Source of the DNA: Pecten maximus
Lineage: Eukaryota
Direction: 5' to 3'
Assembly (NCBI RefSeq): GCF_902652985.1
Contig: NC_047032.1
Coordinates: forward strand, 30,318,001 to 30,382,000
Length of the DNA: 64,000 nt
Below are positions 1 through 64,000 of the stretch, in pieces. Each line of letters starts with the position of its first letter. The first letter of the stretch is position 1. The position numbers and the translations under genes were made by a program. Under the pieces are notes generated by a model, which saw only the letters and a list, made by a program, of their open reading frames with translations, did no database searches and had not been told where the DNA came from.

Positions 1-329
1 ATGTTACGGAAAAGTTTTGGAACAGTTTGAAACAGGAAACTGTTCCAATAGTGAATTGGATATCAGACCAAAGTGTTTTCTTGCGGTCTTCGTACATAAA
101 TATTCACGACTTTAAGAATGCGAAGGAATTAGGAAAGTATCTAAATATGCTGAGGACTAACAAAAAACTTTATAACCAGTATTTTTCTTGGAAGACTAAA
201 TTCAAGTTTAACACTAACAACATGCACGGCTTTAAATACTTATGTGACGCCCTTCACACCCCACGCGAAGCTCAGACAATCATAGATCCAAGGAAATGGC
301 TAAAAACGGACACCTGTCGTATGTGGTCG
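1..329 (+). CDS. Alpha-1,3-fucosyltransferase (GT10 family), penultimate coding exon, 5'-truncated by the window edge
   Basis: Frame from nt 3 reads VTEKFWNSLKQETVPIV...SSYINIHDFKNAKELGKYLNMLRTNKKLYNQYFSWK...LCDALH...WL..C, matching the end of the alpha-1,3-FucT motif (YVTEK) and the typical GT10 C-terminus. Donor GTAAGT at 330, phase 0. Confidence 0.9.
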
Positions 330-344
330 GTAAGTACAGATGTA

Positions 345-480
345 CATGTTGGGTAAGTTAAGATGTACAGGGTCGGTAAATGTTGGGTAAGTTAAGATGA
401 ACATGTTGGGTAAGTTAAGATGTACAGGGTCGGTAAATGTTGGGTAAGTTAAGATGAACATGTTGGGTAAGTTCAGATGT
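345..480 (+). repeat. Short tandem duplication of the splice-donor region at the start of the FucT intron
   Basis: Repeated tgttgggtaagttaagatg / ggtcggtaaa units resembling the true junction tggtcgGTAAGTacagatg. Confidence 0.75.
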
Positions 481-757
481 ACCTGGTCGGTCAGTTAATT
501 GGGAAAACAAATAACCGACAGACGGCCACCATGCATTTTTACAGTTGAAGTTTGTTATTGGAGAAGTACTGGAAGGATATTCCTCAAAATTCTTGTTTAA
601 TATAAAGGTTTCATTTCGTTCTTTGTTGTGCAATTTTTTTACATAACAGTTTGTGTCTGTTAAGAACAATTTTTCGAAAATCGACCATTTTGATTTTTGA
701 AATTTGTTATTGCCATTTCTCTTACTTCATATCTGCCTTAATGTTGTTTTTTTACAG

Positions 758-814
758 ATCAAAGAAGTTGTACGCAGACACTTGGATAGATTCTTGTTTA
801 ATTTGGGCTTGTAG
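758..814 (+). CDS. Fucosyltransferase terminal coding exon (IKEVVRRHLDRFLFNLGL*)
   Basis: Strong acceptor ttgtttttttttacAG ending at 757. Phase 0 matches the donor at 330. TAG at 812-814 and AATAAA near 1164. Confidence 0.7.
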   Translation: MKEVVRRHLDRFLFNLGL

Positions 815-2059
815 TATCCAGGTGCAAAGTGCGACCTTCAGACTTTCCCATATACCAACATGAACAGAATACAATGTACCTCTGCTGTGTTGTACTCCGT
901 AAGATCCTAAGAATACCTCAACTGTGTAACACTTCGGAACTCTTCAATATTCTTCGATTATGTTACTCTTCGGAACTTCTTAAGAATATCTCGGCGGTGT
1001 TACCCTTTTGAAAATATTCGCCCTGAAGAAAGGACTCATCTACAGTTAATAAGTGTAGAGTAAAAAATCTCACGTAGGTTTTTTTTTACGAAAGATTCAA
1101 ATGAATGTGTGAATGATGAATATATATATATATTTTTGCATTTTTTATGATATTTTTTTCTATAATAAAATATTTATATCGTAGTTAAGGATCATTTGAA
1201 AAGTCATAATTTTCTGATGACTAACTTTTTTACCTCATTGTAAAGGGGAGAATACATAGATATGAAAAATAGAAATAAAATCATATGTGGGCGTGCTTGT
1301 TTATGAGCTATTGTTGATCAAAGATAAGTATTTTCATAATTTGTAATTTTACGTTAATTCTATTGTTTTGAACATACTCACAACCAATCAAAACAATATC
1401 TTGAAAATGTATTATCAGATATGTATGAATATTCTTTGAATTGTCAATGGAGAAAGGTTATTCTTTCTTAAACTAATCCGAAAATTCTGGGTCATTGTGC
1501 TTACTTTCTTTGTCTTGCACCAATATTTATTTTTCAGCTTTTCGGGAAAATATTTGTAAGTGCTCCAGTTACACTTAAATGTGAGAATAAAATCCAAAAC
1601 CTGTGTAATTTCCCACTTTGTTGTTTATTATTTTCATTGTATTTAACATAACAAAGTTTTACAGCAAAAATGAAATTAGAAACTGCCAACACAATGGTGG
1701 TATGAGTAAAAACAAAAAAATTAAAATGTGAAATTTGAGTCATGCACAAAATGCAAAAAAAACATCCATTTTCAAAATGACAGCCAAATTGACCATCATT
1801 TTTTTTTTATATTTAGAAAAAAAATCTACGTACAAAGGAAGTCTGAAAAGTGTTTAGACACACTCTTGCTATAAAATTGCCTTTTTCTGTTATACATTAT
1901 CAACACTTTATAGGCAAGATCAAAACAAGACTTCAACGTGACTGAAACCTCAGAAAAGCAGATCCTTAAGATTACTAAAACACAAAGTTGATAGACAAGT
2001 CTCTTGACTATTTATACCTCATGTATAAGACCAGTTTTAGAATATAGGATGTAATCTGA

Positions 2060-2452
2060 GATATCTGTACAAACCAAAATAAAAATTGCCTATAATCAAT
2101 TGAATTGGAAGCCTTGAAAATAACAACAGGGTAAAGAAGGGGGACATCCTATGATATATTTACTGAAACTGGAATTTAAACTCTTGAATAAAGACGAAAG
2201 AACCATAAACTTGTATAAATGTACAAAATACTTAACACCGAAACACCAAAGTACCTGGCAGCTATTGCTGAATCACACATAAATGGTATCACACACATTA
2301 TATATCCATTCAGAAATAATCGACCTTTCAATCTCCCACTTTGTAGAACTGAAAATTACTTGATCAGTTTTTTCCATGCAACACTCAATGAATTCAACCT
2401 GTTTGACAGTAAACAAATAAACATTACCACTATAATATCAATACTCTTCTGA
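2060..2452 (+). mobile_element. Degraded non-LTR retrotransposon (CR1/L2-like) ORF2 C-terminal fragment
   Basis: Translation with stops: TETGI*TLE*RRKNHKLV*MYKILNTETPKYL...YPFRN...FNLPLCRTENY..SFF. This is the characteristic post-RT region of CR1-group LINEs. Confidence 0.75.
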
Positions 2453-4874
2453 TAGTTGTAATTTTTGTCAATTTAAATATACTAAAATACCTTACGTCCA
2501 TCAATTATACATTTTGTTTTACATCTATATACACCTACCCGATACAAGTCCATTAGTTATACATTCAAATAAAAAAACATAATCAATAGACTTGTAACAG
2601 GGACGTCTATATAGATGTACAATTAAAAACATAATTCATGGACGTGTATCGGAGAATTGTATAAAGATGTACAATCTAATGTACAATTAATTGACTTGTA
2701 TCAGTGACGTGTATATAGATGTACAATTAAATGCATAATTCATGAATTAGTAACAAGCAAGGGTAATGTCATACATGTACATTGTCTTCTGAACTGATTT
2801 TTCTTAATAAAAAAATAATACTCAAATAAACATTTTTTCCTTGATACACAATAGAATACAAGATTGTATAAAAGACACGTAAGATATTCAGGACATTAAA
2901 TACGTACAGAGAATTAGAGACAGCAGAACCAAACATGAATTCAACATCATCACAGCTATAAGTCATTCCAAAACTCGTCAGTGATGTTAGGGACATCATA
3001 CAGCTGTATCGTCTTTCTTGAACTCGTCAGTGATATTAAGGAAATCATACAGCTGTTTCTTACTTTAAAGTCTCGACAGTGATTTTAGTGGAAGAACGTC
3101 AAAGTTTATGTCGGTTGTATTTTTATCATGTTACTTCAGGCGTGGCGTGCGGTATGTTGTAACATGTAACTCAGGCGTGCTTTTCTGTTCCACACAGTCT
3201 TTCTCCACTTAATAAACCTAATAAACAACACGAACGCGAATACCCAGTTTGCTGTTAGTACGCCGAAGTTTGTTCCTCTGACTTACCGGAGATATCGAGC
3301 ACAGTATGTAGTACGTCAGTGGTCCAATCTGTCAGCCGGGAGAAATCGGGCTTGCTTGGGTCTAGATATTAGTCCTTGCCTTTGGACACAGGTTTTCGAG
3401 TCAAGGACCAGGTTTTCTCTGGGCGTGCAAGTTGATTTCGGTGATCGGCTACATTCTGTACAAAGTTTTTGTCAAGTATTGCAAAGTTTTGTCTTTAGTA
3501 CATACATGAACACCCCCACCCCCATTTGAAAATGTATTTTTGATAGCACCTATCTTATTTTACATTGACTTATAATTACTCATGGCCAAAATTAACAAAT
3601 TTCCTCACGTATTAAAAATGGAATGATAACTTTAAGACTACTTTTTATTGCTCCAGTTTTGTTTTTTTTTTATTTCAAATTGCACCGCTTATTCAAAAGA
3701 CAGATTCATTATCTATAATACCAACAAATGTAAAGTTGTTAATGGATTTTCATACATCTCCTTGGGGTCAATGGTCAATGTGTTTTACACGAGGACTTTA
3801 GAGCCTCTAACCAAAGGAAATAATTTTTGAAAAAGCATCACCAAATATGCATATACTGATCATGCCTTAATCAATTATAAGTTGTCACATTAACAGATTA
3901 TATAAGTCAATTAATTGATTACACTTGGTCTGTATGGAGCGATCTCACTACTTCCTTTATACTGTAATCTACTACTAAATTATGTATATTTTTCTATGTT
4001 TGTATATTATGTATATTATTTGATACGTACATGTACATGGATGCTTATCGTGGCAAATGTTATCTGGTTATAAGGAGAAGACTTAAATAGGTGTTGCCTG
4101 ATGTCTGATCCATTTGTCGCATTTGATGACAATAAGGTTTGTTGAAATTGAAAAAAAAACCTCATACTATGCTTAAAGCCAAAATAAAATTATCTGCATC
4201 AATCTTTGATTTGACCGTGAGAGTGAGGACTGAAGGTTACCGACGATGACGCTTTTTAGCCCCACCATCATATACGAATCTATATAGTCGTGTCTCTCAT
4301 TCGAAGGGGAGAACAGGTAGAACTCTGGCGCACGACTGATGTTACAGCTAGAATACATTACTGAATAGACGTGAAACATGTCGTGTCCCATTGTTATACA
4401 ACAGCTGCGGCAATTAATGTTTTATTGCGATAATTGAGAGCCATGACATTTGAAAAAAGGGTTTCTGGGGTATTTATGAGTGCGATGAAAATGCTAACAT
4501 TCAGCGACTGAAAGTTGGCAGCGAGACGTTAACACGTCTTCCTAAGCAACATAAGAGATAAAATCACAGACCGTACCCGATCAATATTCACAACATTTAT
4601 ACTGCAGGTAAATTATGCACACATGTACCGCCGAAGTGTGCACTTTTATTTGTTCGTTTGAAGGCAACGAACCGTGCAATCTGGAGATGTCGAAGATAAC
4701 GCAGTCTGTCCTAAGATGTGTGCAGCTAACCGTGACATAATGTACACCTGTCCTGTATTTGTGAATTATGTACAGCTAACCGACTCTACATGCCAACTAC
4801 TTACAATTCAACTTGGATATTGATTCTTGTAGCCATTCAGATATATCAGAGTTACGTCCCTTCGTTTAACTTGC

Positions 4875-5058
4875 GTGACAGCCGAATGGGACTGAGGATG
4901 GTGACAGCCGATTGGGACTGAGGATGGTGACAGCATATTGTGACTGGGGATGGTGACAGCCGATTGGGACCGAGGATGGTGACAGCCGATTGGGACCGAG
5001 GATGGTGACAGCCGATGGGGACCGAGGATGGTGACAGCCGATTGGGACTGAGGATGAT
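4875..5058. repeat. 26-bp minisatellite, about 7 copies
   Basis: Unit ggtgacagccgattgggactgaggat. Confidence 0.9.
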
Positions 5059-7550
5059 AACTTTTTACTAATGTCTGTGTTATTTCTGTGTGTAATTCTA
5101 GGTTGCGTGACATCAAATGTCTCCTTTATTTTCACATCTTTACAGTGAGATCGTTACACTCGGAATTAATTCAAAATACAAACATTTTACATAATACCTC
5201 AAATACTTAAGGGTCATCGCAATAGCAAATCCAAGGATATTTACACAAATCGTTAAATCACTACTCTGATGAAATTTAACAGAAGTAACCTGATCAATTG
5301 TTAGTACAGCTGTATGTATATTCATTTTAATCACATGTTTTGCCGAAAATAACAAACAGTTTAACAAATTACATGTCATAAGCAAAGCCCATATTTAATC
5401 ATGACACATACTAAAACTGATCAATTGCTTTCGTTTATTTCCCCAGATTATTGATTTATAATCTTGTGAAAATATAAGTTGATTTGCTATCAAAATGGCC
5501 GTTACTGATGTAATACATACAATCTGTTTTAATTGTCAGCCAGGATAAACGTGTGCATGTATACAGTTATTCGGTATTTTCTTTTTTTGACGACGGGTAA
5601 CAACATTTCTATCACAGGATGTGGTTGTTATTCAAATCACAAGTCAAGATCTAATCGTTACAACAATTGAATAACAAACGGTTTATACCGCACGTGAAAT
5701 AAACTCTTAACGCGATGTGATTGGTTAACACGGTGAATTTTGACCGGGAATACTTTTGTTGTCACATGCTTTAATCCCACGTGCAGATTGTTTACATCAT
5801 ATGCATAAACAAATGCAGATTTGAACAATTAAGCTTACCGACGGCAAAGGGGAACAATACGGACTGCCTCTAAAACAGGTGAACATTTTAGTTTTGATCG
5901 ATATCAAGTAGAATTAGCTTCCTGGCCAAATGTCTACAGAGCTATGGTACAGGTTTGACGTAATACGCCGTGTCCCGGGCGAGGTTTGACGTAATACCGC
6001 CATGTCCCAGGCCAGATGTTACCGTTACGTCAAGGTCGTCTGCTTTCTACCATTACTTTCATTATTGCGTATTATTGATATAAAATCTCATAACAATGAC
6101 CCAGTTCCTTTTGTAGCCAAACGTTGACGTCATTTGATGACGATGAACCTAACAAGTCCCTACTACTACTATATTGCAACGAACACAAATGCAAAAGACA
6201 CCAACAAATGGTACAAGTCAGCCAGCTGGCGTTAATAAACTGGGAAGGTTGACGCGAGCATCATGGCGGAAAATGCAGGTTAGTATAAATTTGAAACAGA
6301 TCAATAATCAGCGAATCACGTGATATAGTGTTTACAACAGGTTGATCACAACCTAGCATATGCAACTACTTTGAGTAATTAATGATTTACTCAAATGCAG
6401 GATAATTCGAAAAAGTAACACCTAACGTTCCTTTATAAAATCAAATGGCGTCATCTTTTGAACATGTCCATGGACACGCCCAGTATCATCCATACAATTG
6501 TACATGTATTTCATCATTCAACCTAAATCAGGTCATTTCCATTGTTTTACTTTCACAGTGTTTTGTTTTAATCTGGCCTGGATTAATAAGTGAAGAAAGC
6601 GAGTGAAAAAAAAGCGATTTGATTTAAACATATTATCAGTGCCATGAATCAAAGCAAATAGGATTTAGCAAAAGTTATAACAACATTATTAAAGCCCTTT
6701 CCCAAATAAGTACAAAAGTTCAACATTTAGCAAAAAAAGTGAAGGTCATCAAATGAGTATTTTTGTGATATTGTTCTCTCCGAAATTCAAAAGCAAAGGA
6801 AGTACAAACATAATTTTATATATTACAATGTATTGAATATATTGCTGGTTTTTAAAGACATGTGCACATTTCAGAAGAACTAAGTGATACAGGCCTGCCT
6901 CCAAAGCAAATCACATGAGTCAGTTTTCATACTTATCACCTTTATACCTTTATAGTTTTCACGCGTACATGAACCAAAAGATAAGTCACAGTGCTTTCAT
7001 TAATAAATGACGAGCTTAGAACGAGAATGTCCCCTTTATATGGAAAAATATAGGATCAAAGCACAAAATAAGATGACAGGATAAGAAACCGATGTCTCAC
7101 AATAAACCAAGTCGAAGTAGACACATATTCCCTTTTCTTGATGTAGATAAGTTTCCGTAAAAAATCTGTAGAGCGTTAATAGTTACTGGACCATTAACTG
7201 TTGTCGAAAGCGTACAATCTCATGGGTTGTCACCCGTGTAAACACACCATCTTCTTGTTCGTTGGGGTCGCTCACTCAGAAAGTTAGGTACGATAATGTT
7301 AAAATAGTAATCCGTTTCTTTGTTACTGTCAGCATTTTGATGATAAACCTTTTCCATACATAAGGTCTGTTAAAAAACATTTTAAATGAATGTGAGTTGA
7401 GCTACTTATGGTTTCAAGATTCAAGATTTTATTTGAACACTCAGACACATGTAAAAGTGTTTACAAGAGGAACACAACAATTTACATTATCGATTATGAT
7501 AGGATGGACAAAAAACAAAAAACAAAACATATTTAATATTCTACTTAATG

Positions 7551-7775
7551 GTTTGGTTTTGGTTTGTTTTTGTTTAACGTCCTATTAACAGCCAGGGTCA
7601 TTTAAGGACGTGCCAGGTTTTGGAGGTGGAGGAAAGCCAGAGTACCCGGAGAAAACCACCGGCCTACGGTCAGTACCTGGCAACTGCCCCACGTAGGTTT
7701 CGAACTCGCAACCCAGAGGTGGAGGGCTAGTGTTAAAATGTCGGGACACCTTAACCACTCGGCCACCGCGGCCCC
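7551..7775 (-). mobile_element. tRNA-derived SINE with V-type core, full length
   Basis: Minus strand has A box TGGCCGAGTGG, B box GAGTTCGAAACC, V-like core ggtggttttctccgggtactctggctttcctcc, tail cgtccttaaatgaccctggctgttaataggacgttaaac and (AAAC)n. 13-bp TSD attctact(t/g)aatg at 7538-7550 and 7776-7788. Confidence 0.9.
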
Positions 7776-7788
7776 ATTCTACTGAATG

Positions 7789-8250
7789 CAGCCCTGTATG
7801 ACTAAAACATGCTATTAAGATAAGACTGTATGACCAGTACTTACTAAACTGGGAGAGTGATGTACACAATTCATCAAAAGCTATATGTTATAGAATTGTT
7901 AATGTAATTTTCAAAATCATTTAGACACCTTAACTGCTTAGGATACATGAATTACTTTTTGTTATTTTCGTAAAACTTATCATAAATTTATTGTTGAAAC
8001 TGACAGATGGCAACAGACCGAATATAATGAAAGAAAATGTCAATATTGTAATAATAAAAAACTGATGATGAATTTCATTATTTATTTGTATGTACATTGT
8101 TCATATAATTTTATATACTAGCACACTGTATAGACAAAAAATATTGGTCAAGACCGAATATTATTAAGTTTAATAAACTGAACAAGACAACTTATATTAC
8201 AATTCTAATGAAAATGTCTACTTTTATAAATCAATCAATCAATGAAATAT
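7789..8250 (+). mobile_element. Degraded LINE ORF2 C-terminus with CCHC zinc knuckle
   Basis: Frameshifted translation IKIRLYDQYLLNWESDVHNSSKAICYRI ... HKFIVETDRWQQTEYNERKCQYC ... DEFHYLFVC ... RPNIIKF. Confidence 0.75.
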
Positions 8251-8552
8251 ATTCCAGTGTCACATATTTTTTACAAGTTATTACATTTAGTAGAAACATC
8301 AGAAAATGCGAAGCCATATCTGCTTATGAGACATTAAACCATATTTGATATAAAAATGTCTGCATTACATAATAATTAATGTCAACAGCTTTTGTCCTCC
8401 TTGATACAAATGTAAATGTTATATTTTGAAACAGTTCTGTGTATCGACTATGAACACTAAAGTAGATAATGTATCATGTTGTAGATATGTTTTCTAAATG
8501 TCAACATTATTTGTCCACCTTGATTCAAATGTAAATGTTATATTTTGAAACA

Positions 8553-8774
8553 TTTGTTTGTTTGTTTTTGTTTAACGTCCTATTAACAGCCAGGGTCATT
8601 TAAGGATGTACCAGGTTTTGGAGGTGGAGGAAAGCCGGAGTACCCGGAGAAAAACCACCGGTCTACGGTCAGTACCTGGCAACTGCCCCACGTAGGTTTC
8701 GAACTCGCAACCCAGAGGTGGAGGGCTAGTGTTAAAGTGTCGGGACACCTTAACCACTCGGCCACCGCGGCCCC
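8553..8774 (-). mobile_element. tRNA-derived V-type SINE, second full-length copy
   Basis: Near-identical to 7551-7775. 9-bp TSD tttgaaaca at 8544-8552 and 8775-8783. Confidence 0.92.
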
Positions 8775-9244
8775 TTTGAAACAGTTCTGTGCATCGACTA
8801 CTAACACTTCAATAATTGTATATATTATATTATAAATATGTTTTCTCAATGTATCATCTTGTTAAAAGAGAAATAAAACAAAGGCGAAACTATGGTGATA
8901 CCTTCAATGTGACTATATCAACAACCCTGCCCTCTCGTGTATTTACGGAAGTGTCTTTGAATGAACACAATTCGGCGGGAAATACGTGTATCAATCATAG
9001 GTGATTGTATAGATAACGACATGGGGTACCAGAGATAGACACCTTTATAAATAACATTAATATTAGCCATCATCCAGCTGAAGGGAATTGAACTAGTTTC
9101 AAATAAAAGTTTTGGAGGAAAGATGGATTCGATTGTTCATTCTAGGAATTATGTTTCAAGTACGGCAGGCTTATAAGTGTTCAGATAATAAGTTGATTTT
9201 GAACATACTATTGGAATATAATTCCATTAATGGTTATATACATG

Positions 9245-9455
9245 TTTATAATGAAATGTAACCCGTTAATGAGCCTAATAGATATGCGGTTAATCACTCT
9301 CGAGACCAGTACGTTTACATAAATGTTTATGATGAAATGTTAACCGTTAATGAAGCTACTAGATGTGAGGTTATCTACTCCCGAGACCAGTACGTTTATA
9401 TAAATGTTTATGATGAAATGTTAACCGTTAATGAGTCAACTAGATGTGATGTTAA
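9245..9455. repeat. About 81-bp tandem repeat, about 2.5 copies
   Basis: cgagaccagtacgttta.ataaatgtttatgatgaaatgttaaccgttaatga recurs at 9301 and 9382. Confidence 0.75.
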
Positions 9456-9659
9456 ATATAAAGTTTTTTATCATTGTCATTAAATCTCCCGAGGCTACAC
9501 ATGGTCATTCGGTCTTAGTGTTTAGCGTCCATTCAAACAATGCACGTTTGGGAGTAACATTGGTACGTACTGATATCTGCTTGACCTTCAGTTTTATATG
9601 ACCTAATAGGGTTACTTTCATTCGTTTCACTATATCGATATGCCTGACAGCTGATGCAG

Positions 9660-9985
9660 ACCAAAAATGGTAGGGCGTATTAAAGAATTAATTCGAAAGA
9701 GGCGACTAAATTTAGGATACTATATTTTTTTCTGCTTTCTAAATAACATTTCTTCCTAAGGTATCAATCGACACTGCTGCTCTTTTATTGTTTTACTTTG
9801 CGTTCGACCTTGTGAGAAAAGGTTATAGGTTCTGTAACATGAGAGACAAGGTCTATAATACTATACCTACTGCTCTCTGTCCGACGCTCAGATTTAAATC
9901 TGGTGAGCTAACCAGTCCTTGATGTGTCCTAGGTTCTGTGATAACCGGAATAACGGTGTTAAACCCCAACAATCGATCCATCCGT
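9660..9985 (+). mobile_element. Old degraded relative of the composite retroposon at 42982-43520
   Basis: Shares ggtagggcgta, aagaggcgactaaa, the pyrimidine tract ttcttcctaa, a decayed tRNA head (tgtgagaaaaggttataggttctgt), tactgctctctgtccgacgctcag and a gttaaac tail, in the same order. Confidence 0.6.
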
Positions 9986-10974
9986 CCTAGATATCAACTC
10001 ATATAAAGCGCTTAAAGCAAAGAAGTCATTTGATGACGCCACGGATTGACGCCAAAACAGCGGAAGGGGAATAACTCTTGTATGATTGTATGATTGAGAT
10101 AACTGAAGTTTGACATGGGTACTTGAGCTCAAATGCAGCCGATATCTGGCCTCAGACCACAGTTTTTTTCCCTCTTTATTCTACCAAAGAAAAATCAAAA
10201 TTAAAATATTTCAGAATTTTGCAAAAAATCTGGTTTTCACATCACGTTGTAGAACTATTTAAGTTAATCCTACAGTGAGTTGGAAAGTACCTCAAGAACA
10301 AGAATTTAAGAAAGATATTTAACCACCCCACTATATTGTGGGAAAATCCAAGAAATCACAAAATATTACCACTCAAGCCTTATAACTCCCTGTGTCCTGG
10401 CACACAAACAAACAAGGGAATATTGTCAAACCAAAATTCTCTTACTAGAATACATATTGCACTATAAATCTATGCTAAAATCATGCCCATGTTTGGGGAA
10501 TGTACATGTATATACTGTTTACTTGGTTGTTGATGGGGCCAGTAAAGAACGTTCCTATAGTGACAAGTTAACAAGGGTTTGGGGATAGAACCCGGAGAGG
10601 ACTTCAAGATGCTACATCGTCAACAAAGATCAATCCTGATCGACTGAAGTATAGATTGTTGTGTAGTTTTATACCAAAAATACGTTCTTCGTGCTATCAC
10701 TAGCTTCGAAAAGTTCGAGATTTTTTCTCTCTTTTTTAAAATGGATAGAGGATTAATTGTAACTAAAAAAGACCGTTCATTGTGTTCCGTCTCTTTATTA
10801 GGTACATAAATGCAGTGTTATACGCAAGCATGACTCTTTATTATCTTTTCGCATTAGTTGGTGTTCATCTCTTGTCCTATGTGTAATATCCTTCAGTGTC
10901 TTACACTCGGTAGAGCCTCAGGTTAGACAACAAAGAATATCGCCTCGGGATTTTGATTCCTCTTTTACACCTTC

Positions 10975-11130
10975 GAAGCAGGAGCGGAAACTACCATTAT
11001 ATGGAATCTTGACAGGGAATGCAACCCAAAGCCTTCCTCCCATGATCGAACACTCTACTAAAGGCCTGCTTTGAGGCTGTATCAAAGGACGAAGAATATT
11101 TTTTTAAATACGCCCTACCAATAGGGCAGT
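10975..11130 (-). mobile_element. Degraded, internally deleted copy of the same composite retroposon
   Basis: Minus strand reads tgccctattggtagggcgta ... gaggaaggctttgggttgcattccctg ... aatggtagtttccgctcctgctt. Confidence 0.55.
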
Positions 11131-11204
11131 CTTATGAAGGAAACGTGTCGCACAACTCAAACCCAGTTCTCACCACACTGATATGGTTATAGTTATTCTT
11201 AGTA

Positions 11205-11865
11205 GAAAACTCGCTCAAACACATCACACACAATTAAGAACTCACTCAAATACAACATACACAATTAAGAACTCGCTCAAATACAACATACACAATTAAG
11301 AACTCGCTCAAATACAACATACACAATTAAGAACTCGCTCAAATACAACATACACAATTAAGAACTCGCTCAAATACAACATACGCAATTACGAACTCGC
11401 TCAAATACAACATACACAATTAAGAACTCGCTCAAATACAACATACACAATTAAGAACTCGCTCAAATACAACATACACAATTAAGAACTCGCTCAAACA
11501 CATCACACACAATTAAGAACTCACTCAAATACAACATACACAATTAAGAACTCACTCAAATACAACATACACAATTAAGAACTCGCTCAAATACAACATA
11601 CACAATTAAAAACTCACTCAAATACAACATACACAATTAAGAACTCGCTCAAACACATCACACACAATTAAGAACTCACTCAAATACAACATACACAATT
11701 AAGAACTCGCTCAAACACATACTGTACACAATGAGGAACTCGCTCAAACACATCATACAAAAATTAGAACTTCCTCTAACACATCATACAAAATTTAGAA
11801 CTTGCTAAAACACATCATACACAATTTAGAACTTGCTAAAACACATCATACACAATTTAGAACAT
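11205..11865. repeat. 31-bp minisatellite, about 21 copies
   Basis: Unit aattaagaactcgctcaaatacaacatacac, degenerating at the 3' end. Confidence 0.95.
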
Positions 11866-12129
11866 TCAAAAACACAGAAAACCAATTAAGCATTACGAGT
11901 ACTGCACACGACCTGTTTCTTCTCGCCCCTTTTGATTTACACAAGGTTGAGTGATATTCATTAAATGCACGTATATACCATTATATACTCGACCCCCAGT
12001 TTACACTATCACACGGAAATATTCAGATATACTTATCGTGACAACTTCAGACGGACAAATGTCATACGACAACCATGTAAGTCCTTCTCAACAGATTGGA
12101 CGTTCGATTGTAAGGTTTTCCATACCTTG

Positions 12130-13015
12130 TGGTGTGATAGAGACATCTCCAACTCGAAGGGATATTCTATATTGTCTAACCTGGAGTTCTGAGGGTGTGA
12201 TAGAGAAATCCCCAACTCGAGGGGGGTATTCTATGTTGTCTAACCTCGGGTTCTGAGGGTATGATCGAGAAATCCCCAACTCGAGGGGGATATTCTATGT
12301 TGTCTAACCTCGGGTTCTGAGGGTATGATAGAGAAATCTCCAACCCGAGGGGTGATATTCTTTGTTGTCTAACCTCGGGTTCTGAGGGTATGATCGAGAA
12401 ATCTCTAACCCGAGGGGTGATATTCTTTGTTGTCTTACGTTTGGCTCTGTGGTGTGATAGAGAAATCACTAACCCGGGGGATGATATTCTTTGTTGTCTA
12501 ACCAGGGGTTCTGAGGGTGTGATAGAGAAAACTCCAACTCAGGGGGTGATATTCTTTGTTGTCTAACCCCGGGTTCTGAGGGTGTGATAGAGACATCTCT
12601 AACCCGGGGGTGATATTCTTTGTTGTCTAACCTCGGGTTCTGAGAGTGTGATAGAGAAATCTCTAACCCAGGGGTGATATTCTTTGTTGTCTAACCCCGG
12701 GTTCTGAGGGTGTGATAGAGAAATCTCTAACCCGGGGTGATATTCTTTGTTGTCTAACCCCGGGTTCTGAGGGTGTGATAGAGAAATCTCTAACCCTGGG
12801 GTGATATTCTTTGTTGTCTAACCTCGGGGTTCTGAGGGTGTGACAGAGACATCTCTAACCCAAGGGGTGATATTCTTTGTTGTCTAACTTCGGGGTTCTG
12901 AGGGTGTGCTAGAGACATCTCTAACCCGGGGGTGATATTCTTTGTTGTCTAACCTGATGATCTGCCGAATGTAAGAAAATTCAGAATATCACCCCGAGGG
13001 TAGGAGCTTTCTCTG
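12130..13015. repeat. About 64-bp tandem array (about 13 copies) ending in an inverted copy; likely an expanded arm of a palindromic MITE
   Basis: Unit gagggtgtgatagagaaatctctaacccgggggtgatattctttgttgtctaacctcgggttct. 12982-13013 (agaatatcaccccgagggtaggagctttctct) is the reverse complement of part of the unit. Confidence 0.85.
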
Positions 13016-14580
13016 TAAGGTCCTCAATGTTGGGGAGGATTTTTTCTCCCATCATGCTTTTTTTAATTTGGAGTTTATTTCTTTTAATACTTGAAGCTTC
13101 CATTTAAGTAAACTAACTTATAAGCACCTGCATCTTAGCCTTTGAAGACGAGGACTAGTTTAAGATTCAAGATATTAAAGAATCTCTAAATTCAAGATTT
13201 AGATTTTAGATATCCAAGTTTTTGTTTTACTATTTCAGAACTTCTATTCTTTTTACACGTAACACGCAGAAAGAAACCCATTCTCCGTCCAACAGCGCGT
13301 GATTAACACAGACTTTTATGAAAACTAATAAATTAACAGCATGTTGACTTCTGTAAGGCTAACATCAGACGTCCATCCGCCCATATAAAAATCTCCTAGA
13401 GAAATCGAACTCAGTAATCAATAGTTACGTGGAGCGTTTTTAAACAGCTACTTCACCGCTGTTTGAGGCACTTGTGTGTAAGTATATACCTAGTCATATA
13501 TATATACATGTACAGCAGACGTTTGAAGTATTTCACAAAGTAGTTCAACATTAAATATTGAGTTAGATCTCTACGTGGGGCGGACAACGTTATTCCCGGA
13601 AGAGCCATAAATCTGTGTGGAGAGCCGACCGGGTATACGGAAGGGCCGCCCGAAGGATTAACGGGATTATAGATGGAAGGATATACGGGCATACTTACAC
13701 GTGCTCGTGATTAACGACTAGATGTCCGGTCAACTACGTCATTAAACCCAGTCTAACTCTATACCCCAGTAATACATGGATGAATTGTACGTATATAGCT
13801 ATTAGGAGACAAACGATGACAGACTATACTTTACTTCTGGATACGTCAGACAGGTGCGAATTCAACAGGTGATTCTCAGGCCTGTTTCTGATAAGGTAAG
13901 TTATTTTTTATTGTTAATATCTTACACTGTTTCATTAACGTAACGTAATTTAAAATCTGCACCGTGAAACAGGTAATAGGGGAAATATCAGTAACTGTTT
14001 ACTGTGTATAGATTAGTCAAAAATATTCAAATAATAGAAATATGTAAATAATGTTATAAATATGTAAATAATATTATGACAATGATATTTGCTAAAGTGT
14101 CTGACAATTAAAACTTGTAAATCGTAAGAAAACATATTTGAACACGTGTTAAAGGTATCTTTTGACCCTGAAAATAAACTTAATGTAAGTATAATGTATT
14201 ACACCATGGCCATAAGGTAAACAGCTTAGAATCACGACGAGGACTTCTCAATGGGAGATTAATCTCTAGTATACAGCCAAGGACTTGTTAGTCCGTATAT
14301 AGATTACTATTAGCTGAGGATTAGTACTGTTAGAACATTAATTTAATTAGGCTAAGTCTTGATACACTACTGCCTGGTGGGGATCTAAGATCTAGTTCTG
14401 TTTACTTACAGTTTTGTTGTTAACTATATACTATTAATATTAACGTGTCAAAGAATCCGTATCATCCAAATATTTGATCGGGAGAGGGTCAGCTTAATGC
14501 TGAAAACAAGCCGCAATGACGAACAGATAAAATACATTAATAACTTGGAAATATATTGTATGTTATATAGTAGCAGATAA

Positions 14581-14835
14581 TGAACATATGTAGTATTGAA
14601 CATATGTAGTATTGAACATATGTAGTATTGAACATATATAGTATTGAACATATGTAGTATTGAACATATGTAGTATTGAACATATGTAGTATGAACATAT
14701 GTACAATGTAGTATTGAACATATGTAGTATTGAACAGATGTAGTATTGAACATACATGTATGTACTATTGAACATTTTTTACATTGAAAAGTTACATGTG
14801 TGTTATACAGTAGCATATATTGAACATATGTAGTT
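14581..14835. repeat. 16-bp minisatellite
   Basis: Unit tgaacatatgtagtat. Confidence 0.9.
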
Positions 14836-14871
14836 TTGAACGTTTTTTTTTTACTTTAAAATTGAGCTGCT

Positions 14872-15540
14872 GTATGTATTGTTTAACGTATTGGCAGCCT
14901 CCTCTGTGTGGGTATGTTTTACTTTGTATTGTTAAACATCCTATCAACGGATATAGTTATTTAAGGACGGTCTCCCCTGTGTGGGTATGTTTTAGTTTGT
15001 ATTGTTTAACGTATATTAACAGCGTTAGTCATTTAAGGGCAGACTCCTCTGTGTGGGTATGTTTTACTTTGTATTATTAAACATCCTATCAACGGATATA
15101 GTTATTTAAGGACGGTCTCCCCTGTGTGGGTATGTTTTAGTTTGTATTGTTTAACGTATATTAACAGCGTTAGTCATTTAAGGGCAGACTCCTCTGTGTG
15201 GGTATGTTTTACTTTGTATTGTTAAACATCCTATCAACGGATATAGTTATTTAAGGACGGTCTCCCCTGTGCGGATATGTTTTAGTTTGTATTGTTTAAC
15301 GTATATTAACAGCTTTAGTCATTTAAGGGCAGCCTCCCCAGTGTGGGTATGTTTTAGTTTGTATTGTTTAACGTATATTAACAGCGTTAGTCATTTAAGG
15401 GCAGACTCCCCTGTGTGGGTATGCTTCGTTTAACATCATATCATCAGCTATGGTCACTTAAGGGCAGACTCCCCTGTGTGGGTATGGTTTGGTTTGTATT
15501 GTTAAACATCATACCAACAGCTATGGTCATTAAAGGACGA
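14872..15540 (-). repeat. About 72-bp satellite derived from the SINE 3' tail, with a 145-bp dimeric higher-order repeat
   Basis: Monomers align to the reverse complement of 43440-43520 (tgtttaacgtcctattaacagctaaggtcatttaaggacggcctccc). The variant catcctatcaacgg recurs at 14937, 15082 and 15227. Confidence 0.85.
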
Positions 15541-15902
15541 CATTTTTAGCGGTGTGTGTGTGTGTGTGTGTAAATATTGAACTGCTCTGTAAAAACGTAT
15601 ATTGAAAAGTTCTACGGAAAGAGTAGATCTCTTCACTGAACAGCTATAAAAACAATACATACAACAACTGATTTATATTCCATATCTCACATATCAACAT
15701 TAAAAGTATTTAAGTTATGCCAGAAGTCCTAAAACTGTACAAACTGTATATCATTGTATTGACATCCAGCCAGTCTGGTTACAAGACACAGCATTGTAGT
15801 AAAAAGTGTGGTCAATCACAGGTTAGTCTGGTCAATCACAGGTTTAGTCTGGTTGTAGATTTTAAGTTTCTATATAGTTTAATCAACCATACCACTATAA
15901 AA

Positions 15903-16379
15903 CTACACTAGGGTTAGTCTGTTAGTTGGTGTCAGTATGTTTTCCTCTCCTCCTTTCTCAACACGGACGTCGGACCGAATATGGCTGGGTTTAATCACTG
16001 GTAAGACATACACAACATTTGGGTCTCCTCCGGTTTCTTGTTGGAGGCTTGTTATGGGTTTAACTTGCTGAAGAATCTTTTTATCATTATCATTACCTGT
16101 TGTTGTTATTTTGTAGGACCTGTTGTTTCTCTTTTGTTGTTTATGGGATATGTTGGTGGTATTTTGAGGGATTTTTGTGGGATCTGTTGAGGGATTTTTG
16201 TGGGACCTTATGTTTGCATTTTGTGCGACATAGTGTTGTCTTTTAGAGATCTGTTGTGGGTTATTTGAGGACATAACCAGAGATTTTGGAGGACATGCTA
16301 TTGGCGTACTTTCGCGGAGAGCATGTTTTGGATTTGCTGTGTTAAATGACTCGATACACGAGTTCCCAATGTTTCCCAT
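15903..16379 (-). CDS. Candidate 158-aa low-complexity protein, single coding exon
   Basis: Non-repetitive ATG-initiated ORF (MGNIGNSC...) that is long for this AT content. An acceptor-like tract tttttttattttattcgttAG lies about 25 nt upstream of the ATG. No recognisable domain. Confidence 0.35.
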   Translation of the reverse strand: MGNIGNSCIESFNTANPKHALRESTPIACPPKSLVMSSNNPQQISKRQHYVAQNANIRSHKNPSTDPTKIPQNTTNISHKQQKRNNRSYKITTTGNDNDKKILQQVKPITSLQQETGGDPNVVYVLPVIKPSHIRSDVRVEKGGEENILTPTNRLTLV

Positions 16380-19300
16380 TGTTAGCTTTATAATTCAAGA
16401 ATAACTAACGAATAAAATAAAAAATATCATAGTTGAGCCAATAAAAATGTCATAAGACTCGCTCACTACGTAACTGTGGACTTGGACCATACAACGGTAC
16501 TAACCCCTATCTTTGTCAGGTATTTTAAGTTTTTCACACTCCTCACTTGATAGAAGTTACCAGATCGCTATATGTAGCTGTGAGCTGGGACTTTACAACA
16601 GTACGGACCATGAACTTTGTCAGGTATTTGAGTTGTTCACACTCGTCACTTGATGGAAGTCATAGGTCCTATATCAGGTTTACAGTTACTACTTATAAAT
16701 CAATTAAATTAGATCTATTCAAGGATATGTTTTGCTCATTTCGTTACGGATTTCTCATATATATAATAGAGAGCATTTACCACGGAGATCACCATACATT
16801 AACATATATGTTGTCAACACTTAAGACTTCATTACATAGCTTGTTAAATGTACGTTTATTACGGGTTAATCTAACAAATATCTAAACTTAAAATATTAGT
16901 TTTTTAAATGCAATTAATGTTGAGTTTGATGTTGATTTCATTGTATTTGGAATCCATCAGACACTATTAAAGGAAGAATGAAATTGTAAATTAGGAACTC
17001 TAGTCAACGTTACAGTTAATCTGTTAAACCTGGAGGCAAAATATTTTAGGCCATGCCATCTATTTTAACATTAAAACATTGTACTCTAATTGTTTTCAGC
17101 TTCTGATATACTGTCAATACTTGTTTACAAATTCGGATGTCCATAAATAGGAAGACATTTAGTATCAAACTCTTTTCTCGCTTTATTTGATGATATTGGT
17201 GATAACATGACACTGAATTATATATATATATGTATTTATAGTTATAAAATACACGGCGAAATGGTGTATACCAAATATAAGTGTTCGCGGTAAAGATAAA
17301 GGCCAAGGTCTATTTTTGATGTGGCTTAATGTAAGATGAGGTTCTGATAAGTTAACATTTTTCAGTCCAAACTTTGGGTCTGGTTCCATCTCAAAGGTAT
17401 TTAGAATAAAATTTGAGTTTTGTTAAGAGAAAATATGCATCATGTGCAATTATAACGATGCCATTAACTGATGTTTATACAAATGTAGTAGGTTTTACAT
17501 GCTTATCGATACAGTGTATATACAGCACCTCCTATAGTATCTCTCTTGCTGACAGATTACTCTAGGTAAATGTGCTGGTTAAGCCTTTCCTTGGGTAGTT
17601 TGTAAATTATAACCAAGGATGTTGAGGTAATGAGAGCGAAAAAAGATCAGTGTTCAAATCATTTTTATTCCTTTCGACCAGAGGCCCATCAGTTAATCAA
17701 ACATGAAAATGTTAGGAGAGGTCAAAAATAGGATAGCTTTAAATCATTATTACGATATGTAATAAATACCAAGGCAAATTGACACAATCATACATTTTCT
17801 TTACCAAGTTTTGTAGACAAAAATAAGAATTTTACAATATTAGATAGTTCTTTCAAATTGTCACCTTGGTTACCAATGGTGTGAAGACAATAGTATTTTT
17901 CTACATGGACGTTACAACCTTTGATAAAGCTACTGCCAATCAACATGGAAATCAAATACGTAAGACTTGTTTACATCTAAAATTGTTTACAAATGATCTC
18001 GTTATGGGTAAAGTGTCAATACGTATAAGTCACATTATAAACCGCCTAGAGATGTACCTACAACGTTTTAATGGTTTATTAGAATCAGATGTTTGAACGC
18101 CGAGTCAACTTAAATTGTAATAAAACAGCTAAATCAATTTAACGAATATATAAATACATACATTTAAACGATATTAATTGCATACACGCGAATATTTACA
18201 TACATACATACATGTAATGCTTTGAAGAAAAAACTTGCAAATTCTCTCTTTTGATTTTTATTTCATATCTTGCACACGTTTAAGCTGACCTGTCCCATTT
18301 GATATATGAGGCCAGTCAATCAGGGCAGAGATATTAGTGTTTACATTAACCTATAACTGGCGGCTAGACAGCCGGACTTACTGGGTAGGATATACCGATA
18401 ATTTTATTGAATTAAAAGTTCCTGGAACAGCCTTTACGTACATACATACATGTATATGTAAACTGTAAATCTTTATTTAATTGCAGTTTTAATTAGTTAA
18501 TTTTATCCACGTAATATGTTTTACTCTGCAGTGATAGGATAGCCAATGGACGAGAGGTAGGGAGGATCCTCACAATTAACATGTACATGGTTGGGAAGAT
18601 TAAACGTTTGTTGAGGGTCAGGATACTCGATCTGAGTAATTTGAGAAACAGAAGGTATTTATAGTGGACAAAAGGTAGCCTTGTCTGCTAATTAACTATG
18701 TCCTTGAGGAGAACAATGGCCGAAACTGTTAAACTGTTATATTGACTGGAACCGGTCGATGATATATACTTAGTTCGTAATATCGAGTGACAGCCGAAAC
18801 ATCGCAAACTTTGCCATCAACAAAATTGATAAAGACTTTCCATTTCTCTAGTTATTTTAAAAGAAAATTACATGACATCTATCAAGATTTAGAACGACTG
18901 TAATTTAAATGCAAAACCCAAACATTGTTTTTAGATATCCTTTATATTTCACTAGCCTTCGGAATTTATTTCCCATAACGGTTCAAGCTAACCTAACCAT
19001 TCTTTGAGTTCAGGTCCTATCGGGGTGAATGGGCGGTGAAATGAAATACATATCTTAATTGAAATCTCGTTGAAACCTAAAGGTCGATCGTTTAGTGATT
19101 TATTGATTTATAATGATCCCCAATTGTCATTATTATTGGTGTCACTGTTGTAAACAGAATGTTTGATTGATATCTATTTCACTCCAGACAAAAGGAGAGT
19201 GAGTTCGCACCAGCGGCGGGCTTTACTTAAGTAACTTTTCTTCACAAAGATTTTAATTAAACACGGAAATGTGTTTTAATAATTTTGATACTTTAAGTTT

Positions 19301-20869
19301 ACATTAAATGTGGATCAGTGAACTCGTTGGGAAATAATTTAAAAAAAAAGGGGGGGGGGGGGGGGGGGGGGGATTTTAATGTGGTCTCAAATTTTTCTGG
19401 ATACCAGTATTAATGCATGTACGGATTTTAATTTGGGTACTTAAAATTATCTGTCGTTTTGAAATTGCTCCCTGACAGCGCTCAAATACATCAACTAATT
19501 TTAAAAGGATTATTATTTGTAGCCAGGGTGAATCATTCCAATAGTTAAGCCAATTGTACTGTGTAAATATAGCGGTATTTATGGAGGTGTAGAGATGATT
19601 GACGAGGAGAATCGTTTACTGTTTATACTCCAGTTACATAAAGGCATGTGCAATCCATTTAAATAAGTAACTCTTAAATGGCCTGGTTTCTGACTGGATT
19701 CTTCTACTTTCTCTCACAGAATATGTGTTTGTGGTAGTGGTCAGGTTTCTGACTGGGTTCCCCTACTTTCTCACCCCGGTCAGAATATGTGTTTGTCGTT
19801 CGTGTTATATCAATAATTGACACTAGTTAACCAGACCGTGGTATCATCGTCATTCCGTTACTCTATAAAACCTTAACCTAAGTTTGTGCACAGACAAACA
19901 GTATTGGTTTTAAGTCAAGGAACTTTATCTAATCAAATAAGTTCAGAACATGTTCGTTTATAAAGGTAGAATTATGAAACTTGAGTTTGATGACATGATT
20001 CAAAAATGACTAGCTTATAAATAGTTAATCTGTCTTCAAAACCATATATCTCTTCAATTTCATTTTGATAGTAACCTATATTAAACTCAACACAGTTCGC
20101 ATTGCAAAGAGAGCGAAATTAAATTCGTTAGAAACGAGAGACGAGAAACAATACGATGTTTCGTCTGCAGTGTTTTAGATCGAATGTTGACAGGAGTTGA
20201 ACTCACATCAGGCTAAGTCTTTAGATAGAGACAATAGTCGACCGTGACAATAGTCGATCCTGACATGAACAGTTCACCTCTGTATAGGTTTACTTAAGAT
20301 GTCTGGATGCCTCTTGAACCTGAGTTGATCAAATACAATAACACTACCTAACACGGTGGTGCGAACATTAATCGATCAATCCGCGACACTTCCCACACCG
20401 TCTCAAGTGGTGGGGATCCGCGGGCTTAATAAAGGGCCGTGAAAACCCAAACAAACCTCAAAATAACGATGAAATTGATATGTGTTGTCAGAGATATTAA
20501 ACTTTTGGTTTATTTGAGACACACTGTTCACTGTACCTCTACTATCCAGACCCGGGACCAGACCTAATTTCCAGATTACAATGCGCTATATAGATCTGAT
20601 AACGTTAATATTATAACACAACTGGAAGTGTTGTAATCTATATTGGCTATTTATTATGTTGTCTAGTTTCTGTATTACAAATTTTATTTGCACTTCAAGG
20701 ACTACAAGACAAAACTAGAGACTGAAGAAGAACAGAGGTATTGTTTTTAAACGCTTTATGCAATGTAAATGAGGAGGAAACGTATGGTCTTAGAAAGGAT
20801 ATTCTTGAACAACACTTTCTTCGGGTTGGTAATGTAAATATGATGGAAGTTATATGACACAATTTATTA

Positions 20870-21130
20870 GTTTGCTGGGAGAACAGCCGAGTTATTTTTC
20901 GCCCCGTGAACAGACATAATCATTTCGAGGCCGGGTCTCCTTAGCTGTTGCGTAGTGATTACCTCAGCTGACAACATACAGGAGGCCCGCCACATGTCAC
21001 CAGACCAGTTAGGGTGAAATGTCTTGTCCGAGGACACAACCACGACATCACAGGCCGGGCATTTCTCAGCTTCCCGAGGAACACAAACGGACTTGGATAG
21101 GGAGCGGCGAACCATATGGTCTGACCTTTC
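20870..21130 (-). mobile_element. Degraded CORE-type SINE
   Basis: Minus strand has tggttcgccgctccc (decayed tRNA head) and gtggttgtgtcctcggacaagacatttcaccctaactg, resembling the CORE-domain motif gttgtgtccttgggcaagacactt. Confidence 0.5.
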
Positions 21131-21579
21131 ATATTGGGAAAAAGGTTTAAAAACTTCAACTAAAACTTAAAGCAGATATTGTGATTTATGACTAGATTTC
21201 TAGGCTGATATGTCACGGTATACGTTTAACGTTTGTTTCAGGACAAATTGACACTTGTTGACGTTCATGGTTCTGTGAATGCCATACGAGTTGTATCTTT
21301 CGAATCTTTGTTCTGTCTATATAGAGACGAGAATGTGTCTGTTGTCATCATTGTAACAATTACAATAGCCGTATTCATTCTCTCATTGTTTCTTTAAAAC
21401 ATCTGGTCGGTTTTTGTAATAAAGGACAGAATTCACAGGTAAAGATGTTATATTATACCAAAGTTAACTGAGCTATCCAGTGATTCTTACGTGCGTGTAT
21501 TCATAATAATTTCTCGACCTGTAAAATATATACTGAGCGTTGAAGCTATTTACCACAGAACGATAATCATTAGGTTACG

Positions 21580-21738
21580 AGAGCTTGTTCAGACAAATGT
21601 TTATGTGAGTGCTGTTTGGGGGAGGCTTGTTCAGACAGATGTTTGTGTGAGTGCTGTTTGGGGGAGCTTGTTCAGACAGATGTTTATGTGAGTGCTTTTG
21701 GGGGGAGCTTGTTCAGACAGATGTTTATGTGAGTGCTT

Positions 21739-21771
<33 letters not shown>

Positions 21772-22220
21772 GCTTGTTCAGACAGATGTTTGTGTGAGTG
21801 CTGTTTGGGGGAGCTTGTTCAGACAGATGTTTATGTGAGTGCTTTTGGGGGAGCTTGTTCAGACAGATGTTTGTGTGAGTGCTTTTGGGGGGAGCTTGTT
21901 CAGACAGATGTTTGTGTGAGTGCTGTTTGGGGGAGCTTGTTCAGACAGATGTTTGTGTGAGTGCTGTTTGGGGGAGCTTGTTCAGAGAGATGTTTGTGTG
22001 AGGGCTGTTTTAGGGGAGCTTGTTCAGACAGACGTTTGTGTGCGTGCTGTTTGGAGGAGCTTGTTCAGACAGATGTTTGTGTGAGTGCTGTTTGGGGGAG
22101 CTTGTTCAGACAGATGTTTGTGTGAGTGCTGTTTGGGGGAGCTTGTTCAGACAGATGTTTGTGTGAGTGCTGTTTGGGGGAGCTTGTTCAGACAGATGTT
22201 TATGTGAGTGCTGTTTGGGA
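21580..22220. repeat. 41-bp minisatellite, about 15 copies, with an internal poly-G expansion (21741-21770)
   Basis: Unit gagcttgttcagacagatgtttgtgtgagtgctgtttgggg. Confidence 0.95.
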
Positions 22221-22904
22221 GTACTTCTCCATGTCATTTAGTAAGACAAACAAGTCGCTTGGTAGAGAAAGTGTTTTCCGTTGTTTCCACACAACAACAT
22301 ATTCACAGGGGCCAGCTATACTGCTTATATCACAGGAATAATAGTTATCTATTCACGTCTGCACGCTCACTATATATAGAAGGCCCTAGCAATGTGTCGC
22401 ATGCCTGTGTATATAGGACTATGAACAAGTGTTTCTGATATTTATGTTAACCTACATCGTGTATCTACTCATAAACATAAGTGAAGTACTCTGACTTTCA
22501 CCAGAGACCTATATACTAAGATAATAGGTCTCTGCTTTCACGTAAGGTATTTAATCATAAACATGTTGATTAAAAGAAATGGTTTTAAACGATAGCTTTA
22601 CCACATATTTACAAACATATACATTACTACTAATGATATACTCTCCTTCACTACCAATCTTATTTACAATGCGTAATAATACAACCAACTTACGCCCACT
22701 AATCTCGTGTAACTCCGATAAAAAAAACTCGGTCGAAATTACAAAAATATTTCTTTAAATCGGTCTTATCGTTAATACAGTATACAATTCCCATATGAAT
22801 GGTTATAAAACAATTCTAATTCTTTCTTACATCACATTAAATAATTGATAAATAGAGATTTGTTAAATAATAATAATAATAATCCGTTCGATACTTTTTG
22901 GTCT

Positions 22905-23001
22905 ACATTGTTATATAGAGAAAAAATCGGGACTGAAAAAAAGTGCCCGTAATAGCGGGGTGGTCGTAATTTTGAGGTGGTCGTAAGGTGAGGTTTCACT
23001 G
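22905..23001 (-). mobile_element. Solo end of a Tc1/mariner (pogo-like) MITE
   Basis: Minus strand TA|CAGTGAAACCTCACCTTACGACCACCTC...TTACGACCACCCC is a typical TIR start with sub-terminal repeats. The partner end was not found. Confidence 0.6.
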
Positions 23002-23129
23002 TATATATAATGGAGGCCAAGGAGTATCGAACTGACCTAAAAGAATCAGAGATCAACTACACTCTTAACCTAAGTACCAAGTATATAATAACACCATTGA
23101 ACCAACTACCCGATATATGGAAATAGACA

Positions 23130-23905
23130 ATGTGTTATCATTGTATTATACAAAACCTTACGGAAGATAATAGAACGTGGAAGATCGTGTAGGCTTTAGA
23201 CCAACCAATGATATTATCGTGGTATAAAACCTTTGGTAAGATAATAAAAATGGCTAAGATCGTGTAGACACTAGACCAACCAATGATATTATCGTGGTAT
23301 ATAACCTTTGGTAAGATAATAGAATGTCGAAGATCTTGTAGACATTAGATCAATCAATGATATTATCGTGGTATATAACCTTTGGTAAGATAATAGAATG
23401 TCGAAGATCTTGTAGACATTAGATCAATCAATGATATTATCGTGGTATTATCGTGGTATATAACCTTTAGTAAGATACATTGTAATACAATGGCTAAGAT
23501 TGTGTAGACTTTAGACCAATCAGTTATATTATCGTGGTATATAACCTTTGGTAAGTTTTTTTTACAATCGTTGAATATCTTTTACATTCGTTCCACACGT
23601 TTTAATCATTATATGACGCATTCCTCATTTTATATCTACCACGATGTACCGTTCCAATCGGAGAACGTTGTGCGATCACACAGCTGTATCGTGGTATATA
23701 ACCTTTGGCTAAGATCGTGTAATCAATGATATCATCTTGGTACATGTAAGATAATACAATGGCTAAGATCTTGTAGACTTTAGACAAATCAATAATATTA
23801 TTATAGTAAATAACATTTGGTTATATAATAGAATGGCTAAGATCGAGTAGACTTTAGACCAATCAATGATATTATTATAGTAAATAACCTTTGGTAAGAC
23901 AATAA
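23130..23905. repeat. About 74-bp degenerate tandem repeat in two blocks
   Basis: gatattatcgtggtatataacctttggtaagataatagaatg...tagaccaatcaat recurs at about 74-bp spacing and is interrupted at about 23560-23685. Confidence 0.85.
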
Positions 23906-24738
23906 ACCGTCTTAGAACTTTATGCTGCACAGACGTTTGGCCGTTAGTTATTGCCAATATTTACAATGATTGGTGTCAGAATGGATTGTTTGTGAATATC
24001 ATTGATAGACATTGATTGATATTTTATGTAAATTTCGGTTACTTTGGATACCGATTGGTAAACCAAGCGTATATCTTTGAGCTGGTAGCTATGGGCGAAG
24101 TTACCCTACAACTGGTGGATAGTGTTATAGGATAGTTAAACTGAATACCTCTGTACCTATATCGACCTCCGTACAGAACACATACCCACGGACAATTCAC
24201 CATTCATGTAATTAATTACCGATTTTACCAGTCGCACATTGTTTAGGGACAGTGTGGCTTGGTAAGGTTTTATCGTGTCAAACGATGTTTTATTGATTTG
24301 AAGTAATTTAACAAAAGTTTAGAAATGCTTCCACGACCCTCCTGGTACGGGATATAAAATGTATTCAATATAACACTGATATATGATATCAAAGAATGGC
24401 CGTCTTCAGGGCTGGCTATTACTATACTGTTACCCAATCCCTCGCGTGTGTAAGAGTAGACAGGAACTCCCGGCAGAATCGGGGATTTATTTTTGTACGT
24501 ACAACACATAGACAGCCTAAGATGTCCTTTTATGTCATTTCAGTGTGTTGGCACTAAGACAACATTAGGGAATGGCCGCATCATTTACGACGGCACTGCC
24601 AACACATGGCCTATGCTGTCCCGTAGACTAAGACACCATGAAACAAAACGGTATAGCCTATGTCCAGGCGACGTGTGTGTGTAAGGTGTAGGGGTGGGGC
24701 TGGGGGTGGGGGTGGTTATGTGTTCTTGCGAACTAGTT

Positions 24739-26688
24739 ACAGTAACTAGGAAAAGTCTCTTGGTGTCACAGTAACTAGGAACAGTCGCTTGGTGTCATAG
24801 TAACTAGGAACGGTCCCTTGGTGTCACAGTAACTAGGAACAGTCTCTTGGTGTCACAGTAACTAGGAACAGTCTCTTGGTGTCACAGTAACTAGGAAACA
24901 GTCCCTTGGTGTCACAGTAACTAGGAACAGTCTCTTGGTGTCACAGTAACTAGGAACAGTCTCTTGGTGTCACAGTAACTAGGAACAGTCTCTTGGTGTC
25001 ACAGTAACTAGGAACAGTCTCTTGGTGTCACAGTAACTAGGAACAGTCTCTTGGTGTCACAGTAACTAGGAACAGTCTCTTGGTGTCACAGTAACTAGGA
25101 ACAGTCTCTTGGTGTCACAGTAACTAGGAACAGTCTCTTGGTGTCACAGTAACTAGGAACAGTCTCTTGGTGTCACAGTAACTAGGAACAGTCTCTTGGT
25201 GTCACAGTAACTAGGAACAGTCTCTTGGTGTCACAGTAACTAGGAACAGTCTCTTGGTGTCACAGTAACTAGGAACAGTCTCTTGGTGTCACAGTAACTA
25301 GGAACAGTCTCTTGGTGTCACAGTAACTAGGAACAGTCTCTTGGTGTCACAGTAACTAGGAACAGTCTCTTGGTGTCACAGTAACTAGGAACAGTCTCTT
25401 GGTGTCACAGTAACTAGGAACAGTCTCTTGGTGTCACAGTAACTAGGAACAATCTCTTGGTGTCACAGTAACTAGGAACAGTCTCTTGGTGTCACAGTAA
25501 CTAGGAACAATCTCTTGGTGTCACAGTAACTAGGAACAGTCTCTTGGTGTCACAGTAACTAGGAACAGTCTCTTGGTGTCACAGTAACTAGGAACAGTCT
25601 CTTGGTGTCACAGTAACTAGGAACAGTCTCTTGGTGTCACAGTAACTAGGAACAAGTCTCTTGGTGTCACAGTAACTAGGAACAGTCTCTTGGTGTCACA
25701 GTAACTAGGAACAGTCTCTTGGTGTCACAGTAACTAGGAACGGTCCCTTGGTGTCACAGTAACTAGGAACAGTCTGTTGGTGTCACAGTAACTAGGAACG
25801 ATCTCTTGGTGTCACAGTAACTAGGAACAGTCTCTAGGTGTCACAGTAACTAGGAACAGTCTCTTGGTGTCACAGTAACTAGGAACAGTCTCTTGGTGTC
25901 ACAGTAACTAGGAACAGTCTCTTGGTGTCACAGTAACTAGGAACAGTCTCTTGGTGTCACAGTAACTAGGAACAGTCTCTTGGTGTCACAGTAACTAGGA
26001 ACAATCTCTTGGTGTCACAGTAACTAGGAACAATCTCTTGGTGTCACAGTAACTAGGAACAGTCTCTTGGTGTCACAGTAACTAGGAACAGTCTCTTGGT
26101 GTCACAGTAACTAGGAACAGTCTCTTGGTGTCACAGTAACTAGGAACAATCTCTTGGTGTCACAGTAACTAGGAACAGTCTCTTGGTGTCACAGTAACTA
26201 GGAACAGTCTCTTGGTGTCACAGTAACTAGGAACAGTCTCTTGGTGTCACAGTAACTAGGAACAGTCTCTTGGTGTCACAGTAACTAGGAACAGTCTCTT
26301 GGTGTCACAGTAACTAGGAGACGTCTCTTGGTGTCACAGTAACTAGGAACAGTCTCTTGGTGTCACAGTAACTAGGAACAGTCTCTTGGTGTCACAGTAA
26401 CTAGGAGACGTCTCTTGGTGTCACAGTAACTAGGAACAGTCTCTTGGTGTCACAGTAACTAGGAACAGTCTCTTGGTGTCACAGTAACTAGGAACGTCTC
26501 TTGGTGTCACAGTAACTAGGAACAGTCTCTTGGTGTCACAGTAACTAGGAACAGTCTCTTGGTGTCACAGTAACTAGGAACAGTCTCTTGGTGTCACAGT
26601 AACTAGGAACGGTCTCTTGGTGTCACAGTAACTAGGAACAGTCTCTTAGTGTCACAGTAACTAGGAACAATCTCTTGGTGTCTCAGTA
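24739..26688. repeat. 29-bp satellite, about 67 highly homogeneous copies
   Basis: Unit acagtaactaggaacagtctcttggtgtc; head-to-tail with no spacers. Confidence 0.98.
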
Positions 26689-27987
26689 AATATTTACGGT
26701 TTCTGGATGTCTCTGTAAATAGGGAAAATATAAACAAGTTGACGGATCATATGTGGGTCAATTGTTCCGGAATAGCTGCAGCTAATATTGTGTCTGTCGC
26801 GGACTTTATCGATACCTGTTTGTTGTAGCCTAACTGTACGTGTGGGAAATATGTGCCTGACATTGGTGATAAGACGGACTTTTTATGATATAATTAGGAC
26901 CATTTATAAATGCACGCCGATACAAATATCGATCTACAAATCACTGACTAGGAACTTTTTATTGATGAAGTGTATATCTTGACTAAACGAGCTGCATGTT
27001 ATTTCGTGAGCATTTTAGAGAAGCCTTGCGCGGATTTCATAGAGATATGGTATTTATTTTTTCATTGGGATATTTTCACGGTTTTTTAAAAACACTTATC
27101 GAAGGGAAAATTTTTTCAAAGATTATCGATAGCTAGTTGGTTCATCTTTTTTACACGTCACGTGATCCGTCCGTCTACTACCGAACGACACTTTACTAAA
27201 CGCAAGCATCACCGTTACGTCAGAACCAATAAGGGAAGGAGAATTCGAGTAGGCTGACCCGTTAACTAATCGCTAGTACCATACAGGTAAACCAGAGGTC
27301 CTGGGTTCGATCCATAGCGGAATTTAACATCGACAGACTATTGAGGTAACATCGTGTTGGTCGATGGACTTGTCGGGTGCTGGCTTTTGTCCTTTTAACT
27401 TATGGGTTGTACCCCACAACGAAATAGGTACAACTCTGTGTTAACTTTCTCTCAGTCAACACTACTCTGACCGAGTTCCTTCACTCCGAGTCCGTCTGTC
27501 AGTATATCATTAACTTTGACACTGAGGGCCGAGGACGTTCTCACTTCGTTCCTACCTCACCCCACTAATGTACCCGGGTGAGTGTAGCGTCATGATTGTA
27601 TAGGAAGTCCTTCTATGTGAGTTTTAGATAAAGTATACTGTAGATAGACGACTACAATTTTTTTGCTCTTTTATTTTAACGATCTTCATAACAATATCAA
27701 TTTTAGTTCTAGATCTGTCACATGCGTTTAGTGTCAAATGTGGGATTCTTCTGATCAATCCGGAAACGCCCAATCTAATTCACGCGTTTCCGTGATCTGT
27801 GTCTTCGGGACAAGTTTTAGATTCGTCCTCCACTGAGTGGGACCTGTTAGGTGGCTGATGTGTCCGGGTCGATTCTCATGAAGTTAAGATAAAACGTCAC
27901 ATCCGGTTTATAAGCAGTATGGTCCATGATGACACGATGTTTCAGAAATGTTTTAATGTTCTTAAAGAAAGCCATGAAAGCATATTA

Positions 27988-28130
27988 ATAAACAAGTACA
28001 TATAATCAGTCGCACTGTCCCCGGTGATAGCTCCGTGTGGAGTTATTACACCGTAAAACAAGTACATATAATCAGTCGCACTGTCCCCGATGATAGCTCC
28101 GTGTGGAGTTATTACACCGTAAAACAAGTA
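27988..28130. repeat. 66-bp tandem duplication
   Basis: aaacaagtacatataatcagtcgcactgtcccc..gatagctccgtgtggagttattacaccgta, two copies. Confidence 0.85.
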
Positions 28131-29249
28131 ACTTACAAACTTCCAGTAATTGATCACATTAATTTCAGAAAGCACATTTGTATCTGGAATACCAAGAAAA
28201 CATTGACTTAGCTTATACATTTCTTTCGCTGAACTCTATTAAAAATCTAATCATGGAGCCAATGTCCTCTGCCTACCTGTAATTACATGTATGGTGTGAT
28301 GGCGAGGCGAGAGGCACACCTGGTATGTATATATATAGATATATTGTCTGACATTAATGAACTTCACACGTACACTGTCTATTATACAAGAAAACTGAGA
28401 TTCACGTGTAGTAACAAAGCCAGAATCTACATTTAGCAAAATAATCATACCTGGCCGGTAGTACGAACTTCGTTGATAACAATAGCTTTCTCCCTGAACC
28501 CTCCTTGTCCGCTGTATTCACGCTCATTATCTGTACACAATAAGCATCACATTGTACCTGTTTACTTCCAAATTGTGTTAATTATAGCGCTTAATGAATG
28601 TAACGTCTATCACACGTGGGCGGAGGAATGAGAAAAATCTACCAGAAATAATGATATCGTTAATAAGTCGTACAGCTACAGCAAACATGGGATTAATATG
28701 TAACAGTTAATGTGTTTTATAACAAATTTTATTACGGTATTATCAATATATACTTCAGTTCCTAGACATGGTAACGATGTAAAATATATTGTATCGTCTT
28801 GGAGTTTTCAACCGAGAGCGTTCTGGTCACGAAGTCTCTTCCGACTTCGCCAAATGTGTCCAGAAACGGCCAATAGCCCCACGGTGGATACAAGTTGACC
28901 CTCCTCACAACCAGGTCAAACAAGTACGGAGTGGTACTAAAATTATACGTCCATTAAACAATATCAATAATTAACCAGGGTGATGAAACAGCGATCAATT
29001 TGTGTTCAATGTATTGGGATTAATCTAGGGTTGGAGGGGGAAGTACGGGACTACAATATCCACGACAGGTTTACATAGTGTGGAAATGTCGCCTGGTCGT
29101 ACGGTCGCGTGCAGGACAGTCATGAATCGCCAAGACCATACTTGATTGACGGGGTATTAAACGTGTTAGGAAGGGTGTGTGTATGCACGCATGCGTAGAT
29201 ACAGAATACTGTGTGTAAAGGACATTGGTAACGGTAAATTACCGATATC

Positions 29250-29700
29250 ACAGGTTATTTTTGCGTAATAGTAAAGTGTGCAAGGTACTAAAGGGGTTTG
29301 TGAGAGTTGATTAACGATGTCCAAGGTTAATTTGCGTGAGAATTATGTGTACAAGGTAATTAAAGAGGTTTGTGAGCGCTACACTGTTAATAGCTATCTC
29401 AAGGTTAATTTGTGTGAGAATTGTGTGTACAAGGTACAATATACTAAAGGAGTTTGTGAGAGTTTATTGGCGATGTCAAGGTTAATTTGTGTTGGAATCG
29501 TGTGTACAAGGCAATAAAGGGGTTTGTGAGTGTTAATTGGAGATCTCATGGTTAATTTGTGTGAGAATCGTGTGTACAAGGTACTAACGGGGTTTGTGAG
29601 AGTCAATTGGCAATGTCAAGGTTAATTTGCGTCAGAATTGTGTGTACAAGGTAATGTGTGTGTGAGAGTTGATTAACGATGTATAAGGTTGTTTTTGCGT
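29250..29700. repeat. Degenerate tandem repeat of about 70 bp
   Basis: Recurrent aaggttaatttgtgtgagaattgtgtgtacaaggta.taaaggggtttgtgag. Confidence 0.8.
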
Positions 29701-30618
29701 GAATTCACGTGAAGGACCTTGGTAACAATAAAAACGATATCCAAGTTCAGTATTATATATAATAGGTATACTGTCAATAGTAGAAATAATTGAATAAGAA
29801 TATATAATAACCTTGATTTACATCGTCTTACGAGCAAAAATCTTTGTTGTGTGTATCATTGTTTAAATTCAATAAGTCCCCGAAAAATGGCCAGTATCTG
29901 ATATTATAGCCATCATTATCATGTGTATTCCAAATCACAAATCGAAGCACAGCATATTCGAATTTTATAATTCAGATGTAAAAAGTTATAAGTTGATAGA
30001 TGATGGCTTTCATCAACATGACCTCATTCCTTTTAAAGTCTTGCGAAAATGAATTATATTAAATTAGTTTGTAAGGAATGGTGTGTACAGGTCGTTTTTT
30101 GCTACATGCAGTAAGTAAATAGTCATCGACAAAGGTTTTTAAATTTTATCACAACAACAACAACAACAACAACTCGTCACCTTATCTTCAATTATAATCA
30201 ACATCCTATCACATAACTTACATGTTCTACCGCGTGTAATACTGCCTTGACATCAATATCGTACGACACATGTGTACATGTAATTAAGCTGTTGTGTTAA
30301 TAATATATGACGTCATAATGAACAGATGACGTCACACAAGTGTCTCTGCAGAAAAAATAAATTCCGTTCGAGACTATATTCAAATGTCTATCTAGAAATA
30401 TATTGAAACCATTCTCATACATTTGTAATACGAGTTATGCGATGAATCTTATCGCACACTCGTGACTATGTGATGAATAGAATCTTACAGTCGTGATTAT
30501 ATGATAAACAGAATCTCACACTCGTTGCCATGTTATATAAACTTTACCTCACTCGTTCAATAATTTGATAAGGCATTCACTCTATACACTGTATTGTCCC
30601 CTTTTCGGAGTCTCCCGG

Positions 30619-30651
<33 letters not shown>

Positions 30652-32567
30652 TAGATCGTTATAAATACTGTAGTTATGCTATCTAATGGAAACTAATTTA
30701 TAAACACGCGTTTGTGAATACCTCACTGAATTGTGTTTATGTTAATTTAATTACTGAGTATTGAATGAAAGGGAATGAAAGTTCTAAAGAATGTACAAGT
30801 AATTATGTAAATGTGTGTTTCGTTATTAAATGGATACTTTATTCCCCATCAGTGTGTACCTATATGGAGTTCACGTCATACATGTAAAATGTCTAATGTA
30901 CCTGTATAACCTTTACAATTATGGAGTCGTGGGGATGAAAAAAACATCATTTACATTATGTAAATTGACTCCAGATTACGCCCTAGTGTACATACGTGTA
31001 TGACTTACGGTGTCACTATTAAGTACATGTAAATACTATATACGTCCGGGAATCGACGGCTAAAATATAAATATATAGACACTTTCATCTTTGATTTAAA
31101 TTGAGTTTTTACGAGACAACTTTTTAATTTGAAATATAACATTATGTCGCTTTCATACACGTGTCGGTAATTGATCACTACATGACAATGAAATAATCTA
31201 CGATACCGAATTCAAAATCATTTAAACATCTACATAAAAATCTTATTGATCTGAATATAAAAAAAAAACAAAAAAAAACAGAAAAACAAGAACAAAAAAC
31301 AAAAACACCAAATAACAAAAATAAGATAAAATCAAAAATAAATAAAAAAATAAATGAATGAGCAAAATAAAACGGATTGTACTCTCATCATAGACCGCTT
31401 CTGTTCGCAGTTTATTTTAGACTACACGCCGTGTTTTGTGTTACATCTCCATAACATAAAATATATTCAAGTTAATTCTTGATAATTATATTTCAGATGA
31501 AAAGTTTTACTGTAGCTTGTCTGTACTAGTTCTAACTAGGAGAACCAGCCTATAATATACCTGGCTATACAATCCATTACAGAAATGTATTAAGGTGATT
31601 AAATTAAGTTGGTTTTTATATATCAACATATAATTAATGGTCGCAATATTTGATAAATTTCTTTATTAAAATGTATACATAGCAGCTGTTTATAATTACA
31701 CGTAGGTTCAATATGTTAGAGAATCTATCAAAGTTCATTCAGCCGCACGTTGTGGCGATCAAAAGCTAATTGATATCAATATCCCGGCCTTGAGTTAATA
31801 CAAGTGTTGTCAAACTGTATCCTTAAGTCGTGAACAATAAACCTCCAGACTTTACATGTTGCTATTCATATAAGTTGATATCGAGTGGATATTTACATAT
31901 TAATTCATGTACGGATATATATATGGATGGTCAGATTAATGATACATATGCCTAGCGATTCAATATAAATATAATCAATGTATTGGACCAGTTATAAATC
32001 TGGAAGTCTTTATCCCCCTGCCTGATACGATGGCTGTCATGTAAAGGGGATGGGATGGGTTATTGTCTGAAATCACAAAAAACTATTAGGCATATTCAGG
32101 AACAAAAATCACTGATGATGCTTAAGGATAGTAAAGCGAGAAATATGTATTTTAGCTAAATCCATCCACGGTTTTTTCTGCTTCAATATTTTAAAGTTGG
32201 ATGTAGATTTGAAAATTAAGTCTTCCACAAGGAGTTCAGACCAATATTTTAGTAGATTTTGATTTGTGTGTCTGATTTTGGATCTTGCCATCAATAAAAT
32301 ACACTTATATGGAATTTAAAAAAAAAAAAGTGTTTTTTTTCTTTGTGTACAGAATTAACATGCCACAAATAATTGATTCTTTAATAGTTTTTCAGACAGG
32401 GTTATATTTGAGCATTTATGGGATTGTTTTCAAATAATCTATAAGACCATTTATCTTTTATTTTCAATTCTTGCCTTTTCATGACCTAGATAATCAGTGA
32501 AAATCAAATGGATTTTTTTCTATCCAACAGCAAAATGTTGCTGGTAGGTGTAGGTGTAGGCAACTAT

Positions 32568-35500
32568 CTTAATGAGTTACACATCACGTTTTAATGAGTT
32601 ACACAACACATTTTAATGAGTTACACAACACGTTTTAATGAGTTACACAACACGTTTAATGAGTTACACAACACGTTTGAGTTACACGACACGCTTTAAT
32701 GAGTTACACAACACGTTTTAATGAGTTACACAACACGTTTTAATGAGTTACACAACACGTTTAATGAGTTACACAACACGTTTAATGAGTTACACGACAC
32801 GCTTTAATGAATTATACGACACGTTTTAATGAGTTACACAACACGTTTGAGTTACACGACACGTTTAATGAGTTACACAACACGTTTAATGAGTTAAACG
32901 ACACGTTTTAATGAGTTACACGACACGTTTTAATGAGTTACACAACACGTTTTAATGAGTTACACAACACGTTTAATGAGTTACACGACACGTTATAATG
33001 AGTTACACAACACGTTTAATGAGTTACACAACATGTTTTAATGAGTTACACAACACGTTAAATGAGTTACACAACACGTTTAATGAGTTACACAACACGT
33101 TTAATGAGTTACACAACACGTTTGAGTTACACGACACGCTTTAATGAGTTACACGACACGTTTAATGAGTTACACGACACGTTTAATGAGTTACACGACA
33201 CGTTTGAGTTACACAACACGTTTTAATGAGTTACACAACACGTTTGAGTTACACAACACGTTTAATGAGTTACACAACACGTTTAATGAGTTACACAACA
33301 CGTTTTAATAAGTTACACGACACGTTTAATGAGTTACACGACACGTTTTAATGAGTTACACAACACGTTTAATGAGTTACACGACACGTTTTAATGAGTT
33401 ACACAACACGTTTAATGAGTTACACGACACGTTTAATGAGTTACACGACACGTTTTAATGAGTTACACGACACGTTTTAATGAGTTACACGACACGTTAT
33501 AATGAGTTACACAACACGTTTAATGAGTTACACAACACGTTTTAATGAGTTACACAACACGTTTAATGAGTTACACAACACGTTTAATGAGTTACACAAC
33601 ACTTTTAATGAGTTACACGACACGTTTGAGTTACACGACACGCTTTAATGAGTTACACGACACGTTTAATGAGTTACACGACACGTTTAATGAGTTACAC
33701 AACACGTTTGAGTTACACGACACGTTTAATGAGTTACACAACACGTTTGAGTTACACGACACGTTTTAATGAGTTACACAACACGTTTGAGTTACACAAC
33801 ACGTTTAATGAGTTACACAACACGTTTAATGAGTTACACAACACGTTTTAATGAGTTACACGACACGTTTAATGAGTTACACGACACGTTTAATGAGTTA
33901 CACGACACGTTTAATGAGTAACACGACACGTTTTAATGAGTAACACGACACGTTTTAATGAGTTACACAACACGTTTAATGAGTTACACGACATGTTTTA
34001 ATGAGTTACACAACACGTTTAATGAGTTACACAACACGTTTAATGAGTTACACAACACGTTTAATGAGTTACACAACACGTTTAATGAGTTACACAACAC
34101 GTTTGAGTTACACGACACGCTTTAATGAGTTACACGACACGTTTAATGAGTTACACGACACGTTTTAATGAGTTACACAACACGTTTGAGTTACACGACA
34201 CGTTTAATGAGTTACAAAACACGTTTTAATGAGTTACACAACACGCTTTAATGAGTTACACAACACGTTTAATGAGTTACACAACACGTTTTAATGAGTT
34301 ACGCGACACGTTTTAATGAGTTACACGACACGTTTAATGAGTTACACGACACGTTTAATGAGTTACACAACACGTTTTAATGAGTTACACGACACGTTTA
34401 ATGAGTTACACGACACGCTTTAATGAATTATACGACACGTTTTAATGAGTTACACAACACGTTTGAGTTACACGACACGTTTAATGAGTTACACAACACG
34501 TTTAATGAGTTAAACGACACGTTTTAATGAGTTACACGACACGTTTTAATGAGTTACACGACACGTTTTAATGAGTTACACAACACGTTTTAATGAGTTA
34601 CACAACACGTTTAATGAGTTACACAACACGTTTAATGAGTTACACAACACGTTTAATGAGTTACACAACACGTTTAATGAGTTACACAACACGTTTAATG
34701 AGTTACACAACACGTTTAATGAGTTACACAACACGTTTAATGAGTTACACAACACGTTTAATGAGTTACACAACACGTTTTAATGAGTTACACAACACGT
34801 TTAATGAGTTACACAACACGTTTAATGAGTTACACAACACGTTTAATGAGTTACACAACACGTTTAATGAGTTACACAACACGTTTAATGAGTTACACAA
34901 CACGTTTAATGAGTTACACAACACGTTTTAATGAGTTACACAACACGTTTTAATGAGTTACACAACACGTTTTAATGAGTTACACAACACGTTTAATGAG
35001 TTACACAACACGTTTTAATGAGTTACACGACACGTTTTAATGAGTTACAAGACACGTTTAATGAGTTACACAACACGTTTAATGAGTTACACAACACGTT
35101 TAATGAGTTACACAACACGTTTAATGAGTTACACGACACGTTTTAATGAGTTACACGACACGTTTAATGAGTTACACGACACGTTTAATGAGTTACACAA
35201 CACGTTTAATGAGTTACACAACACGTTTAATGAGTTACACAACACGTTTAATGAGTTACACAACACGTTTAATGAGTTACACAACACGTTTAATGAGTTA
35301 CACAACACGTTTAATGAGTTACACAACACGTTTAATGAGTTACACAACACGTTTAATGAGTTACACAACACGTTTAATGAGTTACACAACACGTTTTAAT
35401 GAGTTACACAACACGTTTTAATGAGTTACACAACACGTTTAATGAGTTACACAACACGTTTAATGAGTTACACAACACGTTTTAATGAGTTACACAACAC

Positions 35501-37345
35501 GTTTAATGAGTTACACAACACGTTTTAATGAGTTACACAACACGTTTAATGAGTTACACAACACGTTTTAATGAGTTACACAACACGTTTTAATGAGTTA
35601 CACAACACGTTTAATGAGTTACACAACACGTTTAATGAGTTACACGACACGTTTAATGAGTTACACGACACGTTTAATGAGTTACACGACACGTTTAATG
35701 AGTTACACAACACGTTTAATGAGTTACACGACACGTTTAATGAGTTACACAACACGTTTAATGAGTTACACGACACGTTTTAATGAGTTACACAACACGT
35801 TTAATGAGTTACACAACACGTTTAATGAGTTACACAACACGTTTAATGAGTTACACAACACGTTTTAATGAGTTACACAACACGTTTAATGAGTTACACA
35901 ACACGTTTAATGAGTTACACAACACGTTTAATGAGTTACACAACACGTTTAATGAGTAACACAACACGTTTAATGAGTTACACAACACGTTTTAATGAGT
36001 TACACAACACGTTTAATGAGTTACACAACACGTTTAATGAGTTACACAACACGTTTAATGAGTTACACAACACGTTTAATGAGTTACACAACACGTTTAA
36101 TGAGTTACACAACACGTTTAATGAGTTACACAACACGTTTAATGAGTTACACAACACGTTTAATGAGTTACACGACACGTTTAATGAGTTACACGACACG
36201 TTTAATGAGTTACACGACACGTTTAATGAGTTACACAACACGTTTTAATGAGTTACACAACACGTTAATGAGTTACACACACGTTTTAATGAGTTACACA
36301 ACACGTTTAATGAGTTACACAACACGTTTAATGAGTTACACAACACGTTTTAATGAGTTACACGACACGTTTAATGAGTTACACGACACGTTTAATGAGT
36401 TACACAACACGTTTAATGAGTTACACAACACGTTTTAATGAGTTACACAACACGTTTAATGAGTTACACAACACGTTTTAATGAGTTACACAACACGTTT
36501 AATGAGTTACACAACACGTTTAATGAGTTACACAACACGTTTAATGAGTTACACAACACGTTTAATGAGTTACACAACACGTTTAATGAGTTACACAACA
36601 CGTTTAATGAGTTACACAACACGTTTTAATGAGTTACACAACACGTTTAATGAGTTACACAACACGTTTAATGAGTTACACGACACGTTTAATGAGTTAC
36701 ACAACACGTTTAATGAGTTACAAGACACGTTTTAATGAGTTACACAACACGTTTAATGAGTTACACAACACGTTTTAATGAGTTACACAACACGTTTTAA
36801 TGAGTTACACGACACGTTTAATGAGTTACACAACACGTTTTAATGAGTTACACAACACGTTTTAATGAGTTACATGACACGTTTTAATGAGTTACACGAC
36901 ACGTTTTAATGAATTACACAACACGTTTAATGAGTTACACGACACGTTTAATGAGTTACACGACACGTTTAATGATTTACACAACACGTTTGAGTTACAC
37001 AACACGTTTAATGAGTTACACAACACGTTTTAATGAGTTACACAACACGTTTAATGAGTTACACGACACGTTTTAATGAGTTACACGACACGTTTTAATG
37101 AGTTACACAACACGTTTAATGAGTTACACAACACGTTTTAATGAGTTACACGACACGTTTAATGAGTTACACGACACGTTTAATGAGTTACACGACACGT
37201 TTTAATGAGTTACACAACACGTTTTAATGAGTTACACAACACGTTTAATGAGTTACACAACACGTTTAATGAGTTACACAACACGTTTGAATGAGTTACA
37301 CGACACGTTTTAATGAGTTACACAACACGTTTAATGAATTATACG
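32568..37345. repeat. 21-bp satellite (22- and 18-bp variants), about 4.8 kb and over 200 copies
   Basis: Unit aatgagttacacaacacgttt. All MSYTTRL/FNELHNT ORFs are artefacts of this array. Confidence 0.98.
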
Positions 37346-38099
37346 CTATGCGTCTGATAAAGACTCCAGTAGACATATAATTGTATATGGTACCCAGCCT
37401 GGTATCAGTGTATAGATTTATTTCCCCATCCAAACCCCTGTAGATATATATATATATATATATATATACATTGTATATACCATTTTTTCATGACCGTGTC
37501 ATTAAAATGCTTGTTTAGGGATAACACCAAGGCTAAGCTTTCACGTGTGATAAGGTAATGCAATATATTCTGTCAATAAAGAATTTAAAAGTCTAACAGA
37601 AATCGATCTTAACGATCGATCTTCAATGCACGATTCGAACTGTAACAAATTAAACCAAAACAAAGGTCCTACAACAAAAACAAATTGAAGCATGCGCACT
37701 TCGTCAGTTCTTTAACCTTTGTTACCGACTTCCTGAAGACAGTGGTTGTTATTCGATCACGTGACATAATTGTCAGTTTATGACGTAAATCCTCTCCATT
37801 ATGAGACAAAAATAAGTATATGATATCGAACCAACTGTAGCTACAGTACATGTACACAGCGTCATGCCCTCCTTAATGAGAGCACGAGGCCAGGGTGGCC
37901 GTAAAACATTGTAGTGCAAAACACCAATCTACAGACTTCTTTTAGTGATTTTATGAATAATTCCTAATTATTTTATGTTTATTTTCTGTAATCGACCATT
38001 GACTTGCATTTTAATTAACTTTTGTGTCATTAAAACTTGACAAGTCAAATGTAATGGACATTAGTGCTGGGTGTTGATTAAAAGGACCACTCATATTAA

Positions 38100-38268
38100 T
38101 TTCTTGTCGCCCTGAATGGAAGTGCGCAAGGTTTCTAAACAGAGTATCCGAAGAAAACCCGCGTAGTCGGACATATTACGGACCCCAAACCTTTTAACAT
38201 CCGATCGAGGAATCGAACCCCGGTCGCCTACGTTGCAGGCGAGTTTGTAAGCACTGCACTTCCCGACC
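38100..38268 (-). mobile_element. Second tRNA-derived V-type SINE family, degraded
   Basis: Minus strand ggtcgggaagtgcagtgc...ggggttcgattcctcgatcggatgttaaaagg...gcgggttttcttcggatactc. The head is homologous to 57968-58073. Confidence 0.65.
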
Positions 38269-39405
38269 ATCATCGGTACGTTCATAAACACCCAGTTCAG
38301 ACAAAATAATTAAGAATGTGATATTCTGGCAATATGCGTGCGTCGCGCGCGTTAACGACCAAATGAGGAGAGTTCTACATCCGGTGTGTTTCCCTATTCC
38401 TTTTAATGGTACTTCGACACATCAAACGCACCAGAAATAAAATATGTATGATCGAGGCACCCTCTATCTGTCAATCTCGAAACGTGATATCGCGTGTTGC
38501 TACAAGTTCCTTAATGATCTATCGAAATTCTTTATAGCTTTTAGATTAAAGTGTTAAATAAAATACGCACCTTTTTATTTTGACCGAGATTACGAAACAA
38601 AATTAGGTCACCAAGAAGCCAAATCAAGTGATTGTAAATTAGGACAAGTCCTCGGTATACAGGACATATAGGTGTATCGTGTCGTGTTGGTAAAGACGAG
38701 CTATTTTGAGAATTCGGAGTATTTTTAGAGAGACCCTTTTCCTTTCGTTAATTAAAGTTCGCTGTGACCGATACCGATAAAACATGTATAATCACGGACT
38801 CTATGTATACCTTTCTACCAGCAGTGATGATGAACAGCTCATTACAGCAGATGTTAGCTCGGATTGGCGTTTGAATTTTCTGCAAACTAAAGTGGAGTTT
38901 AAAATTCGAAGTTTTTGTTTGTTTGTTTGTTTGGTTATTTTTTCATTAAGGATTTCATGGTTGATGACAAGTACATGTATACAAACACTGACAAAATGAA
39001 TAAATACTTGAAGTGATGTGTACATTGAATATACGGTGCAATGGGGTTGGATGGCGCATCGGGTAGCGCACACGGCCAAGATGACCGGGGTTGCATCTTG
39101 CAAATTAATGAGGTGGCCCGCTCGAAGACGCGTTTTTCTGCGGATACTCCGATCCACTGTACAATAAAAGCCACCATGGAGATTCTGTAGTATCGCCCCG
39201 CTACCGCCTCTGTAAGAGGGTTGTGTTCAGGGGAGTTTAGGACAGTGAGCAGATTTATAATCATCCATTCCAATTTAGACCATTTAATTTTTTTTTCGTT
39301 ATTTCTTACCTATTTTCGGAGTTACTTCTCGTTAATAAATGAAAGAGTAGCTGTTGCGGTTCCGTATATCTTACTCCATTGCAATCTCGAGGAGGACATG
39401 TACAG

Positions 39406-40524
39406 TGTCCAGTTCTGTACTGACCCCTGTGACCTCCAGACAACGTTATTGGTATACTGGTCCAAGTCCAGCTCTGTACTGACCCCTGTGACCTCCAGAC
39501 AACGTTATTGGTATACTGGTCCAAGTCCAGCTCTGTACTGACCCCTGTGACCTCCAGACAACGTTATTGGTATACTGGTCCAAGTCCAGCTCTGTACTGA
39601 CCCCTGTGACCTCCAGACAACGTTATTGGTATACTGGTCCAAGTGCAGCTCTGTACTGACCCCTGTGACCTCCAGACAACGTTATTGGTATACTGGTCCA
39701 AGTGCAGCTCTGTACTGACCCCTGTGACCTCCAGACAACGTTATTGGTATACTGGTCCAAGTGCAGCTCTGTACTGACCCCTGTGACCTCCAGACAACGT
39801 TATTGGTATACTGGTCCAAGTCCAGCTCTGTACTGACCCCTGTGACCTCCAGACAACGTTATTGGTATACTGGTCCAAGTCCAGCTCTGCACTGACCCCT
39901 GTGACCTCCAGACAACGTTATTGGTATACTGGTCCAAGTCCAGCTCTGTACTGACCCCTGTGACCTCCAGACAACGTTATTGGTATACTGGTCCAAGTCC
40001 AGCTCTGTACTGACCCCTGTGACCTCCAGACAACGTTATTGGTATACTGGTCCAAGTCCAGCTCTGCACTGACCCCTGTGACCTCCAGATAACGTTATTG
40101 GTATACTGGTCCAAGTCCAGCTCTGTACTGACTCCTGTGACCTCCAGACAACGTTATTGGTATACTGGTCCAAGTCCAGCTCTGTACTGACCCCTGTGAC
40201 CTCCAGACAACGTTATTGGTATACTGGTCCAAGTCCAGCTCTGTGCTGACTCCTGTGACCTCCAGACAACGTTATTGGTATACTGGTCCAAGTCCAGCTC
40301 TGTACTGACCCCTGTGACCTCCAGACAACGTTATTGGTATACTGGTCCAAGTCCAGTTCTGTACTCCCCCCTGTGACCTCCAGACAACGTTATTGGTATA
40401 CTGGTCCAAGTCCAGCTCTGTACTGACCCCTGTGACCTCCAGACAACGTTATTGGTATACTGGTCCAAGTCCAGCTCTGTACTGACCCCTATGACCCAGA
40501 CAATGTTATTAGTTTACTGGTCCA
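39406..40524. repeat. 59-bp minisatellite, about 19 copies
   Basis: Unit gtccagctctgtactgacccctgtgacctccagacaacgttattggtatactggtccaa. Confidence 0.97.
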
Positions 40525-42981
40525 CTAATGCCTTGTGTATGACTATGAGAGTGTAGTTATCACACTAAGATAATGGTGTAATGGGTTACGTGTATCCCCC
40601 ACATCTCATTGACGACCTCTCGGATCGTCAGACAATGTCTTCAAATCTGATCTCTGTCGTTTTATCTATGTCGAAACCGCAGGAGATTTGTATTTACAAT
40701 ACACATATCATTGTAATTATTTGTCGGCTTTGTCGGTGATTTATTTATTGGGGAAATCTTAAACACGCGGCTTTTACAAGTAACGAACGTAATTAACGTC
40801 TTGTATTCCCGGAGCGCTATACTTCACGTGAAAGTAGTCTTTAAAATCACGTGTTTATAATCACGCGCGAATCTCCAATATTTTGACATAGCACAGTGTT
40901 TGTCTTCAGCGCTCAGATAAATTAAAGTCAGACGGAGATCAAAAGATTTGAGGATGTTGTCGGGAGGTCCAAGGATATGGAGTCGGCCATTTTCTTATAA
41001 CGGGTTACTTAAGTAGCATTTAACCTCAAAACAATTCCAACGGAAGATGCGTTGATCAAACTACATAACATATCCAGAAAATACATTCATCTCTAAATGT
41101 TCCAAAGGATTTTTTTTCTTTTAATTACTTCAAAGTAGATGGCCTAGCTATATAGACCTATTGGCAAATTAATTAATTCGCCAAGGCAACGACAGTTCAT
41201 TTTCAATTCATCACAAGATCAACTTCATACATCGCCCTCCAACATCGACAGCGCAAGGTTTAATTGGAACCGGGGCGTTCACTTACATATCTACCAATAA
41301 TAACTACGCATAAAAATATAGTCCGTCATTAAACAACCATTTATAAAGACTATTATAAAAATAGATACTCATTAATAGGACATTTTCATCATCAGAAGAT
41401 AAGTTAGAGTAACTTCTTAAAAGAGGTATGGTCGTTTTCCGCTTATCCTGACCTTGGCCACGGACAACATAGTCTGGGCTAAAAATACAGGTCAATATCA
41501 TGTGACCCCAGTGATTCCCAGTACCAAAATAGATCGTCATGGTCCATTGGCGCGCTGTGTGTTGTGAACGGATTACTTGTATATAGTCAATCAATACCAT
41601 ATGAAATAAAGTTAAATTGACATGTTAAATTAAACACTACTCATTCATGTATGCCTGAGGTCGACGCTGCAGTTCATTCACATTTCACTTTGAATGGTTT
41701 GGAGTAAATCGGTTATGATTTCACTATTTTTTTTTTGTCCAAGTGAAAATTAACTAACTTAAAACTAAATATTTTATATTAGATATGCATTTAATGTTAA
41801 AAAAATTCTTTCAAATATGACCAAGAAAAATTAAATGGTATTATTCTTAAACATAATAAAATATGAATCAGATACATCTTGGTGATTCGAACTCGGAACC
41901 TTCGGGTTGCTAAGCGATGGCTCTACCATATGAACTATGCTGACTTATAGGAATGTGATGATCATGTTATACATTATAGTCAGTCTGCTAAACGCGAAAA
42001 TTAGATATTTTATCAACTACGTTTTTTCAATTTGTCGATACCAGCGCATCGGAGGACCCCTTTTTAAGAATAGGATTTTAGTTGTCTTTTGGTACATATA
42101 ATAAAATAAGACATGGTAAAATTGGTCTTCCGATGCGCTCTGTGTCAAAAAATGATATGAATGCGGGAAAACCCCCCTCGAAAGTTGCAAATAGCCCGAT
42201 GATGCAACTTTACGGCCATTTAATGAAATATCCATTGCAATGGACGAACAAATTTTTCGCAAATAAGACATTTTATATGTTATAGATTTAAAGTTTGTAT
42301 TCAAAAACTAACTTTTTACCAATAATTTTTTAATTTTGAAAACGGTCACCATTAGGTCGAAACAGGCCAATATGCGCCATACCGCTTTGTAAAATACTTT
42401 TTGAATTTCTACAAAAGTGTTGGATTACCTGTGATGAGAAAGACACAAAGTAAAAACATATACACAGTGTACGAAGAATGTTGTGTGCTGCAGGATTGAC
42501 CACATATTTTCTATTGTTCTTTAAAAAGACAAGTTGAAATTGTATCTTTTCCTGATGTTCTGTTTGACTCCTCAGTGAATGCATACTCTGAAACAGTGTG
42601 TAGCCTACCTTGTACCTACATATGTATCTCAGCGGTTATTTGGTGTTAAATATTTGATAAATATGGAGAATTCAAAAGCATCAATCTCCCCCTATCTCGG
42701 GTTTACATCCCCTGAGGCTTCTATACAATAGACATGATTAGTCTAACGGTATCTGAAGCAGTTCTATTTCCCCATAAACTGTTAATTAGGTCCAACAGTT
42801 AACTACAGTCAAGAGCTCCAGTGAGACAATACTCCAAATGAATCTCCTACAAAAATATCCCTGTGGTTTTTATACTCTCGCCCGGGCTCTCAGTTGTCCA
42901 TAGAGATGCATACATACAGCGAGCTGGTGTCAGGTCCATATCGTCGTTCTTTCGTTTTAGTTTCCCTTCGCTTCCTTCTTG

Positions 42982-43520
42982 TCCTGCCCTGCAGGTGGGG
43001 CGTAAGAATCGTACCTGCTGCCCCCATTGCATGATCGTAAGAGGCGACTAAACTTGGGATCTTATCTTTTCTCTTCTTTCTTAACAACTTTCTTCTTCCT
43101 AATGTCTCCCTTGACAATGCCTCACTTTTGGCCTTAAGTTGAGCGTTCTCCCCTGTGAGGAAGGCTTTGGGTTCTGTCCCCTGGCCGAGACATACCAGAG
43201 TCTTTAAAAATGGTAGTTGCTACTCCTGTTTAGCGCTCAGCATATTTGGAGTGGAACGACTGGTTCGCCCGTTGTCAGTATAATGTGACCGGGTGGGGTG
43301 TGCTGCTGGGTGTCTTCGGCAGTATGCTTCAGTGAGGTAGCACTATAAATCGGCAAAAGTTCCGGCCTATCACAAGGAGACTTAACACGAACATACCGCA
43401 GCCTCCCAAAACACACATACGCACTCACCACACGCATGCATGCCGCACGCACGGGAGGCCGTCCTTAAATGACCTTAGCTGTTAATAGGACGTTAAACAA
43501 AATATCCCAAACCAAACCAA
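42982..43520 (+). mobile_element. Composite retroposon: structured non-tRNA 5' head + decayed tRNA head + Meta/Deu(Nin)-like body + shared LINE-type tail
   Basis: 9-bp TSD tccttcttg at 42973-42981 and 43521-43529. Meta-like taaaaatggtagttgctactcctgtttagcgctcagcat. Deu/Nin-like cagtataatgtgaccgggtgggg...cttcagtgaggtagcactataaa. The tail matches that of the V-SINEs and is followed by (AAACC)n. Confidence 0.85.
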
Positions 43521-43544
43521 TCCTTCTTGACGCTGTCTGTCATG

Positions 43545-44560
43545 GGCTGTGGCACTAACCGTTGGCGCGCTGGGATGCCTGTTGGCGCGATGGGGATGCC
43601 TGTTGGCGTTGTAGCACTAACTGTTGGCGCACTGGGATGCCTGTTGGCGCGATGGGGATGCCTGTTGGCGTTGTGGCACTAACCGTTGGCGCGTTGGGGA
43701 TGCCTGTTGGCGTTGTGGCACTAACCGTTGGCGCGTTAGGGATGCCTGTTGGCGTGTTGGGGATGCCTGTTGGCGCGATGGGGATGCCTGTTGGCGTTGT
43801 GGCACTAACCGTTGGCGCGTTGGGGATGCCTGTTGGCGTGTTGGGGATGCCTGTTTGCGCGATGGGGATGCCTGTTGGCGTTGTGGCACTCACCGTTGGC
43901 GCGTTGGGGATGCCTGTTGGCGCGATGGGGCTGCCTGTTGGCATTGTGGCACTAACCGTTGGCGCGGCGAAGATGCCTGTTGGCGCAGTGGGGATGCCTG
44001 TTGGCGCGATGAGGATGCCTGTTGGCGTTGTGGCGTAACATGTTGGCTCTACTTATTGGTGCTGTTGCGCTACCTGTTGATGCTATGGTGTTGTCTGTTG
44101 ACACTGTGGCGTTGCCTGTTGGCGCTGTGGCCTTGCCTGTTGGCGTTGTGGCCTTGGCTGTTGGCGCTGTGGCGTTGCCTTTAGGCGCTGTGTAGTTGTC
44201 TGTTGGCTCTGTGGCCTTGTCTGTTGGAGCTGTGGCCTTGCCTGTTGGCGCTGTGGCCTTGTCTGTTGGTGTTGTGGTGCTGCCTGTTGGCGCTGTGGCC
44301 TTGCCTGTTGGCGCTGTGGCCTTGTCTGTTGGTGTTGTGGTGCTGCCTGTTGGCGCTGTGGCCTTGCCTGTTGGTGTTGTGCTGCTGCCTGTTAGCGCTG
44401 TGGCCTTGCATGTTGGCGCTGTGGCCTTGTCTGTTGGCGCTGTGGCCTTGTCTGTTGGAGCTGTGGCCTTGCCTGTTGGCGCTGTGGCCTTGTCTGTTGG
44501 AGCTGTGGCCTTGCATGTTGGCGCTGTGGCCTTGCCTGTTGGCGCTGTGGTGCTGCATGC
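43545..44560 (-). repeat. GC-rich 21-bp-unit array in two sub-arrays; encodes PTGIPNA/PTGKATA heptads on -
   Basis: Core cctgttggcg every 21 bp; sub-arrays at 43545-44037 and 44055-44560. Confidence 0.9.
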
Positions 44561-46427
44561 TGACGCTCTAGATCTGCTGCTGTTGTGTTTGGTTATTTCT
44601 ATGATTATTTGATTTATTTTCTGTGTACACTTTTCTAGATTGGTTTTATAGACAGATTCGGTGTGCACACCAAATGAAGCATGTTTGACTAAAAGATAAA
44701 TATATAATTCATAATAAATAAGATAAATACAATTTGTTGGCTTAAGAATCCATCATCTCATATCATCACATGCCGTCGTTGTTTGTAACGACAATGTTGA
44801 TTGGCTTTGTGGTCTTGAAGTACATCTTGCATGACATATTCAGTCATATCCATGTCAATCAAATGATCAGAATCAAACTGATTGATTTGTTTTCACGTTT
44901 CGAAAACATGACAAAAAGAAAAGCAGAGTATACTAACCGCTGCTTCGAGGTTTATTTTGTACGTGATCGTATTTGTATTTTTACCCTATTAGGTTAACTG
45001 CCATTAATATAAACCTTAATGTAGAATATACATGGAGGTAGATTCTAACACATTGTCATTAATATTAGTAATTTGACGGGACGATTTTATAGTCAATACT
45101 GGTCCATGTTCTGTACAGCTTGCTGTATCGGTACGTAACTAGATATATGTACATAAGTCGTATATAGAGTATACCGAGGACTAGCCTATCATACCTACCT
45201 TATAGGTATGGGGAGTTTACCGAGAACTAGCCTATCATACCTACCTGATAGGTATGGAGAGAGTTGTATCATCAGGTGTCAGACATACCGATCCTAAACT
45301 GATGCTACTTCACTATCTGGAATTACACGAGATTTCTCCACCAGCACGGTACAGGTAGATATACAGGTAGATACTAATAATACAAAATTTGCAAAAGGAT
45401 TTTCTTATAAATTTGTTTATTTTTATGTGTCATAAACTACAATAAGGTTATGTATAACATTAGCGTGTCTTTTGTTACCAGGAACGTATATCCATAGTTA
45501 TCTCATAATCGGCCTGTTATCCAGTGAATTCCACCGTGTATTCAATCAAAAGTAGATTGTGACGTCATAACACAGACTGTTGTGTTATATCATGAATTGT
45601 AATGGTGCAATAAAATGGCTGCCTTCGTTTGTTTTTGCCTTCAACATTTTGACTTTAAACATGTCAAAATGTAACTTTTCTAAGTTATAAAATAGAAGCA
45701 TTTTTTTTCCATTTCCTATGAGATTTTCATAACTCGTTTTTTATTTTTTTTAATTCTGCAATCCTTTTTGAAATGTTAACTTGTTTACGTCCTTTTTATA
45801 CGCATATATACTGAAATACTGTACAAATACAAATATACAATGTACATGATATATATCTGTAGGATAATTTGATGGTACTTAACAATGCAAATAAAATTTG
45901 GAATGAAATATATGTATACCATCGATCACTTACTATACGATAATATTGTCTCCCTGTTTGATAGAGTCTGATAAATTCTCTGACAAAAATTAGTTATTTG
46001 TTCCCTTTATTTTTAATTATTATAGCTAACTAATGTTTACAGTGTATCACATTAATTGTATTATCACTATAAACTTCATCATTGATCATCACCATTTCCT
46101 AAACGATCGATGATCGATTACTGATCAATCATGATCATGGGCAGAAAGGGAAATATCTGCACAAAATATTAACCAAAATAGGGGAAAATGTTGTGGACAT
46201 GCTTTAAGGCATCTAGATATGTTTTCAAATAATATTTTAATGCATTTTTATTTCAAATAACCAATGATATTGTTCATTTATTAATTTTTGAAGAAGGCTG
46301 TAGATCTTGACAATGTCCAATGAATGATCGATCACAAAACACAAAAATAAATCATAATCGATTTGTGATAATTAGAGGTAAAACGACTAATCATTGATTA
46401 CTCGGAGCACACTAGTCAAAATAACAT

Positions 46428-47345
46428 AACAATGTATCCCAATAACTGTACAATGTATCACAATAACTGTACAATGTATCCCAATAACTATACAATGTAT
46501 CCCAATAACTATACAATGTATCCCAATAACTATACAAGGTATAGCTGTATAACTGCACAATGTATCCCAATACTAGTAACTGTACAATGTATCCCAATAA
46601 CTATACAATGTATCCCAATAACTGTACAATGTATCCCAATAACGATACAATGTATCCCAATAACTATACAATGTATCCCAATAACTGTACAATGTATCCC
46701 AATAACTATACAATGTATCCCAATAACTGTACAATGTATCCCAATAACTGTACAATGTATCTCAATAACTGTACAATGTATCCCAATAACTGTACAATGT
46801 ATCTCAATAACTATACAATGTATCCCAATAACTATACAATGTATCTCAATAACTATACAATGTGTCCCAATAACTATACAATGTATCCCAATAACTGTAC
46901 AATGTATCCCAATAACTGTACAATGTATCCCAATAACTGAACAATGTATACAATAACTATACAATGTATCCCAATAACTATACAATGTATCCCAATAACT
47001 GAACAATGTATACCAATAACTGAACAATGTATACCAATAACTATACAATGTATCCCAATAACTATACAATGTATCCCAATAACTATACAATGTATCCCAA
47101 TAACTATACAATGTATCAATAACTATACAATGTATCCCAATAACTATACAATGTATCCCAATAACTGTACAATGTATCACAATAACTGTACAATGTATCA
47201 CAATAACTGTACAATGTATCCCAATAACTATACAATGTATCCCAATAACTATACAATGTATCAATAACTATACAATGTATCCCAATAACTGTATAATGTA
47301 TCTCAATAACTGTACATTGTATCACAATAAATATACAATGTATTC
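46428..47345. repeat. 21-bp minisatellite, about 43 copies
   Basis: Unit aataactatacaatgtatccc. Confidence 0.96.
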
Positions 47346-47952
47346 AGTTATTGTATAATGTATTCCAGTAAATTACAGTGTATCACAACAAATGTACATT
47401 TAAATAACTGTAACATGTACCACGATTTATATAGCATACTACCATTTTTTTCACTCGAAATCATTTTGACATAGAAATGTTTGCTCTGTGTCGACCTGAC
47501 AAACATAGACCCACTTCACGAATGTGATTCTAATAACACTGCACGTTATTATGTGGAAGCCTTGGAATCCTCGGGTTATACAAACTCGTCTGTCCTCAAT
47601 ATTTACTTGGCATTGCCCCTTTACACCATCAAATAATACATTGATTGCGTAGTTTTCCTACAGGATTAGTTGGTTACCTCGGGGGAGGGTTTTATATAAG
47701 TTGTATGACTTGTGCCTAATCCTTTTGTTACAGATAAAAACATGTTTAAATCAAACCTCTAAACTGAAATTCTCGTTGAAATGTTGACAAGAATCTATAC
47801 GTATGGGACTATTTACCCAACCCATACTTACAAATAAAGTTAAAATTTTCTTGTAAATCTTACATGTATTTTTTCTCTTTATTTACAGAAATGATATGAC
47901 GTAATCTACCAGGACTGTGACGTCATCAGATAGACATTCTACATAAGTACCT

Positions 47953-49005
47953 ATGATGGCGAAGCGTCAAAAGAAAATAGTTTATGGAGACCAAATCCAG
48001 CGGTCGGAATACAACGATGGCGTCCTTAGAAACAACAACCGAGCTAATAATAGATTATCTCGCGAGATGTTAATGTACGAGAAAGCACAAAAGGTCATTT
48101 TAAAAGACCTCGGAAAAGAGACCCAGTTATTACGTACAAAATTAAGTATGTCCACTATAGCCTCTCCGCGTTTATCATTCGCTAAGAACACAGTTACAGA
48201 CATCGAACCTTTTACCATATATGGCATGTCCGCCAATCCCAAGAGCAAAAAGGAACCCGTCCGAAAAGTAACTCTAAAGCCAATATATCCGTCTGTTGGA
48301 GATTCAACCCCAACCCCCAGGGCAAATTTCCACCCAGGAACAAGTTTCGTAAGTTCAAAAGGTCATGTAGTGGTGAGTTCAAGCTCACGGAACGGATTGG
48401 TGGACTCGAGAAACGACAAAGTGAACTCGAGGAGTAGTTTGTTAGAATCACGAAATAGTGTTTTAAATTCTCGAAATGACTTCATTGACGGTTCAGTGAG
48501 CGCTAGAGGCGGCATGCCTGACCCTCGAAGTGGAAAAATAAATTCACGTGCAAATTTGAACAGTTCCCGGAATAGCGGAGTTCAACTTAGTTCATTATCT
48601 ACCACCTCTGGCAAATTGCAATCTTCAAAATCCAGAAAAGCGACGAAATCTGGTAAAACTGGAATTTCTAGTACCGATAATGAAAGTGATTTCTCAACAA
48701 CTGAGCCACGAGGGGGAAGAACAAGTGTCATTTCCGACATAAAGAGTCGACAAGCCCCCTCTCGGCTGAGTTTTATCGAAATACTTGCGGAAGCTGAAGA
48801 ACGAAAGGCAAAAGAAGCAAAACTTGAAATAGAAGCAAACTCGGTCACAACGCCAATGCTTCGTCCGAGAACGCCAGTTCTGACTGCTGATGGTGACGTC
48901 ACCGCACCATCAGATGCCGTCAACAACCATGACGAAAAGGGTCGGAGAGGAAGTCACTTAGGGGCTACACCTAAAGCTACGGCTGTGACCATTGACCAGG
49001 ATTGA
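47953..49005 (+). CDS. Uncharacterised 350-aa protein with a predicted N-terminal helix/coiled coil and a long Ser/Arg-rich disordered region
   Basis: 1053-nt non-repetitive ORF with raised GC. Acceptor tttctctttatttacAG at 47888 and an in-frame upstream TAA at 47944, so the CDS lies in a single exon after a 5'UTR intron. AATAAA near 50148. Confidence 0.8.
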   Translation: MMAKRQKKIVYGDQIQRSEYNDGVLRNNNRANNRLSREMLMYEKAQKVILKDLGKETQLLRTKLSMSTIASPRLSFAKNTVTDIEPFTIYGMSANPKSKKEPVRKVTLKPIYPSVGDSTPTPRANFHPGTSFVSSKGHVVVSSSSRNGLVDSRNDKVNSRSSLLESRNSVLNSRNDFIDGSVSARGGMPDPRSGKINSRANLNSSRNSGVQLSSLSTTSGKLQSSKSRKATKSGKTGISSTDNESDFSTTEPRGGRTSVISDIKSRQAPSRLSFIEILAEAEERKAKEAKLEIEANSVTTPMLRPRTPVLTADGDVTAPSDAVNNHDEKGRRGSHLGATPKATAVTIDQD

Positions 49006-50648
49006 AATTGGCAAGGTTTTCGGATGTAACATGGATCATTATTATATATAACAGTTCCAACGCAGCCGCTAGAGATCGAACCCAGGGCACCTGGCGCACC
49101 AGGCTGATGTTGTACTGATTAAATTAAAGTAAAAAAAAAGCCTGTAGTAAAAGTCGGTAGGGAACAGCTGGTAACCTACCAGAGTGTCACACAGGGCGAA
49201 AAAGGGAGATAACTAGGGAAGTTTTTTTTTTTTTACGGATTTTCTTATCTGTTTCTGACGTTATATCAAATTTCTTATTCTAGTTTAATTTAAAAAAAAA
49301 AATTTATAGACTAAATAATTTAATTTACCGTTTTGTTTTTTATGTGAATAATAATCCTGGTTCATAAATGTATTTCGGTCTTATGCTTGCCGTATTTGTA
49401 CATGTATTACAAAACAAACATTTCCATGTTAGTTAGCTTAGTAAAGTCACAAACCTTTGTTTGATTTATACAATGAATCTTATAAACAACGTTTAGATAG
49501 ACAAAGTGTATTGCTACATTAATATATTCACAATGTTCACCGAAATGCATGTATTTATTTACAAACAGTATTAATTATCGGGGGGGGGGGGGGGGGGGGG
49601 GGGCGTTACCAGGTATATGTTCAGTACTTGTTAATTTTTCCCAGGGACACGGCACCCTCATAAAACATAAATAATGTATAAAATGTAATTTATTATTAAC
49701 CATTGTAACGTGTCTTGCCCCTGTGTATCCAATTGTTACCACGTGATCACCGTTATTGTTTGTACGTAGTAGTTAGACTCGGTGACGTAGCAGTTGATGT
49801 CTTTGATGACGTTTAATCGGAGATAACGGATGAGACGTAGGAAAACGACTTGGAAAATGAATGTAAATCTTGTTATAACAGAGCCGTGTAGTATAATGTT
49901 CAATATTGATAGTGTTATCGTCGTCACCTACCTCTTCCAGAGTTGTCGTTCCTGATTTACAACTTCGCGTGAGTATCAGGAACGATAACTCTCACAGGGA
50001 ACCTCGGTTAGAGTTAGTGTGAGGATAGGTTTTATAGTATTATGGTATTTATAATATTATACGAACAGTAAAGATTGAATTGTCACATATGTAAATGTAT
50101 TTCATATATGTTTGTTTTTTTAAATTAAAATTAAAGTTAATTTATTGAATAAAGAACACAATACACCGAATCTAGAGTTTTGTTTTTGTTTGTTTGTTTT
50201 TTCTACACTACATATTGCTAGGTATTACCTGTACTGTTTTTTAACGTAAACGAACAAATAATATCATTCCATTTCAACAATCAATTTATCGAAACATCGT
50301 GTATTAACGACACAATCTGCCGACCAGAAGGTAAGTTCCGTGATGGTTGTCCTATTTACAGTAGAATTCGTGGATTAATACCCGATACACACCTCTGTAT
50401 ATAATATATAACACACTCAGTGTCAATTTGACGTTAACACGTTACCAGACTCTTCCGTGTCCAACCAGGAATCATTTTAAAGAGCATGGATTGTGATGAA
50501 ATATACCAGAAACTATCGGAACATTTTTAATACAGGCAAAATATAGAACAGAAGAGCAGAAGAAAAAATACAAGATTCAATAATTCATGATCAATTATAA
50601 AGTTTATTCATATTCGAATTCTGAAAGAAACATCCATATACAATTGGT

Positions 50649-50864
50649 TTAAATCTTGAGGTCGTGCTCCCATTCCGATTCCAGGTTTTTAAATCCGTCC
50701 AGTTTCCTAAGGCCGTCAACATAGATCCACTCCATCGCCCTATATGGAGCCAATAGTTTACAGTAGTACAGACCGCTCGTGCTAGCCTGAGATGATTTGT
50801 ATGGCACGTGGAAGGATTCGGACGTGACATGGACGCCATCTACGTCATCATCGTACAGCAGTTC
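50649..50864 (-). CDS. Alpha/beta-hydrolase exon 8 (terminal)
   Basis: Acceptor ctatAG. Translation ELLYDDDVDG...GLYYCKLLAPYRAMEWIYVDGLRKLDGFKNLESEWEHDLKI*. AATAAA on - near 50608. Total CDS 1500 nt = 499 aa + stop. Confidence 0.88.
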   Translation of the reverse strand, partial: ELLYDDDVDGVHVTSESFHVPYKSSQASTSGLYYCKLLAPYRAMEWIYVDGLRKLDGFKNLESEWEHDLKI

Positions 50865-51188
50865 CTATAGATTACGACATATTATCAGTGACTACAGGGT
50901 TCAGAGGAGTTACTTCCCCTTTGACATAGAATCATTTGTCAGTGCTTAATTGAGTTATCTCCCATTGTCCATGTGTTTTTTTTATCTTCTTTGACGTCAA
51001 GGCATAAAAGAATGTTTCATTTTTCATTTTCATTTTTTAAGAATATACTTAATTCCAAAGAAACAATTCAGCATAAGAGAGTCTATATATTTTTTTATCG
51101 TTATGATATTTATAGAAGATTTTACAAAGCATTACATCTTACAATAGACTGTCCATAATAAAAAAGAACCACATGTTGTAATATTTAC

Positions 51189-51314
51189 CTGAAGCAACCA
51201 TGTTTGAGCGCTGGGGGTCACAACGTCTTGTTCAGCTATAACAGGGCGCCCCTTTTTGCCGAAACGACTGACAGCAAGGGCAGACGACTGGCCGAGTGCG
51301 TACTGCAGGGCTGC
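51189..51314 (-). CDS. Alpha/beta-hydrolase exon 7
   Basis: Acceptor tttgtAG, donor GTAAAT, 126 nt, phase 0/0. Translation AALQYALGQSSALAVSRFGKKGRPVIAEQDVVTPSAQTWLLQ. Confidence 0.85.
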
Positions 51315-51520
51315 CTACAAACAGTCGAATCAAAATATTGTTGTCGGTGGAATTGACTCAGACGACGTGTCCACTACGCTTTTGTAACATTCCCCAAACT
51401 TACGGTAAATTGACCTACTATAAACATACTATCTTATTTATAATGTATTGCGACGATGGAGGTTCACGGTGTTCATTATATAGTCTTGAACACCGGGGTG
51501 CCATTTTCACCGAATTTTAA

Positions 51521-51551
<31 letters not shown>

Positions 51552-51674
51552 AAAGTTCTATAAAAAAAATAATAAAAGAAGTTCTATATACACACTAGGG
51601 AATGTCCAAATATACGTTATATATCGGTTACCAAATCCCAAATACATCAAGGGAGGTAACTGGTCACTACGAAC

Positions 51675-51923
51675 CTGATTGATTGAATTACAACTCTCGT
51701 TGTTTTCCATGTATGTCTCATTTGGCAGGAAGACCTTGACGGCGTCACGTGACTTCATCTCCGCCTGGAGCTGTGCCGGCGACATGTAGAAAGTGGATAC
51801 ATCTAGAGGGTTCAACTGCATCGAAACTTGTGTGTATGTCGTAATCGTCAGAAGGCCATCCTTATACGTCATATCCGGTACCGACCTGGGCAGCTGATTC
51901 TCGGACACCACCTTGTTTATTAT
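51675..51923 (-). CDS. Alpha/beta-hydrolase exon 6
   Basis: Acceptor atacAG, donor GTTCGT, 249 nt, phase 0/0. Translation IINKVVSENQ...SPAQLQAEMKSRDAVK...CNSINQ. Confidence 0.85.
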
Positions 51924-52259
51924 CTGTATTTTAACCAATACTCGATATTTTATTGTTGTTTACAAAGAGAAAAATTATTACTGTTAATGGTATATCTTAA
52001 TTTCACAAATATTATCATGAATTATCTAATGAATGAATCCTACATATTTATTTTGAAACAAATTTTAACACATATTTAAAAATGGTATGTTTTCATATTA
52101 GAGCTTTTATCAGGATAAGTTAACCACATCAAGTTATTGCATTGTAATGTATCGCCATTTTGATATTCGAACTTTGAGGCATGGGCGTACACATCAGTGG
52201 TTGATCTTTTTGAGTTTAAATGTGTTCCGAAGTCAGACATGGTATACATGGATACGAAC

Positions 52260-52367
52260 CCTGACATTAGAGGTGTCCCGAAGTCCAATCAGAACAGACT
52301 GGGCCTCACTGGTCCACCGAGACACATGTAGCGGGTTCGTGGAGACACTCTTCATGTTCGTCAGAGG
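52260..52367 (-). CDS. Alpha/beta-hydrolase exon 5
   Basis: Acceptor cctttatcAG, donor GTTCGT, 108 nt, phase 0/0. Translation PLTNMKSVSTNPLHVSRWTSEAQSVLIGLRDTSNVR. Confidence 0.78.
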
Positions 52368-53045
52368 CTGATAAAGGAAGTAAAACATATGTTCGTATAA
52401 AAACCTTTTAAAATAACAGTCAACGACCGAACTGTACAGCTGTGTAACCTCAAATTGTTGTGTACAATGTGTACAACCGAACTGTACAGCTGTGTAACCT
52501 CAAATTGTTGTGTACAATGTGAACGAACGAATTCTACACAATGCGTGGACACTCGGAAACTGGGTGAAAATGACAATCACATAGTTTATTTGCACACGCT
52601 GGACGTTTCTATCGTTGTTGATTTACAATATTATTAATGTATTTAGAAATAGATGTTGATATTAATTGATTACATATTCATTATTAAGTCAAGAGTTCAT
52701 ATCTGAGATACATGTAAATCTCGTGCAGACCAGTTATAAAAGGATGTGCGTGTATTTATGAAGCCACACATGACTAGTACAAGTACACAGAATCTCGTAT
52801 AATATGCGCTCGTGCCTTTTGGTAGCGTTGTGGATCCCATTTTAAAATTGAGAAAAAATAGAACAAATTAAAACCAGTTATAAGCAAAGTTTACCTCAAC
52901 ATGCGGACATTACATAGATATTTCCCTTACACCGGCAGTGGATTTGTTCCCCGGATACTTTTAAATGGTAGTTTATTTATTCGTTTACACCAGTTGAGCC
53001 TCGTTGTCATTCGTCTTCCTATGTATATTATGTACATGATCTTAC

Positions 53046-53331
53046 CGCCATGATGTATCCGGTTTTTGTGTATCCTTCCAGGAGAGTTTTCCGTCCGTCC
53101 GCGATCACAGAACTGTCAGCTGTCTGAATATTGGCTGCCATGAAGGCGTTTGTGTACTTTGCGATGAGTGAATAGGCTGTCGCATTCGTCACTTCCGGTT
53201 CAAGGTCGTAGGCCAAAACCTCGCTTGGCATGGTACCAGAAGCGAATTGGCCGTGATTGACTCCCTCCATTGTTATAACTGGTGTTGTGTACATCGCGCT
53301 TTTGTTCCTTTGTACATATGCGACTAGTGTC
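53046..53331 (-). CDS. Alpha/beta-hydrolase exon 4 (EGVNHGQF, catalytic His)
   Basis: Acceptor ttatAG, donor GTAAG, 286 nt, phase 2/0. Confidence 0.92.
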
Positions 53332-53662
53332 CTATAACCATAGAGATATTTAGAAATACAGGTTAACCATGATGTGTGTTTTGTTTGTTTGTTTGCTTTT
53401 TAGTTATCTGTATGGCTCCATAAAGTAAAATTAAACACTTCCAGCTAATTGCGTAGATAAAGGCGTTATTTGCTTTGTTTTGGGAAGACAACATTTTAGC
53501 GAATATAATTTTAGTTTTTAAGCAGGAAGGAATCATTTAAAGATATGATATGTCGTAAACGGCGGATCTAGATATGTTTTTAAAAAGTGAATAAAAAGGA
53601 TAAGAATGCACCATTTTAGAACTTAAAATATCCCCAGACACATAAACCAATATCTCACGTAC

Positions 53663-53837
53663 TGGTACGACTCTTCTATCCTTGTCAATCTGACCAAACC
53701 ATCAAGGTCCCCAGAGAGAGTCAGCACCGGAACAGGATATGACGTCGGGTCATCGTTTCTAGACAGGTATGATGCAAACAAAAGGGCCCCAGAAAGTCCT
53801 CTGTGATGGTTTAGTACGTAGTTCGCAGTGATCTGTC
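53663..53837 (-). CDS. Alpha/beta-hydrolase exon 3 (PVLTLSGDLDGL, catalytic Asp)
   Basis: Acceptor acAG, donor GTACGT, 175 nt, phase 1/2. Translation QITANYV...GALLFASYL...YPVPVLTLSGDLDGLVRLTRIEESY. Confidence 0.9.
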
Positions 53838-54312
53838 CTGTTTGTGTCAGAAACCAATAAGATAAAACAACAACAACAACGACGACGACGACGACGACAG
53901 CAACAACAACAAATCTACTGCGGTAGTTTCGTAAAAGAAAACGTTGAATGGTATGGAGTCAATATGAAGATATATAATACTGTTTAAAATACAGTTGTCT
54001 TCTGTATGTATGCATGCAATCACAAGTATAATGCTTAACTAAAAAATAATAATAAAAGAAAGAAAAAACACGATGGTTTTAATATAATTCAATATTCTAC
54101 TACAGCATAGTCTGTTTTAACGATTTATAAGCAGATAACCGAATCCTGTCCTTCTATACTGTTAATTTTACAACAAATTGATACTTTTATACCAGTTTGA
54201 CTGTTTCAGATTAACAGAACAGACTATGCTAGTTTCACACTTACCGCTGAGACTGTCCTGATGAATGTTTCAGCTTGACAGAAAAAAACAAACTATCTGT
54301 GTTCTTACTCAC

Positions 54313-54483
54313 CGCCGAGACTATGTCCTGCCAGGAAAATAAGTTTCGCTCCTCGTTTCAGTAGCTCCCCTTTGGCTTTGTTTACAGCGCCCCCTATCTG
54401 TAAGGGATTTACGAGGTTTCCGAAAAAGCCATCCAACAATGCCACCCATACCTTGAGATCACTGTCGGCTTGGATTGCCTCCC
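54313..54483 (-). CDS. Alpha/beta-hydrolase exon 2 (nucleophile elbow IFLAGHSLGG)
   Basis: Acceptor tttaAG, donor GTGAG, 171 nt, phase 1/1. Translation GEAIQADSDLKVWVALLDGFFGNLVNPLQIGGAVNKAKGELLKRGAKLIFLAGHSLG. Confidence 0.92.
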
Positions 54484-54615
54484 CTTAAACGAAAACCACA
54501 CATTCCGTGAGACGTATTATGGGAGACTGTCGTGTAGGAGTATATGTTGCTAAGCGATAACGTCTAGGTATAGTCCACAGTTTTGACACGTTTGATCTAT
54601 GTCGACTATAACATA

Positions 54616-54748
54616 TTGTGTTCCGTTAGGGCCAAATTTCCAATATCGCTCCTTCGCTCCTTCGCCATCGTGTTTTCGCTTCTTCGCTTCTTCGCGTTTA
54701 GGTCGAAGGAGCGAAAAAGCGATATTGTTTGGCACTGACGGAACACCA
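54616..54748. mobile_element. Short MITE in hydrolase intron 1
   Basis: Terminal inverted repeats gtgttccgttagggccaaa / tttggcactgacggaacac, internal ttcgc repeats, TA on both flanks. Confidence 0.6.
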
Positions 54749-56447
54749 TACATTTGTATGTTACAGCTTCTCCCAACTTTTGTTCTTTATTTATAATCAA
54801 CACGTATTTTCTCTATCTTATATAATCTTACATTGACATGGAATAATTAATTTAATTACATATAGACACAGGTAACAGACATTTATTTTTTTTATGACTG
54901 ACTTTCAACCAACCAAACTATAGTGATACTGTCCATTAATAGATCTGTAAATAACTGACTTTTGAATGCATGCCAGATTTTAACTTTAGTCAATTTGTTC
55001 TCGAAGTGACCCAATAATCGCGATACTCATTATGGCATATATCACGTAACGACTTATTGTACTCTAGCTTTACCTTACATAATCTGTCCATGATATATAT
55101 AGCGAGGTTCATTTCTTTACTTGCGTGTTTTCTTACTTGATACCTATAACAGACGCAATGATATCCTCTGTTGTTGAAGTTCCGTCTAAATACCAGAGGT
55201 TGGCAATGACATAAAACAGTCAGACTTAAGATCTTTTTGTTTCGTTAGCCGGGAATATATGTCAAAGATTCCAAGTAACAAGGACTACAGATCCTCAAGG
55301 AAAATAAAGGCAAGCATCAACAATTCATTTTATGATTTTGTGCAAAAATCATGTCTGAGTGTGATTATTATGGAAAATCGGTTTAAATATGTGTACAATA
55401 TATAGGTTCCCGAATGTCCCCCCTCGTTTGATGTACATCTGTTTTTTGGATGTATTCGACAGTAAGTTTTATGTGTCATATTGCAAAAATGTTTGGTGGA
55501 ATACAAACGATATTATTCAATTAGACTCTGTTGGTATTAAGAATACGAATGTGAATACAACGATTAAATTGTCTTTCTGATGATTTTTTCAAAGTAATAA
55601 GTTCTGTCAGGGTTTCTGACTTCCTGGTAACAGATGAGCAACTGATCTAGAAAGTTTTTGTGTACAGACAAAATGTTCTCGTGAGAGTACTTCTGTACTT
55701 CCATATTGGTTATAAACTATCGGATAAAAACTGGATGTTTGTCATTGTCTCGACTCTTAACACGTCTATACTCCGTAGTTTGGAGGTTAAACGAACATTC
55801 AGGACTGATGTTTCGTCCGGAGTGGATTGGAGTTAGACAGATATATCTGGCTTGAAATCTGTTTATTTTGATTCTTTGGAGATTCATACATTGTAATATT
55901 TCTAAAATATTAAATAAGAACTGTCTAACAGCGAATGAAAGGGGCAGATCGGAACATGGAGACTTACCTCATGTACCACCAAACAGACGAGCGCTAGTAT
56001 AATTTATGATAGACAGTATTTATATTGCATATTTATTACTACATGTCCCCTGTCTTGCCATTTGACGCCGGATGAACTGTGGTGTCCTTGCAACCTGGAA
56101 CATTTTATCGTCCCTATTCAATCCTTTTGTAAACCTTGACTTGTTAAAAACATCTCGCGGATTTCAATAGAAATATTTTCATTTAGTCCTCCACCATCAA
56201 CATAGGCCTTTGTAAATTTCACATTAATGTTATGTTTTTAGCATTTCAAAATTCCCACGTGAATTTTAAAAGGTCAGCTGATACTTTTTGACCAATGATA
56301 TTGTTAAAACTTTTGAAGACCGTTATGCAAGGTCTCCATTCAATATATCTAAAATTAGGTCTGTGGTATTTCTGTTGTGGTATTACTGTTGGATGGATGT
56401 TTATGTTGGGATCAAGTTAAACATACTTGAGAGAAACCAAATCTTAC

Positions 56448-56616
56448 CAACTGGTCTGTAGGCCCTTCCTGGTATGTAAGCCCCCGGAACAATTATCAGC
56501 CCAACTTCCGGTCCAGTTTTCGTCGGTGTCAATATGTCGACTGTCACCCTCTGTAACGAGGACACCACACATGTCATGAAGATAGCGAAAACGAAAAGCG
56601 TCTTATAACTTTCCAT
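56448..56616 (-). CDS. Secreted alpha/beta-hydrolase, exon 1 of 8 (signal peptide; GLIIVPGA oxyanion strand)
   Basis: MESYKTLFVFAIFMTCVVSS signal-like N-terminus; donor GTAAG, phase 1. Confidence 0.88.
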
Positions 56617-56670
56617 TGCAAACGCTTGCTTCAAAAACAAAATTCACTGCAACGGGTCTGTTATCCAACT

Positions 56671-56690
56671 ATTATATCCGGAAGTGACGT
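56671..56690. promoter_or_regulatory. Putative core promoter of the hydrolase: overlapping ETS-CRE motif plus TATA-like box
   Basis: CCGGAAGTGACGT at 56678-56690, adjacent to TATAAT on - (56676-56671), about 55-75 nt upstream of the ATG. Confidence 0.4.
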
Positions 56691-57541
56691 TTGATCGGTC
56701 AGGGTCAAAATTGATATTAACAATCGGATGATTGTTAACCTTGATGCTTGCATCCGCCTAACCTGATCTGCATATCTGATTTAACAGACAGAATAAATGT
56801 TTGTAGACATATCATTATACATGATACATATATGACGTTCAATAATCAAAGATTTTAGAAAAATCAGATCATCAAAATGCCCGAATCATGTAGTATTTTA
56901 CCCTGGACTTCTAGACTTTTGATACGTTACGACTAACCATACATTGTACATACCAGACGTGGATAAAGAAACCGGGTAGATTATCTATAAGGAGGGAGAC
57001 CTGATGATACCCCGGACAGCTATCTCTAATGGTACACCCTGTACCCAGTATTGTTAGGTTATAGAACCAGTGTCACACACATTCTCACAAACTCGGTACA
57101 ATTCATCTAACTTTGATATTTACTCGGAAAGATTCCAAATTGTATAGACAGCCAAAGGAAACCTATATAGTTTGTATTTGCTGTTAATTTAACCGTAACA
57201 ACATTACACAACGTTTAAGGGTTCATTTTAGAGGATGAATACGATTTGATGTCTGTAGTTTATCAGTTGTTTATCGAGATTACTAACAGGTACGAGTCTG
57301 TACCACTACATATTTTGTATGTCAACATTTATGAAACATTACGAGAGTTTGATTGGACTTACCTTGTACGGCGTACGAAAGTACATCATTGTATGAAAAC
57401 CTCACATAGAATGTTGGTCATATTTCAAACGATAAAAGTATTTATCTAAAAAATTATTCATAAAAATTATCATTTCAAATTTATAACAGAAACTCTTATT
57501 TATATTTGTATTTTTTTATATGGTTGTTGATTTGTTAAATT

Positions 57542-57714
57542 GGGCTGCGGTGGCCGAGTGATTAAGGTGTCTCGACACTTTATCACTAGCCCTCCACCTC
57601 TGGGTTGCGAGTTCGACACCTACGTGGGGCAGTTGCTTGGTACTGGCCGTAGGTCGGTGGTTTTTATCCGCCACTCCGGCTTTCCTGGCACGTCCTTAAA
57701 TGACCCTGGCTGTT
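57542..57714 (+). mobile_element. V-type SINE, third copy, diverged and 3'-truncated
   Basis: Aligns to the 7551 and 8553 copies, with an internal deletion between cct microhomologies and no tail end. Confidence 0.85.
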
Positions 57715-57967
57715 TATCACACAAGGAAGATTTCTCAATGAGATCCTGGTGTCGACAGTGAATCCCCCACATGTACTTCACAAATTTACATCTCTCAAAA
57801 AATGTGTCGTTAGTTTCCCCCATCGGTAGTCGCCATTTGTCAAAGAAATCGTGAAAATATAATGACTTTCTAGATATTGGATCAAATCGGACATAGGTAG
57901 AGTGGTGATGCTATAATTCTTAGAAATTTGAGAATCGTCACGCCTACCTATCACGATATCAGCTCTG

Positions 57968-58073
57968 GGAGGGTCGGGTGGCATAGTGGTAACACACTTG
58001 CCTTTCACCTAGGTGGTCGGGGTCCGATTCCTCGATCGGACATGAAAAGGTATAAGGTCACCTATCTGACCAA
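57968..58073 (+). mobile_element. tRNA-derived SINE head (family of 38100-38268)
   Basis: A box TGGCATAGTGG, B-like GGTCCGATTCC, then tcgatcggacatgaaaagg. Confidence 0.65.
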
Positions 58074-60082
58074 GTTAATACCAGTAGATATAGCTTGTTT
58101 CGCAATTATTACGTATATGTTTATTGTGTACTGACGTGACATCTACATTTGTATATATGTGGCGGTATACTCTTCCATTAGTGGCGATAACATTGACGTA
58201 CAACATGTATAGGAATTTCCGGGACTACTTATCAGTTTAAATACTAACGAAAACATCATATGGTGCACTATGAAGACTAGCAACTTTTCTGTAAAGAACT
58301 TATTTTATTTAAGGAATAGTTCCGGCCTTTTTATCGTTTACTGGTGTGTAAACTGTACTTCGTTACAGATATTTTAAATGACGCATGTTAGTGAAAATAT
58401 TACTTGCGCATTCACACTAACTGCGTCTGTGTGCACTGGCTATAAACAATGTATTCCTACACGTCAGATGTCCTATAACGAACACACCCCAGGAATGTAA
58501 GTATATTGTTATGATTTCAAATAAATAAGTAAAAAAGTCCTTCCCCAGCATACGTCACGGAGATTATATAAAACAGTTCAGTTATAAGAATTAAGTGCAG
58601 TTAATGTTTTAATTACACAGATCGACGGGTTGTTCTATTGTGACTGTATTGATCGTGAAAGGTTTAAATCATTGAACTTTCTAATCCGTTAATGTAGCAT
58701 AATGTGGAATAAAATTGTTAATTTGATGAATAATAGAAATGCTGGAGATATTTCCAACTTTTAGAAAATAGTCATGCTCATCAAAAATAAATTTATCTCA
58801 ATACTTAGCATTACTTTTAAAAATATGAACGGTTCAAGTGGTTATTATAGATCCTAATTAAGCTAACAGTCCTGTCCGTCCGATACTTTTATTTAAATAC
58901 GTTTCACACTATTACGACACTATTCACACCTATTAATCTATAATCCCTCATGTACTTGTTAATATACAAAGGGGACATGCTGCCGTTAGTGTGATTATGT
59001 TTTACTTCTAAATCAGATTAAGTCTCGGAGTCCGTCAGAACGTCTTTATATTGCCGGTACCAGTGTTCGATAATGATTTATGTAATAATGGTTTCTTACC
59101 CAACATTCTGACGATTTTAAGTCGGTATCTTGATCTCCTGTTAACAGAAATGTCTGTTACAATGAGATAGCGTGATGTGATGATGACAGATTTTTGGTGA
59201 CAGAGTCCAGGTAGAGACAAGAATATCATCTAATCCCCCGAACTCTTATCTCAGTACTCCCGTCGGCGACAGCTTCTACATAATTCCAACAAGCAAAATA
59301 ATCTGTGCGTTTTTCTTTTTCTGGTTTGACTTGTATTCGATGAGATAAAAAGCGTCATCTTATAATACCACAATTATGGGCTGTGTCTACAATTCCATAT
59401 GTCAGGAATTAACTTCCTCTAAAAACGTCTTTTATAGTATTCTTACATTTGGGTATAATTTATTTAAAACTTATTGATGGAATCAGTTTTGTTGAAAATA
59501 ATGAAATCATATATGATCCCCTCTGCGATTAAGTGACCTCTGTTTGACGTTTTAATCTGTTCCGTAACTTTGTCGTGTGGTATATAACGGTATACATGTA
59601 TGTACAGTCGTTTAGTAATTTATTATATAGATCTTAATCCTTTAAGAACGTATAACACTACTTAAGTAGGGATAAATACCCTTCACGGATTAGCGTCAAT
59701 GGTCAATCAAAAGGCGTTCTGTTTAATTAGGATTAACACGCCACGTGTTAATGTTCTACGTACAGTACTTGTATTTATATAGGTATTTTAATTTAACATA
59801 TTTTACAGTGAAGAACACATCAGCTATATCAGAGAAGCAATAGGTGGCACTATTGGATTTATTCAGCACTAACAGCGACAGAACAAAATGGTAATTATTA
59901 TTTTGAAATAATCTAATCATCACATTCAACAATCATCGTCGATAACTTCATTTAGATTGTGGCTTCGCGCACGATTTCGTTTAACACCTCAATCAAATTT
60001 TCATAACTTACTGTACTACAAAATTGCCATGCATGACTATATATATATTACATATATATATAGTCACTCATAAATCCTTTCA

Positions 60083-60130
60083 TTACACCTGAAGAGCTTG
60101 CTCTCAAGGCATGTGAAAGCGCTAGTGTGA
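60083..60130 (+). ncRNA. Minimal type I hammerhead ribozyme (Penelope-like element type)
   Basis: Stem I ttacac/gtgtga; core CTGAAGA at 60089-60095; stem II gcttgct/ggcatgt with one mismatch; GAAA at 60115-60118; palindromic GCGC in place of stem III; CUA cleavage triplet at 60122-60124. Confidence 0.78.
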
Positions 60131-60586
60131 ATTTCTGGTTTGTGTTTTTTATTATTATTACTATGTATATCCATCACAAGGACATTATATATTTTTAATT
60201 ATATATTACATATATATTTATAATATTTACTAACTTTTCCCTTATTTTGTTTTATTTTGCATACAAATGTCTAATTCGATGACCGGTTTTCCTATATCGA
60301 GCGTGCATTTCAAATTCTTTAATATTTTCTATATGGAGGCCGTTTTGTAACATTTTTTATAATCGTGCGACAGAATTTATAAGTATACCTAATATAATGC
60401 CCTCAATAGAGATCGAACGCTGGACCACTAGATTACATGTACTATCCTACAGTTTCACCTTAGCGGAGTCGATAATATCTGTATTGGTCATCAACGTTTC
60501 TTATGTAATGATTTTCCATTTGAATTGTAAGATGGTGAATTACCTGAGGTAAACGAATGTTATAATGAATCAGGAACCAGATTTTT

Positions 60587-63500
60587 TACCAGGGTAACAC
60601 ACTCCCTCTCCGTCTGTAATAAGTCGGTAATAAGTAGCTGGTATCTTACCAGGGTGACACACTCCCTCCCTGTCGGTAATAAGTCGGTAATAAGTAGCTG
60701 GTATCTTACCAGGGTGACACACTCAATCCCTGTCGGTAATAAGTCGGTAATAAGTAGCTGATATCTTACCAGGGTGACACACTCCCTCCCTGTCGGTAAT
60801 AAGTAGCTGATATCTTACCAGGGTGACACACTCCCTCCCTGTCGGTAATAAGTCGGTAATAAGTAGCTGGTATCTTACCAGGGTGACACACTCCCTCCCT
60901 GTCGGTAATAAGTCGGTAATAAGTAGCTGGTATCTTACCAGGGTGACACACTCCCTCCCTGTCGGTAATAAGTCGGTAATAAGTAGCTGGTATCTTACCA
61001 GGGTGACACACTCACTCCCTGTCGGTAATAAGTCGGTAATAAGTAGCTGATATCTTACCAGGGTGACACACTCCCTCCCTGTCGGTAATAAGTAGCTGGT
61101 ATCTTACCAGGGTGACACACTCCCTCCCTGTCGGTAATAAGTCGGTAATAAGTAGCTGGTATCTTACCAGGGTGACACACTCCCTCCCTGTCGGTAATAA
61201 GTCGGTAATAAGTAGCTGATATCTTACCAGGGTGACACACTCCCTCCCTGTCGGTAATAAGTCGGTAATAAGTAGCTGATATCTTACCAGGGTGACACAC
61301 TCCCTCCCTGTCGGTAATAAGTCGGTAATAAGTAGCTGGTATCTTACCAGGGTGACACACTCCCTCACTGTCGGTAATAAGTCGGTAATAAGTAGCCGGT
61401 ATCTTACCAGGGTGACACACTCCCTCCCTGTCGGTAATAAGTCGGTAATAAGTAGCTGGTATCTTACCAGGGTGACACACTCCCTCCCTGTCGGTAATAA
61501 GTCGGTAATAAGTAGCTGGTATCTTACCAGGGTGACACACTCCCTCCCTGTCGGTAATAAGTCGGTAATAAGTAGCTGGTATCTTACCAGGGTGACACAC
61601 TCAATCCCTGTCGGTAATAAGTCGGTAATAAGTAGCTGATATCTTACCAGGGTGACACACTCCCTCCCTGTCGGTAATAAGTCGGTAATAAGTAGCTGAT
61701 ATCTTACCAGGGTGACACACTCCCTCCCTGTCGGTAATAAGTCGGTAATAAGTAGCTGGTATCTTACCAGGGTGACACACTCCCTCACTGTCGGTAATAA
61801 GTCGGTAATAAGTAGCCGGTATCTTACCAGGGTGACACACTCCCTCCCTGTCGGTAATAAGTCGGTAATAAGTAGCTGGTATCTTACCAGGGTGACACAC
61901 TCCCTCCCTGTCGGTAATAAGTCGGTAATAAGTAGCTGCTATCTTACCAGGGTGACACACTCCCTCCCTGTCGGTAATAAGTCGGTAATAAGTAGCTGGT
62001 ATCTTACCAGGGTGACACACTCAATCCCTGTCGGTAATAAGTCGGTAATAAGTAGCTGATATCTTACCAGGGTGACACACTCCCTCCCTGTCGGTAATAA
62101 GTAGCTGGTATCTTACCAGGGTGACACACTCCCTCCCTGTCGGTAATAAGTCGGTAATAAGTAACTGGTATCTTACCAGGGTGTCACACTCCCTCCCTGT
62201 CGGTAATAAGTCGGTAATAAGAAGCTGATATCTTACCAGGGTGACACACTCCCTCCCTGTCGGTAATAAGTCGGTAATAAGTAGCTGATATCTTACCAGG
62301 GTGACACACTCCCTCCCTGTCGGTAATAAGTCGGTAATAAATAGCTGGTATCTTACCAGGGTGACACACTCCCTCACTGTCGGTAATAAGTCGGTAATAA
62401 GTAGCCGGTATCTTACCAGGGTGACACACTCCCTCCCTGTCGGTAATAAGTCGGTAATAAGTAGCTGGTATCTTACCAGGGTGACACACTCCCTCACTGT
62501 CGGTAATAAGTCGGTAATAAGTAGCCGGTATCTTACCAGGGTGACACACTCCCTCCCTGTCGGTAATAAGTCGGTAATAAGTAGCTGGTATCTTACCAGG
62601 GTGACACACTCCCTCCCTGTCGGTAATAAGTCGGTAATAAGTAGCTGGTATCTTACCAGGGTGACACACTCCCTCCCTGTCGTTAATAAGTCGGTAATAA
62701 GTAGCTGGTATCTTACCAGGGTGACACACTCAATCCCTGTCGGTAATAAGTCGGTAATAAGTAGCTGATATCTTACCAGGGTGACACACTCCCTCCCTGT
62801 CGGTAATAAGTAGCTGGTATCTTACCAGGGTGACACACTCCCTCCCTGTCGGTAATAAGTCGGTAATAAGTAACTGGTATCTTACCAGGGTGTCACACTC
62901 CCTCTCTGTCGGTAATAAGTCGGTAATAAGTAGCTGATATCTTACCAGGGTGACCCACTCCCTCCCTGTCGGTAATAAGTCGGTAATAAGTAGCTGATAT
63001 CTTACCAGGGTGACACACTCCCTCCCTGTCGGTAATAAGTCGGTAATAAGTAGCTGGTATCTTACCAGGGTGACACACTCCCTCACTGTCGGTAATAAGT
63101 CGGTAATAAGTAGCCGGTATCTTACCAGGGTGACACACTCCCTCCCTGTCGGTAATAAGTCGGTAATAAGTAGCTGGTATCTTACCAGGGTGACACACTC
63201 CCTCCCTGTCGGTAATAAGTCGGTAATAAGTAGCTGATATCTTACCAGGGTGACACACTCCCTCCCTGTCGGTAATAAGTCGGTAATAAGTAGCTGGTAT
63301 CTTACCAGGGTGACACACTCCCTCACTGTCGGTAATAAGTCGGTAATAAGTAGCTGATATCTTACCAGGGTGACACACTCCCTCCCTGTCGTTAATAAGT
63401 CGGTAATAAGTAGCTGATATCTTACCAGGGTGATACACCCCCTCCCTGTCGGTAATAAGTAGCTGATATCTTACCAGGGTGACACACCCCCTCCCTGTCG

Positions 63501-64000
63501 GTAATAAGTAGCTGATATCTTACCAGGGTGACACACCCCCTCCCTGTCGGTAATAAGTAGCTGGTATCTTACCAGGGTGACACACCCCCTCCCTGTCGGT
63601 AATAAGTCGGTAATAAGTAGCTGATATCTTACCAGGGTGACACACCCTTTCCCTGTCGGTAATAAGTCGGTAATAAGTAGCTGGTATCTGACCAGGTTGA
63701 CTCACTCCCTCCCTGTCGGTAATAAGTAGCTGATATCTTACCAGGGTGACACACCCCCTCCCTGTCAGTAATAAGTCGGTAATAAGTAGCTGGTATCTTA
63801 CCAGAGTGACGCACTCCCTCCCTGTCGGTAATAAGTAGCTGATATCTTACCAGGGTGACACACTCCCTCCCTGTCGGTAATAAGTCGGTAATAAGTAGCT
63901 GATATCTTACCAGGGTGACACACTCCCTCCCTGTCGGTAATAAGTAGCTGGTATCTTACCAGGGTGACACACTCCCTCCCTGTCGGTAATAAGTCGGTAA
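60587..64000. repeat. 60-bp satellite (49-bp variants) with higher-order blocks, running off the window end
   Basis: Unit cttaccagggtgacacactccctccctgtcggtaataagtcggtaataagtagctggtat with an internal 11-bp duplication (gtcggtaataa). Confidence 0.98.

Follow-up and report, generated by a model that had tools for sequence, protein, structure and literature searches.

Internal promoters and HDV-like or twister ribozymes only partly answer how a defined 5′ end arises in promoter-less LINEs and SINEs. In pectinoid scallops, MESC SINEs of ~520 bp carry a first 68 bp that match the 5′ ends of Nimb-17_LMi, I-3_DR and RTE-9_CPB, and the same 68 bp head LP-SINEs in snails, oysters and a fly (PMC4758252, Matetovici et al.). 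The authors proposed that this head is a Pol II promoter, asked for experiments and noted a parallel with L1Tc (PMC4758252). The ~70-bp head common to Nimb/RTE LINEs and LP-SINEs was still a puzzle in 2016, to which a covariation-backed fold can now be added. Two other groups of structured RNAs are relevant. HDV folds have been proposed to shield the 5′ end of R2 RNA from exonucleases (PMC11331408). Viral xrRNAs usually lie at the start of the 3′ UTR, and Xrn1 halts at the base of P1 in those of class 3 (PMC12397905); Coremin xrRNA-C occurs in 3′ UTRs that include those of tombus-like and noda-like invertebrate viruses (PMC10520033).

The window analyzed here, a stretch of 64,000 nucleotides of the Pecten maximus genome, contains a full-length SINE that is the element described in PMC4758252. 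A length of ~520 bp, a Nimb-17-like 68-bp head with the published sequence, the CT-rich spacer, the tRNA remnant, the MESC core, variable TSDs, a short-repeat tail and a high copy number all recur, and by-eye comparison of positions 42984-43520 with the Chlamys copies in Fig. S2 of that paper gives block-by-block agreement. The SINE starts at C42984, 2 nt 5′ of the P1 stem. The first-pass annotation, made from the letters of the window, rightly recognized the head as the 5′ module of a retroposon. It also suggested that the module may be uncatalogued, which holds for Rfam, where the head has no family, but not for the sequence itself, already published together with the SINE (PMC4758252). New here are the covariation-backed fold, the viral copies and the swap with HDV-like folds; the parts of PMC4758252 that give an account of the head contain no RNA structure, viral copies or ribozyme-fold swap. 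Neither the fold nor its viral copies nor the swap was found in Rfam or in the literature searched, which also yielded no paper with the motif string, a search outside which most subscription papers, Repbase reports and preprint supplements fall. The coordinates of all features are collected in Table 1.

Table 1. Features of the SINE, its head module and related elements. Positions are those of the window unless a locus is named.
Feature	Position	Strand	Evidence or remark
Left TSD	42973..42983	+	10/11 identical to right TSD 43521-43531
Right TSD	43521..43531	+	1 mismatch vs left TSD
Full-length pectinoid MESC SINE with LINE-type head, 537 bp	42984..43520	+	
Structured head module (predicted): two tandem pseudoknots plus conserved hairpin	42984..43058	+	60.5 bits, model R1; covariation
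P1: GCCC 42986-42989 / GGGC 42998-43001; U42990 is the 1-nt loop 1	42986..43001	+	register in other families by eye
PK1, 7 bp: 42991-42997 / 43012-43018	42991..43018	+	116/133 in 19 carriers; 41/42 in six viruses
Conserved AGAAU linker, usually 1 nt 5′ of the PK1 3′ strand	43005..43009	+	fixed spacing in 15/19 carriers
P2: UGC 43019-43021 / GCA 43029-43031, directly adjoining PK1	43019..43031	+	55/57 paired; double changes
P3, second pseudoknot: CCCA 43023-43026 / UGGG 43055-43058	43023..43058	+	best-run sum 74 vs 54.5, 18 carriers
P4 hairpin G(A)UCG-UAAGAGG-CGAC, then UAAA	43033..43052	+	search anchor, so invariance is partly by construction
CT-rich spacer with TTTT run at 43067	43059..43119	+	spacer described in PMC4758252
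Decayed tRNA-derived segment; B box GTTCTGTCC at 43171, 2 mismatches; TTTT at 43126	43120..43192	+	
MESC core domain, bounds approximate	43200..43310	+	by eye vs Fig. S2 of PMC4758252
Tail ending in (AAACC)n	43488..43520	+	
Decayed copy of this SINE that retains P1, with deletion of the hairpin and of the PK1 partner	11023..11129	-	tRNA part, 67 nt: 74.6%
Decayed copy that retains the hairpin but has lost the PK1 partner and the P1 5′ strand	9668..9835	+	72.8%
Sister LINE family 1	L620:927-1046; also L618, L621, L622, L626, L629, L631, L634-L639		
Sister LINE family 2	L610:806-945; also L611, L615-L617, L619, L623, L625, L627, L630		
Tandem-module SINE family	L217, L218, L227, L228, L233		

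A 16-mer from the head has 4010 exact matches in the P. maximus genome (918 Mb), against 0 for its reversed control, and the SINE is present in the assembled contigs of two RNA libraries, which show neither starts nor strand. Two bases are private to the window copy: among the 42 ungapped heads obtained from 70 loci examined, position 42997 is A in 41 instead of G, and position 43010 is T in all 42 instead of C. The tRNA remnant, in which ARAGORN detects no tRNA, begins 136 nt inside the SINE, and the element lacks both the intact 5′ A and B boxes and the freedom from internal T runs that characterize tRNA-headed Pol III SINEs. With a decayed tRNA remnant and two internal TTTT runs, its transcription by Pol III is unlikely. 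The first-pass annotation had also invoked two older copies. Both exist, the one on the minus strand (11127-11112, gccct-attggt-agggc) with the stem retained around a different loop and the other at 9694-9709 on the plus strand, but neither serves as evidence for the pairing, since each has lost the PK1 partner strand; the covariance model does not match the former and gives the latter 12 bits.

Several other repeats accompany this SINE. Copies recur at ~2.4-kb spacing at L029, L030 and their neighbours (8.81 Mb of one P. maximus contig) and on another contig near 25.82 Mb, and are therefore carried inside tandem repeats. Within the window, segments at 14929-15539, 7549-7610 and 8566-8606 on the minus strand and 57691-57717 on the plus strand match only the SINE 3′ tail, seven fragments of which lie in a tandem array near 15 kb. 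A GC-rich minisatellite of tgttggcg-based units with several stop-free frames (43555-44570) begins 25 nt past the right TSD, and overlapping open frames of 126-308 aa on the minus strand at 60723-63519 possibly belong to a broken transposable element. Elsewhere in the genome, locus L214 joins a variant head, with a longer linker and a P3 of CCCAC/GUGGG, to a MESC-like body, which suggests a second capture of the head.

The case for a structure beyond chance comes from comparison across families rather than from single-sequence folding, as the lone 75-mer folds no better than its shuffles (z -0.42, with a program unable to form pseudoknots). A 15-mer scan returned at least 120 metagenome loci and 26 viral-collection loci, and the P. 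maximus genome supplied further families. Nineteen carriers were compared, each through one well-preserved, hand-picked copy: four viral heads and 15 retroposon-type heads chosen from 34 metagenome clusters and P. maximus loci, with registers taken from sequence anchors. Along the RNA, the helices follow the order P1-PK1-P1′-PK1′-P2-P3-P2′-P4-P3′. The consensus runs from P1 through a U, the 7-nt 5′ strand of PK1 and P1′ to a variable insert, which continues into AGAAU, one nucleotide, the 3′ strand of PK1 and P2; then come a linker, P3, P2′, a U, the hairpin GUCG-UAAGAGG-CGAC, UAA(A) and P3′. Upstream of the AGAAU linker, insertions as long as ~65 nt are accommodated.

Three of these helices pair better than shuffled partners. 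In PK1, 116 of 133 positions are paired across the 19 carriers, against 81.9 after shuffling (0 of 20000 shuffles reach 116), and 91 of 105 against 63.9 in the 15 carriers with fixed spacing; P2 is paired at 55 of 57 positions against a shuffled mean of 36.3, with no shuffle reaching the observed value; and the best Watson-Crick runs of P3 sum to 74 against 54.5 in 18 carriers (0 of 5000 reach 74), all of which are counts and not probabilities, since the carrier families are related and the copies hand-picked. An alignment of 10 sequences is 94% paired, with 7 pairs and 21 cells changed on both sides (6.7 cells when shuffled), and sliding the partners leaves only 25-49% paired. The P4 stem shows no covariation in the alignment count. 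Its loop takes the forms UAAAAGG, UAGAAGG and UAAAGGG and, outside the chosen carriers, varies as UARRRGG. Carriers L076 and L136 pair poorly in PK1, and the fixed register gives 4 of 7 PK1 pairs in L470 and 3 of 7 in L469, both of which are paired in the model alignment at the cost of one indel each. These comparisons argue that the head is a real, well-supported RNA structure, with a predicted fold of two pseudoknots plus a hairpin. The 4-bp stem with its 7-nt U-A-R-R-R-G-G loop recalls a T-loop arm that, speculatively, could dock the AGAAU linker.

Most of the pairing proposed in the first-pass annotation survives this comparison. The stem gccct (42986-90)/ggggc (42997-43001), its loop gcaggt (42991-96) and the complementary acctgc (43013-18) all lie where it had placed them, as do gcccc (43020-24), tcg-taagagg-cga (43035-47), ctaaa (43048-52) and ccca (43023-26)/tggg (43055-58), and the compensatory changes between loop and hexamer that it had named as a check appear in PK1 across families. 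Its ccca/tggg pairing stands as well, but the helix UGC/GCA that it missed turns this pairing into a second pseudoknot. The suggestion that gcccc acts as an alternative partner and switches the fold does not hold, because in other families what follows the loop partner has a different sequence and makes up P2 and P3; four such pairs remain possible in the scallop family, and the segment is unconserved elsewhere. Neither an HDV-like nor a pistol topology had fitted by hand, and the helix order indeed differs from both. Pistol ribozymes need a P2 strand that separates the linker from the loop partner; here, the PK1 partner follows AGAAU by 1 nt. Rfam returned no gathering-level match in the window and, at relaxed E values (up to 5-10), chance matches only, in a test whose modest sensitivity is evident from two HDV-like LINE heads that it also missed.

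Retroposon copies start close to this fold. In a survey of 70 loci chosen regardless of their 5′ end, 35 gave a TSD call; relative to G42986, 17 of these junctions fall at -3 to +1 (nine at -2, five at -1), eight lie further inside and 10 further upstream, many of the last in tandem repeats. None of the 15 precise junctions (-3 to -1) carries an extra G, which weakly argues against a capped template. In three families (n = 20, 28 and 44), which begin with G, A and C, respectively, and start 1-2 nt outside P1, conservation breaks off precisely 7 nt upstream of the first PK1 base; the edge is less sharp in family D (n = 10). With the same distance and different first bases, the 5′ end of the copies is thus set by distance from the fold, not by a shared base. 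Both the TSD junctions and this edge agree with the earlier expectation that element ends cluster just upstream of the stem.

The module also heads LINEs. Locus L470 is an intact two-ORF element in which the module is followed by a leader of ~550 nt, a 449-aa ORF1 containing three CCHC knuckles, and an RVT_1-bearing frame of 1238 aa; it is host-type DNA within the assembly of a bivalve symbiont. On that bacterial scaffold (L470/L609, 518900-524600), the full-length and apparently intact animal LINE is likely an assembly contamination. The three strong prokaryote-collection matches, L468-L470, were accordingly rejected as bacterial copies and look like host DNA in symbiont MAGs. Two P. maximus LINE families share 44-48% ORF1 identity and collinear leader blocks with L470, and differ from it at the very 5′ end. 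The first (13 loci) begins at G1 of a textbook HDV-like arrangement, identified by eye and with a loose descriptor: P1 GGUCUC/GAGACU, P2 GAAAGCU/GGCUUUC, P3 GGG/CCC, the loop UCCACGU, GG, and J4/2 GCAGAA. A block identical at 22 of 22 nt follows this HDV-like fold and, in L470, directly follows the module. The second family (10 loci) starts with CUUCCGG, its first base being C instead of G, and has a less canonical HDV-like fold, recognized by eye only (P2 GAUUACU/AGUAAUC, P3 ACC/GGU). Rfam matched neither of these heads (L620-type and L610-type). As the module is exchanged with HDV-like folds between sister LINEs, it seems to fill the slot in which LINEs make their 5′ end. None of 30 ORF1-homologue loci in P. 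maximus starts with the module, so these yielded no autonomous partner LINE, and the strong model matches in that genome are SINE heads.

Such an exchange invites the reading that the module is a new class of 5′-cleaving ribozyme that would cut the element from read-through transcripts just upstream of P1, much as the first-pass annotation had imagined a 5′ processing ribozyme. Like the HDV-like ribozymes of R2, RTE and L1Tc/ingi (PMC6765202, PMC11331408), the module is a double pseudoknot at the first base of a LINE and is exchangeable between sister families; its near-invariant unpaired bases and the sharp starts of its copies are also in keeping with catalysis. HDV-like ribozymes perform such cutting in R2, RTE and L1Tc (PMC6765202), and one has been reported from Chilo iridescent virus (PMC8256844). 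Unlike them, the module consists of two tandem H-type knots instead of the nested order P1-P2-P3-L3-P3′-P1′-P1.1-P4-J4/2-P2′, lacks the HDV elements P3, L3 and P1.1 and a fixed purine G1, and also occurs in viral 3′ UTRs; a loose HDV descriptor gave only low-grade, non-shared matches in the window and L470. Cleavage is further disfavored by a second, older P. maximus SINE family of ~400 bp that is composed of two or three tandem modules and a short tail. Its internal modules have the loop UAGAAGG and a long insert, and at L227 a 12-bp TSD encloses the whole array, which cutting would split. The first base is not fixed (G, A or C), the conserved positions are distant from the end, no Rfam family was found and, in the five RNA viruses described next, cutting 5′ of the module would detach the genomic 3′ end. 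We therefore regard self-cleavage as rather unlikely, the viral 3′-UTR position and the tandem copies having lowered its likelihood.

Viral copies were sought with R1, a covariance model built from 10 retroposon heads only, with viruses held out. It was run over viral-collection loci from 72, 98, 93 and 73 sources, the set of 93 including five prokaryote-collection loci, and gave strong matches of 40-67 bits in six viruses, with the other viral-collection matches listed at or below 25 bits; with looser viral patterns, the 98, the 73 and most of the 93 loci were mostly chance, and two new viruses were among the matches listed. Five carriers are RNA viruses: a contig with a Peptidase_A21 capsid (two near-identical records), Hubei tombus-like virus 21, a contig with RdRP_3, Shuangao toti-like virus, and a contig whose frame of at least 959 aa has no Pfam match but, on visual inspection, an SDDG motif. 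Each of these five carries the module in sense orientation, 4-99 nt past the last stop codon, with the contig end 30-122 nt away, and one of them has a second copy in tandem. The sixth carrier is an iridovirus of 212,482 bp, which has the module in an intergenic spacer (L461:2455-2530) between two same-strand ORFs, downstream of a NAD-dependent ligase region and ~110-140 nt upstream of a long ORF; there it could act for the 3′ end of the upstream gene or the leader of the downstream one. Across the six viruses, P1 has 3-5 contiguous pairs in every copy, and pairing extends to 41 of the 42 positions in PK1 and to 22 of the 24 in P2, values reached by one and four of 720 pairings, respectively; in two of the viruses, P3 is weak or missing.

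Since an RNA virus never passes through a DNA stage, the module must function at the RNA level. This weighs on the proposal that the LP-SINE head works as DNA, namely as an internal Pol II promoter for which the RNA fold is of secondary importance. The 5′-terminal position suits a promoter, and tandem heads occur in promoter-type LINE leaders. The head replaces tRNA heads in several molluscs and a fly (PMC4758252), and the 77-nt head of L1Tc is both promoter and ribozyme (PMC3383444). A dual promoter and RNA role is possible. A purely DNA promoter, which the first-pass annotation had also listed, cannot explain copies maintained in RNA viruses, nor is it reflected in the compensatory changes of three helices, the varying first base and the absence of an extra G at junctions; we consider it improbable. 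Equally improbable, in our view, is a recognition site for the carrier's own polymerase, which would be the LINE ORF2p at the end of cDNA synthesis and the viral RdRp, or capsid, in viruses. The terminal position in both kinds of carrier is compatible with it, and the R2 protein binds a 5′ pseudoknot (PMC12222951), but the carriers of one and the same hairpin sequence, which are Nimb and RTE LINEs, an iridovirus and viruses of tombus-like, toti-like and tetravirus-like kinds, have unrelated enzymes. A hairpin shared by such carriers points instead to a factor of the host or to something intrinsic to the RNA.

A further reading concerns translation. A cap-independent, ribosome-recruiting element would act as a 3′ enhancer in uncapped viruses and from the 5′ leader in LINEs, and SINEs would borrow it to reach ribosomes making LINE protein. 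The position past the viral stop codon, the ~550 nt that separate the module from ORF1 in L470, the location ahead of the long iridovirus ORF and the resemblance of the near-invariant hairpin to a factor-binding site are all consistent with such a role, and HDV-like heads are reported to promote translation (PMC6765202). We nonetheless judge it unlikely. It leaves unexplained why noncoding SINEs with decayed Pol III boxes start exactly at P1, and 3′ CITEs are described as plant-virus-specific (PMC12397905), whereas the carriers that bear a name here are an iridovirus, Hubei tombus-like virus 21 and Shuangao toti-like virus.

One function must serve both the first base of a retroposon and the start of a viral 3′ UTR, and a barrier to exonucleases fits both. 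We thus tentatively favor, at somewhat less than even chances, the reading that the 75-base head blocks the 5′-to-3′ exoribonucleases Xrn1 and Xrn2, thereby defining and shielding the RNA's 5′ end. Exonuclease resistance was absent from the options of the first-pass annotation and fits more of the evidence, namely, helices that covary, copies that start sharply at the base of P1, a location in viral 3′ UTRs, tandem copies and the swap with HDV-like folds. Under this reading, the SINE, with its Pol III boxes decayed, would ride as a passenger in transcripts made by host Pol II. Degradation arriving from upstream would halt at P1, and the unit-length, uncapped RNA left behind would be copied by a LINE reverse transcriptase up to its final base. 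RNA viruses would obtain a short 3′ subgenomic RNA from the same fold, as they do from the xrRNAs of flaviviruses and plant viruses. Docking onto the first pseudoknot, or binding of a host factor, is the probable role of the near-invariant hairpin loop. A barrier of this kind would likely give the SINE RNA an exact start without a promoter of its own.

Described xrRNAs resemble the module in part. Those of classes 1-3 are pseudoknotted, in sense orientation, located at the start of viral 3′ UTRs and sometimes tandem (PMC12397905). Class 3 also shares a 5′ stem-loop whose loop pairs downstream and an RNA end at the base of P1 (PMC12397905). Unlike classes 1 and 2, the module has no three-way junction among its covarying helices; unlike class 3, it lacks the J1/2 bulge, P2 and the T-loop-like docking of L2B inside the stem-loop, its P1 loop of 8-10 nt being nearly all taken by PK1. 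It resembles Coremin xrRNA-C in having a small GUC...GAC hairpin with an AAA-containing spacer after it, and in occurring in 3′ UTRs (PMC10520033), but its loop, UARRRGG, starts with UA and not YG and so departs from the YG..AD pattern, and its hairpin comes last, at the 3′ end, where that of Coremin is 5′-proximal and precedes the spacer and a second hairpin. Copies start ~50 nt upstream of the hairpin. A second pseudoknot with an inserted hairpin and a location at the head of host retrotransposons set the module apart from described xrRNAs, and no report of an xrRNA in host retrotransposons was found in the literature searched.

Other observations weigh against the barrier. Ordinary H-type frameshift pseudoknots do not stall Xrn1 (PMC10321173), so a 5′ pseudoknot alone proves nothing, and the fold matches no described xrRNA class, the ring around the 5′ end that defines xrRNAs being only presumed here. 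A promoter or a ribozyme should give sharp starts too, the folds exchanged with the module are themselves those of ribozymes, and only about half of the TSD calls fall within the narrow interval around the base of P1. Located 50 nt from the RNA end, the near-invariant hairpin region of 19 nt resembles a site of binding or catalysis more than a mechanical barrier.

To conclude, with slightly more reserve than for the barrier itself, we propose that the module may represent a new xrRNA class common to LINEs, SINEs, RNA viruses and an iridovirus. It would replace a promoter or HDV ribozyme and leave maturation of the RNA to a host decay enzyme, a third way to start a LINE. If Xrn1 resistance is true, this is a new xrRNA fold and, as far as the literature searched goes, the first in host retrotransposons; if self-cleavage is true, it is a new ribozyme class. 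Either outcome would provide a compact natural 5′ module for RNA-templated gene insertion.
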